Shown: positions 1 to 53,267 of the stretch, piece by piece | Layout of the letters: each line of letters opens with the position of its first letter | How positions within the stretch are numbered: the first letter of the stretch is position 1 | Assembly: GCA_964620655.1 (NCBI GenBank) | Contig: CAZUJW010000007.1 | Span: forward strand, 1-53,267 | Source: an uncultured Christensenella sp. | GTDB lineage: Bacteria; Bacillota; Clostridia; Christensenellales; DTU072 | Direction of reading: 5' to 3' | Length of the DNA: 53,267 nucleotides | Program-made: the position numbers and the translations under genes | The notes under the pieces: model-generated | What the model saw: the letters and a program-made list of their open reading frames with translations, nothing else | Told to the model about the DNA's origin: nothing | Database searches by the model: none

Positions 1-3
1 TTG

Positions 4-59
4 AACCACCAGCCGGACTGGTGGTTTTCTTTAGACGATTTGATATCGTCTAAAAGAAA
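4..59. repeat. Two adjacent hairpins (REP / IS200-IS605-end-like)
   Basis: AACCACCAG-ccgga-CTGGTGGTT (4-26) followed by TTTAGACGAT..ATCGTCTAAA. Resembles hairpins flanking Y1 (TnpA) transposases in Clostridia, but no transposase is in the window. Confidence 0.4.
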
Positions 60-160
60 CAGGGCACCTATATACTCAGTGTCTTGTTCTTCTTTGGTAA
101 CGGCACCAAACTCCGAAATAGTCTTTACAGACGAATATTCGAGGGTTCGGATTATTACCG

Positions 161-168
161 CTTGGCGG
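161..168 (+). other. Putative attL core CTTGGCGG
   Basis: Identical to 12064-12071. The sequence to its left forms a TCCGAA..TTCGGA hairpin that would follow the tRNA in the empty site. Confidence 0.65.
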
Positions 169-279
169 CACGGGTGAAAGTCAGATTGAATTATTGATAG
201 GAAAAACGATGTGTTTTGTTGTTGAAATTCTTTATTTCAAAGCAATTTAACAAGACCCTTGTACCATTCTTGATAACCT

Positions 280-302
280 TGTCGCAATAAGTAATTGCGG
301 CA
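280..302. promoter_or_regulatory. Imperfect palindrome TGTCGCAAT-N5-ATTGCGGCA
   Basis: 8 of 9 bp form an inverted repeat near the element left end; function unknown. Confidence 0.3.
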
Positions 303-361
303 CAAACAAAGTCGGAACAGCGACAATTAAAATTTGCCATTGCTCCTATTCCTTCTATTTT

Positions 362-402
362 AATCCACTGTTAATAAAAACATAAAATCCAAACAGTGGA
401 TT
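362..402. promoter_or_regulatory. 11-bp perfect inverted repeat, candidate operator
   Basis: AATCCACTGTT-N19-AACAGTGGATT immediately upstream of the -35 box of the HTH/rhuM promoter. Confidence 0.5.
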
Positions 403-407
403 TATGA

Positions 408-436
408 TTGATTTTTTGCGAGTTATATGGTATAAT
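408..436 (+). promoter_or_regulatory. sigmaA promoter
   Basis: TTGATT-17-TATAAT, with TG of an extended -10. Confidence 0.65.
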
Positions 437-471
437 CGGTTAAAGAGTTTTATTTGAGGCGGTGCGATAAG

Positions 472-684
472 ATGAAGGTAAGCTACAAAAAACTATGGAA
501 ACTCCTTATCGATAAGGATATGAAGAAAAAAGATTTGCGGATTGCTACGGGAATAACCACGACGGCACTTGCGAAGCTCGGCAAAAACGAACACGTCAGC
601 ACCGAAATTCTTGCAAGAATCTGCAAAGTTCTGAATTGTGATATCGGAGACATTGTTGAAGTCGTGAACGAGGAGAAAGAATGA
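472..684 (+). CDS. Cro/C1-type (XRE, HTH_26-like) transcriptional regulator
   Basis: MKVSYKKLWKLLIDKDMKKKDL...CDIGDIVE is the typical small clostridial HTH; ATG 472 follows GAGG. Confidence 0.9.
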   Translation: MKVSYKKLWKLLIDKDMKKKDLRIATGITTTALAKLGKNEHVSTEILARICKVLNCDIGDIVEVVNEEKE

Positions 685-1694
685 TGCCGAACGAAATTCA
701 ATTTGTATTATATAATATCGACAAAGAAGATGTAAACGTAAAAGTCGCCATAAAAGACGACACAATCTGGGTTACGCAACGCGGTATGGCGGAGCTTTTT
801 GATTGCTCTGCCGACAATATTTCTTTGCACTTAAAAAACATTTATCAAGACGGAGAATTACAAGAGTCTGCAACTGCCGAGGATTTCTCGGTAGTTCAGA
901 TCGAGGGTTCTCGTCAAGTATCGAGAAATTTAAAGTTTTATAATCTCGACGCCATTATATCCGTCGGATACCGCGTAAACTCTCGTCGCGCCACACAATT
1001 CCGCATCTGGGCGACGAACGTATTGAGGGAATTTATCCAAAAAGGCTTTGTGCTTGACGACGACCGCTTGAAGCAAGGCGAAAGCGTTTTCGGGAAGGAT
1101 TATTTCCGCGAGTTGCTCGAAAGAGTCCGTTCAATCCGCGCGAGCGAGCGCAGAATATGGCAACAAATCACCGATATTTTTGCCGAATGCAGTATAGATT
1201 ACGATAAAAATTCCCCCGTCACGCAAGAATTTTACGCCACCGTGCAAAACAAATTCCATTATGCCATTACGGGACAAACGGCGGCGGAAATTATTTACGA
1301 CAAAGCAGACAGCAAAAAAGACCATATGGGACTTACGACGTGGAAAAACTCCCCCGACGGAAGAATTTTAAAATCCGACGTAACCATAGCCAAAAACTAT
1401 CTCGACGAAAAACAGATACGCAGGCTGGAAAGAACTGTGTCCGGATTTTTCGATTATGTGGAAGATTTAATCGAAGAAGAACGCACCTTTACAATGCGGC
1501 AATTTGCAGAATCCATAAATGCGTTTTTAGAGTTCCGCAAATACAAGATTTTGCAAGGTAAAGGCTCGGTCTCAAAACTCGAAGCCGACAGAAAAGCCGA
1601 ACGGGAGTACGACGCGTTCAACAGAACGCAACAAATAACGTCCGACTTCGACAGACAAGTCAAAAAACTGCTTGACGGCAAAAAAGATGATTAA
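681..1694 (+). CDS. rhuM: RhuM-family (virulence RhuM) DNA-binding protein
   Basis: Motifs W.TQ..MAELF, YNLDAIISVGYRVNS.RATQFR.WAT, GLTTWKNSP.GRILKSDV.IAKNYL. Confidence 0.9.
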   Translation: MMPNEIQFVLYNIDKEDVNVKVAIKDDTIWVTQRGMAELFDCSADNISLHLKNIYQDGELQESATAEDFSVVQIEGSRQVSRNLKFYNLDAIISVGYRVNSRRATQFRIWATNVLREFIQKGFVLDDDRLKQGESVFGKDYFRELLERVRSIRASERRIWQQITDIFAECSIDYDKNSPVTQEFYATVQNKFHYAITGQTAAEIIYDKADSKKDHMGLTTWKNSPDGRILKSDVTIAKNYLDEKQIRRLERTVSGFFDYVEDLIEEERTFTMRQFAESINAFLEFRKYKILQGKGSVSKLEADRKAEREYDAFNRTQQITSDFDRQVKKLLDGKKDD

Positions 1695-1742
1695 TTTTTA
1701 ATACAATCAAATTTATTTAGTAGTAATAAGGAGAAACAGTTT

Positions 1743-3443
1743 ATGCCGACGTTGGAATGGATAGGAAAGGAAAAAGTAATCAATCATCATCAGGACGTGC
1801 CTTTCCGTCTGTTGGATAAAAAATATACGTACAATGCGGAAAACTCCGAAAATATGATTATTCATGGGGACAATCTGCTTGCGCTTAAATCCCTTCTTCC
1901 CGAATACGAAGGGAGGGTTGATTGCATTTACATAGATCCGCCGTATAATACAGGGAAAAAGGAAGGACAATGGGTCTATAGCGACAATGTGAATGACCCA
2001 AGAATTAAAAAATGGATCGGCGAAGTGGTTGGCACAGAAGGCGAAGATTTATCAAGACACGATAAGTGGCTCTGTATGATGTATCCTAGATTAAAACTTT
2101 TACACAAATTGCTGTCTAACAAAGGTGTTATTTTTATTAGTATTGATGACAATGAGTTAGCGAGCCTTAAACTGTGTTGCGATGAAATTTTCGGCTCTAG
2201 TAATTTCATAGGATATCTTTCCGTTGAAATAAACCCAAAAGAAAGAAAAAATTCGGATTATATATCTATTAGCAACGATTATTGTGTTATATACGCTAAA
2301 AATAAAAAAGATACATATTTCTTGGAGAATATTCCTAAGGATAAAAAAGATTTATCTGTTGATGAAAACGGAAATTTAGTTCATAACAGTGGCAAACGTG
2401 TACTAGTCGGTGAAAATTCATTTAATAATATAGTTCAAGATTTTAACTCTAAAAAGCATTATACTGTTTACTATAACGCTGAACAATGTGATATGATATT
2501 AAAAAAAGAAACATCGTTAAGCGAGATGGACGACAAGTTGATATCTAAAGGATATGTGAGATATTGTTCTTACTCCGCTGAAAACTTTGTAGAAAACACT
2601 TATACTGCTGAAAAAATAGTTGAACTGTTTGAAAATAAAGCTTTAGACTTTAAAAATGGGAAAATTTACGAAAAGAATTTTAGCAGTTCTATTAGAATAA
2701 AAAGCATTCTTTCAAATAGAAATTATCAAACTTACGATTCTAATGGAAATATTATAGATTATAAAATAGATGTAAAAACTACTTCGGCTGGACAAGAATT
2801 AAAAGACATTTTTGAAACAACGGCTACGATTTTCAATAATCCTAAAAATAAAGGGTTGATAGAAATTCTAATTTCTTTGATTGACAATAAAAACGCCTTG
2901 GTTTTAGACTCTTTTGGCGGCTCAGGGACAACCGCACATGCTGTTTTAGACTTAAACAAAAAAGGCGGCAATAGAAGATTCATTCTCGTGGAAATGATGG
3001 ACTATGCTGACACCGTTACTGCCGAGAGGGTGAAACGTGTAATTGACGGTTACGGTGAAGGAAATAAAGCGGTTGAAGGATTGGGCGGAGATTTTTCTTA
3101 TTACGAGTTAGGTATGCCCCTTTTCGACGAGGATAAAAATCTGAACGAGGACGTGCCGGAAAAAGAAATCCGCAAGTACGTTTACTATATGGAAACGAAA
3201 CAGCGGATAGAAGCGCATACGGACGACAACGAGTATTTTCTCGGCAAGCACAACGATACGGCGTATTACTTCTACTACGAAAAAGAAAGATTGACCACGT
3301 TAAACGCGGAATTTCTTGCTACCGTAAAGACAAAGGCGACAGGGTATCTGATTTACGCCGATGTGTGCGCGCTTGCAAAAGACATGCTGGACGAATACGG
3401 GATTACATTCAAAAAAATTCCGCGCGACATTAAAAAACTGTAA
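1743..3443 (+). CDS. mod: Type III restriction-modification DNA methyltransferase (Mod)
   Basis: GDNL..LK, IYIDPPYN catalytic motif, VLDSFGGSGTT SAM-binding motif; directly upstream of Res. Confidence 0.9.
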   Translation: MPTLEWIGKEKVINHHQDVPFRLLDKKYTYNAENSENMIIHGDNLLALKSLLPEYEGRVDCIYIDPPYNTGKKEGQWVYSDNVNDPRIKKWIGEVVGTEGEDLSRHDKWLCMMYPRLKLLHKLLSNKGVIFISIDDNELASLKLCCDEIFGSSNFIGYLSVEINPKERKNSDYISISNDYCVIYAKNKKDTYFLENIPKDKKDLSVDENGNLVHNSGKRVLVGENSFNNIVQDFNSKKHYTVYYNAEQCDMILKKETSLSEMDDKLISKGYVRYCSYSAENFVENTYTAEKIVELFENKALDFKNGKIYEKNFSSSIRIKSILSNRNYQTYDSNGNIIDYKIDVKTTSAGQELKDIFETTATIFNNPKNKGLIEILISLIDNKNALVLDSFGGSGTTAHAVLDLNKKGGNRRFILVEMMDYADTVTAERVKRVIDGYGEGNKAVEGLGGDFSYYELGMPLFDEDKNLNEDVPEKEIRKYVYYMETKQRIEAHTDDNEYFLGKHNDTAYYFYYEKERLTTLNAEFLATVKTKATGYLIYADVCALAKDMLDEYGITFKKIPRDIKKL

Positions 3444-3453
3444 GAGGTGGGAT

Positions 3454-6048
3454 ATGGAATTAAAGAATTTTCAGAAACGAGTGATAAACGACCTTAACAG
3501 ATATTGCGAACTCCTGAACGAAACGGACAGTGTTTCGGGCGCGTACAAAGCGTTCTGGGCGGAAAAGAACGTTACGGTAGGTTTCGGAGGTATGCCCTCT
3601 TACAACAATACGATTGAAAACACTCCGCACGTTTGTTTCAAGGTGCCGACGGGCGGCGGAAAAACCTTTCTGGCGTGCAACGCCTTAAAAACCATTTTCG
3701 GCAATTTGCCGAGCAAGAAGGCGCAACTCGTCGTGTGGCTTGTGCCGTCGGAGGCGATTCTGTCGCAGACGTTGAAAAATCTTTCCGATCCTATGCACGA
3801 TTACAGGCGGAAAATCGAAGCGGATTTTAACGGGCGCGTGCAGGTTTACAGCAAACAGCAGGTTTTGGACGGGCAACAATTCAATCCGACGACGGTGAAC
3901 GAACAACTCAGTATCGTCGTTATGAGTTTCGACAGTTTCCGCATAAAGAACAAGGAAGGTCGTAAGGTATATCAGGAAAACGGGAATTTACAGTCCTTTT
4001 CAAAGTTTATCCCCACGCCCGACACTCGTATAAAGGACGTGGACGACACCGCGCTTATTCAGGTATTCAATCAACTTTCGCCCGTAGTTATCGTGGACGA
4101 AAGCCACCATACCACCGGCGAACTCAGTATCGAGATGCTAAAAAATCTCAACCCGAGTTTTATTCTCGACCTTACGGCAACTCCAAGACAAAACAGCAAT
4201 ATTATTTCATACGTAGACGCGGCGCAACTCAAAGCCGAAAATATGGTAAAACTGCCCGTCATCGTGTATAATCGTCCTTCGCAGGAAGAAGTGATTGCCG
4301 ACGCACTGGATTTGAGAAATAAACTGGAAGAAACGGCACGCGCCGAAGCGAGCGGAAGATATATTCGTCCTATCGTGTTGTTTCAGGCGCAACCCAAACA
4401 AGCCGAAAATAAGGAAACGTTTGAAAAACTTAAAAAACGGCTTGTAGATAACGGTATTCCCGAAGAAGAAATCGCCATCAAAACGGCGGAAATAAACGAA
4501 CTGAAAAGCGTAGACTTACAATCGTCCGATTGCAAAATCAAGTACATAATTACTGTAAATGCGCTTAAAGAAGGTTGGGATTGTCCGTTTGCGTATATTC
4601 TCGCAACGCTTGCAAACAAGAAATCTACCGTTGACGTAGAACAGATTTTAGGGCGAGTTCTGCGGTTGCCATATACGCAACAGAATGACAGTAAGTTTTT
4701 GAATTTGTCTTACGTGCTTACCTGCTCCAACGACTTCCATATGACGATTACGAAAGTAATAAAGGGCTTGAACGACGCAGGTTTCAGCGAAAAAGAATAT
4801 CGTATTGCCGAAGAAAAACCGATTGTAACAACGCCGGTACCCGTTCAGGAAAAAGTAGATTTCGTCACGGAAGAAGAATTTTTGCAATTTGACGACGATG
4901 CGTTGAAAGAGATTATCGACCGCAGACAAAATGCGGACGAAACGAACGTAATCGACGCTATGCTCGAAAGCGCGGAGGCAAACAGCGACGCTTATGACAC
5001 CGCATTAAAACAAGCGGAAGCGGAACCCGTAGGCGATTTGCCGTTGGAGGTGAGAAGCAAAGTGAACACATATCCTATTTACGAGCAATTCAGGGAAGAA
5101 GCATTGTCGCTCGAAATCCCGCAGTTTTTTGTTAAAACACCGCCGAGCATTTTTACAATGCTCAATCCCGATGATAAATCTCTTTTGGCAAAAGAAGATT
5201 TGTCGGACGGTTTTATGCTCAAAGACAAGGATGCAACCATAGATTTCGGCTCGGCTTTGGAATCCGTCGTTGAGGTTGACGTTCAAAAGAACGAGCGTCC
5301 GAAATACAGACAACTATCCGAAACGGAAAGCGAATACTTCAAAGGAATGTTGAAGAATTTGCCGCCAGAAAGCCGTGTAAGAAACTGCAAATTGGCGATA
5401 AAAAGTATTCTGGAAAAGACGGACAGCGTTGCGGGAAGTGATTTAACGGCGTATATCAATCGTATCGTCGAAAATATGAACGGCGACGAACTTGTTGCTA
5501 TGGAAAATAATATTTACGGGTATGCGGCGAAAATCAAATCGAAGATTGAAACGCTGCTCCACGAATACCGCAGACAAAAATTCAATCACCTGCTTGAAAC
5601 GGGGCAGATAGAATGTCTGCCGTCGTTCAGATTAAAAAGAGAAATCAATCCGGGAACTCCGTTTGGACTTCTTTCAAAGTCGCTTTATACGTCGGAACAA
5701 GCGATTAATAATTTTGAACGCAAAGTTATCGAAAAAGTATCTGCACTGCCCAACTTCAGGTGGTGGCACAGAAATATGGACAGGCTTGAGTTTTTCATAA
5801 ACGGATTTTTGAACCACTATCCCGATTTTATCGTAATGACAAACAGCGGAAAAGTCGTTATGATAGAAACCAAAGGCGAACATCTTGTATCCAACGATGA
5901 TAGTCGCGCAAAAGCGGAACTCGGTAAAATCTGGCAGGCACAAGCAGGAGGACAGTATCGTTATTATATGGTTGGTGAATACGACGTCGCAAGCAATCCG
6001 AACGCTATATCCCTCGACGAATTATTAAAGATAATGAGCGAGTTGTAA
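3454..6048 (+). CDS. res: Type III restriction endonuclease / helicase subunit (Res)
   Basis: PTGGGKT Walker A, DESHH, LTATP, LKEGWD, QILGRVLR, C-terminal YPDF..IETKG nuclease motif. Start reassigned to ATG 3454 after the GAGGTGG RBS. Confidence 0.9.
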   Translation: MELKNFQKRVINDLNRYCELLNETDSVSGAYKAFWAEKNVTVGFGGMPSYNNTIENTPHVCFKVPTGGGKTFLACNALKTIFGNLPSKKAQLVVWLVPSEAILSQTLKNLSDPMHDYRRKIEADFNGRVQVYSKQQVLDGQQFNPTTVNEQLSIVVMSFDSFRIKNKEGRKVYQENGNLQSFSKFIPTPDTRIKDVDDTALIQVFNQLSPVVIVDESHHTTGELSIEMLKNLNPSFILDLTATPRQNSNIISYVDAAQLKAENMVKLPVIVYNRPSQEEVIADALDLRNKLEETARAEASGRYIRPIVLFQAQPKQAENKETFEKLKKRLVDNGIPEEEIAIKTAEINELKSVDLQSSDCKIKYIITVNALKEGWDCPFAYILATLANKKSTVDVEQILGRVLRLPYTQQNDSKFLNLSYVLTCSNDFHMTITKVIKGLNDAGFSEKEYRIAEEKPIVTTPVPVQEKVDFVTEEEFLQFDDDALKEIIDRRQNADETNVIDAMLESAEANSDAYDTALKQAEAEPVGDLPLEVRSKVNTYPIYEQFREEALSLEIPQFFVKTPPSIFTMLNPDDKSLLAKEDLSDGFMLKDKDATIDFGSALESVVEVDVQKNERPKYRQLSETESEYFKGMLKNLPPESRVRNCKLAIKSILEKTDSVAGSDLTAYINRIVENMNGDELVAMENNIYGYAAKIKSKIETLLHEYRRQKFNHLLETGQIECLPSFRLKREINPGTPFGLLSKSLYTSEQAINNFERKVIEKVSALPNFRWWHRNMDRLEFFINGFLNHYPDFIVMTNSGKVVMIETKGEHLVSNDDSRAKAELGKIWQAQAGGQYRYYMVGEYDVASNPNAISLDELLKIMSEL

Positions 6049-6136
6049 CTGAACAAAGATATTCTTGTTTAGTGTGGTGATCTTTATTGTTTTTTTCGGA
6101 ATAATATGATAAAATAAAATTAGGAGGCGTTCTATA

Positions 6137-7015
6137 ATGAATAACAATAATATTCTTAATAGATTTTTCTCCAGGTCAATCCTTAATGAGATTGTAGTGA
6201 ATGGACACAACACTTGCTATGGAGAAATAATAAAAAGGTATTCCATTGATAAAGACGAAACGAATCAAACTATAATTTCGTCAATCTATTCGGTTTTAGC
6301 ATCTTCTCATCGAAATGAGTATTTTTATAAAAATACACTTTTGAACAATTTGATCATTAAAAAGCATAAATTGTATACAACCAAAGTGCTGACAGAACTG
6401 CCTATTAACAAGTCTATTGCCGATTTTATCACACTTAATGGAAAAGCTGTGGTATACGAAATAAAAACAGAATTAGATAACTTGGATAGAATCGAAGCAC
6501 AAATTCGAGATTATTATAAGTGTTTTCCCTTTGTTTGTATTGTTACTTGTAAAACACATTTGCCCAAAGTTAAGGAATTGTTCGCTAACACTAATGTTGG
6601 CATATATTGGTTTACTAACAGAAATGCTATCAAGGTGGAGCAAGAACCCCAACTGGAAGATTCTTATTTGGAATATGGCGCATTGTTTAAATTGCTACGA
6701 AAATATGAATTTGAAACCATATTGAAGAAAAATTTCCATTCATTGCCAAAAGTATCGCAATTTGATTATTATGCTGAATGCTATAAGTGGTTTATCAAAA
6801 TTGATATTAACAGAGTATTAAAAGATATGCTAGATATTCTAAAGCAACGTTGTATAATACGCGTCGAACAGTTTAATCAAGTTCCATTAGAATTAAAAAT
6901 GTTGGTGTACCAATCTAATTATACTGATAAACAGTATTCTATGCTGGAAACGTTCTTAAATTCAAAATATATCGACGGAGGGCTTGAAAATGTATTTCCC
7001 GTATTTGAGGGGTAG
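6137..7015 (+). CDS. sce7726-family protein, PD-(D/E)xK nuclease-like
   Basis: RNEYFYKN..., EL..NKSIADF...VYEIKTELDNLDR..QI.DY: a D..EIK nuclease-type motif; first gene of a trio. Confidence 0.75.
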   Translation: MNNNNILNRFFSRSILNEIVVNGHNTCYGEIIKRYSIDKDETNQTIISSIYSVLASSHRNEYFYKNTLLNNLIIKKHKLYTTKVLTELPINKSIADFITLNGKAVVYEIKTELDNLDRIEAQIRDYYKCFPFVCIVTCKTHLPKVKELFANTNVGIYWFTNRNAIKVEQEPQLEDSYLEYGALFKLLRKYEFETILKKNFHSLPKVSQFDYYAECYKWFIKIDINRVLKDMLDILKQRCIIRVEQFNQVPLELKMLVYQSNYTDKQYSMLETFLNSKYIDGGLENVFPVFEG

Positions 7016-7913
7016 ACAATTTGAATTGCTTGCAATTCGAGAACTAATCGAACATAACTGTATATCGAATAATATTATACCAATAATAGAACCTGTTAGA
7101 GCTTCTTCTACTTTGTTAAAAACGATTATTCAATGCAAAGAAGCAAAGCAGCATATTGCTTTTATAATAAACCCACATGTCGGATCTTTTTCTAAAGAGT
7201 TTAGAGAATTTGAAAAAAGTAACGAACTTTTAACAGCTATTAAAGATTCAACTATAAAGGCTTGCGTTGTAGATCAATCCATTAACGATCAAGTCAATCG
7301 TCTAACAAAGACCTTTAATTCATCAATAGAGGACTCCTTGTTTGTTTTCGATAAAAAGGATTATATTGAATCATATTTATTGGCCATCAATAATAGCCAC
7401 GCTAAATTCAATCTTATTCCAGATGAAAGGGATTTTCGTAGAAGTATTCGAGATAACAGAGTATTATTAAGTGATGCTTTTGACTCAAAAGATCGTAATT
7501 CTGACTATTCTGATGCGCCAGAATTGTATTCACGAGATCAAATATATTACAAAGAAGATGGGTATATAGGATTTGCGGATTATTCGATAGTAGGAAATAG
7601 GTTTTCGGAAGCAGGTTTTGCTCCATATTGTTTAGTTATACATATTGTTTATTTTGATGAGAAAAATCAATTACTAATTAGACATTTTAAATCATCTTCA
7701 AATGAAGATGCAACCGACCCTGCCAACAAATTTAGAGAAGCCTTACAAAAGTTGCTTTTATGGAATGAGAAACAAAAATTAGATACATATGCGATGCGTC
7801 AATTTAAAAAGATGTATGAAGATGGGGCCTATCCAGGATTAGGGACAATTAAAAAGTTATCATTAATGCACCATATAGAATTGGTAAACAAATTTCTTAA
7901 TGAACCGCTATGA
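6990..7913 (+). CDS. sce7725-family protein (Beta-protein-like)
   Basis: MYFPYLRGRQFELLA.REL, PIIEPV, GFADYSIVG...GFAPY...IH, GLG.IKKLS..HH. Start ATG 6990 follows GGAGG and overlaps the previous gene. Confidence 0.75.
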   Translation: MYFPYLRGRQFELLAIRELIEHNCISNNIIPIIEPVRASSTLLKTIIQCKEAKQHIAFIINPHVGSFSKEFREFEKSNELLTAIKDSTIKACVVDQSINDQVNRLTKTFNSSIEDSLFVFDKKDYIESYLLAINNSHAKFNLIPDERDFRRSIRDNRVLLSDAFDSKDRNSDYSDAPELYSRDQIYYKEDGYIGFADYSIVGNRFSEAGFAPYCLVIHIVYFDEKNQLLIRHFKSSSNEDATDPANKFREALQKLLLWNEKQKLDTYAMRQFKKMYEDGAYPGLGTIKKLSLMHHIELVNKFLNEPL

Positions 7914-8998
7914 AAATATGTAAAAATTGTTTTGCCGATATCGAATTGAAGACCATCGTTTCAAGCCATAGACAAATAGGCGTATGTGATATATGTGGAC
8001 ATGAGGATTATATTTATGACACGACCTTGAATAGTGCATTGATTGATACCATTGACGATTTTATGAATATTTATTCAAAAGCCAATGATGATACTCCTCA
8101 AAAATATAGGATGAACTTAGAAAAGGAACTAATTTATAATTGGAATATCTTTTCGATAAGTTGTGCATACAAAGTAAAGAAGATAGTAGATAGTATATAT
8201 GCATTTTCTGAAGACACAAAAAAGAGATTTGACACTACATTGTTTGATGGAGATGTATATATTCCTTACTTTTTAAATAGTGATTATTTAGAACTGCACT
8301 CTATTATTAAAAATAAACAGTGGGACGAGTTTACATATAGTATAAAACACATAAACAGGTATCACTCAGATATTTTAAACAAAGAACAACTTGATTGTTT
8401 TCTTGATCCACTGGTTATCGATATAAATATTGGTACGCATTTTTATAGGTCGCGCATTTCAGACATCAAAGGGTTTTCTGCTTCTGAAATGGGAATGCCT
8501 CCAACCGAAAGAGCTAGGGCGGGAAGAATAGGAGCGGAAGGAATCCCCTGCTTTTATCTGGCAAACGATGTCGATACATCTATAAAAGAAGTTCGGGCGG
8601 GGGCTTTTGATTATATTACGGTTGCAAAATATAAAGTTAAAAACCCTATTAAGGTTGTTGATTTGAGATTATTAGATCATATTAGTCCTTTTTCAATATC
8701 GGATCCAGCAACCCTTGCGATTAATCGAGAAACGTTATTAAGAATTAAATCTGAAGTAGAAAAACCTGTGCGGCTCATAGAAAACAGTATTGAATATGTT
8801 CCAATTCAGTTTATTTGTGATTACATTAGAAGTAAAGGATATGACGGAATAATTTACAGTAGCACAATGAGTACTACAGGGTACAATCTATCAGCATTCT
8901 CTTCAGAGAATTTCAAATTTGTGAGCAAAGCAGTATATTACATTAAAGATATATCAGTGGTTTCGGAAAAAGCGACAAAACACACAAAAATCGAATAA
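7910..8998 (+). CDS. RES-domain protein with N-terminal Cys/zinc motif
   Basis: CKNC..CDIC N-terminus; FYRSR, GR.GAEGIPCFYLA, EVR, YDGIIYSS carry the R/E/S signature; ATGA overlap with sce7725. Confidence 0.85.
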   Translation: MKICKNCFADIELKTIVSSHRQIGVCDICGHEDYIYDTTLNSALIDTIDDFMNIYSKANDDTPQKYRMNLEKELIYNWNIFSISCAYKVKKIVDSIYAFSEDTKKRFDTTLFDGDVYIPYFLNSDYLELHSIIKNKQWDEFTYSIKHINRYHSDILNKEQLDCFLDPLVIDINIGTHFYRSRISDIKGFSASEMGMPPTERARAGRIGAEGIPCFYLANDVDTSIKEVRAGAFDYITVAKYKVKNPIKVVDLRLLDHISPFSISDPATLAINRETLLRIKSEVEKPVRLIENSIEYVPIQFICDYIRSKGYDGIIYSSTMSTTGYNLSAFSSENFKFVSKAVYYIKDISVVSEKATKHTKIE

Positions 8999-9086
8999 TA
9001 CAGCTATGCTTTTGGGTAAGATTTTTTTATGAGTTTCTCTATTATATATTGACTTAGTTTTTAGAGAAAATCTCAATAACACAAAT

Positions 9087-9122
9087 AAGAAAGTCTGATT
9101 TCGGTCAGTCTTTCTTTTTTTG
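9087..9122 (+). terminator. Rho-independent terminator after the RES gene
   Basis: AAGAAAG-T-CTGA / TCAG-T-CTTTCTT stem plus T tract. Confidence 0.65.
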
Positions 9123-9165
9123 CGTAGTTGTCAAAAAAATTTTTGCAATTTTTTCTTAATAACCT

Positions 9166-9546
9166 TGTAAAACCCATTGTCAAATGTCCTATATAAGTGA
9201 GGGACATTTTTCTTTTGCGAAAAACACGAAGTTTTTGCCCTCTATTGTCCATATAAAGAGAAAAAATCTTTGCCTTAATGAAAAGTTTCCAGTAAACCAT
9301 TAAGTTTCGTACCGAAAATGTCCAATATAAATAGAAGGAGTTTTAAGATTTTTTCTAAAACACCCCGCCAAAAGGTATGGTAAGTGTCCAATTATAGTAG
9401 GAGGATTTTTTGAAAAAGTTCAGTTAAATACCCTAACAAAGAGATGAAAACTTTCCAATATAAATAGAGGATATTTTCAAAAACTTACGAAAAACACCCC
9501 CTCAAACAGGCAAGCAAATGTCCATATATAGTGAACGGAAAAGGAG
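9166..9546 (+). repeat. Degenerate six-unit array, period about 61-73 bp
   Basis: TCC(A)ATATA..AG..G(A)GG cores with TCC at 9187, 9248, 9321, 9387, 9454 and 9521; four are preceded by AAA(C/T)AC 22-23 bp upstream. Confidence 0.7.
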
Positions 9547-9795
9547 ATAACAGATCATGAGTTACAAACAAGTGTACCCGCCTTAGCAGGCAGAAAACGG
9601 AAAGCAAAAGCCCAAAAAAAAATTGGAAAACGAGTACTTTTTACAAGCAGGATAAGGTTTTTGCAATCTATTTCAAAAACGATACGCTGAACAAGTCGGA
9701 AACCGACTTTTCGGAAAGGGCAACATTTGCTCGTATCCACAAGAAGAAATCGCCCTACTCTTACTAAAAATATCGGCGGACTAACGAAAAAGCAC

Positions 9796-9824
9796 TTGAC
9801 TTACGCACACAAAGCGTGTAAAAT
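9796..9824 (+). promoter_or_regulatory. sigmaA promoter for the RHH-recombinase module
   Basis: TTGACT-17-TAAAAT; the spacer contains the palindrome ACGC-N7-GCGT. Confidence 0.65.
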
Positions 9825-9871
9825 ATAGTCGTCGTATTAATACGATTATATATTCACGGAGGAATGAAAAG

Positions 9872-10162
9872 ATGGCAAAGTCAAGAAAGGAAAAAGACAA
9901 AAGATACGAAGAAAGGCACAAGGAAGAACGCAAAGCCAAAAACGTTATATGGGGAACGAGCGTTCCGAGAAAGACGGCGGAAGAAATAAACGAGTTTCTG
10001 AAAAAGTGCGGCTATACGAAGGTAGAACTTATACAGGCGGGCTACGAAGAACTGTTAGCCCGACACGATACCGCCTTTGCAAAATTAAAGGACGGCTACG
10101 ACGACTTTTTCGAGAGCGAACTTACGAAATTCGCAGAAGAAAGAAACACAAACAAAACATAA
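9872..10162 (+). CDS. Small protein, ribbon-helix-helix-like
   Basis: GGAGG RBS; a charged N-terminus is followed by a beta(VIWGTSVP)-helix-G-helix pattern. Confidence 0.6.
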   Translation: MAKSRKEKDKRYEERHKEERKAKNVIWGTSVPRKTAEEINEFLKKCGYTKVELIQAGYEELLARHDTAFAKLKDGYDDFFESELTKFAEERNTNKT

Positions 10163-10285
10163 TCCGTAAGACGAGATACTCTCGCCTTGCGGAAATCTGA
10201 GATAAGGAGGATTTTGCGGTAATGGTGAGAGAACATTACAGCCATCAGGAAAGAGAACATAGTATCCGCGCAATAAGTATGAACG

Positions 10286-10483
10286 TTGAAGCGGATACAA
10301 GAAAACACCGTTGAGGTCAATCTGTCAACGGAACACAAAGAAAAAGGCAGATTAAATCTGCCGAAAGAAAGAATACAAACAAGCGCAAAAATTTTAGCCG
10401 ATATTTTACTCGATTATGCGAGAAACGGCGGTAATATGGACGATTTAACGCCCGAGAGCGTATTCGGCAGGAGGAAGCAATGA
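10286..10483 (+). CDS. Small hypothetical protein overlapping the recombinase start
   Basis: 65-aa ORF with TTG start and weak RBS; its stop overlaps the recombinase ATG. Confidence 0.4.
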   Translation: MKRIQENTVEVNLSTEHKEKGRLNLPKERIQTSAKILADILLDYARNGGNMDDLTPESVFGRRKQ

Positions 10484-12105
10484 AAAAACGAGTAGTGATA
10501 TATGCAAGATTCAGTTCGCACAGTCAGACGGAACAGTCTATCGAAGGACAACTTCGGGAATGCTACGAGTATGCAAAAAGACAAGACCTTCTCGTTGTAG
10601 CCGAATACATAGACCGTGCGCTCACGGGGACTACGGACAAACGACCGGAATTTTTAAGAATGATTGAGGACAGTAAGAAAAAGACTTTCGACTATGTTCT
10701 TGTTTACCAACTTGATCGCTTTGCCCGTAACCGTTACGACAGCGCGAATTACAAAGCAAAGTTAAAGAAAAACGGCGTACGTGTTCTATCTGCAAAGGAA
10801 AACATAACGGAAGACGCAAGCGGAATTTTAATCGAGGGCGTGCTGGAAAGTATGGCGGAATATTATTCCGCCGAACTTTCGCAAAAGGTAAAACGCGGAA
10901 TACGCGAAAGCTACGAAAAAGGTTACTTCATCGGCGGATACGGTTTATTTGGTTATGATATCGTAGATAAAAAATGGGTAATAAACTCTTTTGAAGCAGA
11001 TATTGTCAGAGATATTTTTACAAGATACAAAAATGGCGAAAAGGCGAAAGAAATTATTGCAAGGCTGATCGGACAAGGCATTAAGACGAAAGCCGGTTCG
11101 TCGTTCAATATGAACAGTCTTGCAAGGATAATCCGCAACGAAAAATACATCGGGAAAGTAACTTCGCACGACACGGTTTACACTAACGTCATACCGCCTA
11201 TCGTGGACGAAGAACTTTTTTATGAATGCAACGCCATTATGGACAAGCATAAACATAAACCGCGCGACAGCAAGAGCGAACAGCCATATATTTTAAGCGG
11301 AAAATTGTTTTGCGGATTTTGCGGTAGTCTGATGACCGCCGAAACGGGGACAAGCCATACAGGTAAACTTCATCACTATTACAAGTGTTTCGGAAGAAAA
11401 CGCAACAAACACAGTTGTAAAAAGGCAAATTACAGACAGCAAGACCTTGAAGATCTGGTATTCGGCACGACGGTTAAATACGTTCTGCAACCCGACGTAA
11501 TTCAAACCGTTGCCGAACAGGTCGTTTCAAAATTCAATTCGGAGATAACAAAGACCGCAACGCTTGAAAATCTCGAAAACGAGTTGAAAGCCAAAGAAAA
11601 AGCGATAAATGCACTGCTTGCCGCCATAGAACAAGGCATAGTGACTAAATCCACCAAAGAACGACTGATTTCTCTCGAAACGCAAAAAGAGGAATTAGAG
11701 AGCAAAATTTCTCTTGAAAAGGCTCGGCAGATAAAACCGCTCGAAGTGGACAGAGTAAAAGCGTTTTTAACCTATTTTGCCCGTAAAAAGTATGAAAACG
11801 GGCAAGAAAAAAACGAGTTTTTCAACTCGTTCATAAACCGTGTTATTTTGTATGACGACAAAATTTTAATCTTTTACAACACCGACGATAATCACCCGAC
11901 GGTAATTAAGAGGAAAGACACGGAAGAATTTATTTCGCACTTTAATGACATAGCGAGCAACTGCAAAACCGCAACAAACGACTGTCCGAACACAACGGGA
12001 AACAACAGCCCCATCGTACAAAAGGAAAACTCGCTTGAACCTCAATGGTTCAAACGAGTTTCACTTGGCGGAGCCGAAGGGATTCGAACCCTTGTGCCAA
12101 GTTAA
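10480..12105 (+). CDS. Large serine recombinase (integrase)
   Basis: YARFSS catalytic Ser, SIEGQ, LDRFARN, recombinase domain, LSGKLFCGFCG..YYKC zinc ribbon and coiled coil. The last ~13 codons are read from the tRNA antisense strand. Confidence 0.95.
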   Translation: MKKRVVIYARFSSHSQTEQSIEGQLRECYEYAKRQDLLVVAEYIDRALTGTTDKRPEFLRMIEDSKKKTFDYVLVYQLDRFARNRYDSANYKAKLKKNGVRVLSAKENITEDASGILIEGVLESMAEYYSAELSQKVKRGIRESYEKGYFIGGYGLFGYDIVDKKWVINSFEADIVRDIFTRYKNGEKAKEIIARLIGQGIKTKAGSSFNMNSLARIIRNEKYIGKVTSHDTVYTNVIPPIVDEELFYECNAIMDKHKHKPRDSKSEQPYILSGKLFCGFCGSLMTAETGTSHTGKLHHYYKCFGRKRNKHSCKKANYRQQDLEDLVFGTTVKYVLQPDVIQTVAEQVVSKFNSEITKTATLENLENELKAKEKAINALLAAIEQGIVTKSTKERLISLETQKEELESKISLEKARQIKPLEVDRVKAFLTYFARKKYENGQEKNEFFNSFINRVILYDDKILIFYNTDDNHPTVIKRKDTEEFISHFNDIASNCKTATNDCPNTTGNNSPIVQKENSLEPQWFKRVSLGGAEGIRTLVPS

Positions 12106-12156
12106 TGGCTAACGCATTTCGAGTGCGCCCCGTTATGACCACTTCGATACAGCTCC
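12066..12156 (-). tRNA. tRNA-Ser(CGA)
   Basis: Reverse complement GGAGCTG..GCGCA-CTCGAAA-TGCGT, long variable arm, AAGGG-TTCGAAT-CCCTT, CGGCTCC-GCCA. Confidence 0.97.
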
Positions 12157-12488
12157 ATGTGTTTGAGATTAAGTTGTTTTGTTGTTAGCCATTGCAAGCT
12201 AACGCATTCGCGGGCAATACCGACTTCAGTCGATAGAGGAACAAGGTAAGGAGTTCGCCCGCCAGATTGCTACGCAATTAGCGAGTTACTGCCCCGTTAT
12301 GACCACTTCGATACAGCTCCATGTGTTTGAGATTAAGTTGTTTTGTTGTTAGCCATTGCAAGCTAACGCATTCGCGGGCAATACCGACTTCAGTCGATAG
12401 AGGAACAAGGTAAGGAGTTCGCCCGCCAGATTGCTACGCAATTAGCGAGTTACTGCCCCGTTATGACCACTTCGATACAGCTCCATGT
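12127..12488 (-). repeat. Tandem 164-bp units containing the tRNA-Ser 5' half (2 full units plus a third 34-bp copy)
   Basis: A 34-bp block (tRNA nt 1-30 plus 4 upstream nt) occurs at 12127, 12291 and 12455; the two 130-bp spacers are identical by eye. Confidence 0.95.
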
Positions 12489-12531
12489 ATGTTGTTCGAT
12501 TTAATATATTGCAATCAAATCCACGCCGATA

Positions 12532-12560
12532 AGTATACTACACTTTTTATCTTTTTACAA
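12532..12560 (-). promoter_or_regulatory. sigmaA promoter driving the repeat units and tRNA-Ser
   Basis: Minus strand TTGTAA-17-TATACT. Confidence 0.7.
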
Positions 12561-12619
12561 CTCATTGAAAAAAATTTTTCCATATGTTACAATATTTTGG
12601 TTATCGGAAATAATTTTCG

Positions 12620-13429
12620 ATGAAAAAATTTTTACAAACGGAGAATTTAATGAATTATCAAGCGGTATTTTGGGACTGGAACGGAACTCTTCTGGATGAC
12701 ACTCAGGCTAATATCGACGCGGTGAACGTTTCTTTGGCAAAAAGGAACTTGCCTTTTCTTACAAACGAGTTTCACGCCGAGCATTTTGCTTTCCCGATAC
12801 AGAACTATTACGAAGCGATAGGGTTCGATTTTACGAAAGAGTCGTACGCGGACTTAGCCGACGAATTCATAAACAACTATCTTGCGCAGGAGTACGGTTT
12901 GCGTAAAAACGCCAAAAAAACGCTGGAAAAACTTTTTCTCAATTCCGTAAAGCAATATATTCTCAGCGCGTGCGAGAAAAATATTCTGTTCGAAGCGTTG
13001 GACAAATACGGACTTAATTGTTTCTTTACCGATATTATCGCATTGGACAACGTACACGCGGTAAGCAAAATCGAAGCGGGCAAGGCGTATCTTGCCGAGC
13101 ATCGTCCCGACGGTAAAATTCTTATGGTGGGCGACACGCATCACGACATAGAAGTGGCGACCGCTCTCGGTATGGATTGCGTACTCGTCCGCAGCGGCAA
13201 CCTCTCCGAACGCAGGCTGCAAGAAACCGGCGTAAAAGTCGTCGACGATATTTACGACGTCGTCGATATAGTTTTGGGAACGAAAAAAGGCAAACGCACC
13301 GATTTTTTAACCCCCGAAAAAGCGGAAAGACGGTCGTTCAACCTTGAAGAAACCAACAGAAAATTTTCGGAAAAGTATCACGATTTTTACGACGACGTGA
13401 AAAACACGAATAAAACGGAAGATTGGTGA
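12620..13429 (+). CDS. HAD-family hydrolase (phosphoglycolate phosphatase-like)
   Basis: FWDWNGTLLDD motif I, ILSA motif II, MVGDTHHD motif IV. Confidence 0.9.
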   Translation: MKKFLQTENLMNYQAVFWDWNGTLLDDTQANIDAVNVSLAKRNLPFLTNEFHAEHFAFPIQNYYEAIGFDFTKESYADLADEFINNYLAQEYGLRKNAKKTLEKLFLNSVKQYILSACEKNILFEALDKYGLNCFFTDIIALDNVHAVSKIEAGKAYLAEHRPDGKILMVGDTHHDIEVATALGMDCVLVRSGNLSERRLQETGVKVVDDIYDVVDIVLGTKKGKRTDFLTPEKAERRSFNLEETNRKFSEKYHDFYDDVKNTNKTEDW

Positions 13430-14262
13430 TGAAAAAATCGGCGAAAACGCTAATAACCATAGCCGTTTTGACAGCCTTAATCGGCATAGCGACAGGAGCG
13501 TATTTTATAACCGTGGAAACAACGAGCAAAAAGTTTAATTTAATTGAAATTTCTACCGACGGAGTACCCGAAAAAAACGAAGACAGCCTTTTCGACGGGT
13601 TCGTGCAACTGTCGGAAGTCAATATGCACTACGTCGCGATAGGCGACGGATACCCGCTTATTCTCGTACACGGCAACGGCGGCAGTTACGAAAATCTCGA
13701 GGATCTCGGTCGATATCTTGCCACGGAGTACAAAGTATATATGGTGGACAGTCGTTGCCACGGGCAAAGCACGGTTACCGATAAAATAAGTTACGAACTT
13801 ATGGCGAGCGACCTTAAAGAATTTATTGCCTCTCTCGGCATAGAAAAACCCGTCGTCATAGGGCACAGCGACGGTGGAATAAACGCTCTCGTAGCCGCGA
13901 TAAACTACCCCGATTTGTTAAAAGGCATCGTTTGTTTCGGCGCGAACACCAACCCGAAAGAACTGAAACTTTATTTCCGTATATGGACGAGAATATCTAA
14001 TCTTTTCAAAAAGAATATCCTTAACGACCTTATGCTGAACGAGCCGGATATAACGAAAGAACAGTTGCAGTCAATAAAAATTCCCGCGTATATTCTTGCT
14101 GGAGAATACGATATGGTATCGTTGAAAGACACCGTATTTATGGCTAATAATATAAAGTTTTCCCGCACCGCGATAATAAAAGGAGAAGGTCATTCTTCCT
14201 ACGTTTACGACGGAAAAAAGTCGTATAATTTAGTAAACGATTTTCTGAAAGATATATTGTGA
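13423..14262 (+). CDS. Alpha/beta hydrolase with N-terminal signal/anchor
   Basis: LVHGNGG, DSRCHG, GHSDGG nucleophile elbow, GEYD, GEGH. Confidence 0.9.
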   Translation: MVMKKSAKTLITIAVLTALIGIATGAYFITVETTSKKFNLIEISTDGVPEKNEDSLFDGFVQLSEVNMHYVAIGDGYPLILVHGNGGSYENLEDLGRYLATEYKVYMVDSRCHGQSTVTDKISYELMASDLKEFIASLGIEKPVVIGHSDGGINALVAAINYPDLLKGIVCFGANTNPKELKLYFRIWTRISNLFKKNILNDLMLNEPDITKEQLQSIKIPAYILAGEYDMVSLKDTVFMANNIKFSRTAIIKGEGHSSYVYDGKKSYNLVNDFLKDIL

Positions 14263-14294
14263 TAAGTCTTGAAAACCACGGAAACGAGCTATTA

Positions 14295-14660
14295 AGAACC
14301 GTCGAAAACCGAAAACAACCACTCATCATCCTTGAATATTGCGAACGAACCGGCGGAACGTCTCCACATCATCCTGCCTTGCCGAAGATCCCCGGCGAAG
14401 CGAAATTAAAATGCGGCTTACGCTTATATGTTTCTGTACTCAGCATCACGACTAATGTATGATTAAGGCGGTACAGTTCCAAGCCCCCTTAATGAAACAC
14501 TTTACCGTATGATGTTCCTCCCGTTATCAAAGCTAAACAAAGTTACGCTTTCACGACGAACAAAGTACTTAAATAAACTCTAATAAAAAGTGCTTTATAA
14601 ATGGTTTAAGTTAATAATATAGTCCGGTTCGCTCGTTGAGCACGGTCGGTTTGCCGAGAA
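14295..14660. ncRNA. Candidate structured ncRNA (possibly 6S-like on the minus strand)
   Basis: GC-enriched intergenic region without a credible ORF, with nested complementary segments (CGTCG/CGACG, GGCGGAA/TTCCTCC, ACATCAT/ATGATGT, TGTTTC/GAAACA, CTGTAC/GTACAG). Confidence 0.35.
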
Positions 14661-14662
14661 CC

Positions 14663-15220
14663 CTATTCTTCTTGAAAAACATAGTAACTTATCAAGTTAA
14701 AAACTATCAGTTCCTTTTTATTCTCATCGATGTAAACGTAACTGCTAGTTTTATCCCACGGATCATCGTAAAAATTGTATTGCTTTATTCCGTCAACCGT
14801 TTTTTTGTAAAAAATCAAACCTTCCGTTTGCAGCGTTCCCGAACTAAACAATCCGGTATAAGGAGAAACATCCGCTCCTTCGTATTTATACGTTCCGTCA
14901 CCATAATCGTCAAACTCTATTAAAAAATAAGAACCGTTTCCGGCACCATCTCCTCTATATACGTATTTTTTTACATTTTTTGTTGCACCACTTCCGGTAG
15001 TAGTACACATAACTACAATTAACGGAATTATCAAAATTAAAACAAGTGTGCTAATCGTTATTATTAATCCTTTTTTCTTTTTACTTTCCGTTTCGTTGAC
15101 GTTCGATACTACCGTTTCTTTTGCTTCAGAGGTGTCAGTGTTATCCAGTGCGGTTCCACAATTTGCACAAAACTTATTTGCGTCTTCGTTCATAAATCCA
15201 CATTTCTTACAGCTTTTCAT
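14663..15220 (-). CDS. Zinc-ribbon domain membrane protein
   Basis: CKKCG..FCANCG zinc ribbon, one transmembrane helix, then an extracytoplasmic domain. Confidence 0.8.
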   Translation of the reverse strand: MKSCKKCGFMNEDANKFCANCGTALDNTDTSEAKETVVSNVNETESKKKKGLIITISTLVLILIIPLIVVMCTTTGSGATKNVKKYVYRGDGAGNGSYFLIEFDDYGDGTYKYEGADVSPYTGLFSSGTLQTEGLIFYKKTVDGIKQYNFYDDPWDKTSSYVYIDENKKELIVFNLISYYVFQEE

Positions 15221-15404
15221 AAAAATCTCCTTTTTATTTTACAATATCAAATCATCTGTCCGTTTTATGGGATAAATGGAAGGACTAAAGGCAAATGGTT
15301 TACAAAATTTTCAAATACCGTCTTGTTTTTTTCTATTATCACCTATACTGTAAAATATGGACTTGTTAACAACAAAATTTCGTCCGCATAATAAGGAGTA
15401 ACTA

Positions 15405-16220
15405 ATGATAGAAAAATTTTATACGCATGATTTTGATGAAGAATTTAAAAGTATAGAAATAGAGATGGATTCCGATAAAATCTATTTCTATAAAATACAC
15501 GAGGAATTAATGCCGTTTGTCGGGACGGATTATAAGAATTCGGACATAAAGGTTTTGTTTGTAGGAGAAAGTCATTACGTTGATAATAATTGGCACATGA
15601 ATGAGAAAAATTGGAGAAGTTATGATATAGGGAAATGGGTAAAACCCGATTGGCAAGAGATATTTAAACCTTTTAGTTATGACAAAGAAGGAAATCAATT
15701 AGAAACCAAAGATGAAAATTTTACGAGTTGGTTTAACACAAGAATGCATGCAAATAGAGTCGGAAATCCTACCGCTTCGGAAAAAGCTCTTAAAAATCTA
15801 ATAAAGAGACCTTTGGGGGTTTTAAATCAAACCTTTGGATTTACATTCGGAATAAAAAACATAGCATTTTTTAATTTCTTCCAATATCCAAGTCTCTGTA
15901 ACGGTCAAACCATCCGAAATTCTATCAACAATAAAACGTGGGAAGAATTATTTGCATTTTCATTAGAGCTCGTAGCACGTGCCGTGGAAATCATTAAACC
16001 TGATATTATTATTTTATTAAGCGCCGATCTTTATGACAAGAAAGATGCAATAAAAAGCAGAATATCAGAAATATCCGACCCAGGTGTGGCTATTTGCGCT
16101 ACTTATCATGCGGGAGATAATAGGGTTTGGTATCATAAATATAAAAAACTTAATGATAAAAAGCCCGGCGACTATTTAGCCGACGAACTACAAAAAGCCT
16201 TGCAAGGTTTAAAAAAATAA
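15405..16220 (+). CDS. Hypothetical protein, uracil-DNA-glycosylase-superfamily-like
   Basis: PFVG..Y..KVLFVGESHY, FFNFFQYP, IKPDIIILL, YH motifs; AAGGAG RBS. Confidence 0.6.
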   Translation: MIEKFYTHDFDEEFKSIEIEMDSDKIYFYKIHEELMPFVGTDYKNSDIKVLFVGESHYVDNNWHMNEKNWRSYDIGKWVKPDWQEIFKPFSYDKEGNQLETKDENFTSWFNTRMHANRVGNPTASEKALKNLIKRPLGVLNQTFGFTFGIKNIAFFNFFQYPSLCNGQTIRNSINNKTWEELFAFSLELVARAVEIIKPDIIILLSADLYDKKDAIKSRISEISDPGVAICATYHAGDNRVWYHKYKKLNDKKPGDYLADELQKALQGLKK

Positions 16221-16250
16221 AGTATAAATGAAACGTATTCCTTTGCTAAA

Positions 16251-16315
16251 GTGGAGAGGCAATCTGCTGGGTGGAGAGACAATCTGCTGTGTGTGGAGAG
16301 ACAATCTGCTGTGGA
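16251..16315. repeat. ~20-bp tandem repeat GTGGAGAG(A/G)CAATCTGCT x3
   Basis: Copies at 16251, 16271 and 16293, plus a partial GTGGA at 16311. Confidence 0.9.
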
Positions 16316-16406
16316 CATTCCATCCGATGAACGTTTTATGCTACAATATATGATAGCATAAAAATGGTGGATGGAATGCCACTATAAAAGGTTGATTGGA
16401 TGATAT

Positions 16407-17198
16407 ATGATAGCTGAAAATTATAGACAAAAAGCCGACGAACTCAATACTCAATGGAAACGAGAAAAAGATGAGGAGCCAATATATAAATCGAGTGAAA
16501 ACTCGCAAGCGAACAATTTCATTTTTGACGGAATAGCGAACCCGAACGAATGGTATAAACAAGATATCCGCCCTCTCTTTATCCTAAAAGAAGCTTATAA
16601 TAAATCTACAAGCGATGACGAATGGAATGAAATAGATTTTTTCTTATCAGATACTATCTCACTCCCGGGCAGACCAACAGGAGAAATTGCTTCAAAATAT
16701 AAAACGTGGCGTGTCTTATGCTGTTGGGCATCATATATTTTCAGTCAAAATTATGATACACAAATAACGTGGGAAAACGAACACCTCAGGAAAATCGCTC
16801 TTATAAATATAAAAAAATACGGAGGACAGAATCCGTCGAATGATAAAGATTTAGAAAATCATGCAAAAAAGCACGCAAACTTAATCGTAGACCAAATCAA
16901 ACTTATTAAACCTACGATTATTATATGTGGTTATACCGGTTGGCTAATGGATATCGTTTGGGAAAAGATATTCAAAGAGAAAGTACGCAAAAACAAAAAA
17001 AACGGTAGAGTATACGATATCGTCATCCCCGAACAAGAGGAAATACGGCTGATTGATTTTTGGCATCCTGCCTCGCCAAAATCTCACAGAGATGATTTTA
17101 TAGCCGATATCGATGCAGCAATGGGATGGTTACCTTCCCCTTATATGCACAGTAACGAAGAACCACGAAACGAGTGTGAACTCAACGAATGTAAATAA
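16407..17198 (+). CDS. Hypothetical protein, uracil-DNA-glycosylase-superfamily-like
   Basis: F.FDGI, PLFILKEAY, ALINIKK.GG, QIKLIKP.IIICG, FWHPA motifs. Confidence 0.6.
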   Translation: MIAENYRQKADELNTQWKREKDEEPIYKSSENSQANNFIFDGIANPNEWYKQDIRPLFILKEAYNKSTSDDEWNEIDFFLSDTISLPGRPTGEIASKYKTWRVLCCWASYIFSQNYDTQITWENEHLRKIALINIKKYGGQNPSNDKDLENHAKKHANLIVDQIKLIKPTIIICGYTGWLMDIVWEKIFKEKVRKNKKNGRVYDIVIPEQEEIRLIDFWHPASPKSHRDDFIADIDAAMGWLPSPYMHSNEEPRNECELNECK

Positions 17199-17321
17199 CA
17201 AAATAACAAAATAGAGCTTACTAATCCGAAACATAAAACATATCACTGTTTTATTGCGACTTTTTTGGTATAATAAATATGTTATTATTATAGTAATCTT
17301 AGTTGTTACGGCGGAGGTATA

Positions 17322-18305
17322 ATGGATACTTTTGAACCTAAAAAAGCGGCTTTAATTCGCATTTTACAGATTTTACAACAAAAAACAGATATAGATCATC
17401 CTTTAAAACATTGTGAAATCGTCAACATACTTGACAGAGAATACGGTTTAGCCGTAGAACGAAAAGCGATCGGTCGCAATATATCTTTACTGAACGAAGT
17501 CGGGTATGATATAGTAACCACAAAAAAAGGTTCTTATCTCGCCGAAAGGACTTTTGAAGATGCAGAACTACGACTTCTCATCGATAGTGTTTTTGCAGGA
17601 AAACACATTACCGAAAGTCATTCTCGCGACCTAATAAACAAAATATGCTCGCTGTCAAATAAATACTTTAAACCACGAGTAAAACACATCTGTCGAGTCG
17701 GCGACTGGGATAAAACAGAAAACGCCGATTTATTTTACAATATAGAAATAGTAGACGAAGCAATATCTGAAAGTAAACAGGTTTATTTCAGTTACAACAA
17801 GTACGGCCCGGATAAAAAATTGCGAGAGACATCCAAAGTGACAGCGTCACCATATCAAATGATACTTCACAATCAACGATATTACCTTATGGCTTATAAT
17901 GACTACTACAAGCAAATGAAATATTATCGGCTCGACAGAATTACGAATATCGTAATTACAGACCATGTTTTACGCTCTCTCCGTGAAATTAAAAGTTTTG
18001 AAAATGGTATAGATTATAAACGGTTTTCCGCACAAATGCCCTATATGTTCGACGATGAAATAAAATTTGTTACGTTTATTAGTGAGCCATGGGCAATAGA
18101 CCAAATTGTCGATTGGTTCGGGAAAGATATAGCCATTAACCCTCAGGACGAAAAATATTTGGTCAAAGTAAAAACGAGTTTGCGTGCCATGGAGTTTTGG
18201 GCAATGCAATATCTCAATGCCGTCGAAATACTTACGCCTATTTCCTTGCGCGATAAATTGCGAGAAAATCTGATTAACGGACTGGAAAAATACACACGGA
18301 ACTAA
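17322..18305 (+). CDS. WYL-domain transcriptional regulator (wHTH-WYL-WCX)
   Basis: N-terminal wHTH (ILQIL..ERKAIGRNISLL), SPYQM...RYYL, YRLDRI; GGAGG RBS. Confidence 0.92.
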   Translation: MDTFEPKKAALIRILQILQQKTDIDHPLKHCEIVNILDREYGLAVERKAIGRNISLLNEVGYDIVTTKKGSYLAERTFEDAELRLLIDSVFAGKHITESHSRDLINKICSLSNKYFKPRVKHICRVGDWDKTENADLFYNIEIVDEAISESKQVYFSYNKYGPDKKLRETSKVTASPYQMILHNQRYYLMAYNDYYKQMKYYRLDRITNIVITDHVLRSLREIKSFENGIDYKRFSAQMPYMFDDEIKFVTFISEPWAIDQIVDWFGKDIAINPQDEKYLVKVKTSLRAMEFWAMQYLNAVEILTPISLRDKLRENLINGLEKYTRN

Positions 18306-18322
18306 TCAAAAAACAACTACGG

Positions 18323-18955
18323 TTATTGGTTAAATTTATCTATAACGTATAAGTACTTATCCCAAAAATTCGCTTGAAAATAACCTATAGTATATACTTT
18401 CTTCGCAAACATACACGCAACGTTTTTCACTGTGTATATCGGTGCAGTTAAGACAATTTTTCCGTAAAGTACTTCTTCGTGTCTTTCTGTGACCCCTATG
18501 TCTTTACATAAATTGTGCAAGCTGTCTTTACCTACGTCTATACTATTATCGTCTCGAAGCTCTGCAAGAATGGTTTTTATCTTTTTGTGAGACGCATTAC
18601 CGATTTTTTCAAAGATTTCAAATACGAGTTTGTCTACATCATCTCTGAAAATTAGACGTTTAGGATCCTCTTTTTCATGTTTCAAGAACAGAAACATCGC
18701 AAATGTGTATTGCTTTTGCACAAAAAAACCTCTCGCCACATATTCGCTCAATTTCTCAAAATTCTCCGGCTTTATCGAACCGGACTGATACTCCGGAATA
18801 AACAGCGGAGACGAGTATCTCCCTTCTGAAAAGAGTTTCCAAGTTAATTTATCTTGGTAATTGTCGACGTAAATTCCAGTCTTAGCTTCGCAAAACCGAA
18901 TAAGTTCATTATAGTAATTAACTGTGTCATTAAAAATTATTTCGTCTTTATTCAC
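18323..18955 (-). CDS. Hypothetical protein
   Basis: 210-aa ORF with GGAG RBS, co-oriented with 18971-19819. Confidence 0.7.
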   Translation of the reverse strand: MNKDEIIFNDTVNYYNELIRFCEAKTGIYVDNYQDKLTWKLFSEGRYSSPLFIPEYQSGSIKPENFEKLSEYVARGFFVQKQYTFAMFLFLKHEKEDPKRLIFRDDVDKLVFEIFEKIGNASHKKIKTILAELRDDNSIDVGKDSLHNLCKDIGVTERHEEVLYGKIVLTAPIYTVKNVACMFAKKVYTIGYFQANFWDKYLYVIDKFNQ

Positions 18956-18970
18956 TTCTTTTTCTCCTTA

Positions 18971-19819
18971 TCAGCGTATTTCCTTATCGCATAACTTGCT
19001 TAGCAAACTTATTCGCTTATCTTCGAATATAAACACCTGTCTGCCTGTTTTTCGCATAGTCGTTATCATATCCCCAATTATTTGTTCAGATTTATTTCCG
19101 AGTTGATTTATGATAAACATCGGCGGACCTTCTGCCATCCCAAAATTATTCATGAGCATATCCGTCAGTTGATTCGCCGTAAGGAAATCAATAATTTCAA
19201 ATTGCTCTTCTTTATCCGGTGCCAATGCGTCTTCATCATATATCCCGAAAGTCATATCGCCCCACGGATCTTTGACAAATTCTACGCCGTAATTATCTAT
19301 TATGATCTTTGGCAGATCAATTGCGGAGTGTTTTACAATATTTTGCGTATTTTCGTCACCTATCGCCATCCAATAATCTAAAACTTCTTGCGTATAGTAC
19401 TTGTTCTTTGCTCCGCCGAAACAACTTACCATTCTATAACAACCGCAAAACAAATATTCTGGCAAAAAGAAAAACTTTTTCGTTTGATTGCTATTCACAG
19501 ATTCTCTTTTTTTCATATCGGTAAAGATTATTTCTTTTTTATTTTGTTCGTTAATACTATTTCCTTTATTCGGCTTTTCCCTTATAGATATACCATAAAT
19601 TTTATTCTCATGTTCGCACTCTAAATACAATTCCTCATTTGCATCAGGATTTATATCGTACGCTGTGATTATGGCAAGCCAGTCTTCACAATACAAACAA
19701 AATATATTTTTTATTGCATTAAAAAAACTTTCCATATATTTAGAGTCCAAAACAATTATTTTATCTTTTTTCTCAAATGTCAAATCAACGTTTTTTGTCC
19801 TAAAATTTTTGATATTCAT
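18971..19819 (-). CDS. Hypothetical protein, possibly a degenerate ABC/RecF-like ATPase
   Basis: GGAG RBS; IKNFR N-terminus and ..GRQVFIF C-terminus, but no intact Walker A motif. Confidence 0.65.
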   Translation of the reverse strand: MNIKNFRTKNVDLTFEKKDKIIVLDSKYMESFFNAIKNIFCLYCEDWLAIITAYDINPDANEELYLECEHENKIYGISIREKPNKGNSINEQNKKEIIFTDMKKRESVNSNQTKKFFFLPEYLFCGCYRMVSCFGGAKNKYYTQEVLDYWMAIGDENTQNIVKHSAIDLPKIIIDNYGVEFVKDPWGDMTFGIYDEDALAPDKEEQFEIIDFLTANQLTDMLMNNFGMAEGPPMFIINQLGNKSEQIIGDMITTMRKTGRQVFIFEDKRISLLSKLCDKEIR

Positions 19820-19912
19820 TTTCTCTCCTGTCCGTTTATTTTAATAATCGTTTTTAATTGTCCCGATTTTGGTACAAAATAAATGTTTTTATTATTATCA
19901 GGAGAACTGATT

Positions 19913-20293
19913 ATGCAAGAGTACAGAGTTGGAATTTTTTGGTATATTAACGACATCTTATTATCTCTCACACAACATTCTGGAAAAAGCGAGATATCTG
20001 ATTTGACCGGTAAAATAGATAGTGATTTTTCACACCGGATATGTTGGAATATATATTTCGGCGACATCTATCCCGACGCCGATTACGCAACTTTTCCGCG
20101 CGGAAGGACACTATACGATTTAAGAAAAAATCAATATATTATTTATGCTGACTGTTGTATTCCCGACAGCGTAATAGCCAAATATGCGCAAAAGAACGAC
20201 TTGTCTCCTTTTGTTGTAGCTCGCGATGTACACTATCGATGCGATAAGTGCTTAGGATTATCAACCCAAACAAGTGGGGCTGTCAAGAAATGA
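19913..20293 (+). CDS. Hypothetical protein (GIFWY..FPRGR..DVHYRC..C)
   Basis: AGGAG RBS before ATG 19913; conserved-looking His/Cys motifs. Confidence 0.7.
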   Translation: MQEYRVGIFWYINDILLSLTQHSGKSEISDLTGKIDSDFSHRICWNIYFGDIYPDADYATFPRGRTLYDLRKNQYIIYADCCIPDSVIAKYAQKNDLSPFVVARDVHYRCDKCLGLSTQTSGAVKK

Positions 20294-20312
20294 ACCTCTT
20301 AACAGCCCTTTT
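20277..20312. terminator. Bidirectional terminator
   Basis: GGGCTGTCAAGA / TCTTAACAGCCC stem between convergent genes. Confidence 0.6.
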
Positions 20313-20348
20313 GGGATATCCTTAAAATCTTATTTCAGATACCGAAAA

Positions 20349-21086
20349 TTACTTACAGTCGCAGTTTTCGCCGCAGTCGCAAGCGTCGCCGGCACAACGA
20401 CATTTCCACAAAACTCGGAATAAAACCACTGCAAGCAAGGCGCCCGACATAGGTCCTACGATAAATATCCATATCTGACTTATGGGGGCGAAGTTGCCGG
20501 CAATCATTTCAAACAAAGCGGGCGCAAGACTTCTCGCCGGATTTACGCTCGTACCGGTAAGACGGATACCGAGAAGGTGAACCATAGTAAGAGCAAGCCC
20601 TATCGTTATTCCGGTAGATAGCTTGTTTTCGGTCTTTTCGGTTACGCCGAGCACTGCGAAAACGAATGCGAACGTAAGCAAGGTTTCCACTGCGAGCGCA
20701 ACCCAGACGGAAGCGGTGCCGTAAGCGGAAGTAAGAACGGGTTGAACGGTGTTCGCTCCGAGATTGGCAAAAGAACCGAAAAACAACGCCACCGATAGCG
20801 ACCCTATTGCCGCTCCGATTATCTGGCTTAAAAAGTAACCGATGAATTCTCCGAAAGTTATTCTCTTGTCAAGCCACATAGCGAAGGAAACGGCGGGGTT
20901 TATGTGACACCCCGAAACGTGACCTACCGTAAACGACATAGTAAGACACACTAACCCGAAACCGAGAGCCGTGGCAATAATTCCCGCATTATCCGATAAG
21001 CCCGTAGCAACCGCCACGCCGCAACCGAATAAAACCAACGCCATGGTGCCTATACATTCGGCAAGGTATTTTTTCATTTTATTCAT
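20349..21086 (-). CDS. aqpZ: MIP-family channel (aquaporin Z-like)
   Basis: HINPAVS and SVNPARS motifs; start reassigned to 21086 after AAGGAG. Confidence 0.9.
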   Translation of the reverse strand: MNKMKKYLAECIGTMALVLFGCGVAVATGLSDNAGIIATALGFGLVCLTMSFTVGHVSGCHINPAVSFAMWLDKRITFGEFIGYFLSQIIGAAIGSLSVALFFGSFANLGANTVQPVLTSAYGTASVWVALAVETLLTFAFVFAVLGVTEKTENKLSTGITIGLALTMVHLLGIRLTGTSVNPARSLAPALFEMIAGNFAPISQIWIFIVGPMSGALLAVVLFRVLWKCRCAGDACDCGENCDCK

Positions 21087-21255
21087 AATAATCTCCTTTT
21101 TACGGATTTCTCCGTTCGCCTTAATTAAGACGGATACGATTATTATGTCCGAAATAAAAAAAAGTATTATTCTTGCCCGCAAAAGGACGAGAAATGAAGT
21201 TTTCCATCAAAAAACCGCCCGTAATTCACGAGCGGTTCTTCGTACGTTCGAAAAA

Positions 21256-21582
21256 TCAATCTTCGAAAAAAGTGTGCTTGGCGATCCACTTTTTCATTTT
21301 AATCGCAAGCCAGAACGAATAGATGCCGAGAGTAATTATCGTGAGTAAAACCCATTTTATGTAATTACCGAAGAGCTGTCCGCCGGTTCCGTCGAATTTA
21401 AGTCTTTTGCCCTCGATTACGGTGTGTTTCGTTTCCCAGTTGCAAACCATGCATTTTGCCCAAGGAAAGCCGAAGCCTAACGTTATTAAAGAAAGAAGCC
21501 CTCCCAATATTCTCCAGCCGAGAAGTTGAGCCAGTCCTCCGTCGAAATAGGATTCGGCTTTGTTTGTTGTTAATTCATTCAT
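21256..21582 (-). CDS. DUF898/YjgN-like small membrane protein
   Basis: FDG...L..ITLG...PWA, FDGTGGQLFG.YIKW..LTIITLGIY.FW. Confidence 0.8.
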   Translation of the reverse strand: MNELTTNKAESYFDGGLAQLLGWRILGGLLSLITLGFGFPWAKCMVCNWETKHTVIEGKRLKFDGTGGQLFGNYIKWVLLTIITLGIYSFWLAIKMKKWIAKHTFFED

Positions 21583-21705
21583 TTTGTTAAACTCTCCTTT
21601 TGTTTAATAATATCATAACTATTATATATCGACAAAAGCACAGAAAGCGTATGGCTATGGCAAATTTATAGTAAACCCGATATTGTTACGATTTATGAAG
21701 GTAGT

Positions 21706-22644
21706 TTATTCCCGAAAATCCGAACTTATGGCGAACTCGTTCAGAAGCGACGTTTTCGGGATTTCGGTTTTTGGCAATAAAGAAACTTCGTCAAGAATTT
21801 CCTTTATATCGGCGTATTTTGCTATGTCGCAGTTTTTGAATGCGTCGCCGACGCATTGTTTGTAGATAAAAAGTTCGTAATCGAAAGCGCTGTCGATAAA
21901 ATAGTCGGCGTAATCGGTGTAGGGCGTGATGTATTTCTGCTCGGCTTTCAGAACTTCGTCCCACTGGTCGGAAGTTTCTTTCAGATCGTACCCGCGGGTG
22001 TAGAAATCGCGGATAGTGCGGCGAAGCAAGCGCAGTTCGTCGGGAGAAAAAAGTTTTCCCGACGGCATAACGTAGGTCTTACGGGGTTTTATGCTGATTT
22101 TTACAATACAGGAAGAGTCGTTATTGCCGATTACCGCAGGATTTAGGGCGTGGATACCTTCGATTATCACCACGTCTTCGTCGTGAAGCCTAAGAAAAGT
22201 TTTTTCTTTTTTTCGTTCGCCTTTAAGAAAATCATATTCGGGAATTTCCACCCATTCCGAACGCAAAACGCCGCCGACTACTTCGTTAAGTAACGGTATA
22301 TCCAACGCAACGGGAGAGTCGAAGTCGCGGACCCCCGACGCAAGGAACGGCACCTTTGCGCGGTCAATGAAAAAATCGTCCATGCCGATGTAGTGAACCT
22401 TGACGCCTTTTCCTTGAAGTTCTGCGGTAAGCAAACGGGAAAACGTGGTTTTACCCGAAGAAGACGGCCCCGCCACGAGTATGATGCGAGTGCGTCTTTT
22501 GCCGTAAATTTCGTCCGCAACGACTTTAATTTGCTCTTTGAAGTGATTTTCGCAACGCATGATAAGGTCGGCGAAGTTCTTTTTCGCCGCACGCTCAACG
22601 TCAGTCCAAAGTATCTTTTGCATAATAATGTCCTCAATGCGCAT
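21706..22644 (-). CDS. Uridine/nucleoside kinase-family protein
   Basis: AGPSSSGKTT P-loop, MDDFF, IEGIHALN, RLLRR..RD..RG. Confidence 0.85.
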   Translation of the reverse strand: MRIEDIIMQKILWTDVERAAKKNFADLIMRCENHFKEQIKVVADEIYGKRRTRIILVAGPSSSGKTTFSRLLTAELQGKGVKVHYIGMDDFFIDRAKVPFLASGVRDFDSPVALDIPLLNEVVGGVLRSEWVEIPEYDFLKGERKKEKTFLRLHDEDVVIIEGIHALNPAVIGNNDSSCIVKISIKPRKTYVMPSGKLFSPDELRLLRRTIRDFYTRGYDLKETSDQWDEVLKAEQKYITPYTDYADYFIDSAFDYELFIYKQCVGDAFKNCDIAKYADIKEILDEVSLLPKTEIPKTSLLNEFAISSDFRE

Positions 22645-22819
22645 ATTACATAATATTTGCGCCGATAAATAAAGTTACTTACTATTTTACCCTAAAACTA
22701 TTAAAAAGAACATAACTCTTATAAAAATATCCGTAAAGTCCCAAAGTAAATACTACCGTTTCCGCGACTAAATTCCACTTTCTGCACGCAGCGGAATTTA
22801 CTTTTGGAAATTACTATGT

Positions 22820-22867
22820 GTTTTTGAGTGTTCCGAAAATAGAGTTTTTGAGTGTTCCGAAAATAGA
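22820..22867. repeat. Exact 24-bp tandem duplication upstream of the GPH transporter
   Basis: GTTTTTGAGTGTTCCGAAAATAGA x2. Confidence 0.9.
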
Positions 22868-22936
22868 GTTTGGTATTGAATAACGATTTTTTATGTGCTA
22901 TAATTTAATCGTTTAATAATAAAGGCAGGAGCAATT

Positions 22937-24442
22937 ATGTCAAAATTTTTATGTAAGATATTCGGTTCTACGCCGGGCGACGGCGAATTGCAACCGAAAG
23001 AAGGTTTAAGTTATTCTATCTGCGGTTTCGGGCAGAATATTATTTGCACGATAATAGGTTCTTATCTGACGATATTTATGACCGACGCGATAGGTTTCAA
23101 CGCTTTGGCGGTCGCATTCCTTATGTTAGGCGCGAGAATATACGACGCGCTGAACGATCCGATCATGGGTTCTATCGTGGACAGGACTCGTACCAAATGG
23201 GGCAAGTGCAGACCATACCTTAAGTGGATGGCTTTCCCGATAGCGGCGATGACGATTATTTGTTTCTTGCCGTGGTATCCGGCTACGACGGGCGGATTTG
23301 TCGCAATAGCGGCGATGTACGTTATTTGGGGTATGATTTACACCGTGGCGGACGTTCCTTACTGGGGACTTTCCACCGCTATGAGTAACGACACCTACCG
23401 CCGCGGGAATCTTCTCACCGTAGCAAGACTTTTCTGTACGGCGGGTGCGGGACTCGTCACGGTAATCGTTCCTATAATCACCGACAATATGACGAGCGGA
23501 TTAGACCCCGTTACGAAGTCGGAGCATTTAAGATGGATATACTTTGTAATAACGGTAATCTGCGTCGTTATAGCTACTCCGATGTTTTTCATCGGATTTC
23601 ATAACACCGTAGAACGTAATCAGTCCACGGATACTCCCCCGTCTCTTAAACACAATCTGCAACTTCTCTTTAAGAACAAACCCCTTATGCTCATAGTTTT
23701 GTCGGGTATAGGCGGCGCGGCGAGAATGTTGTTTACTTACACCGGCGGACTGTATTTTGCTAAATACGTCATGGACAAAGAGTCGATGTATTCGCTTCTT
23801 ACCATGGCGGTAGTCCCGGGCGGACTTATAGCGTCTCTTCTGGTGCCGTGGTTTACCAAAAAAATAGGTAAGAGAAAAACTTACATATATTCCCATATAT
23901 TGGGCGGTGTGGCGATGCTCGTTGCGTTTGTAGTAGGGTTTGTCTGCGACAGGGGCAACTATTCGAGCGACCTTACCATATGGATACTTATGATAGCTTT
24001 GGTAATCGCGGGTATCCCGACGGGCTTCGGCAATATCGTCACTTACGCAATGATAGGCGACACCGTAGAATATCTCGAACTTAAAACCGGCGAAAGAGCG
24101 GAAGGAATATGTTTTGCTATGCAGACCTTCATTAACAAAATCGGTATGGCGATAGGAGCGTTCGTGGGCGTGCTTGCTTATTACATGGCGGGTATCACGG
24201 CAAACGACACCGCTTCGGTCACTGCGCAGGGCAAGGACACGATGTGGTTCATGCTCGTAGGTATAGCAGCGATAAGTTTCTTCCTTACCATAGTACCGTT
24301 GTTCTTCTATAGGTTTGACGAAAAAGAACAGCAAGAAGCAGTAGCCGAAATAAAACGTCGAAAAGAAGCGGCTTTGGAAGGAATAAACGAAGTCGCAGAA
24401 ACGACGGAAACCGCGGAACCCGAGAACGAAGAAAACGAATAA
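22937..24442 (+). CDS. GPH-family (MFS_2) glycoside:cation symporter
   Basis: DALNDPIMGSIVDRTRTKWGKCRPY, DVPYW, MIGDTVEY..TG.RAEG. Confidence 0.93.
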   Translation: MSKFLCKIFGSTPGDGELQPKEGLSYSICGFGQNIICTIIGSYLTIFMTDAIGFNALAVAFLMLGARIYDALNDPIMGSIVDRTRTKWGKCRPYLKWMAFPIAAMTIICFLPWYPATTGGFVAIAAMYVIWGMIYTVADVPYWGLSTAMSNDTYRRGNLLTVARLFCTAGAGLVTVIVPIITDNMTSGLDPVTKSEHLRWIYFVITVICVVIATPMFFIGFHNTVERNQSTDTPPSLKHNLQLLFKNKPLMLIVLSGIGGAARMLFTYTGGLYFAKYVMDKESMYSLLTMAVVPGGLIASLLVPWFTKKIGKRKTYIYSHILGGVAMLVAFVVGFVCDRGNYSSDLTIWILMIALVIAGIPTGFGNIVTYAMIGDTVEYLELKTGERAEGICFAMQTFINKIGMAIGAFVGVLAYYMAGITANDTASVTAQGKDTMWFMLVGIAAISFFLTIVPLFFYRFDEKEQQEAVAEIKRRKEAALEGINEVAETTETAEPENEENE

Positions 24443-24475
24443 ATAACAAATAACAATATATAAGGAAAAGGCATT

Positions 24476-24943
24476 ATGATAGCTACGTTACCAAAAAATT
24501 TCGCTTTATGTGGCGACGCGCCGTTGTTCGGAACGGCAAATCCCGCCCTTAAACTGACTCCAGTGACGGGCGGAGTGATGCTGTACGAACAAACAAACGA
24601 TTCTCTCATAGGGCAGGTCTTTTTCGACAAGAAGGAAAAGACCGCTACCGCGAGCATAGCCGAAGGAAAAACTTTTTCGGTAAGAAAGGACGGCAAAATC
24701 TGCGTGATAGAGTCCATTGACGGGCATAGCGCGGTTTCGGATTACGTCGTGTTCGGCAATTGCGACAAGTACGAATACACCGTTTATGAGTACGTTAACG
24801 GAAAGGTTCAGCCGATAGTCGCTCTTCAGGTGACTTCCGATCCGACGAAAGAGAACTTTTACGACGTGTATTTTAATGAAGAACGCAACCTTATTAAAGG
24901 GGTTCTTATAGCCGCCGCGATAAACGGACTCGTAAGACTGTAA
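24476..24943 (+). CDS. Hypothetical protein
   Basis: 155-aa ORF co-oriented with the transporter and followed by a terminator. Confidence 0.7.
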   Translation: MIATLPKNFALCGDAPLFGTANPALKLTPVTGGVMLYEQTNDSLIGQVFFDKKEKTATASIAEGKTFSVRKDGKICVIESIDGHSAVSDYVVFGNCDKYEYTVYEYVNGKVQPIVALQVTSDPTKENFYDVYFNEERNLIKGVLIAAAINGLVRL

Positions 24944-24966
24944 AATTAAATTATTCAAACGGAAAG

Positions 24967-24993
24967 AAACGCGTCGGTAAAGACGCGTTTTTT
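24967..24993 (+). terminator. Rho-independent terminator
   Basis: AAACGCGTC / GACGCGTTT plus T tract. Confidence 0.8.
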
Positions 24994-25069
24994 CATACCC
25001 CGACGGGTTGATAAAGATACGAAAATATGGTAATATAATTAAAAGAAGTTCTTATAAGGAAGCGAGAAT

Positions 25070-25999
25070 ATGAATATCCAATATCTTAAATATGCGGTGG
25101 AAATAGCGAAAAGGGGTTCTATAAACAAGACGTCGGAAGAGTTGTTCGTGGCGCAACCCAATTTGTCCAGAGCGATAAAAGAGTTGGAAAAAGAACTTAA
25201 CATAATTATTTTCGACAGAAACGCTAAAGGAATGACTTTGACTCCCGACGGAGAAAGGCTCATTCAGTACGGCAAGAGGATATTGAGCGAAATCGAAGCA
25301 GTGGAAAGGACTTTCAAAAATCCCGACGGAAACAGGAAGCGTTTTTCCATATCCGTTCCGAGAGCGAGTTATATAGGGGAAGCCTTTGCGGCGTTCACTC
25401 TTACGGCGGCGAACGAAAACGACGTCGAAATTATGTATAAAGAAACCAATTCTTCCCGCGCGATAAAGAATATTCAGGAAGAAAACTATAATCTCGGCAT
25501 AATAAGGTACACCGAAGGGTACGACAAGTATTACAAGCAGACTTTGGACGATAAGGATTTCGCATACGAACTCATCACCGAATTCAGGTACGTTCTTATT
25601 ATGAATAAGGATTGTCCGCTGGCGACAAAAGACGAAATACTATATTCCGATTTGGAAAACTATATAGAGATAGCTCACGCCGACCCGTACGTTCCCGCAT
25701 TGCCCCTTGCGGCGGTAAAAAAAGAAGAACTCCCCGACAATATCCGTAGGAGAGTGTTCGTATTCGAGAGAGCGAGTCAGTTCGAGGTGCTGTCGGCGAA
25801 TAAAGAAGCCTTTATGTGGGTATCTCCCGTTCCTGACGATACTCTCGAAAGATACAGTCTTGTACAAAGAGTCTGCAAAGAGAACGTAAAGGTATACAAA
25901 GACGTAATGATAAGAAAGAAAAATTACGAATTTTCCGAGCTCGATAAGGCTTTTATTACCGAATTGTGCAAATTAAAAAGAAATATTTTCAGTGAGTAA
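25070..25999 (+). CDS. LysR-family regulator
   Basis: GSINKTSEELFVAQPNLSRAIKELEKEL...F.R..KGMTLTPDG. Confidence 0.93.
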   Translation: MNIQYLKYAVEIAKRGSINKTSEELFVAQPNLSRAIKELEKELNIIIFDRNAKGMTLTPDGERLIQYGKRILSEIEAVERTFKNPDGNRKRFSISVPRASYIGEAFAAFTLTAANENDVEIMYKETNSSRAIKNIQEENYNLGIIRYTEGYDKYYKQTLDDKDFAYELITEFRYVLIMNKDCPLATKDEILYSDLENYIEIAHADPYVPALPLAAVKKEELPDNIRRRVFVFERASQFEVLSANKEAFMWVSPVPDDTLERYSLVQRVCKENVKVYKDVMIRKKNYEFSELDKAFITELCKLKRNIFSE

Positions 26000-26020
26000 T
26001 ACAAAATTATAAATCCGCAC

Positions 26021-26045
26021 AACCGTCCTCATAAGGCGGTTTTTT
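26021..26045 (+). terminator. Rho-independent terminator
   Basis: AACCG(T)CCT / AGGCGGTT plus T tract. Confidence 0.65.
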
Positions 26046-26122
26046 CGTATATACGCTCGTTTTGTAGCGATAGTATACAATTCTACGGAAGATTTAATAA
26101 ACGGTTTTGGCGGAAATATCAT

Positions 26123-26140
26123 TTGATAAAGTTATATCGA
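26123..26140. promoter_or_regulatory. Possible Rex operator
   Basis: TTGATAA-AGTT-ATATCGA loosely matches the clostridial TTGTTAA-N4-TTAACAA consensus, upstream of rex-adhE. Confidence 0.35.
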
Positions 26141-26241
26141 TAATGATATATCGATATACAAAATAAGTAATTCCTTTCTTGACAAAGGTTTGATATAATG
26201 ATAAAGGTGGAGAAAAAGGAAAGGAAAAAAGGAGGTTTTCC

Positions 26242-26859
26242 GTGACGGATAGCAAAATATCGAAATCGGCTATGGTAAGATTACCGGTGTATTTGCATTA
26301 TCTCAATTCTTTGCGTTGCGACCCCGAAGCGACCATATCGTCGGGGGCTATCGCCAAAGCCGTGGGCTTAGGGGAAGTTCAGGTAAGGAAAGACCTTGCC
26401 ACGGTGAGCGGCAGCGGAAAACCGAAAATAGGGTATAAAGTAGCGGAGTTGGTAGGACACTTACAGAAAGCGCTCGACTGTTCTTCAATGAAAAAAGCCG
26501 TAATTGTCGGCGCCGGGAGATTAGGGTGCGCGCTTTTGTCGTACGAAGGGTTTTCGGAATACAATCTTTGCATAAAGGCGGCGTTCGATTCCAACGGCGA
26601 AAAGGCTATGACCGAAATTAACGGCAAAATGGTGTTTCCTATGTCGGAACTGGAAAGTTATTGCAGGGACGAAGATATATCGATAGGGATAATAACCGTT
26701 CCCGAAAAGCAGGCGCAGGAAGTATGCGACAGTCTCGTTAAGTGCGGAGTAAAAGCTATATGGAGTTTCGCCCCGGCAAAACTTATCGTACCCGACGGCA
26801 TAATGATTAAAGAAGAAAACATGGCATCTTCTCTTGCGGTATTGTCCGCAAGTATATAG
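26242..26859 (+). CDS. rex: Redox-sensing transcriptional repressor Rex
   Basis: RLPVY, QVRKDLA..G.G.P..GY, IVGAGRLG.AL, GIITVP..AQEV. Confidence 0.95.
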   Translation: MTDSKISKSAMVRLPVYLHYLNSLRCDPEATISSGAIAKAVGLGEVQVRKDLATVSGSGKPKIGYKVAELVGHLQKALDCSSMKKAVIVGAGRLGCALLSYEGFSEYNLCIKAAFDSNGEKAMTEINGKMVFPMSELESYCRDEDISIGIITVPEKQAQEVCDSLVKCGVKAIWSFAPAKLIVPDGIMIKEENMASSLAVLSASI

Positions 26860-26886
26860 AAAAAAATAAACCGAAAGGAGAGTATT

Positions 26887-29592
26887 ATGGCAGAAAAAAC
26901 CTATGCAATCGTTGACGGCGTGGAAAAACTCGAAGAAGCGATAAAGAGAGTGAGAGCCGCGCAGAAAAAGTTTGCTACCTACACGCAGGAACAAGTTGAC
27001 AAAATCTTCTTTGCAGCGGCGTGCGCCGCAGACAAGATGAGAATTCCGCTCGCTAAAATGGCGGTGGAAGAGACCGGAATGGGTATAGTCGAAGACAAGG
27101 TGATAAAGAATCACTACGCCGCCGAATATATCTACAATGCGTACAGAGATACCCGTACCTGCGGAGTAATAGAAGGAGACAAGGCTTTCGGAATAAAGAA
27201 AATCGCCGAGCCGATAGGACTCGTTGCGGCGGTTATTCCGACGACCAACCCCACTTCGACCGCTATATTCAAGACCCTTATCTGTCTGAAAACAAGAAAC
27301 GGTATAATAATAAGCCCGCATCCGAGAGCAAAGAAGTCGACGATAGCCGCGGCTAAGGTCGTACTCGAAGCGGCAGTGGAGGCGGGAGCTCCCGAAGACA
27401 TAATAGGTTGGATAGACGTGCCGTCTCTCGATATGACCAATTTAATAATGAAAGAAGCCGACATAATACTCGCTACCGGCGGTCCCGGTATGGTTAAGGC
27501 GGCTTACAGTTCGGGCAAACCCGCTTTGGGCGTGGGTGCGGGCAACACTCCCGCAATAATCGACGAAACCGCCGATATAACCTTAGCGGTAAACTCCATT
27601 ATCCACAGCAAAACTTTCGACAACGGTATGATTTGCGCTTCCGAACAGTCGGTAATCGTACTCGACTCCGTGTACGATACGGTCAAGGGAGAGTTCGCAA
27701 GCCGCGGTTGCTATTTCCTTAACAAGGAAGAAACCGAAAAGGTAAGAAAGACTATTATAATAAACGGCGCGCTCAACGCAAAAATCGTCGGACAAAGCGC
27801 CGCTAAGATAGCCGCTCTTGCCGGCGTAATCGTACCGGAAGGAACGAAAATTCTTATAGGCGAAGTCGAGAGCGTGGAACTTTCGGAAGAATTCGCGCAC
27901 GAAAAACTTTCTCCCGTACTCGCAATGTACAGAGCCGCCGATATTCGGGACGCTTTCGGAAAAGCAGAGCAGCTCGTAGCCGACGGCGGATACGGACATA
28001 CTTCGTCCATTTATCTTAACGTAAACACCGAGCAGGAAAAACTTGAAGAATTCCAGAGCAGAATGAAGACTTGCAGAATTTTGGTCAACACTCCGTCTTC
28101 GCAGGGCGGAATAGGCGACCTTTACAACTTCAAATTGCGTCCGTCGCTCACGCTCGGTTGCGGCAGCTGGGGCGGTAACTCCGTTTCGGAAAACGTAGGA
28201 GTAAAACATCTTATCAATATAAAAACAGTAGCGGAAAGGAGAGAAAATATGCTTTGGTTCAGAGCTCCCGAAAAGGTATATATAAAGAAAGGTTGCTTAC
28301 CCGTAGCTCTCGACGAATTAAAAACCGTCATGGGCAAGAAAAAATGTTTCATCGTTACCGACAGTTTTCTTTATAATTACGGTTACACTAAGCCTATCAC
28401 CGACAAGCTCGACGAAATGGGTATAGCTCACACCGCTTTCTTCGACGTGGCTCCCGATCCTACTCTCGCTTGCGCGAAGGAAGGCGCGGCTCAGATGAGA
28501 GCCTTCAAGCCCGACTGCATCATAGCTTTGGGCGGCGGTTCTGCTATGGACGCAGGCAAAATCATGTGGGTTATGTACGAACATCCCGAAGTGGACTTTA
28601 TGGATATGGCTATGCGTTTTATGGACATAAGAAAGCGTGTCTATACCTTCCCGAAGATGGGCGAAAAAGCGTACTTTATCGCTATACCGACTTCCGCGGG
28701 AACGGGCAGCGAAGTTACTCCCTTCGCGGTAATCACCGACGAAAAGACGGGAGTCAAGTATCCGCTCGCAGACTATGAATTGTTACCCAAAATGGCAATT
28801 ATAGATACCGATTTTCATATGAGCGCGCCGAAAGGACTTACCGCCGCAAGCGGTATCGACGCGGTTACGCACGCATTGGAAGCGTACGCGTCCATGATGG
28901 CTACCGACTACACCGACGGACTTGCTCTCAAAGCCCTGAAGACTATCTTTACCTATCTTCCGAGAGCTTACGACAACGGTCTTAACGACGTCGAAGCGAG
29001 AGAAAAAATGGCTAACGCCGCCACTATGGCAGGTATGGCTTTCGCCAATGCTTTCTTAGGAGTATGCCACTCCATGGCGCACAAATTAGGTGCCTTCCAT
29101 CATCTCCCGCACGGGGTAGCCAACGCTCTTATGATAGACGAAGTGTTGCGTTTCAACGCCGCCGAAGTTCCCGCAAAGATGGGTACTTTTCCGCAGTACG
29201 GATATCCTCACACTCTCGCCCGTTACGCCGAAGTAGCCGACTATCTCGGAATAAAAGGGGAAAACGACCAAGAAAAGCTTGACAATTTGATAAAAGAGAT
29301 AGATAAATTAAAAGAGAGAGTAGGAATTAAGGCTACGATAAAGGAATACGTGCCCGACGAAACGGATTTTCTTGATAGATTGGACGCAATGGTAGAGCAG
29401 GCTTTCGACGACCAATGCACCGGAGCTAATCCGAGATATCCTCTTATGAGCGAGATAAAACAAATGTATCTCGACGCTTACTACGGAAAGACCTTTACCG
29501 AAAAGGAAATTCCTGCCTATGAAATAAAGAAAGAAACCGACGTTCACGACTTTAAGGAAGTTTATCGCAAAAATAAACCCACACGCAAATAA
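26887..29592 (+). CDS. adhE: Bifunctional acetaldehyde-CoA/alcohol dehydrogenase
   Basis: ALDH domain (FDNGMICASEQ, LTLGCGSWGGNS), Fe-ADH domain (GGGSAMD, HSMAHKLG, HGVANA). Confidence 0.97.
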   Translation: MAEKTYAIVDGVEKLEEAIKRVRAAQKKFATYTQEQVDKIFFAAACAADKMRIPLAKMAVEETGMGIVEDKVIKNHYAAEYIYNAYRDTRTCGVIEGDKAFGIKKIAEPIGLVAAVIPTTNPTSTAIFKTLICLKTRNGIIISPHPRAKKSTIAAAKVVLEAAVEAGAPEDIIGWIDVPSLDMTNLIMKEADIILATGGPGMVKAAYSSGKPALGVGAGNTPAIIDETADITLAVNSIIHSKTFDNGMICASEQSVIVLDSVYDTVKGEFASRGCYFLNKEETEKVRKTIIINGALNAKIVGQSAAKIAALAGVIVPEGTKILIGEVESVELSEEFAHEKLSPVLAMYRAADIRDAFGKAEQLVADGGYGHTSSIYLNVNTEQEKLEEFQSRMKTCRILVNTPSSQGGIGDLYNFKLRPSLTLGCGSWGGNSVSENVGVKHLINIKTVAERRENMLWFRAPEKVYIKKGCLPVALDELKTVMGKKKCFIVTDSFLYNYGYTKPITDKLDEMGIAHTAFFDVAPDPTLACAKEGAAQMRAFKPDCIIALGGGSAMDAGKIMWVMYEHPEVDFMDMAMRFMDIRKRVYTFPKMGEKAYFIAIPTSAGTGSEVTPFAVITDEKTGVKYPLADYELLPKMAIIDTDFHMSAPKGLTAASGIDAVTHALEAYASMMATDYTDGLALKALKTIFTYLPRAYDNGLNDVEAREKMANAATMAGMAFANAFLGVCHSMAHKLGAFHHLPHGVANALMIDEVLRFNAAEVPAKMGTFPQYGYPHTLARYAEVADYLGIKGENDQEKLDNLIKEIDKLKERVGIKATIKEYVPDETDFLDRLDAMVEQAFDDQCTGANPRYPLMSEIKQMYLDAYYGKTFTEKEIPAYEIKKETDVHDFKEVYRKNKPTRK

Positions 29593-29605
29593 GGGAGGTA
29601 GCGTT

Positions 29606-30355
29606 ATGAATTTAGACAGAGTTATTGCCGTAAGGAACAATAAGACCGTCTACCGCGACGGCGACAATTGCGTAAAGGTATTCGACAGCGAGTTTTCCAA
29701 GGCGGATATCCTTAACGAAGCTCTCAATCAGGCAAGAGTGGAAGAAACGGGACTCAATATTCCGAAAATAAAGGAAGTGACGACTATCGACGGAAAGTGG
29801 GCTATCGTATCCGAGTTTATAAAAGGCAAGACCTTAGCCAGACTTATGGAAGAAAATCCCGAAAAGAAACACGAATATCTCGAAAAGTTCGTGGACTTAC
29901 AGATAGAAGTTCAGTCCAAAAGATGTCCCCTTCTCAACAAACTGAAAGACAAGATGAACAGAAAAATCTCGCAGGCGGATCTGGACGCAACCACCCGTTA
30001 CGACCTTCATACTCGTCTCGAAGGGATGCCTAAGCACACCAAACTTTGCCACGGCGACTTCAACCCGTCCAACGTGATTATCGCGGAAGACGGAACGGCG
30101 TACATAATCGACTGGTCTCACGCAACGCAGGGCAACGCTTCCGCCGACGTGGCAAGAACGTATCTTTTGTTCTGGCTGGCGGGAGAAATAGACGACGCCA
30201 ACGAGTACCTTGACCTATTCTGCAAAAAAACCGACACCGCAAAACAGTACGTTCAGAAATGGATGCCGATAGTGGCGGCTTCGCAGTCGGTAAAAGGAAA
30301 CGAAAAAGAAAGAGAATTCCTTCTCTCGTGGGTAGACGTGGTAGATTACGAATAA
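29606..30355 (+). CDS. APH/kinase-like phosphotransferase (putative Ser/Thr kinase of the adhE-hydS cluster)
   Basis: CHGDFNPSN and IIDW kinase motifs. Confidence 0.85.
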   Translation: MNLDRVIAVRNNKTVYRDGDNCVKVFDSEFSKADILNEALNQARVEETGLNIPKIKEVTTIDGKWAIVSEFIKGKTLARLMEENPEKKHEYLEKFVDLQIEVQSKRCPLLNKLKDKMNRKISQADLDATTRYDLHTRLEGMPKHTKLCHGDFNPSNVIIAEDGTAYIIDWSHATQGNASADVARTYLLFWLAGEIDDANEYLDLFCKKTDTAKQYVQKWMPIVAASQSVKGNEKEREFLLSWVDVVDYE

Positions 30356-30369
30356 AAGGAGAAAAAATT

Positions 30370-30615
30370 ATGGTTAAGATTATGGTATGTATAGGTAGTT
30401 CCTGTCACCTTAAAGGCTCTCGTCAGGTAGTGGAACAGCTCCAGTATCTCATCGGAGAAAATGGGCTTAAAGACAAAGTCGAACTCGGCGGAACTTTTTG
30501 TATGGGCAGATGTCAGGAAGGCGTATGCGTAACGGTCGACGGCGAATTTTTCTCCGTGACTCCCGATACGGCGAAAGTGTTCTTTGAAGAAAACGTTCTT
30601 CCGAGAGTAAAATAA
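30370..30615 (+). CDS. Thioredoxin-like [2Fe-2S] ferredoxin (HfsA-like), copy 1
   Basis: VCIGSSCHLKGS, FCMGRC; start reassigned to ATG 30370 after AAGGAG. Confidence 0.88.
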   Translation: MVKIMVCIGSSCHLKGSRQVVEQLQYLIGENGLKDKVELGGTFCMGRCQEGVCVTVDGEFFSVTPDTAKVFFEENVLPRVK

Positions 30616-30629
30616 AAGGAAGTAAAAAA

Positions 30630-30890
30630 ATGGTGATTATACAAGTGTGCGTTGGCAGTTCTTGTCACCTTAAAGGAGCTCCGCAGATAGTGGAGCTCTT
30701 GCAAAGACGCATAGCGGAAGAAAAGCTGGAAGACGAAATAGTGCTTACCGGTAGTTTTTGTGCAGGCAAGTGCAATCGCGTAGGTGTGACCGTTACGATA
30801 AACGACGATATATACCCGGGAATTACCGTCGAGAACTTTAACGAGTTCTGGAACGATAAAATTATGCCCACCGTTATAAAAAACAGATAA
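30630..30890 (+). CDS. Thioredoxin-like [2Fe-2S] ferredoxin (HfsA-like), copy 2
   Basis: VCVGSSCHLKGA, FCAGKC. Confidence 0.88.
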   Translation: MVIIQVCVGSSCHLKGAPQIVELLQRRIAEEKLEDEIVLTGSFCAGKCNRVGVTVTINDDIYPGITVENFNEFWNDKIMPTVIKNR

Positions 30891-30915
30891 CAAAAGAAAA
30901 AAGGAAGTAAAAGCA

Positions 30916-31860
30916 ATGAACAAAATAACGATTATCGGAAGCGGAAGAGTAGGTTCTACGATAGCCTACTCGTTGACTTGCAGGGGATTTGCGTCCGAGA
31001 TAGTAATAATAGACATCAACGGCGAAAGAGCGTTGGGCGAAGCGTTGGATATCCGTCAGGGATTGCCGTTCGACGAACCTTGTTCGGTATACGCCGGAAA
31101 TTACGACGACGCGAAAGACTCCGACATAGTGATAATTACGTCGGGTATAGCAAGACAGCCCGGTCAAACCCGTCTCGACCTAATAAAGACTAATATAAAC
31201 ATTCAGAAGTCTATTATCCCCGAAATAGTAAAACACGCTCCCGACGCGGTTTACATAATGGTCAGCAATCCCGTCGACGTGCTTACTTACACGTTCTGCC
31301 GTCTTTCGGGAATACCCGAACATAAGATAATCGGTTCGGGCACCATTCTCGACACGGCAAGACTACGTTCTCGCCTTGCCGAATACTGCGATATAGACGC
31401 CGGCAGCATAAACGCTTACGTTTTCGGAGAACACGGCGACTCGTCCTTTATTCCGTGGTCGGTCGCCAACATAGCCGGCGTCCCCGTGGATATGTACGAA
31501 AACGGTTTGTTCGACAAGAAGATAGTGACTTCAAAAATCGACAAATCGGAGATAGAAAAGTACGTCAGAAGCTCCGGTTCTCGCGTGATAGCGAGAAAGG
31601 GCGCTACCTTCTACGCCGTCTCCAGCAACGTGTGCCATATCTGTAAAGCGGTACTTAGAGGAACCAACACCGCTATGACGGTATCCACCCTTATGCACGG
31701 AGAGTACGGAGTGGACGACGTATGTTTAAGTACCCTTGCCATAGTGGGTAAGGGCGGCGTCGTCGGCAAAGTCAACCTGCCCCTTAACGAAGAAGAGGTG
31801 GCGGCTCTTAAAAACAGCGCGGATATACTGAAAGGAATAATAAAAGAACTCGATATATAA
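30916..31860 (+). CDS. Lactate/malate dehydrogenase family; Arg102 suggests malate dehydrogenase
   Basis: GSGRVG, mobile loop GIARQPGQTRLDL, SNPVD, GEHGDS. Confidence 0.9.
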   Translation: MNKITIIGSGRVGSTIAYSLTCRGFASEIVIIDINGERALGEALDIRQGLPFDEPCSVYAGNYDDAKDSDIVIITSGIARQPGQTRLDLIKTNINIQKSIIPEIVKHAPDAVYIMVSNPVDVLTYTFCRLSGIPEHKIIGSGTILDTARLRSRLAEYCDIDAGSINAYVFGEHGDSSFIPWSVANIAGVPVDMYENGLFDKKIVTSKIDKSEIEKYVRSSGSRVIARKGATFYAVSSNVCHICKAVLRGTNTAMTVSTLMHGEYGVDDVCLSTLAIVGKGGVVGKVNLPLNEEEVAALKNSADILKGIIKELDI

Positions 31861-31876
31861 AGGGGTAAATTCGTAA

Positions 31877-33550
31877 ATGGAATTTCTTACGTTAAAAAAA
31901 TCCAACTGCAAAAACTGCTACAAATGTATTCGTCATTGTCCCGTTAAATCGATAAGATTTTCGGGCAACCAGGCTCACATTATCGGCAACGAATGTATTC
32001 TTTGCGGACAATGTTTCGTCGTATGTCCGCAAAACGCCAAGGAAATAACCAGCGAAGTCGAAAAGGCGAAAGTGCTTATCCAGTCGGGCAGTCCGGTAAT
32101 AGTAAGCCTTGCGCCGTCGTTTATCGCCAATTACGACGGAATAGGTATCGGCGGTATGAAAGAAGGGTTGAAAAAACTCGGTTTTGCCGACGTTGAAGAG
32201 ACTGCCGTCGGCGCTACCATCGTAAAGAGAGAATACGAAAGAATGTTGCGTGAAGACGGCAGGGATATAGTTATATCGTCCTGCTGCCACTCGATTAACC
32301 TTCTTATACAGAAATATTTTCCGAGAGAACTTCCTTATCTTGCCGACGTGATGTCGCCGATGCTCGCTCACGCGGAAGATATAAAGAAAAGACGCCCCGA
32401 CGCGAAAGTCGTCTTTATAGGACCTTGCGTATCCAAAAAAGACGAAGCCGACTACTACGACGGGATAGTGGACGCGGTTCTTACCTACGAAGAACTCACC
32501 GAGTGGTTCAAAGACAGCGGGATAGAATTAAAACCCGATATGGACGAAACCGAAGAAAGCAGAGCGAGATTTTTCCCGACTACGGGCGGAATACTGAAAA
32601 CCCTTTCCGATACCCTTCCCGAATATCAATACATGGCTCTCGACGGAGTGGAAAACTGTATTGCCGCTCTCAAAGATATCGAAAGCGGCAACGTGCATCA
32701 CGCCTTTATAGAGATGTCGGCGTGCGTGGGAAGTTGTGTCGGCGGTCCGGTTATGGAAAAATATCATCGTTCTCCGGTGAAGGACTACATAGCGGTATCC
32801 CGTTACGCCGGGAAGAAAGATTTTGACGTGGCGCAGCCCGAAAGCGTCGAAATTAAGAAGCATTTTGCTCCCATAGAAAGAAGAAACGCTCGTCCGTCGG
32901 ACGAAGAGATAGAAAAGGTACTTCGCGAAATGGGCAAGACAAAACCCGAAGACGAACTCAATTGCGGTTCTTGCGGGTACGACACCTGTCGCGAAAAAGC
33001 CATCGCCATTTTGCACGGCAAGGCGGAAATATCGATGTGCCTGCCGTACCTTAAAGAAAAAGCGGAAAGTTTTTCCGACTGTATCGTAAACAACACCCCC
33101 AACGGACTTTTCGTACTCAATGAAAAGCTCGAAGTTCAGCAAATAAACCTTGCCGCAAGAAAGATTATGAATATCCGTTCTGCGTCCGACGTTCTCGGCG
33201 AACCGGTGGTAAGAATACTCGACCCGTCGGAGTTTGTCAAAGTTTTGGAAACCAAACGGGGAATTAAAAACAAGAGAATTTATCTTGCCGAATACGACAG
33301 ATACGTCGAACAGACAATAGTTTACGACTCGGTATACCACCTGCTCATCTGCATAATGCGAGACGTTACCGACGAAGAAAACGAAAAAGAAAAGAAAGAA
33401 AACATCAGCCGTCAGACGGTGGAAATCGCCGACAACGTGGTAGACAAGCAGATGCGTATCGTACAGGAGATAGCGTCGCTTCTCGGAGAAACCGCCGCCG
33501 AAACGAAGATAGCCCTTACCAAATTGAAGGAGTCGATAGTAAATGAATGA
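31877..33550 (+). CDS. hfsB: PAS-domain sensory [FeFe]-hydrogenase (HydS/HfsB-like, group C)
   Basis: 2x[4Fe-4S] N-terminus, SSCCH / GPC..KK.E / EMSAC.GSC.GG H-cluster motifs, NCGSCGY.TC FeS domain, C-terminal PAS domain. Confidence 0.88.
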   Translation: MEFLTLKKSNCKNCYKCIRHCPVKSIRFSGNQAHIIGNECILCGQCFVVCPQNAKEITSEVEKAKVLIQSGSPVIVSLAPSFIANYDGIGIGGMKEGLKKLGFADVEETAVGATIVKREYERMLREDGRDIVISSCCHSINLLIQKYFPRELPYLADVMSPMLAHAEDIKKRRPDAKVVFIGPCVSKKDEADYYDGIVDAVLTYEELTEWFKDSGIELKPDMDETEESRARFFPTTGGILKTLSDTLPEYQYMALDGVENCIAALKDIESGNVHHAFIEMSACVGSCVGGPVMEKYHRSPVKDYIAVSRYAGKKDFDVAQPESVEIKKHFAPIERRNARPSDEEIEKVLREMGKTKPEDELNCGSCGYDTCREKAIAILHGKAEISMCLPYLKEKAESFSDCIVNNTPNGLFVLNEKLEVQQINLAARKIMNIRSASDVLGEPVVRILDPSEFVKVLETKRGIKNKRIYLAEYDRYVEQTIVYDSVYHLLICIMRDVTDEENEKEKKENISRQTVEIADNVVDKQMRIVQEIASLLGETAAETKIALTKLKESIVNE

Positions 33551-34715
33551 TTTATGCGTCGATATAGGATATAAGAGCATTAACCATTTCGGAGAACAGC
33601 TCTGCGGCGACCACGTCGACGTGGTAGAACGGGACGAAAACTCCACCGTGGTGGTCCTTGCGGACGGATTGGGGAGCGGAGTCAAGGCAAGTATCCTTTC
33701 CACCCTTACATCGAAAATAATTTCCACGATGATGGCGGAAGGGCTTTCTATCGAAGACTGCGTGGAGACCATTGCCGCCACCTTGCCTATATGTTCGGTA
33801 AGGGGAGTGGCTTATTCCACCTTTACCATTATCCATATCGTAAACAACAAAGAAGCCGAACTTATCCAGTACGATAATCCGCAAGTCATTTTATTAAGAG
33901 ACTGCAAAAACTACGAATATCCGAAAGTCGAAATGAACATCGGCGGGAAGAAGATATTCAAATCGGTTATAAAGTTACGCGAAGGGGATATTTTCGTGGC
34001 GATGAGCGACGGTTGTCCGCACGCCGGACTCGGAATGAGATACAATTTCGGTTGGAGCAGGGCGGAGATAATAAGTTTTTTAGAAACGATAGCTCACGTA
34101 GGGTACACCGCAAAGACCTATTCGACTATACTCGTGGACGAATGTAACAAACTTTACGGATACAAACCGGGCGACGATACCACCGCATGCGTGATAAAGG
34201 TAAGGCAGAGAGTGCCTATGAATATTCTGTTCGGACCGCCCTCAAACCGCGACGACGCCAACAGGATGATGGCGCTGTTCTTTTCCAAGGAAGGAAAACA
34301 TATCGTCTGCGGCGGAACCACTTCGTCTATCGCCGCTAAATATCTCGGCAAACCCATTAGAGCCAACCTTAACTATTTCGGCGGCGACGTACCCCCGACG
34401 GCGGAGATAGAAGGGGTTGATTTAGTAACCGAAGGAGTAATTACCATAAATAAAGTTCTCGAATACGCCAAAGACGCTTTGGGCGAAAACAAACTTTACG
34501 AAACGTGGAGTATGGGACGGGACGGCGCGAGCCTTATATGCCGACTTCTTTTCGAAGAAGCCACGGATATAAACTTTTACGTCGGCAGAGCGATGAACCC
34601 CGCGCACCAGAACCCGGATCTGCCGATAAACTTCAATATAAAAATGAACCTTGTCGAAGAGCTGTCGAAGTGTCTTCGTCAGATGGGCAAAAAAATAAAA
34701 GTAAGTTATTTCTAA
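33543..34715 (+). CDS. hfsC: SpoIIE/PP2C-type Ser/Thr phosphatase (HfsC-like)
   Basis: CGD, ADGLGSGVKA, SDG, GDDTT. Confidence 0.88.
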   Translation: MNDLCVDIGYKSINHFGEQLCGDHVDVVERDENSTVVVLADGLGSGVKASILSTLTSKIISTMMAEGLSIEDCVETIAATLPICSVRGVAYSTFTIIHIVNNKEAELIQYDNPQVILLRDCKNYEYPKVEMNIGGKKIFKSVIKLREGDIFVAMSDGCPHAGLGMRYNFGWSRAEIISFLETIAHVGYTAKTYSTILVDECNKLYGYKPGDDTTACVIKVRQRVPMNILFGPPSNRDDANRMMALFFSKEGKHIVCGGTTSSIAAKYLGKPIRANLNYFGGDVPPTAEIEGVDLVTEGVITINKVLEYAKDALGENKLYETWSMGRDGASLICRLLFEEATDINFYVGRAMNPAHQNPDLPINFNIKMNLVEELSKCLRQMGKKIKVSYF

Positions 34716-34734
34716 GGAGAAAAACGATAAGGAA

Positions 34735-36162
34735 ATGAGAAAATTCGATACCAAAGTGCAGTACCTTAAATACAAGGTATTGAGAGAAGTGGCGAGAGAA
34801 GCGTGGGCGGACAGACTGCCCGAGACGGCTATCGACATACCGAAGACCATTGTTCCCGGTAAAGTGCCTACCATGCGCTGCTGCGTATACAAAGAAAGAG
34901 CTATTCTTGCCGAAAGAGTAAAAATAGCCATGGGCGGGGATAAAGAAAACCCCAACGTAATCGAAGTCATAGACATAGCTTGCGACGAGTGTCCCATGGG
35001 TGGATACGAAGTCACTAATTCCTGCCGCGGATGTCTTGCGCACCGCTGCGAAGACGTGTGCCGTTTCGGAGCCATTACTTTCGATCACAACCACGTAGCC
35101 CACATAGACAAAACCAAGTGTAAAGAATGCGGCGCCTGCGCGAAAGTTTGTCCTTACAGCGCTATCCGCAACTTCAAGCGCCCTTGCGAAACCGCTTGTA
35201 AAGTCAAAGCCATATCCATGGGCGCGGAAAAGGAAGCGTGCATAGACAACTCGAAGTGCATAGCCTGCGGAGCCTGCGTATATCAGTGTCCGTTCGGGGC
35301 TATTACCGACAAGTCGTATATTCTTAACGTGATAGACCTTATAAAAAAGAGCGAACAGAACACTAAGTTTAAGGTGTTCGCAATAGTCGCTCCGTCCGTT
35401 TCCAGTCAGTTTACCTACGCAAAATTAGGACAAGTAGTCAGCGGACTTAAAGAGTTAGGATTTTATACCGTTATAGAAGCCGCCCTCGGAGCCGATATGG
35501 TGGCGCAAGCAGAGTCGAAAGAACTCGTCGAAAAAGGATTCCTTACGTCGTCCTGCTGTCCCGCGTTCGTAGATTATATCGACAAAAACTTCCCCGACCT
35601 TAAACCTTTCGTGTCGCACAATCTTTCGCCTATGGCTACGATAGCAAAATACATTAAAGAACACGAAGCGCCCTGTAAGACCGTGTTTATCGGACCGTGT
35701 ACCGCGAAGAAAGCCGAAGTTATGAAAGAAAGCGTCAAGCCGTACGTCGACGTGGCGATGACTTTTGAAGAGTTGCAGGCGCTGTTCGACAGCAAGGATA
35801 TAGATATAACCGCCTTGAAAGAAGACGTTTTGGACAATGCGTCCTATTTCGGCAGAATATTCGCCCGTTGCGGCGGACTCTCCGACGCCGTTAAGGAAGG
35901 AATTAAGGAACAAAATCTCGATTTCGAAGTAAAACCTTATTCCTGCGACGGAATAGAAGCGTGCAGAATGGCTCTCCTTATGAAGAGTAAAGGAAAACTC
36001 GACGCCAACTTCATCGAAGGTATGGCGTGTATCGGCGGATGTATCGGCGGAGCGGGGTGTCTTACCCACGGTGAAAAGAACAAAGCCGAAGTCGATAAGT
36101 ACGGTATGCAGGCTTACGAAAAGACGATATCCGACGCCGTGTCGATGTTAAAGAGAGATTAG
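34735..36162 (+). CDS. hfsD: Ferredoxin-dependent monomeric [FeFe]-hydrogenase (HfsD/HydA2-like)
   Basis: Several CxxCxxCxxxCP clusters, TSSCCPA, FIGPC.AKK.E, EGMAC.GGCIGG. Confidence 0.9.
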   Translation: MRKFDTKVQYLKYKVLREVAREAWADRLPETAIDIPKTIVPGKVPTMRCCVYKERAILAERVKIAMGGDKENPNVIEVIDIACDECPMGGYEVTNSCRGCLAHRCEDVCRFGAITFDHNHVAHIDKTKCKECGACAKVCPYSAIRNFKRPCETACKVKAISMGAEKEACIDNSKCIACGACVYQCPFGAITDKSYILNVIDLIKKSEQNTKFKVFAIVAPSVSSQFTYAKLGQVVSGLKELGFYTVIEAALGADMVAQAESKELVEKGFLTSSCCPAFVDYIDKNFPDLKPFVSHNLSPMATIAKYIKEHEAPCKTVFIGPCTAKKAEVMKESVKPYVDVAMTFEELQALFDSKDIDITALKEDVLDNASYFGRIFARCGGLSDAVKEGIKEQNLDFEVKPYSCDGIEACRMALLMKSKGKLDANFIEGMACIGGCIGGAGCLTHGEKNKAEVDKYGMQAYEKTISDAVSMLKRD

Positions 36163-36306
36163 TCGGAGTATATCGGAGAAAAAGTAAAAAATATTGAAAA
36201 AACACCTTTCTCCGATATTACAAAACGACAAAACAGTGATACAATATAGTTGATGAAAAAATACTTGATAAAGTAAAAAATAAATATATAAAGTGAGGTT
36301 ATTAAA

Positions 36307-37914
36307 ATGGCAAAAATCGATTTAGCTAAGTACGGTATTACCGACGTAAAAGAGATTGTACATAATCCTTCTTACGAAACGTTGTTCGAAGAAGAAACCA
36401 AACCCGGTCTCGAAGGTTATGAGAAGGGACAGGTAAGCGAACTCGGCGCGGTAAACGTAATGACCGGTATCTACACCGGACGTTCCCCCAAAGATAAATT
36501 CATCGTTGTGGACGAAAACTCCAAAGACACCGTTTGGTGGACGAGCGAAGGCTACAAGAACGATAACCACCCCGCAAGCGAAGAAACGTGGAAGGCGGTT
36601 AAAGAAATCGCCGTTAAAGAACTCTGCGGCAAAAAACTTTACGTCGTAGACGCTTTCTGCGGAGCGAACAAGGACACCCGTATGGCGGTTCGTTTTATCG
36701 TCGAAGTAGCATGGCAGGCACACTTCATCACCAATATGTTCATTCGTCCTACCGCGGAAGAACTCGCCGCTTTCGAACCCGACTTCGTCGTCTATAACGC
36801 TTCCAAAGCAAAAGTCGAAAACTATAAAGAACTCGGACTTAACTCCGAAACCGCAGTCGTATTCAATATCACCAGCCGCGAACAGGTAATAATCAACACC
36901 TGGTACGGCGGAGAAATGAAGAAAGGTATGTTCTCGATGATGAACTACTATCTCCCCTTAAAAGGAATAGCTTCCATGCACTGCTCGGCAAACACCGACA
37001 TGGACGGAAAGAACACCGCTATCTTCTTCGGACTTTCCGGAACCGGTAAGACCACCCTTTCCACCGACCCGAAACGTCTCCTTATCGGCGACGACGAACA
37101 CGGTTGGGACGACAACGGAGTATTCAACTTCGAAGGCGGCTGCTACGCTAAGGTAATTAACCTTGATAGAGAAAGCGAACCCGATATCTACAACGCCATC
37201 AAACGCAACGCTCTTCTCGAAAACGTAACTCTCGACAAGGACGGAAAAATCGACTTTGCAGACAAGAGCGTAACCGAAAATACCAGAGTATCCTATCCTA
37301 TCGACCATATCGAAAAGATAGTACGCCCCGTATCTTCCGCTCCCGCCGCCAAGAACGTCATCTTCCTTTCCGCCGACGCGTTCGGAGTACTTCCCCCCGT
37401 ATCCGTTCTTACGCCGGAACAGACTCAGTACTACTTTCTTTCCGGATTTACCGCTAAACTTGCCGGTACCGAAAGAGGAATTACCGAACCTACTCCCACC
37501 TTCTCCGCTTGCTTCGGACAGGCATTCCTTGAATTGCACCCGACCAAATACGCGGAAGAACTCGTCAAAAAGATGGAAAAGAGCGGTGCTAAAGCTTATC
37601 TTGTCAACACCGGTTGGAACGGCACCGGAAAGCGTATCTCCATTAAGGACACCCGCGGCATAATCGACGCAATCCTTAGCGGCGCCATTAACGAAGCCGA
37701 CACCAAGACCATTCCGTATTTCGATTTCGAAGTACCTACCGCTTTGCCCGGAGTAGATTCTCACATTCTCGACCCGAGAGACACCTACGCCGACGCCGCC
37801 GAATGGGACAGAAAAGCCAAAGACCTTGCCGGAAGATTTATTAAAAACTTCGCTAAGTACACCGCCAACGAAAAGGGCGAAAGCCTCGTAAAGGCAGGAC
37901 CACGTATCGACTGA
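36307..37914 (+). CDS. pckA: Phosphoenolpyruvate carboxykinase (ATP)
   Basis: [40 protein letters not shown]. Confidence 0.97.
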
Positions 37915-38194
37915 CAAATAATTTACGATTAAGAAAAAACGGGATGTTAAGTGACGCAATGTTTCTTATCAGCCCGTTTTTTATTATTTGTTACGTTATT
38001 ATCATTATCGTCACGCAAACGCCCGAGAATACGAAAAAGCCTGCTCGGTTCCGTAAAAAATCAGCCTGCCTGCATATCCCAGGATTTTCCTGGATTTTGC
38101 GGTTTGGAGAGGAACATTTTCTAATGAAATTACTTGTCAAAAGTATGCGAAATGCGTATAATAAGTACAGAAAATCTAAAAAAAGAGTTCTCTT

Positions 38195-41152
38195 ATGTCA
38201 GAAAACAACAACAAAAACATCGAAGAACAAGACGTAGTTGTCGAAGAACAAGATAAGGTTGAAGAACCTGTCGAAGCAAAAGACGACGCAGTCGAAGAAG
38301 TTTCTGCAGAGAAAGACGGCGAAACGGCAGCCGCAAAAGACGAGAAGAAGAAAAACGTCTTTTTGGTATGGCTTGCGGCGGCAGGCGCTTGGTTTGCAAA
38401 ACTCGGGCAGATAATTGCCGGATTTTTCAAAAAACTCGGGCAGAAAATCGCAGAGCTGTGGAACAAACTTTCCGCCAAATTAGGCAAAAGGAATCTAATC
38501 ATTATATGCTCGGCGATAGCTGCCGTGCTTATAGCGGTGATAGTGACCGTTTCGGTGGTTTGTTCCAACAATAATAAAGACAAGGATAACGGCGAGCAGG
38601 TCACGACGACTTACTCCGAAGGTCTTGCCTTCAACGAGACGGCAGACGGCACCGGATACGAAATTTCGGGTATGGGTACCTGCACCGACAGGGATCTCGT
38701 TTTGCCCGTCGAATATAACGGCAAGAGCGTGACCGCGATCGGCAATAGGTCGTTTATGTTTAACGAAAACGTTACTTCCGTTACGATTTCGAAGTCGGTG
38801 ACGCGCATCGGCGATTATACCTTCTGCAACTGCAAAAAGTTAAAAACAATTATATACAACGGCACCAAAGCAGAATGGGCCGCAATCACGAAAGGAAATA
38901 ATTGGGACTACGGTCTGACCGGCGCGGTCGTTAAATGCACCGACGAAACGACGTCCTACGTTTCTACCGCCACTGCTTCGCAGGGCTTGACTTTCGAACT
39001 CAACGCCGATAGCACCGGATATATCGTTACGGGTGAAGGCACCTGCGAAGACGACGTTATTCTCATTCCCGCAGAATATGAAGGCAAACCCGTAGTGGAA
39101 ATTAAAGCCAACGCTTTTTGCATAAGAAACGGTGAAACCGACTATTCCGCAAGCGATTTGGTGGCGATTGCTATCCCCGATTCCGTTACTAAAATCGGAG
39201 AACAAGCGTTTGCTCTTTGTTCTTCGTTAGAAAAGGTATCGTTGTCGCAGTCGCTTGTTTCTATAGGCGAAACCGCATTTTATGGAACAACGTCGCTTAA
39301 GCAGATATCTTTCCCCTCTTCGCTCAGAACGATAGGAATGTTTGCGTTTGCCCATTCCGGACTTACGGAAGTCGTAATCCCCGAAGGAGTAACTACTTTA
39401 GGAAACGGAGCTTTCGCATGGAACGAGAGTCTTACGTCGGCTACGCTTCCCACGACAATAACGGATTTTGACGATGTAAGAGAGGACGATGACGATGCCG
39501 ACATGTTCGGAACGTTCTACGGTTGCTCTGCTTTATCGGAAGTTATTTTACCCGATGGTATGACAAAACTCGGCAAGCAGATGTTTGCTCAGTGCGAAAG
39601 CCTTACCGAAATCACCATTCCGTCGGGCGTTACAGAGATTCCCGACTATTTGTTTACGATGGCATCAGTCGATTATAGGGTTAAGTTCAAATCGTTGACC
39701 CTCCCCTCTACGTTGACGAAAATAGGTCAATTCGCATTCCGTAATTGCGATATCGACGACATCTATTTCGGCGGTACCGTCGAACAATGGAAAGCCGTTT
39801 TAACAGAGGCTAAACTAATAGGCTTAATAAACGTATTCGATTCTAACGCTTGCTACGTTGCGCATTGTGCCGACGGCAATTATATCGACACGGACACCTA
39901 TGTGAATGGTATCCATAATGCTTGCACCAGTGACGGCAAAGGAGAAGGCACTTTCATTTACAACGGAATAAATTCTGAGGGTGAGGGTTGCGGAAAGATA
40001 GTCATTCCGTCAATCGGTTATCTCGCCGGCAGCAGCATGAGTTGCCGTTTGGCGAGCACTTGCGAGGGTACGTTTATAGGTAACAAAACGCTTACCGTTG
40101 TCGCTATCCCGAGTGCGATTAAAGAACTCGGCAAATCCGCATTTGCATGTTGCGAGAATTTGTCGCGCATTCTGTATGACGGAACAACCGAACAATGGAA
40201 CAATCTTACAAAGGGTGACAACTGGGATTACGGTACGGGAGAATACACCGTATATTGTACCGACGGCACGGTAGAAAAAGTCGCAACCTCCGTTAAGTAT
40301 TCGCAAGAGCAAGATCTGATAATCGAGAATTCGACCGTTAAGGGAATCAGAACCTCCTGCACCGACAAGGTTATATATATCCCTAACTACATCAGTCAAA
40401 TTGCTGCGGAAGCGTTTCAGGACGACGGCAAAATTCTCGGCGTTATTATCCCCGACTCCGTAGAGGGAATGGGCAACAAAGTTTTCAAAAACTGTTCCAA
40501 TCTTAAATACGTCGAACTCGGCAAAGAAGTAACGACAATAGACGACTACGCATTTTACGGAACAAGGTCTCTTAAACATATCTCTCTCCCCTCTTCGCTT
40601 ACAAAAATAGGGAAATTAGCATTCAGTAATTCCGGACTTACGGAAGTCGTGATACCCGAGAACGTAGAGACCTTAGGATATGCAACTTTCTCATATTGCA
40701 AGAATCTTAAATCGGTTACGATCCAATCCACGTCAATAGAGGATTTCGGCGACGGCGAAGACGCCGACATAGTCGGGACTTTCTATGGTTGCGAGGCATT
40801 GGAGGAAGTTGTTTTACCCGAAGGTATGACAAAACTCGGCAAACAGATGTTCGGAGGGTGTACAAATCTTACCAAAGTCACCATTCCGTCGAGCATAAAC
40901 GTTATTGCTGAAACGGCGTTTACGTACTGTACAGGACTCAGCGAGGTTACGTTCTCCGATTCGTTGATACAAATCGGCATATATGCGTTCAATAATTGCA
41001 GAAATCTCACCGATATTAATTTTAACGGCACGATGGAACAATGGAAAACTGTCATAAGTAACAGCAACAACATGTGGAATTACAGTGCGGGAAACTACAC
41101 CGTACACTGCAGTGACGGGACGTTGGACAAAGACGGAAGAGTTATTGAGTGA
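38195..41152 (+). CDS. BspA/TpLRR-type leucine-rich-repeat surface protein with N-terminal TM anchor
   Basis: Repeated IP.SVT.IG..AF..C..L units, an acidic N-terminal tail, one TM helix and an internal duplication. Confidence 0.92.
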   Translation: MSENNNKNIEEQDVVVEEQDKVEEPVEAKDDAVEEVSAEKDGETAAAKDEKKKNVFLVWLAAAGAWFAKLGQIIAGFFKKLGQKIAELWNKLSAKLGKRNLIIICSAIAAVLIAVIVTVSVVCSNNNKDKDNGEQVTTTYSEGLAFNETADGTGYEISGMGTCTDRDLVLPVEYNGKSVTAIGNRSFMFNENVTSVTISKSVTRIGDYTFCNCKKLKTIIYNGTKAEWAAITKGNNWDYGLTGAVVKCTDETTSYVSTATASQGLTFELNADSTGYIVTGEGTCEDDVILIPAEYEGKPVVEIKANAFCIRNGETDYSASDLVAIAIPDSVTKIGEQAFALCSSLEKVSLSQSLVSIGETAFYGTTSLKQISFPSSLRTIGMFAFAHSGLTEVVIPEGVTTLGNGAFAWNESLTSATLPTTITDFDDVREDDDDADMFGTFYGCSALSEVILPDGMTKLGKQMFAQCESLTEITIPSGVTEIPDYLFTMASVDYRVKFKSLTLPSTLTKIGQFAFRNCDIDDIYFGGTVEQWKAVLTEAKLIGLINVFDSNACYVAHCADGNYIDTDTYVNGIHNACTSDGKGEGTFIYNGINSEGEGCGKIVIPSIGYLAGSSMSCRLASTCEGTFIGNKTLTVVAIPSAIKELGKSAFACCENLSRILYDGTTEQWNNLTKGDNWDYGTGEYTVYCTDGTVEKVATSVKYSQEQDLIIENSTVKGIRTSCTDKVIYIPNYISQIAAEAFQDDGKILGVIIPDSVEGMGNKVFKNCSNLKYVELGKEVTTIDDYAFYGTRSLKHISLPSSLTKIGKLAFSNSGLTEVVIPENVETLGYATFSYCKNLKSVTIQSTSIEDFGDGEDADIVGTFYGCEALEEVVLPEGMTKLGKQMFGGCTNLTKVTIPSSINVIAETAFTYCTGLSEVTFSDSLIQIGIYAFNNCRNLTDINFNGTMEQWKTVISNSNNMWNYSAGNYTVHCSDGTLDKDGRVIE

Positions 41153-41172
41153 TTTAGAAAATATTAAAAACG

Positions 41173-41214
41173 AAAAGGTTGTTAAGAGCGAAAGCTTCTT
41201 AACAACCTTTTTTT
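41173..41214 (+). terminator. Rho-independent terminator
   Basis: AAAAGGTTGTTAAGA / TCTTAACAACCTTTT plus T tract. Confidence 0.85.
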
Positions 41215-41406
41215 ATGCTCGGCTTGACGGGCGTGAAAAGTGAAGAGTGAAACTGCGGTACAAAGCCGTACGTACGTACAGCGGTCACGACGAGAAACCG
41301 CAAGCAGTCCACAGCGTGGAGCTAATTCCCAAACAAGTCCGGCAATTAGCTCCGCTTTTGAGGATTGATATATAAAACGTTGATGCAAACGAGTTTAGAA
41401 ACGAGT

Positions 41407-42096
41407 TTAGTCGTAACCGTCGACGGTATGTTTTACGTCCTGCATTTGAGTGTCCAAAGTTTCGCAAATTGAAGCGCATTTCAGGAGTTTTTCCGAAATA
41501 TCCGCTTGCGTTTTTTCGTCGAGATTTTTTTTGTAGCGGAGCTTGTGTTCAAGGTTAGCCCAGGTTTCCATAGCTATCGTGCGGAGCTGTACTTCGACTC
41601 TCATATTTATCTTTTCGTCGCGTAAAAAGATGGGAGTTTCTATAATAAGGTGCAAGCTGCGGTAGCCGTTCTTTTTAGGGTGTTTTATGTAGTCGCGGGT
41701 TTCTATAAGCGTCACGTCGTCCTGATTTATAAGACAGTCGGCAAGCATATAGATATCTTCCACGAACGAACATATTACTCTTACTCCCGCAACGTCGTTA
41801 AGGCGTTGCACGGAAGAAAAGGTCAGGGGAAGATTTTTTCTTCTCAGCTTTTCAAGGATACTTTCCGGCGACTTTATTCTGCTTTTTATACTCTCTATCG
41901 GGTTGCGTTCGTTCTGCACCGAGAAGCGTTCGTCCAGCACTCTGAACTTCGTTTCCACTTCGAGAGCGGCGCACTTGTAGCACGACATAGTTTCTTTCGC
42001 CTGATCGAGTAAGGCTCTCACGTCGGCTACCGTCACGTCCGTAGGCAGGGAGTCGGCAATTGATTTCATTATCTCTTTATAACTTAGTTCGTTCAT
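41407..42096 (-). CDS. Small alarmone synthetase (RelP/RelQ-like GTP pyrophosphokinase)
   Basis: RIKSPESI.EK, DVAGVRVIC, DYI..PK.NGYRSLH, EVQLRT.AM..WA.LEH...YK. Confidence 0.93.
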   Translation of the reverse strand: MNELSYKEIMKSIADSLPTDVTVADVRALLDQAKETMSCYKCAALEVETKFRVLDERFSVQNERNPIESIKSRIKSPESILEKLRRKNLPLTFSSVQRLNDVAGVRVICSFVEDIYMLADCLINQDDVTLIETRDYIKHPKKNGYRSLHLIIETPIFLRDEKINMRVEVQLRTIAMETWANLEHKLRYKKNLDEKTQADISEKLLKCASICETLDTQMQDVKHTVDGYD

Positions 42097-42203
42097 AACG
42101 ATTATAATTATGCAAAAAACGGCTTAAACGACGCTTAACAAAAATCAGATTTTTCGATAAAATCAAAAGTTGATTAGTCTTAATCAACAAAACGACAAAA
42201 AAC

Positions 42204-42221
42204 TGCGCGCCATAAGCGAGC
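42204..42221 (-). repeat. Displaced end of the tRNA-Arg-associated unit (tRNA 3'-end mimic)
   Basis: TGCGCGCCATAAGCGAGC; GCGCGCCATAAG is identical to tRNA-Arg 44030-44041 and to 43832-43843. Confidence 0.8.
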
Positions 42222-42293
42222 AAAAAAGTGCATCAATTGATTTGAAGTTTAATAGTTTGTTGAAATGTTGTATTTCGCAAGATTTGATTTATA

Positions 42294-43490
42294 TTAATTT
42301 TGCGAAACGAGCCAGCGTGCGATGTCGATGATTCGAACTCCTTCGATTTGGCTTTCAGGATGCTTCGTTCGTGCGATAATGATTTTGGGATAGGCATCTT
42401 TGATTGATAGCAATGGGGCTAATTCTCGTTTTTGAGTTTCGGGACGACTAATATCGTCGCAAACTTGAATATAGGTTTTGAAGCCGTCTTTTATAGCAAC
42501 GAAATCAACCTCTTTTTCGCCTAATTGCCCCACGTAAACCTCATAACCGCGACGCAACAATTCGATTGCTACTATATTTTCATATAAATGACCGTAATCG
42601 GCGTTTTTTGTGCCGATAATTGCATAGCGAAAAGAGAGATCTGCAAGATAGTATTTTTTATCCGATTCCAAATATCGCTTTCCTTTTACGTCGTAACGCT
42701 TAAAAGGGTAGAATAGGAAGCTGCGACAGAGATAATCTATATATGCGCCGCAAGTTTTATCATTGGTTTTGTAGGTGTTTGACGTGAGCGCATTTGCAAT
42801 ATTGCGTATGGACGTTTTGTTGCCCACGTTGTCCATAAGATAATCCGCAATCATATTAAGCAAGTCTTCGTTTTCGATTTTGAATTTTTTAACAATATCT
42901 TTTGTAATAGTGGTGCGGACTATGTTTGCAAGATATTTTCTTGCGTCGCTTTGATTGCTGTATAAATAAGATCCTGCCATACCACCGACAGATACGTAAT
43001 TGTCAAAAGCCTCGTCAATATCGTTTTGCGGATAGTAGGAAAGATATTCCGTAAAAGAAAACGGGAACATGCTGATTTCAAAGACTCGACCGCCGAAGAG
43101 TGTTGCCAAATCGCTAGACAGCAAGAATGCGTTTGAACCAGTGAGGAATATATTGAAACGTTCTTCTTCATACAGGCTATTGATAACGGTTTCAAATCCC
43201 GTGCAAAGTTGTATTTCGTCCACAAAGACAAAGTTTTCTTTGTCCGCAGAATAGTGTTTGACTATATAATCGTATAATGCATCACCACTTTTTAATGATT
43301 CAAATTCTTTCAAATTTAGTTTGATGCGGGTTACGTTATTATTTTCGGATTGCTTTTTGACGTAATCAATGAAGGCATCCATCAATTTTGATTTGCCCGA
43401 GCGACGAATGCCCGTGATAACTTTGATGTCTGGAGTGTTCATGACGTCGATTAGTTGTTGAAGATAGGTCGGTCTTTCGATAAGTTTCAT
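42294..43490 (-). CDS. AAA_14 ATPase with DUF4143 C-terminus
   Basis: GIRRSGKS Walker A, FVDEIQ Walker B, LTGSNA, KYYLAD, EVDFVA...YIQV. Confidence 0.92.
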   Translation of the reverse strand: MKLIERPTYLQQLIDVMNTPDIKVITGIRRSGKSKLMDAFIDYVKKQSENNNVTRIKLNLKEFESLKSGDALYDYIVKHYSADKENFVFVDEIQLCTGFETVINSLYEEERFNIFLTGSNAFLLSSDLATLFGGRVFEISMFPFSFTEYLSYYPQNDIDEAFDNYVSVGGMAGSYLYSNQSDARKYLANIVRTTITKDIVKKFKIENEDLLNMIADYLMDNVGNKTSIRNIANALTSNTYKTNDKTCGAYIDYLCRSFLFYPFKRYDVKGKRYLESDKKYYLADLSFRYAIIGTKNADYGHLYENIVAIELLRRGYEVYVGQLGEKEVDFVAIKDGFKTYIQVCDDISRPETQKRELAPLLSIKDAYPKIIIARTKHPESQIEGVRIIDIARWLVSQN

Positions 43491-43509
43491 GTGCTATCAC
43501 CTCATAATC

Positions 43510-43538
43510 AATATATCTCATTTCGCAAAAATTGTCAA
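43510..43538 (-). promoter_or_regulatory. sigmaA promoter of the ATPase cassette
   Basis: Minus strand TTGACA-17-TATATT. Confidence 0.75.
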
Positions 43539-43636
43539 ATGCAAAAATTGCGAAATAAAACATAATGTACGATATTTTGAATAATTTTGAAAGAAAAATA
43601 ACCTAACTCGGAAAATCAAGTCAGGTTATTCGTGGT

Positions 43637-44018
43637 GAGCCATTCGTATGTACCGTATACTTGTAGTAGTTTTTTAGAGTTTCGTAGCAATACCGTTATT
43701 TGAGCGTGTCGTTACTCATCAGATTTGCCCAAAGGGCAAATTTGCGAATCCCGCGGGATTCGCAGGGCTCGCTTATGGTGAAACAAAAAAGCAACCGATA
43801 TTTCGGTTGCAGTTAAATAAACGGAAAAAGTGCGCGCCATAAGAGAGCCATTCGTATGTACCGTATACTTGTAGTAGTTTTTTAGAGTTTCATAGCAATA
43901 CCGTTATTTGAGTTTATCGTTACTCATCAGATTTACCCAAGGGGCAAATTTGCGAATCCCACGGAATTCGCAAGGCTCACTTATGGTGAAACAAAAAAGC
44001 AACCGATATTTCGGTTGC
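43637..44018 (-). repeat. Two ~174-bp near-identical structured units (period 208 bp) downstream of tRNA-Arg
   Basis: Copies at 43637-43810 and 43845-44018, with 13-bp terminal inverted repeats and internal hairpins. Confidence 0.93.
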
Positions 44019-44028
44019 TTTTTTGTTT
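43989..44028. terminator. 18-bp perfect bidirectional terminator directly after tRNA-Arg
   Basis: AAACAAAAAAGCAACCGA-TATT-TCGGTTGCTTTTTTGTTT; partially duplicated near 43781-43810. Confidence 0.9.
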
Positions 44029-44104
44029 GGCGCGCCATAAGGAGCTCGAATCCCTAACCTTTGGTTCCGTAGACCAACGCTCTATCCAATTGAGCTAATG
44101 GCGC
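44028..44104 (-). tRNA. tRNA-Arg(ACG)
   Basis: Reverse complement GCGCCAT..TTGGT-CTACGGA-ACCAA..AGGGATTCGAGCTCCT-ATGGCGC-GCCA. Confidence 0.97.
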
Positions 44105-44133
44105 ATGAACGGGATATTTCCCATTACCACGAT

Positions 44134-44162
44134 ATTATAGTCTTAAACCGCCGCATTGTCAA
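44134..44162 (-). promoter_or_regulatory. Consensus sigmaA promoter of tRNA-Arg
   Basis: TTGACA-17-TATAAT on the minus strand. Confidence 0.9.
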
Positions 44163-44214
44163 TTGTTATGGCTTTAATTTATTAAAATCTTCATTAAAAT
44201 TTTCAAAAATAGGG

Positions 44215-44243
44215 TTGAAATGTAGAGTTTACACGTGTATAAT
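44215..44243 (+). promoter_or_regulatory. sigmaA promoter of the esterase
   Basis: TTGAAA-17-TATAAT. Confidence 0.75.
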
Positions 44244-44282
44244 ATTTATATAAAATATATATAAGAAAAGTTTGGAGGAACT

Positions 44283-45218
44283 ATGACTCGCTCAGAATTT
44301 GTTTTTTTGGCAATAGACGTTTTGTGCCATCCTTCTCAGAACTACCGCAGATACAAGGGCATGGTCAGGGAAGAAGAATTTGTTTTCGATGAAAAAAGAC
44401 CCGAAGTTTGCACCGCAGAATATTATTACGACCCCGAACTTATAAAGTCCGGTAAAAAACTTCCCGTAGTAGTTAATATTCACGGCGGCGGCTTTGTAAA
44501 AGGCGACAAAAAACACAGGCACAGCCTTTGCAAACGTTTTGCGAAACACGGATATTTCGTAATGAACATAAACTACGGTCTCGGACCGAAGGATCCCTTC
44601 CCGCAAGGCGTAATCGACTGTGCAAACGGTATAAATTATCTCGAAAAAACCGCCGAAAAATACAATATCGACCTTAACAAAGTATGTATAACGGGCGACA
44701 GCGCAGGCGCATATATGGCTACTTACGTAGAAGCCTTAGCTGCCGATAACGAACTCTGCGCAAAAATAGGTGCTCCCGAAATAAAGGTAAAACCCGCCCT
44801 TTTGGTAAGTTTCTGCGGGCCGTACGACCTTATTGCGTCGGTGTCCACGGTAAAACTTCCGTTCCATCTCGTATGGGATATAGGCAGATGCTATTTAGGT
44901 TTTGACTTCGGTTTGAAAAAAGATTTAAGCAATCTGGACGATTATCCTTACATAAAAGAAGTCGGACCGAGCGAATTCGTAAACAAAAATTGGTGTCCCA
45001 CTTTCCTTGTGATGGCGGATCAAGATATATTCTGTAAAGGTCAGGGCGAAATACTCGAAAACAAACTTAAAGAAAACAACGTGGAAGTGGTAACGTTCAG
45101 CAGCCATAAGTTCTTTGACAACCATTGCTTCCATATGGATATGGGCAAGAAAATATCCAAAGACTGCTTCAAGGAAGTGTTCAAGTTTATGGACGCACAC
45201 TTGAAAACCAACGCTTAA
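44283..45218 (+). CDS. Alpha/beta hydrolase (HSL-like esterase/lipase)
   Basis: IHGGGF, GDSAGA, D..., HCFH. Confidence 0.92.
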   Translation: MTRSEFVFLAIDVLCHPSQNYRRYKGMVREEEFVFDEKRPEVCTAEYYYDPELIKSGKKLPVVVNIHGGGFVKGDKKHRHSLCKRFAKHGYFVMNINYGLGPKDPFPQGVIDCANGINYLEKTAEKYNIDLNKVCITGDSAGAYMATYVEALAADNELCAKIGAPEIKVKPALLVSFCGPYDLIASVSTVKLPFHLVWDIGRCYLGFDFGLKKDLSNLDDYPYIKEVGPSEFVNKNWCPTFLVMADQDIFCKGQGEILENKLKENNVEVVTFSSHKFFDNHCFHMDMGKKISKDCFKEVFKFMDAHLKTNA

Positions 45219-45237
45219 TAAAAAGTTGCTAAAAATC

Positions 45238-45281
45238 AAAAGGAGCTGTTAAGAAACGCAAGTTTTTTTACGGCTCCTTTT
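45238..45281 (+). terminator. Rho-independent terminator
   Basis: AAAAGGAGCTGT / ACGGCTCCTTTT. Confidence 0.7.
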
Positions 45282-45340
45282 TGCGTACCGATTTTCGGCA
45301 CGGAGCAGAAAAAGCGTTAAAAAATCGCAGACCGAACGAA

Positions 45341-45475
45341 GTAAACGAAAAGATAAGCCTGATACTTATCAAAGTCGGAATCGTTCCTAACGTAAAGGGA
45401 TACGGATACTTACGCGACGCGGTACTTATCGCCATGGATAATACGGACATACGAAAAAGTTTCACTGTTGCAAAA
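45341..45475 (+). pseudogene. Fragment of a Spo0A C-terminal-like domain
   Basis: KISLILIKVGIVPNVKGYGYLRDAV resembles the Spo0A_C GVPAHIKGYQYLRDAI stretch. It lacks an RBS/start and the downstream SRVERAIRH helix. Confidence 0.55.
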
Positions 45476-45502
45476 ACCTTACGTATGTCCTATCGTAAAA
45501 AC

Positions 45503-47599
45503 TCAAAGTTTTTGAAGGGTAATTTCGAAGGCGGTTCCGCCGTCGGACGAAAACGTTAAGGCGCCTCCCATAGAATGAATAATGTTTTTGCAGACGAACA
45601 GACCTATTCCGCTGTTTTCGTTATTTTTTTCGGTTGTGTAGGGTGCAAAAACGTCTAAGTTATTTTCTATCCCTTTGCCGTCGTCTGCAACGATTATTTT
45701 TACCGATGCGTTCCCTGCCTTAACCGAAACGGTTATGTTTTTGCACTGAGCGTGTTCGATTGCGTTCATGATAAGATTGACGATTACGTTTTCAAGTCCT
45801 TTGGGTTTTACATATGCGATTACGGAAGAAGAACATTGGTTTTTTAATACGATACCGTTGGCTTCGCAGTCAAACGAACAAGAATCGCAAACCGTTTTGC
45901 AGATATCGAGCAGATCAGCCGCCACCGATTCTTCGGTCAGATAATTGAATTTTGCATATCCCGCAGCTTCGGTAAGATTGTCTAACGAAACGTCGTTGTA
46001 GTGTTTTACGATTTTAAGCAGATTAAGTTGTTCTTCGTCGTTTTCTCTCGCTATTGCCGAATCCAAAGCCGTCGCCGTGGCGTAAACGGTTTTTCGTATA
46101 TCGTGCGATACGAACTGTATCAGTTCGTCGCGTTCTTTTACCATAGCTCGCATTTCTTCCGTTTGCAATTTTACTTCCGACTGAAGATTGCGCGTGAGAT
46201 TGCGGTTTTTCGCTTCTATATCAGCGGTGTTTTTGGCAAATTTTACAAAAAATACGAACAACGCCGCAAACGACAACCAAAACGTCGCCGTTAAATACGT
46301 CGGCACGCTTGACGACTCAACCAAACCGCAAATCTGCGAAGTCGCGATAAAGATAAACGGCGTCAATAGCAACGCTTCGACGCGAGTCGCTTTTACGATT
46401 TCGTATACGATAAAGCATAAGCAGCAAATTAAAATTGTTATTTTTACGACCGTTTCTATTACGGAAAGTATTTTTGCGACGTCAAACGCGACGTATGGTT
46501 TTGCAAACGCCGCGGCGAAACCGATAGCCGTCAAGGCAAAAGAAAGGTATTTCGGCGGTTTTATTTTCACTCGTCCGCTCAGTCCGAGCAAAGCTCCGAA
46601 ACATGCGACATAAGGAAAAGCGCAAAGACACGCCGTCCAGAAGTGCGGAGCGTGATTGGATAACGAAAAAGCAAACCGACCGATTGCGGCGCAAAGTATG
46701 CCGGCTATGGCGACGATATCCGGGATCAAAGCCGACGTCTTTTTTGACGCGGACAGCGCGGTATATACGGCGATAAGCAACAGCGAAAAAACCACCGTCG
46801 CGCCGACGGCGAAAAGGGATGAGCGATTGATTTGTTCGAGGTCGCTGCCTATTCCCACCGTCGGGAAAGTCCGTATACCGCTTATACCGTATTTTGACTG
46901 ATAGTGTATGGCGATTATTCTTGTCGAATAATACTCCTCCGAATATGTGTGCGCGCGTGTGGAAAACCGCAGATCGACGGTCGTCAGGGACGTTTCGGGC
47001 GAAAATTCACCGCTGACGAAGGAATAATAAACGGTATGCTCGCTGAAATCGTATTTTTCTATAACCCCCAACGTGGTATCGAGAGAGTTTGCCGCATAGA
47101 TATTTGAAGCGGCAAAAATCTGCGGCAGACAAACGGATATTACCCAATCGTCTCCCACTTTGTATTTCTCTAAAAGTTCTTTCTTTTTTTCGTAGTTTTC
47201 GTCGCTCGGATCGGGCGGAAGGAAGGCAAAATAAATTGTTCCCGTAGGGGCGAAGTCAAAAGGCTCGGTAAGGTCGATTATTTGTGTGTCGGAGCAATAT
47301 TCGTCCACCGAGGCAAACCTGTCGGGGATATAATTGGCTCGGGTAATAAAACCGCTTTCCGTAACGTCCGATATGTCGATAGCGGCGAAGTCTTTGCCGA
47401 CGACGATAGGCTTTTCTTCTATTTCCGGTTCGCCCGTTATTTCATCGTAAACGAAAGTTATTTCTTTGAGAGTGCGGTTGTCTTCGGACACGGGTTTAAG
47501 CGAGACAAACGCAAAACGAAACAAAACGAAAACGATTGCCGAGAACAAAACGGCGGAAACGGCGACGATAATATTGGTTTTTTTCATGCGGTTATTCAT
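45503..47599 (-). CDS. Membrane sensor histidine kinase
   Basis: Extracellular domain and multiple TMs; SHDIR H-box, NLIMNA N-box, DDGKGI, SGIGL. Confidence 0.92.
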   Translation of the reverse strand: MNNRMKKTNIIVAVSAVLFSAIVFVLFRFAFVSLKPVSEDNRTLKEITFVYDEITGEPEIEEKPIVVGKDFAAIDISDVTESGFITRANYIPDRFASVDEYCSDTQIIDLTEPFDFAPTGTIYFAFLPPDPSDENYEKKKELLEKYKVGDDWVISVCLPQIFAASNIYAANSLDTTLGVIEKYDFSEHTVYYSFVSGEFSPETSLTTVDLRFSTRAHTYSEEYYSTRIIAIHYQSKYGISGIRTFPTVGIGSDLEQINRSSLFAVGATVVFSLLLIAVYTALSASKKTSALIPDIVAIAGILCAAIGRFAFSLSNHAPHFWTACLCAFPYVACFGALLGLSGRVKIKPPKYLSFALTAIGFAAAFAKPYVAFDVAKILSVIETVVKITILICCLCFIVYEIVKATRVEALLLTPFIFIATSQICGLVESSSVPTYLTATFWLSFAALFVFFVKFAKNTADIEAKNRNLTRNLQSEVKLQTEEMRAMVKERDELIQFVSHDIRKTVYATATALDSAIARENDEEQLNLLKIVKHYNDVSLDNLTEAAGYAKFNYLTEESVAADLLDICKTVCDSCSFDCEANGIVLKNQCSSSVIAYVKPKGLENVIVNLIMNAIEHAQCKNITVSVKAGNASVKIIVADDGKGIENNLDVFAPYTTEKNNENSGIGLFVCKNIIHSMGGALTFSSDGGTAFEITLQKL

Positions 47600-48276
47600 T
47601 TCGGGTCTCCCTTACAAAATGCGTACCCCAGACCGAATCGATTGACGATAAGCGCTGCGCAGTCGGGAGAAACGTTCATCATTTTTTTACGCATATTGTG
47701 TATGTGCATTTTTATCGTGGATGTGTTCAGGTGCGGTAATTGCCACACTGCGGTATAAACGTCGTTGGCGGTAAAAAACACGCCGGCGTTTTTCATTAAA
47801 AAGTATAAAACGTTAAATTCGCTCGAGGTCAGGTCCAAAGAAGTTCCTTTATAACGTGCCGTCCGCCTGTCGGAATCCAGCGTCAATCCGCACGACTCGA
47901 CGACCGCGTCTTGCGGCGGCAACAACCGCATCGCCATTCGCGTTTCTATCAGGTCTTCGGAAGCGGGCTTTACGATATAGTCCGTCGCACCGTGATCAAA
48001 ACCGCAAATGACGTTTTCTTCCGTGCCTAAAACGGAGAGTATCACGACGGGAACGTAATCTGTCATGTGTTCAAAAATCTGCAAACCGCTTCCGTCCGGC
48101 AAAATGAGATCCAAAAGTATGATGTCGAGTTCGGTTTTGGCTAAAATCTCGGTAGCTTCGAACAAACTTTTAGCCAAAAACACTTTGTTTGATTGCGAAA
48201 AGCGTTTATATAAGCGTTCGGACAGTTCGACGGAATCTTCGACGATAAGTATTTTTCGGTACTCCACTTTTTTCAT
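47596..48276 (-). CDS. OmpR-family response regulator
   Basis: ILIVEDS, LLDLILPDGSG, DYIVKP, wHTH LTSSEF..MHIHNMRKK..GLGY. Confidence 0.93.
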   Translation of the reverse strand: MKKVEYRKILIVEDSVELSERLYKRFSQSNKVFLAKSLFEATEILAKTELDIILLDLILPDGSGLQIFEHMTDYVPVVILSVLGTEENVICGFDHGATDYIVKPASEDLIETRMAMRLLPPQDAVVESCGLTLDSDRRTARYKGTSLDLTSSEFNVLYFLMKNAGVFFTANDVYTAVWQLPHLNTSTIKMHIHNMRKKMMNVSPDCAALIVNRFGLGYAFCKGDPK

Positions 48277-48551
48277 CGCAACCTCCGCCGCCGCAAACTT
48301 TACCTTTTGAATATAAAAACAAGTCGTAAAAAATCATTGCAAGCAAGTTTTTTCTTACTTGTATTGTATTATATTCTACTCCGAAAAGCAATGACCAAAA
48401 GTAAAGATTTGTAAAGAATTGTCAATCGGGGGCGACCGACGTTGTTTTGCAAAAATCCCTTTGATAGAATAAAAACGAGAAATTTGTCTTGAGTAAAGAT
48501 TTTTTTGCCGAGAAATTTCCCGGAATTTGCCATAACGGAGTGTTAATGTTT

Positions 48552-51500
48552 ATGAAAAAAGAGTTTGCTGTTAGGTTAAGAAAAAGCGTGTTTTTCGCGT
48601 TAATCGCTTTTTTTATTTTGGCGTCTGTCATTGCCTGTGCTTTTAAGTTCGGCAAAACGAACGTCGCTGCGGCTGCGACGACTTCGACTTGGGACGGAAG
48701 TTCTTCCGATACGAGTTTTGACGGCGAGGGAACAAAAGAAAAACCCTATCTTATAACCTCCGCCGCGGAACTCAACGGACTGCGAGTAAATACGAACGCC
48801 GGCAATACCTACAGCGGAGTTTACTTCAAACTGACCGTAGATATAGACTTAAACAGCAAAACTTGGTATCCTATAGGGTATAAAGATAGCGGCACGCGCT
48901 TCAAAGGACATTTCGACGGCGACGGGCATACGGTTTCCAACCTGTCGGTCAATAATACTACCAATACTCCGGCGGGCTTGTTCGGTTATGTAGAAAGCGG
49001 TTCTATAAGCAATCTCGGCATAACCTCGGGGAGCGTAGAGGTGAAGTTTTATGGGAGTTCGAATGCATATCTTTACGCAGGCTCGATAGCGGGATATATC
49101 GGCGGCGGCACAACGGTCACGAATTGTTATAATTCGGGCTGTGAAGTTACTGGCGCCGTTGCAGGCGGAATCGTCGGATACAACGGCAACGACGCTTTTG
49201 CTCCGATAGTCAACTGTTACAACACGGGGATCATATGTAGTCAGACCGATGCGAGCGGAGCTAATACAGACAGTTCGTCCGGCGGCATTGTGGGATACAG
49301 CAAAACCCTTTCCTCAAAACTCAATGTAATCAACTGCTACAATACAGGTAAGGTCATCGGGGTAGGCAAGCAAGGCGGACTTATCGGAAAAGGCGAAACT
49401 CTCGCGAAAAATTCCTATTATTATCAAGAAGCCGATAGTTACAGTACAATACTCGAATCAGGCTCGCTTAAATCTGCGTCTTCGATTTCCACAAGCGACT
49501 CTTTTACTTCGGCAAGCAGTACGGTTACTTACAAAGAGACGGCAAGCTCCACAGCGGAAACGCTTACTCTTGTCGACGCGCTCAACAAAGGCGCGATTTT
49601 ATACAACGCAGATAGTCCGACGGTAGCAGCAAAGGCATGGACAAGCGTAAGCGGCGGGTATCCCGTTCTCGCTTTAACCTCCGCCGAAACGTATAGCGTC
49701 ACGCATACGCTGGACGGGCTTACCGTTTCCGGCACAAGCGAAGCGACCGGCGGTTCGGATTATTCCGCCACTCTTACAGCGGCAAACCCGGGTCGCACTC
49801 TGCCTTCGTCAATAACCGTTACCGTCGGCGGAACAAAGATTACTCTTGGCAGCGGATATAGTTACAGTACGAATACGGGCACAGTAACGATACCTGCCGA
49901 AAACGTCACGGGCGATATCGTCATAACCGCCACGGCAGGAAAGCTCACCGGGGAAGGCTCGGACGGCAAATACTATTTAGACGGCGAATTGCATACCCAC
50001 GATTTCAGCGGAGAAACGGGTATCTGTGATTGCAAGCTGTATTCCAACGACGGCGGAACGACGATTTTCAGTCCGTTGTCGGCAGACGGTCTACAAACGC
50101 TTCTGTTAAGCAACAGCAGTTACATTCCGACCGGAAATTATTACCTGACGGAAAACGTGACTTTGTCGCAAGCCGTCAAGATAAAGAACGGTGTCAAAGT
50201 AAACCTTGCGTTGAACGGCAAAACGTACGATTTGAGCGGTAAATATATCACCGTGGAAAGCGGCGGAAGTCTGACGGTTCTGGATAAAGACAGAGCAGGG
50301 CTTATTACGACAAACAACAGTTACTACTGTATAGTAAATAAAGGTACGCTTACCGTTGACGGCGCGAGAGTGACGGGTTCGAGTACAAAGGAAAATGACC
50401 AAGGCGTTATCGTAAACAATGACGGAGCGACGGCGACCATAACAAATTCTACCGTTACAAACGAATCAACAGGTTACGCCGTAAATAACGTCAGCGGCGC
50501 AAAACTCCTGAGTATCGGAGACAGTACGATCGCGTCCGAACACTGCGGTATTTACCACCAAAGCAATTCTACGGAAATGTACCTGTACGGTGACTCGATT
50601 ATAAACGGCAAAGATTACGATATTTATCTGACAACATCCATATGGGCAATAAGCAAGGACAGAACGAAATCGTATACGGGCGACGACACGATAACGATAA
50701 AATTTAAAGATACCGTATCCGACGGAAAATACATCGTATGCAACGTGACCGCAGATAATAAAGGTAAGTTTTTACCTATGTTTGACGAAGACGATTTGAA
50801 AAACATAGACGAAGCGATAGTTATTAAAGAAGGCGAAGACGCTTACGGCGACGTTCTTATGGCGCATAAACATAACTACAAGACAGGCGTTTGCGCAAGC
50901 TGCGGAAATAACCTTACGGGGCTTGACGGCGACGGTAAATATTACGTTGACGGCGAACTCGGCACGGGCGTGTATGACGGCAAGTATTATAAGGACGGCG
51001 TACTTGCGACAGGTACCGTAGACGGCGTTTACTACGTAGACGGTAATCCCGCAAACGGTGTAACCGACGGCAAATATTATAAGGACGGCGTACTTGCGAC
51101 AGGCACGGCAGACGGGGTATATTACGTAAACGGAGATCCCGCAAACGGTGTGACCGACGGCAAGTATTATAAAGACGGCGTACTTGCGACCGGCACGGCA
51201 GACGGCGTTTACTACGTAAACGGAAGTCCCGCAAACGGAGAATACGGTGACAAATATTATGAAAACGGCACACCTTTTAACGGTACTCACGAAGGAAAAT
51301 ATTACAAAGACGGCGTTATTTTCAGCGGCGTAGATAACAATAAATATTACGAAAACGGCGTACTTGCGACAGGCACGGCAGACGGCGTTTACTACGTAGA
51401 CGGAAGTCCCGCAAACGGAGAATATGACGGCAAATATTACAAAGACGGCACACCTTTTACGGGAAAAGACGGCGACGCGTATTACGTCGACGGCGAAATC

Positions 51501-53267
51501 CATGCTACGCACACGTACGTTAACGGAGTTTGCGTTTGCGGAGAACACGAAACCTATTACGTTTACTATACGACAAACGGCGGCGTTATTCAAACGGGCT
51601 TAATTGAATCTTATACGCACGGCAGCGGAGCTTTCTTACCGACGAACGTAACAAAGACAGGCTGTAAATTTATAGGATGGTATTTATCGGGCGACGAAAG
51701 CGAAACGATAGTCACCGTAATAAACGCCGACGAGACGGGCGACAAAACTTTCGTTGCGAAGTGGGAAGAAAAGAAAACCGTTTCGATAGACCAAACCGCA
51801 CAAACGTATACGTACAATCCCGACGTTATTAGTCGCACGTTTACCGTTAAGCCCGAAACGGGTATGCCGACGAGCGGTTATACGGTCAAGTATTACGTAA
51901 ACGAGAAATGGACGAGCGACGCTCCTAAAAATGCGTCTTCCTACAACGTAAAAGTGACGAGAAGCGAAGACAGTGACTATAAAGCATTATCGGTAGAAAT
52001 TGCGGACGGACTTGTGATAGAAAAAGCGATGCCGAAAGTAGATATAGTCAGCGAAAGCTACGGCGTTACGTTATATACTTCTTCCGATTTACCGGGATTA
52101 TCTAATAATGAAATGTCGTCGGGTAAAGTCAAGTGGGACGACGGACAAACGCTGACTGCAGGCACGAAGAGTTACGCTTGGACGTTTACCCCTACCGACA
52201 CCGACAACTACAATACCGTTACCGGCACTATAGAACTTACCGTACTCGAAGTCGTTATCCAAAAAATCAAGATTACACAAGAACCGACAAAAAAGGAATA
52301 TACCGCTACCGAAACGCTCGATTTAGACGGCTTAATCGTTACCGCTACATATAACGACGGGAACGAGAAAGAAGTTACGGATTATACCGTTACTATCGGG
52401 GAGCAAACGGATCTTGTCGTCCATTATGCGGATTGGGGCGTTCAGATTACCGTCTCTTATCAAAAGAAAATTGCCAATTTTTGGGTGACCGTAGAAAAAC
52501 GTTCGCTTGCCGTACCTACCGCTAAAACCGACCTTATTTACAACAGTGCGGAGCAAATCGGCATTGCGGAAGATGCAGATAAATACAGCGTGTCAAACGG
52601 TAAAGCGACGAAAGCGAATACTTATACCGCGACGGTTACCCTTACGAATAACGACTATAAGTGGAGCGACGCGTCGTTTAACGGAAAAATTACTTGGAGC
52701 ATAGCGAAAGCAAACAGCGTAATAGACGTAAGCAATGTAGTTACTTCCTACACCTACAACGGCGAAACACAAACGATAAACAGCGGAGCAACGCTCAATC
52801 ACACCGAAAAAACGCTTGTTTATTCAAATAATACGTTCACGACGGTAGCGGAAGGCAACGGCAAAACAGTTACCGTATCGGTAGAGGAAAGCGACAATTA
52901 CACTTCTGCAAGCGAGACGGTTACCATTGCTGTAGCAAAAGCGAAAGTAACGGTACCTACCGCACAAAACAAACTTGTTTATACCGGTTCGGAGCAGACC
53001 GGCGTTGCGAACGACAATTTGTACACCGTAACGGACGGAGCGAAAACCGGCGCAGGCGATTATAACGCAACGGTTACGCTTAAAGATACCGATAATTACG
53101 AGTGGGCAACATCCTTTGACGGCAAAATTGCTTGGAGCATAGCCAAGGCTACTTACGATATGTCGGGCGTGACGTTTGAAAGCAATGAAGTCGTTTACGA
53201 CGGCAAAGTCCGCAGCCTTACGATAGGCGGAACTCTTCCGAACGGCGTAACCGTTACATACACAAAT
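48552..53267 (+). CDS. Giant secreted/surface protein (>1570 aa, 3' end outside the window)
   Basis: ATG 48552 with a signal peptide; frame spot-checked at 50931, 52248 and 53265 (intervening codons not all translated). GLUG-like motifs (PYLI.SAAEL, F.G.FDG.GH), 15-aa YY repeats, InlB-B-repeat-like (GC.FIGWY), Ig/MBG-like repeats. Confidence 0.88.
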   Translation, partial: MKKEFAVRLRKSVFFALIAFFILASVIACAFKFGKTNVAAAATTSTWDGSSSDTSFDGEGTKEKPYLITSAAELNGLRVNTNAGNTYSGVYFKLTVDIDLNSKTWYPIGYKDSGTRFKGHFDGDGHTVSNLSVNNTTNTPAGLFGYVESGSISNLGITSGSVEVKFYGSSNAYLYAGSIAGYIGGGTTVTNCYNSGCEVTGAVAGGIVGYNGNDAFAPIVNCYNTGIICSQTDASGANTDSSSGGIVGYSKTLSSKLNVINCYNTGKVIGVGKQGGLIGKGETLAKNSYYYQEADSYSTILESGSLKSASSISTSDSFTSASSTVTYKETASSTAETLTLVDALNKGAILYNADSPTVAAKAWTSVSGGYPVLALTSAETYSVTHTLDGLTVSGTSEATGGSDYSATLTAANPGRTLPSSITVTVGGTKITLGSGYSYSTNTGTVTIPAENVTGDIVITATAGKLTGEGSDGKYYLDGELHTHDFSGETGICDCKLYSNDGGTTIFSPLSADGLQTLLLSNSSYIPTGNYYLTENVTLSQAVKIKNGVKVNLALNGKTYDLSGKYITVESGGSLTVLDKDRAGLITTNNSYYCIVNKGTLTVDGARVTGSSTKENDQGVIVNNDGATATITNSTVTNESTGYAVNNVSGAKLLSIGDSTIASEHCGIYHQSNSTEMYLYGDSIINGKDYDIYLTTSIWAISKDRTKSYTGDDTITIKFKDTVSDGKYIVCNVTADNKGKFLPMFDEDDLKNIDEAIVIKEGEDAYGDVLMAHKHNYKTGVCASCGNNLTGLDGDGKYYVDGELGTGVYDGKYYKDGVLATGTVDGVYYVDGNPANGVTDGKYYKDGVLATGTADGVYYVNGDPANGVTDGKYYKDGVLATGTADGVYYVNGSPANGEYGDKYYENGTPFNGTHEGKYYKDGVIFSGVDNNKYYENGVLATGTADGVYYVDGSPANGEYDGKYYKDGTPFTGKDGDAYYVDGEIHATHTYVNGVCVCGEHETYYVYYTTNGGVIQTGLIESYTHGSGAFLPTNVTKTGCKFIGWYLSGDESETIVTVINADETGDKTFVAKWEEKKTVSIDQTAQTYTYNPDVISRTFTVKPETGMPTSGYTVKYYVNEKWTSDAPKNASSYNVKVTRSEDSDYKALSVEIADGLVIEKAMPKVDIVSESYGVTLYTSSDLPGLSNNEMSSGKVKWDDGQTLTAGTKSYAWTFTPTDTDNYNTVTGTIELTVLEVVIQKIKITQEPTKKEYTATETLDLDGLIVTATYNDGNEKEVTDYTVTIGEQTDLVVHYADWGVQITVSYQKKIANFWVTVEKRSLAVPTAKTDLIYNSAEQIGIAEDADKYSVSNGKATKANTYTATVTLTNNDYKWSDASFNGKITWSIAKANSVIDVSNVVTSYTYNGETQTINSGATLNHTEKTLVYSNNTFTTVAEGNGKTVTVSVEESDNYTSASETVTIAVAKAKVTVPTAQNKLVYTGSEQTGVANDNLYTVTDGAKTGAGDYNATVTLKDTDNYEWATSFDGKIAWSIAKATYDMSGVTFESNEVVYDGKVRSLTIGGTLPNGVTVTYTN
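50931..51515 (+). repeat. 13 tandem 45-bp (15-aa) coding repeats, DGKYYKDGVLATGTA / DGVYYVNGSPANGEY
   Basis: Strict 45-bp period: unit 1 at 50931, unit 13 at 51471. Confidence 0.9.

Follow-up and report, generated by a model that had tools for sequence, protein, structure and literature searches.

Analysis of the region downstream of tRNA-Arg(ACG) in the window, the whole stretch of 53,267 nucleotides from an uncultured Christensenella sp., revealed two tandem units of a family that apparently has not been described so far. Members of this family are about 200 bp long, carry no genes and lie behind at least three kinds of tRNA, with arms that change to match the neighboring tRNA. With a confidence a little short of even, we interpret the units as a miniature, non-autonomous, tRNA-targeted integrative or MITE-like element that would be moved in trans by a recombinase and would form arrays by tandem duplication.

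The tRNA gene and the units are located on the minus strand and comprise the following features:

44134..44162, minus strand: putative sigma-70-type promoter upstream of tRNA-Arg, TTGACA-17-TATAAT (12/12 hexamer matches, consensus match only)
44028..44104, minus strand: tRNA-Arg(ACG), CCA encoded (61.4 bits)
43989..44028, no strand assigned: tRNA-Arg terminator, symmetric hairpin with 18-bp arms, A-tract and T-tract (inverted pair 100% complementary)
43837..43986, minus strand: unit 2 (proximal), complete (sequence, repeat search, fold, alignment)
43974-43986, minus strand: unit 2, 5' arm CCATAAGTGAGCC
43952-43971, minus strand: unit 2, hairpin 1
43928-43952, minus strand: unit 2, hairpin 2
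43923-43930, minus strand: unit 2, motif CTGATGAG
between the CTGATGAG motif and the 3' core motif, minus strand: unit 2, variable middle
43849-43856, minus strand: unit 2, 3' core motif TACGAATG
43837-43849, minus strand: unit 2, 3' arm GGCTCTCTTATGG
43832..43843, minus strand: second tRNA 3'-end copy CTTATGGCGCGC, overlapping the 3' arm of unit 2
43811..43831, minus strand: spacer between the units, ACTTTTTCCGTTTATTTAACT (read directly from the sequence)
43781..43810, minus strand: terminator copy ahead of unit 1, GCAACCG/CGGTTGC stem and T-run (terminator-like in the tRNA sense only)
43637..43778, minus strand: unit 1 (distal), major part, core up to ...ACGAATGGCTC (repeats, alignment)
43766-43778, minus strand: unit 1, 5' arm
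43744-43763, minus strand: unit 1, hairpin 1
43720-43744, minus strand: unit 1, hairpin 2
42205..42221, minus strand: unit 1, displaced end with 3' arm GCTCGCTTATGG (42210-42221) and third tRNA 3'-end copy (42205-42216)
42159..42188, minus strand: hairpin GTTGATTAAGACTAATCAAC plus T-run, immediately beyond the distal tRNA-end copy (read from the sequence)

The 3' part of tRNA-Arg(ACG) consists, in order, of the T-loop TTCGAGC, the T-stem strand TCCTT, the acceptor strand ATGGCGC, G and CCA. Three exact copies of its last 12 nt are present: GCGCGCCATAAG, the reverse complement of the tRNA 3' end CTTATGGCGCGC, is found at 42205, 43832 and 44030, a count reached by 0 of 100 shuffles. The initial annotation had described unit 3' ends that mimic the tRNA end, which agrees with these copies; the units are, however, not aminoacylatable. 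They end in ...CUUAUGG-CGCGCAC or -CGCGCAG, only AUGG of the acceptor strand is paired, and an acceptor-like helix with a single-stranded NCCA is absent from the window units. The tRNA 3' part, the terminator and the inverted arm that follows form one long palindrome (DNA fold of 43970-44052: -27.6 kcal/mol, z -7.6); such a long hairpin is found in four loci, with z from -7.5 to -11.9. The hairpin at 42159..42188 was passed over by the terminator scan because its stem is AT-rich; it may be the ancestral trailer terminator of the tRNA.

The units appear as two direct repeats of 174 nt (43637-43810 and 43845-44018) that are 94% identical with a 208-nt period, and only two of the 11 positions that differ lie in robust stems. 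The tandem arrangement with its 208-nt spacing was thus confirmed, but the distal unit is not closed locally since a 1,415-bp insertion separates its arms. The 13-bp terminal inverted repeats reported for 43837-43849 and 43974-43986 are present in the proximal unit (12/13 complementary) and extend, if mismatches are allowed, to about 18-20 bp, into the CGAA/TTCG motifs. The arms of unit 1 (42210-42221 and 43767-43778) are a perfect 12-bp match located about 1.5 kb apart. A copy of the terminator hairpin precedes each unit in the tRNA sense, as had been noted, with the distal copy retaining only the 7-bp GCAACCG stem and the T-run. The spacer ACTTTTTCCGTTTATTTAACT is similar to the flanking sequence behind the distal copy, AGTTTTTTGTCGTTTTGTTGA, and related arrays keep it as ACCTTTTTGCCGTCTACTCAACC. 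The junction between the units therefore holds a copy of the distal flank and not the tRNA trailer, which shows that arrays grew by local duplication; growth by serial integration was rejected for the same reason. The unit flanks in the window read ...TTTGTTTCA and CGCGCAC..., and inspection of these flanks revealed no target-site duplication around the inverted repeats.

Unit 1 is split by an insertion with its own gene:

42222..43636, minus strand: 1,415-bp insertion, flanked by the 4-bp duplication GAGC (42218-42221 and 43637-43640)
42294..43490, minus strand: AAA_14/DUF4143 ATPase, 398 aa (Pfam families; PADLOC PDC-S01, E 1.4e-144)

On the minus strand, the insertion has a hairpin resembling a terminator (43631-43596) and a promoter-like site (43538-43510) as well as the ATPase gene, which matches PDC-S01, a candidate single-gene phage-defence family in PADLOC. 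When unit 1 is rejoined across the insertion, it aligns over its full length with units that are uninterrupted, and at the 3' end it is the same as the units in loci L029 and L049. The ATPase gene is the only open reading frame between tRNA-end repeats in the window. We considered whether it is the element's own gene, with unit 2 as a deletion derivative, and rejected this: other genomes, which contain no units, carry the 1.33-kb cassette (42260-43588) at 92% identity, and the units of L029, L041 and L049 are uninterrupted and contain no open reading frame. Thus, the ATPase is cargo of the insertion and does not belong to the unit family.

Altogether, 23 homologous units were identified at 13 loci of uncultured gut and rumen Clostridia that are Christensenellales-like, all of them in the tRNA sense. 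Copies next to other tRNAs, with terminal repeats that match the cognate tRNA, had been raised in the initial annotation, and both were found. Occupied are tRNA-Arg (three sequence variants), tRNA-Lys(CTT) and tRNA-Asn(GTT), and the tRNA gene is intact at the other tRNA-bearing loci, too. Units at tRNA-Arg and tRNA-Lys lie within tens of nucleotides of the tRNA terminator, the tRNA-Asn unit about 250 nt beyond it. In L044 the direct repeat of the tRNA end is 18 nt long with CCA included; in L047 it measures about 33 nt and reaches into the terminator. Copy numbers range from 1 to 4, with 1, 2, at least 3 or 4 copies at the orthologous tRNA-Arg site, and one metagenome-assembled genome (MAG BRZ_QM bin111) has units on two contigs (L045 and L046). 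In L039, tRNA-Arg and its terminator are present with no unit; the downstream neighbor differs at this sole empty site. No pair of filled and empty sites was found in near-identical strains. Contigs of the same strain were all occupied or ended inside the repeats. The loci fetched as possible empty sites yielded one further occupied tRNA-Arg site (L051), and in L050 and L052-L061 synteny was lost and no empty site was present. Searches with blastn against plasmids and phages, with an exact 20-mer in viral and genome collections and with a degenerate unit pattern in viral contigs gave no matches. Open reading frames and neighborhoods of the loci revealed no recombinase gene inside the units or consistently linked to them.

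The core is flanked by two copies of the T-loop-to-acceptor segment of the adjacent tRNA, of which one is inverted and the other direct. Its 5' end reads TTCG-CAARTTTGCC(loop)GGCAAAYCTG-AYGAG and its 3' end ...WCGARTG, with a variable, AT-rich middle; both ends are sharp and located at the T-loop-like TTCG and CGARTG motifs. In every locus, the cognate tRNA is the best-scoring one for three parts of the unit, namely hairpin 1, the 3' end and, as reverse complement, the 5' arm. Since copies with matching arms are present at other tRNAs, the proposal of a tRNA-linked MITE or mini-island is supported. A core segment in L045 and L048, which come from different MAGs, is identical at 72 of 74 positions, starting exactly at TTCGCAAG, with unrelated flanks; similarly, the window and L042 have ACGGTACATACGARTG in common and then diverge into their own arms. 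From arm to arm the units measure about 150 nt in different lineages (about 208 bp with the terminator copy), and L042 contains a mini version of about 35 nt in which only the two ends are kept. Both arms carry indels that are absent from the tRNA: beside the T-loop motif there is an extra RTG/CAG, and the T-stem part is longer by a 1-nt insertion. Hence one arm is a copy of the other, and the pair is not simply an element-borne plus a host-displaced tRNA end, an observation not predicted by a plain attL/attR model.

Alternatively, the unit could be a structured non-coding RNA in the tRNA sense, with transcription either reading through from the tRNA promoter or starting at the unit itself, which we consider unlikely. 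The fold of such an RNA would comprise a closing helix, two hairpins and a variable domain, and its tRNA-matched arms would serve processing, stability or contact with the tRNA or its enzymes. The fold z-score of -5.9 on the minus strand favors it; the plus strand reaches -4.3, and both strands fold far better than shuffles, as expected for palindromic DNA, so that this alone does not identify the RNA strand. Arms and hairpin 1 pair automatically since they are inverted copies of one tRNA segment, leaving hairpin 2 as the only independently covarying hairpin. Every lineage retains this hairpin, two of its base pairs have changed at both partners, and its covariation score exceeds that of all 500 shuffles. 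Furthermore, the single-stranded motifs AYGAG and WCGARUG are conserved around the variable region, and a hairpin with T-run that is a terminator only in the tRNA sense precedes every repeat. However, 13 of 14 hairpin-2 variants carry A·C on the tRNA-sense strand and G·U on the opposite one, and the loop length of 3-7 nt as well as the covariation would equally suit a hairpin of single-stranded DNA. The RNA reading was originally based on strand-specific G-U covariation. The hairpin differences between the window copies indeed give G-U on the minus and A-C on the plus strand, and transitions in three robust stems of the closest lineage (Arg-1) yield G-U on the tRNA-sense strand; but in the window these are only two C-to-T changes in the proximal copy, which has further C-to-T changes outside stems, and they coincide with this bias. 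With no compensatory change within the Arg-1 lineage and the A·C of hairpin 2 on the tRNA-sense strand, the argument for selection on an RNA fold is weak. A strong terminator lies between the tRNA promoter and each unit, the promoter scan detected no promoter-like site inside the units, and sharp core boundaries with unrelated flanks are a trait of mobile DNA. Of the Rfam 15 covariance models (E up to 10 in the window and up to 1 in nine related loci, terminator-driven noise aside), only tRNA and rRNA reach the threshold, and none covers the units. Of the two readings in the initial annotation, the tRNA-derived MITE or mini-island is thus supported, and the tRNA-like non-coding RNA is supported neither by the G-U argument nor by an Rfam match. 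T-box, Y-RNA-like and tRNA-like RNAs as well as hammerhead and other ribozymes were rejected because no Rfam model matched. For the hammerhead (CUGAUGAG...GAAAC), CUGAUGAG is present, but other lineages have CUGACGAG or CUGACAAAG instead, GAAU/GAGU takes the place of GAAA as 3' motif, and the proposed helix II showed no covariation by eye.

The units might also be inert scars, leftover att regions or tRNA fragments of larger islands at tRNA hot spots that were copied by slippage and have neither function nor mobility of their own. The tRNA genes here are hit by the defence-gene cassette and by islands with large serine recombinases, which abut tRNA-Ser in the window and tRNA-Arg in L049, where the island lies inside the tRNA 3' end directly before a 4-unit array (the two recombinases are 42% identical). 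L048 contains several tRNA-Asn fragments in both orientations, broken at the T-loop, together with other small repeats; distal copies decay, for instance to CTTGTTGCGG in L029/L049; and the junction between the units points to plain tandem duplication. We nevertheless judge this explanation improbable. Independent decay would not yield the same size of about 150 nt and the same two end motifs behind at least three tRNAs, nor would a covarying hairpin be expected from it, and the conserved size in several lineages argues against simple decay. Moreover, the near-identical core segment occurs in two different MAGs with unrelated flanks, and no larger parent element carrying the core was found in any of the 13 loci. 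A double-strand site for protein binding or switching, be it an invertible segment or a palindromic operator or terminator module for the downstream gene (RelA/SpoT-type synthetase or ATPase), would fit the length of about 150 bp with inverted repeats of 13-20 bp, a size typical of invertons, the position between the tRNA and a co-oriented gene, and hairpins that are palindromes bindable by a dimeric protein. We regard it as very improbable: the orientation to the tRNA is the same in all 23 copies, for which reason an inverton was rejected, the genes downstream of the units differ from locus to locus, the variation of the hairpin-2 loop would be poorly tolerated by a double-strand dimer site, and the units lack a promoter-like site.

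According to our preferred interpretation as a tRNA-targeted miniature element, the unit would be a site-specific, non-autonomous mini-island, CIME-like but of MITE size, and would target tRNA genes in their T-loop/3' half. Toward the tRNA, the element would provide a replacement tRNA 3' end and terminator; on the far side, the tRNA 3' fragment would be left behind as direct repeat. The recombinase would be encoded elsewhere, candidates being the large serine recombinases found at tRNA genes in this genome and in related ones, or else a tyrosine integrase; a candidate in the window is the 541-aa serine recombinase encoded at 10480-12105. Through the inverted tRNA-like arms, a single strand might form a duplex that copies the target site, comparable to CTX-phage attP(+) and integron attC. 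Arrays of 2-4 copies would result from tandem duplication and unequal crossing-over, and the defence-gene cassette later split the distal copy in the window. In favor of this interpretation are the direct tRNA-end copies, the constant orientation and cognate match of the units, the sharp core ends, the conserved ends and size with a variable middle, the differences in copy number including the empty site in L039, the units on two contigs of one MAG, the long hairpin in four loci, the large serine recombinase islands at tRNA genes and the lack of an Rfam match. Against it count the lack of a recombinase gene in or consistently linked to the units and of a filled and empty pair of sites, the indels common to both arms, the growth of arrays by local duplication, and a 200-bp circle being small for double-strand recombination; the hairpin-2 covariation and the tRNA-sense terminators bracketing each unit fit an RNA equally well. 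In a variant of this model that we think is quite doubtful, each insertion would generate the tRNA-matched arms anew from the target, or re-template them on it, through a T-loop-specific mechanism that places an inverted and a direct target copy around a core of about 120 nt; equivalently, an element of about 200 nt might integrate as a folded single strand mimicking the T-arm/acceptor duplex. To our knowledge, no folded-single-strand or re-templating element of this kind is known for tRNA genes. Two further transposition models were rejected. An IS200/IS605-type palindrome-associated element (inserting after TTCG, with a left-end hairpin) would need a matching right-end hairpin, which is missing in several lineages; and a classical transposition in which the 12-nt tRNA end is the target duplication would need inverted ends, which the sequence between the repeats lacks.

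tRNA genes are classic landing sites of mobile DNA, and the known occupants are kilobase-scale and carry their own integrase. If mobile, the unit would be the smallest tRNA-targeted integrative element described. It would then offer a compact substrate in the search for its recombinase and in studies of how T-arm-like sites are recognized, perhaps in the form of folded single strands. Should it be an RNA, it would represent a new class linked to tRNAs, in gut and rumen Clostridia that are abundant but uncultured. In both cases, short-read assemblies break at tRNA loci that carry the arrays, and the arrays mark hot spots of defence-gene accumulation, here of the PDC-S01 candidate.

Compared with known systems, the units resemble tRNA-like structures and small RNAs from tRNA 3' trailers in their location in the trailer, their T-loop-like TTCGA motifs and their copy of the T-stem and acceptor 3' strand. 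They differ from them in that they are located behind a strong terminator, that the window copies lack an acceptor helix ending in NCCA, and that they match no tRNA, tmRNA, Y-RNA-like or other Rfam model. With bacterial MITEs (Correia, RUP, ERIC-type) they share the small, non-coding nature, terminal inverted repeats, a long hairpin and multiple copies with conserved ends and a variable middle. Unlike MITEs, they have no target-site duplication, no known parent insertion sequence and no plasmid, phage or viral matches; their repeats are not fixed ends but change with the neighboring tRNA, and they are strictly confined to tRNA 3' flanks in a single orientation.

By the Islander definition (PMC4383910), an island lies in a tRNA gene, the tRNA is restored and the 3' fragment is displaced; cis-mobilizable elements (CIMEs) are gene-less derivatives of islands (PMC5704250). 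Like both, the units lie 3' of an intact tRNA gene, have direct repeats of the tRNA 3' end as their borders and a replacement terminator beside the tRNA, and occur in tandem arrangements; like CIMEs, they carry no recombination genes. The direct tRNA-end copies that bound them correspond to the Islander signature of integration into tRNA genes and argue for mobility. The restored, intact tRNA and the displaced 3' fragment of an Islander-type island are thus present, an internal integrase gene is not. In contrast to islands and CIMEs, the units carry an inverted copy of the tRNA segment besides the direct one, their arrays arose by local duplication and not by accretion, and no cognate integrase was found for them. 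A decayed ICE or IME would differ as well, since the units are only about 200 bp long and their size and core ends are conserved in several lineages.

The attP(+) site of CTX-phage consists of two inverted dif-like sites (PMC4246890). Our units differ from it and from integron attC in their target, which is the T-arm/acceptor segment of a tRNA instead of dif or attI, in the lack of XerCD or attC box sequences, and in the size of the whole element (about 200 nt). They share with these sites the tandem copies, the tolerance of loop length with stems being kept, and inverted target-like copies about 50-125 nt apart that can anneal within one strand; upon integration, both of these copies would end up on the same side. 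Pairing of two inverted target-like half sites within one strand was likewise found here in the fold: the arms of the unit pair in P1, and the tRNA 3' part pairs with the inverted arm across the terminator.

Downstream of tRNA-Arg(ACG) the window carries two copies of a non-coding element of about 150 nt, hereafter the unit. The features concerned, in plus-strand coordinates, are:

10480-12105, downstream of tRNA-Ser(CGA) and within region 681-12156: large serine recombinase
42294-43490, minus strand: AAA_14/DUF4143 ATPase open reading frame
43637-43810 and 43845-44018: 174-nt direct repeats, 3' of tRNA-Arg in the tRNA sense
43837-43986: proximal unit, its ends being 13-bp inverted repeats
43989-44028: terminator, a symmetric hairpin directly after tRNA-Arg(ACG)
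44028-44104, minus strand: tRNA-Arg(ACG)
44134-44162: promoter upstream of tRNA-Arg(ACG), a perfect consensus match

Self-comparison of the window showed that the 174-nt repeats are 94% identical with a period of 208 nt. The tRNA-Arg 3' end, CTTATGGCGCGC, is present three times (44030, 43832 and 42205, plus coordinates), a copy count reached in 0 of 100 shuffles. The tRNA-linked repeats in the window are real. The partner arm of the distal unit is found 1.5 kb off, at 42210-42221; a 1,415-bp insert (42222-43636) with a 4-bp duplication, GAGC, breaks the 3' arm, and the rejoined halves align end to end with uninterrupted relatives.

The insert contains a terminator-like hairpin, a promoter-like site and the 398-aa ATPase, a match to PDC-S01, a candidate defence family (E 1.4e-144). 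Since the cassette (42260-43588) occurs at 92% identity in many other metagenomic contigs, in different contexts and without units, it is later cargo and lies outside the unit. Conserved palindromes ATTTCGCAA...TTGCGAAAT, 47-nt imperfect inverted repeats at 42265-42311 and 43517-43563, bracket it on both sides. About a hundred ATPase variants at 96-98% protein identity were seen, and reverse-transcriptase (RVT_1) genes, or integrase and IS110 genes, lie near the cassette in other genomes; the cassette has the appearance of a mobile defence module with a single gene. A small RelA/SpoT-domain alarmone synthetase (41407-42096, minus strand) adjoins the array, and its partial match to PDC-S33 (E 1.3e-25, residues 66-180) probably reflects a shared domain only.

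Contigs of the same strain were identical to the window or ended within the repeats. Syntenic loci from other assemblies (L numbers) were obtained via homologues of the neighbouring esterase. In a related species (L029) the order RelA/SpoT, units, tRNA-Arg, esterase is as in the window, with two units and no ATPase. The scaffold L038 carries at least three units, L049 four and L040 a single, more diverged one, giving one, two, at least three or four units at the orthologous Arg site. Another diverged copy was found in L051, and the tRNA-Arg locus L039 has the terminator alone and no unit. In L029 and L041 another hairpin, GACTTAGTCC... (L029 5720-5760 versus window 43989-44028), forms the terminator nearest the tRNA, and the GCAACCG hairpin of the window type is kept only between units; this comparison suggests that the segment adjoining the tRNA has been replaced.

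A degenerate pattern built from the most conserved hairpin matched eight loci in GTDB genomes and one in JGI metagenomes, and had no match in viral contigs. All matches came from uncultured Clostridia or Christensenella-like MAGs of gut, rumen or similar origin. With an HMM of the 5' core, 23 copies were counted in 13 loci; wherever the contig includes a tRNA, the unit is oriented in the tRNA sense, without exception. Copies next to other tRNAs, which the initial annotation proposed to look for, do exist: units lie directly behind the terminator of tRNA-Arg (three sequence variants) and of tRNA-Lys(CTT) (L046), and in L048 about 250 nt past the terminator of tRNA-Asn(GTT), the last gene of an rRNA operon, behind other tRNA-Asn fragments. 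These fragments (L048 2880-3130) occur in both orientations, break at the T-loop and comprise a 20-nt inverted 3'-end copy including CCA, an anticodon-arm piece and a T-arm 5' piece. One MAG has units on two contigs, L045 and L046. Directly behind its units stands a tandem repeat of about 125 bp with inverted ends, GAGGATAA...GTAAACTCCCTTGTCCTCG (L045 5100-5500, three times; L046 6700-7100). Short hairpin modules, CCCCAAAAAA...TTTTTCGGGGACCCCG, lie within or beside units (L046 ~6840-6960, L048 ~2960-3020); in the second L046 unit such a module takes the place of hairpin 2, directly behind GGGTTCG.

The units share one architecture, here given in tRNA sense. The T-run of the terminator is followed by an inverted copy of the neighbouring tRNA that starts mid-acceptor and leads back through T-stem and T-loop. 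A short turn separates this from a direct copy of the 5' strand of the T-stem with TTCG, which pairs with the end of the inverted copy (hairpin 1). The conserved core, CAARTTTGCC(3-7 nt)GGCAAAYCTG (hairpin 2) and AYGAG, is followed by an AT-rich variable middle of 60-70 nt, the conserved 3' motif WCGARTG and a direct tRNA copy that begins with the last two bases of the T-loop, takes in the T-stem 3' strand and extends into the acceptor strand, in some loci up to CCA and into the terminator. The expectation that unit ends match the cognate tRNA was borne out: when the flanks of units were scored against five tRNAs in a matrix, the cognate one came out on top at each locus for each of the three segments. 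Judged by sequence, the core has sharp ends. Between L045 and L048, which come from different MAGs, 72 of 74 positions agree from exactly TTCGCAAG on, with both flanks unrelated; the window and L042 have ACGGTACATACGARTG in common and then diverge into their own arms. L042 (4859-4884) also has a mini version of about 35 nt, reduced to TTCG, hairpin 2 and the 3' motif TACGAAT, with a terminator behind it. Indels common to both arms are absent from the tRNA, so the arms copy one another no less than they copy the tRNA. In four loci the tRNA 3' part, terminator and inverted arm form one long palindrome (z -7.5 to -11.9).

At the inter-unit junction the tRNA trailer is not repeated; instead there is ACTTTTTCCGTTTATTTAACT, resembling the AGTTTTTTGTCGTTTTGTTGA flank behind the distal copy, after which the sequence picks up mid-terminator. 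The same spacer, diverged, is common to the L029, L038 and L049 arrays, so the 208-bp segment underwent a single duplication before these species split. Arrays later grew and shrank by unequal crossing-over, which the mosaic units in L049 fit.

The initial annotation had taken strand-specific G-U covariation as a sign of selection on an RNA fold. This argument did not hold. The two window copies, polarised with the L029/L049 lineage as outgroup, differ at 11 positions, of which only two fall within robust stems. These two are C-to-T substitutions of the proximal copy, which has further C-to-T changes beyond stems (column 97 and, polymorphic, column 14); at a third hairpin difference, CCGTGG versus CCGCGG, the T at the hairpin tip is ancestral. 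RNAalifold detected no compensatory change within this lineage. Either strand folds much better than shuffled sequences, a behaviour to be expected of any palindromic DNA. Rfam models had no match to the unit, neither in the window nor in nine related loci. Covariation of arms and hairpin 1 between lineages is no evidence for RNA, because inverted copies of one tRNA segment pair automatically. The tRNA-independent hairpin 2 does covary (A-U to G-C in three variants, U-A to A-U in two), scoring above all 500 shuffles and all slid controls, so that a hairpin in single-stranded nucleic acid is plausible. Hairpin 2 does not fix the strand: in 13 of 14 variants the tRNA-sense strand shows an A·C mismatch, which would be G·U on the opposite strand, and single-stranded DNA fits as well as RNA. 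A structured RNA is considered unlikely.

We tentatively favour a small mobile DNA element that specialises in tRNA genes. On the target side this is suggested by the direct repeats of the tRNA 3' end, the replacement terminator, the strict orientation and the several different tRNAs occupied; on the element side by conserved ends around a variable middle, conserved size and sharp core boundaries between unrelated flanks, as well as by the two unit-bearing contigs in one MAG. We place this reading a little below an even chance, since neither a near-isogenic empty site nor a recombinase linked to units was found among the loci compared, and the shared arm indels are unaccounted for. That the units are inert integration scars is likewise considered unlikely, about as much so as a structured RNA, and a double-strand switch or operator is very improbable.

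Large serine recombinases in the window and in L049 are candidate helper enzymes for a mobile unit. The window enzyme (541 aa) belongs to an island with restriction, RhuM and RES genes that adjoins tRNA-Ser; the enzyme's mechanical reading frame continues past the tRNA-Ser terminator and reaches the tRNA 3' end. Encoded alongside the recombinase are RhuM, a DNA methylase, a ResIII helicase/restriction subunit and a RES-domain protein, and 681-12156 probably represents an integrated defence island. The window contains no further copy of the tRNA-Ser end. The L049 enzyme (510 aa, 3291-4823) is 42% identical to the window enzyme, and its element breaks the tRNA-Arg 3' end (...CAAGG|GCGCCAAAC..., junction near 3300) directly before the four-unit array; the 5' part of this tRNA lies outside the locus.

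The unit family appears to be undescribed. By part of the Islander definition of tRNA islands (PMC4383910), the unit would count as one, the integrase excepted. It resembles a CIME (PMC5704250) in being gene-less and a MITE in size and inverted repeats, but differs from the latter in lacking a target duplication and in having repeats that vary with the target. In CTX phage, two inverted dif-like sites let single strands fold into an integration substrate (PMC4246890), an arrangement that the inverted target-like arms of the unit recall.
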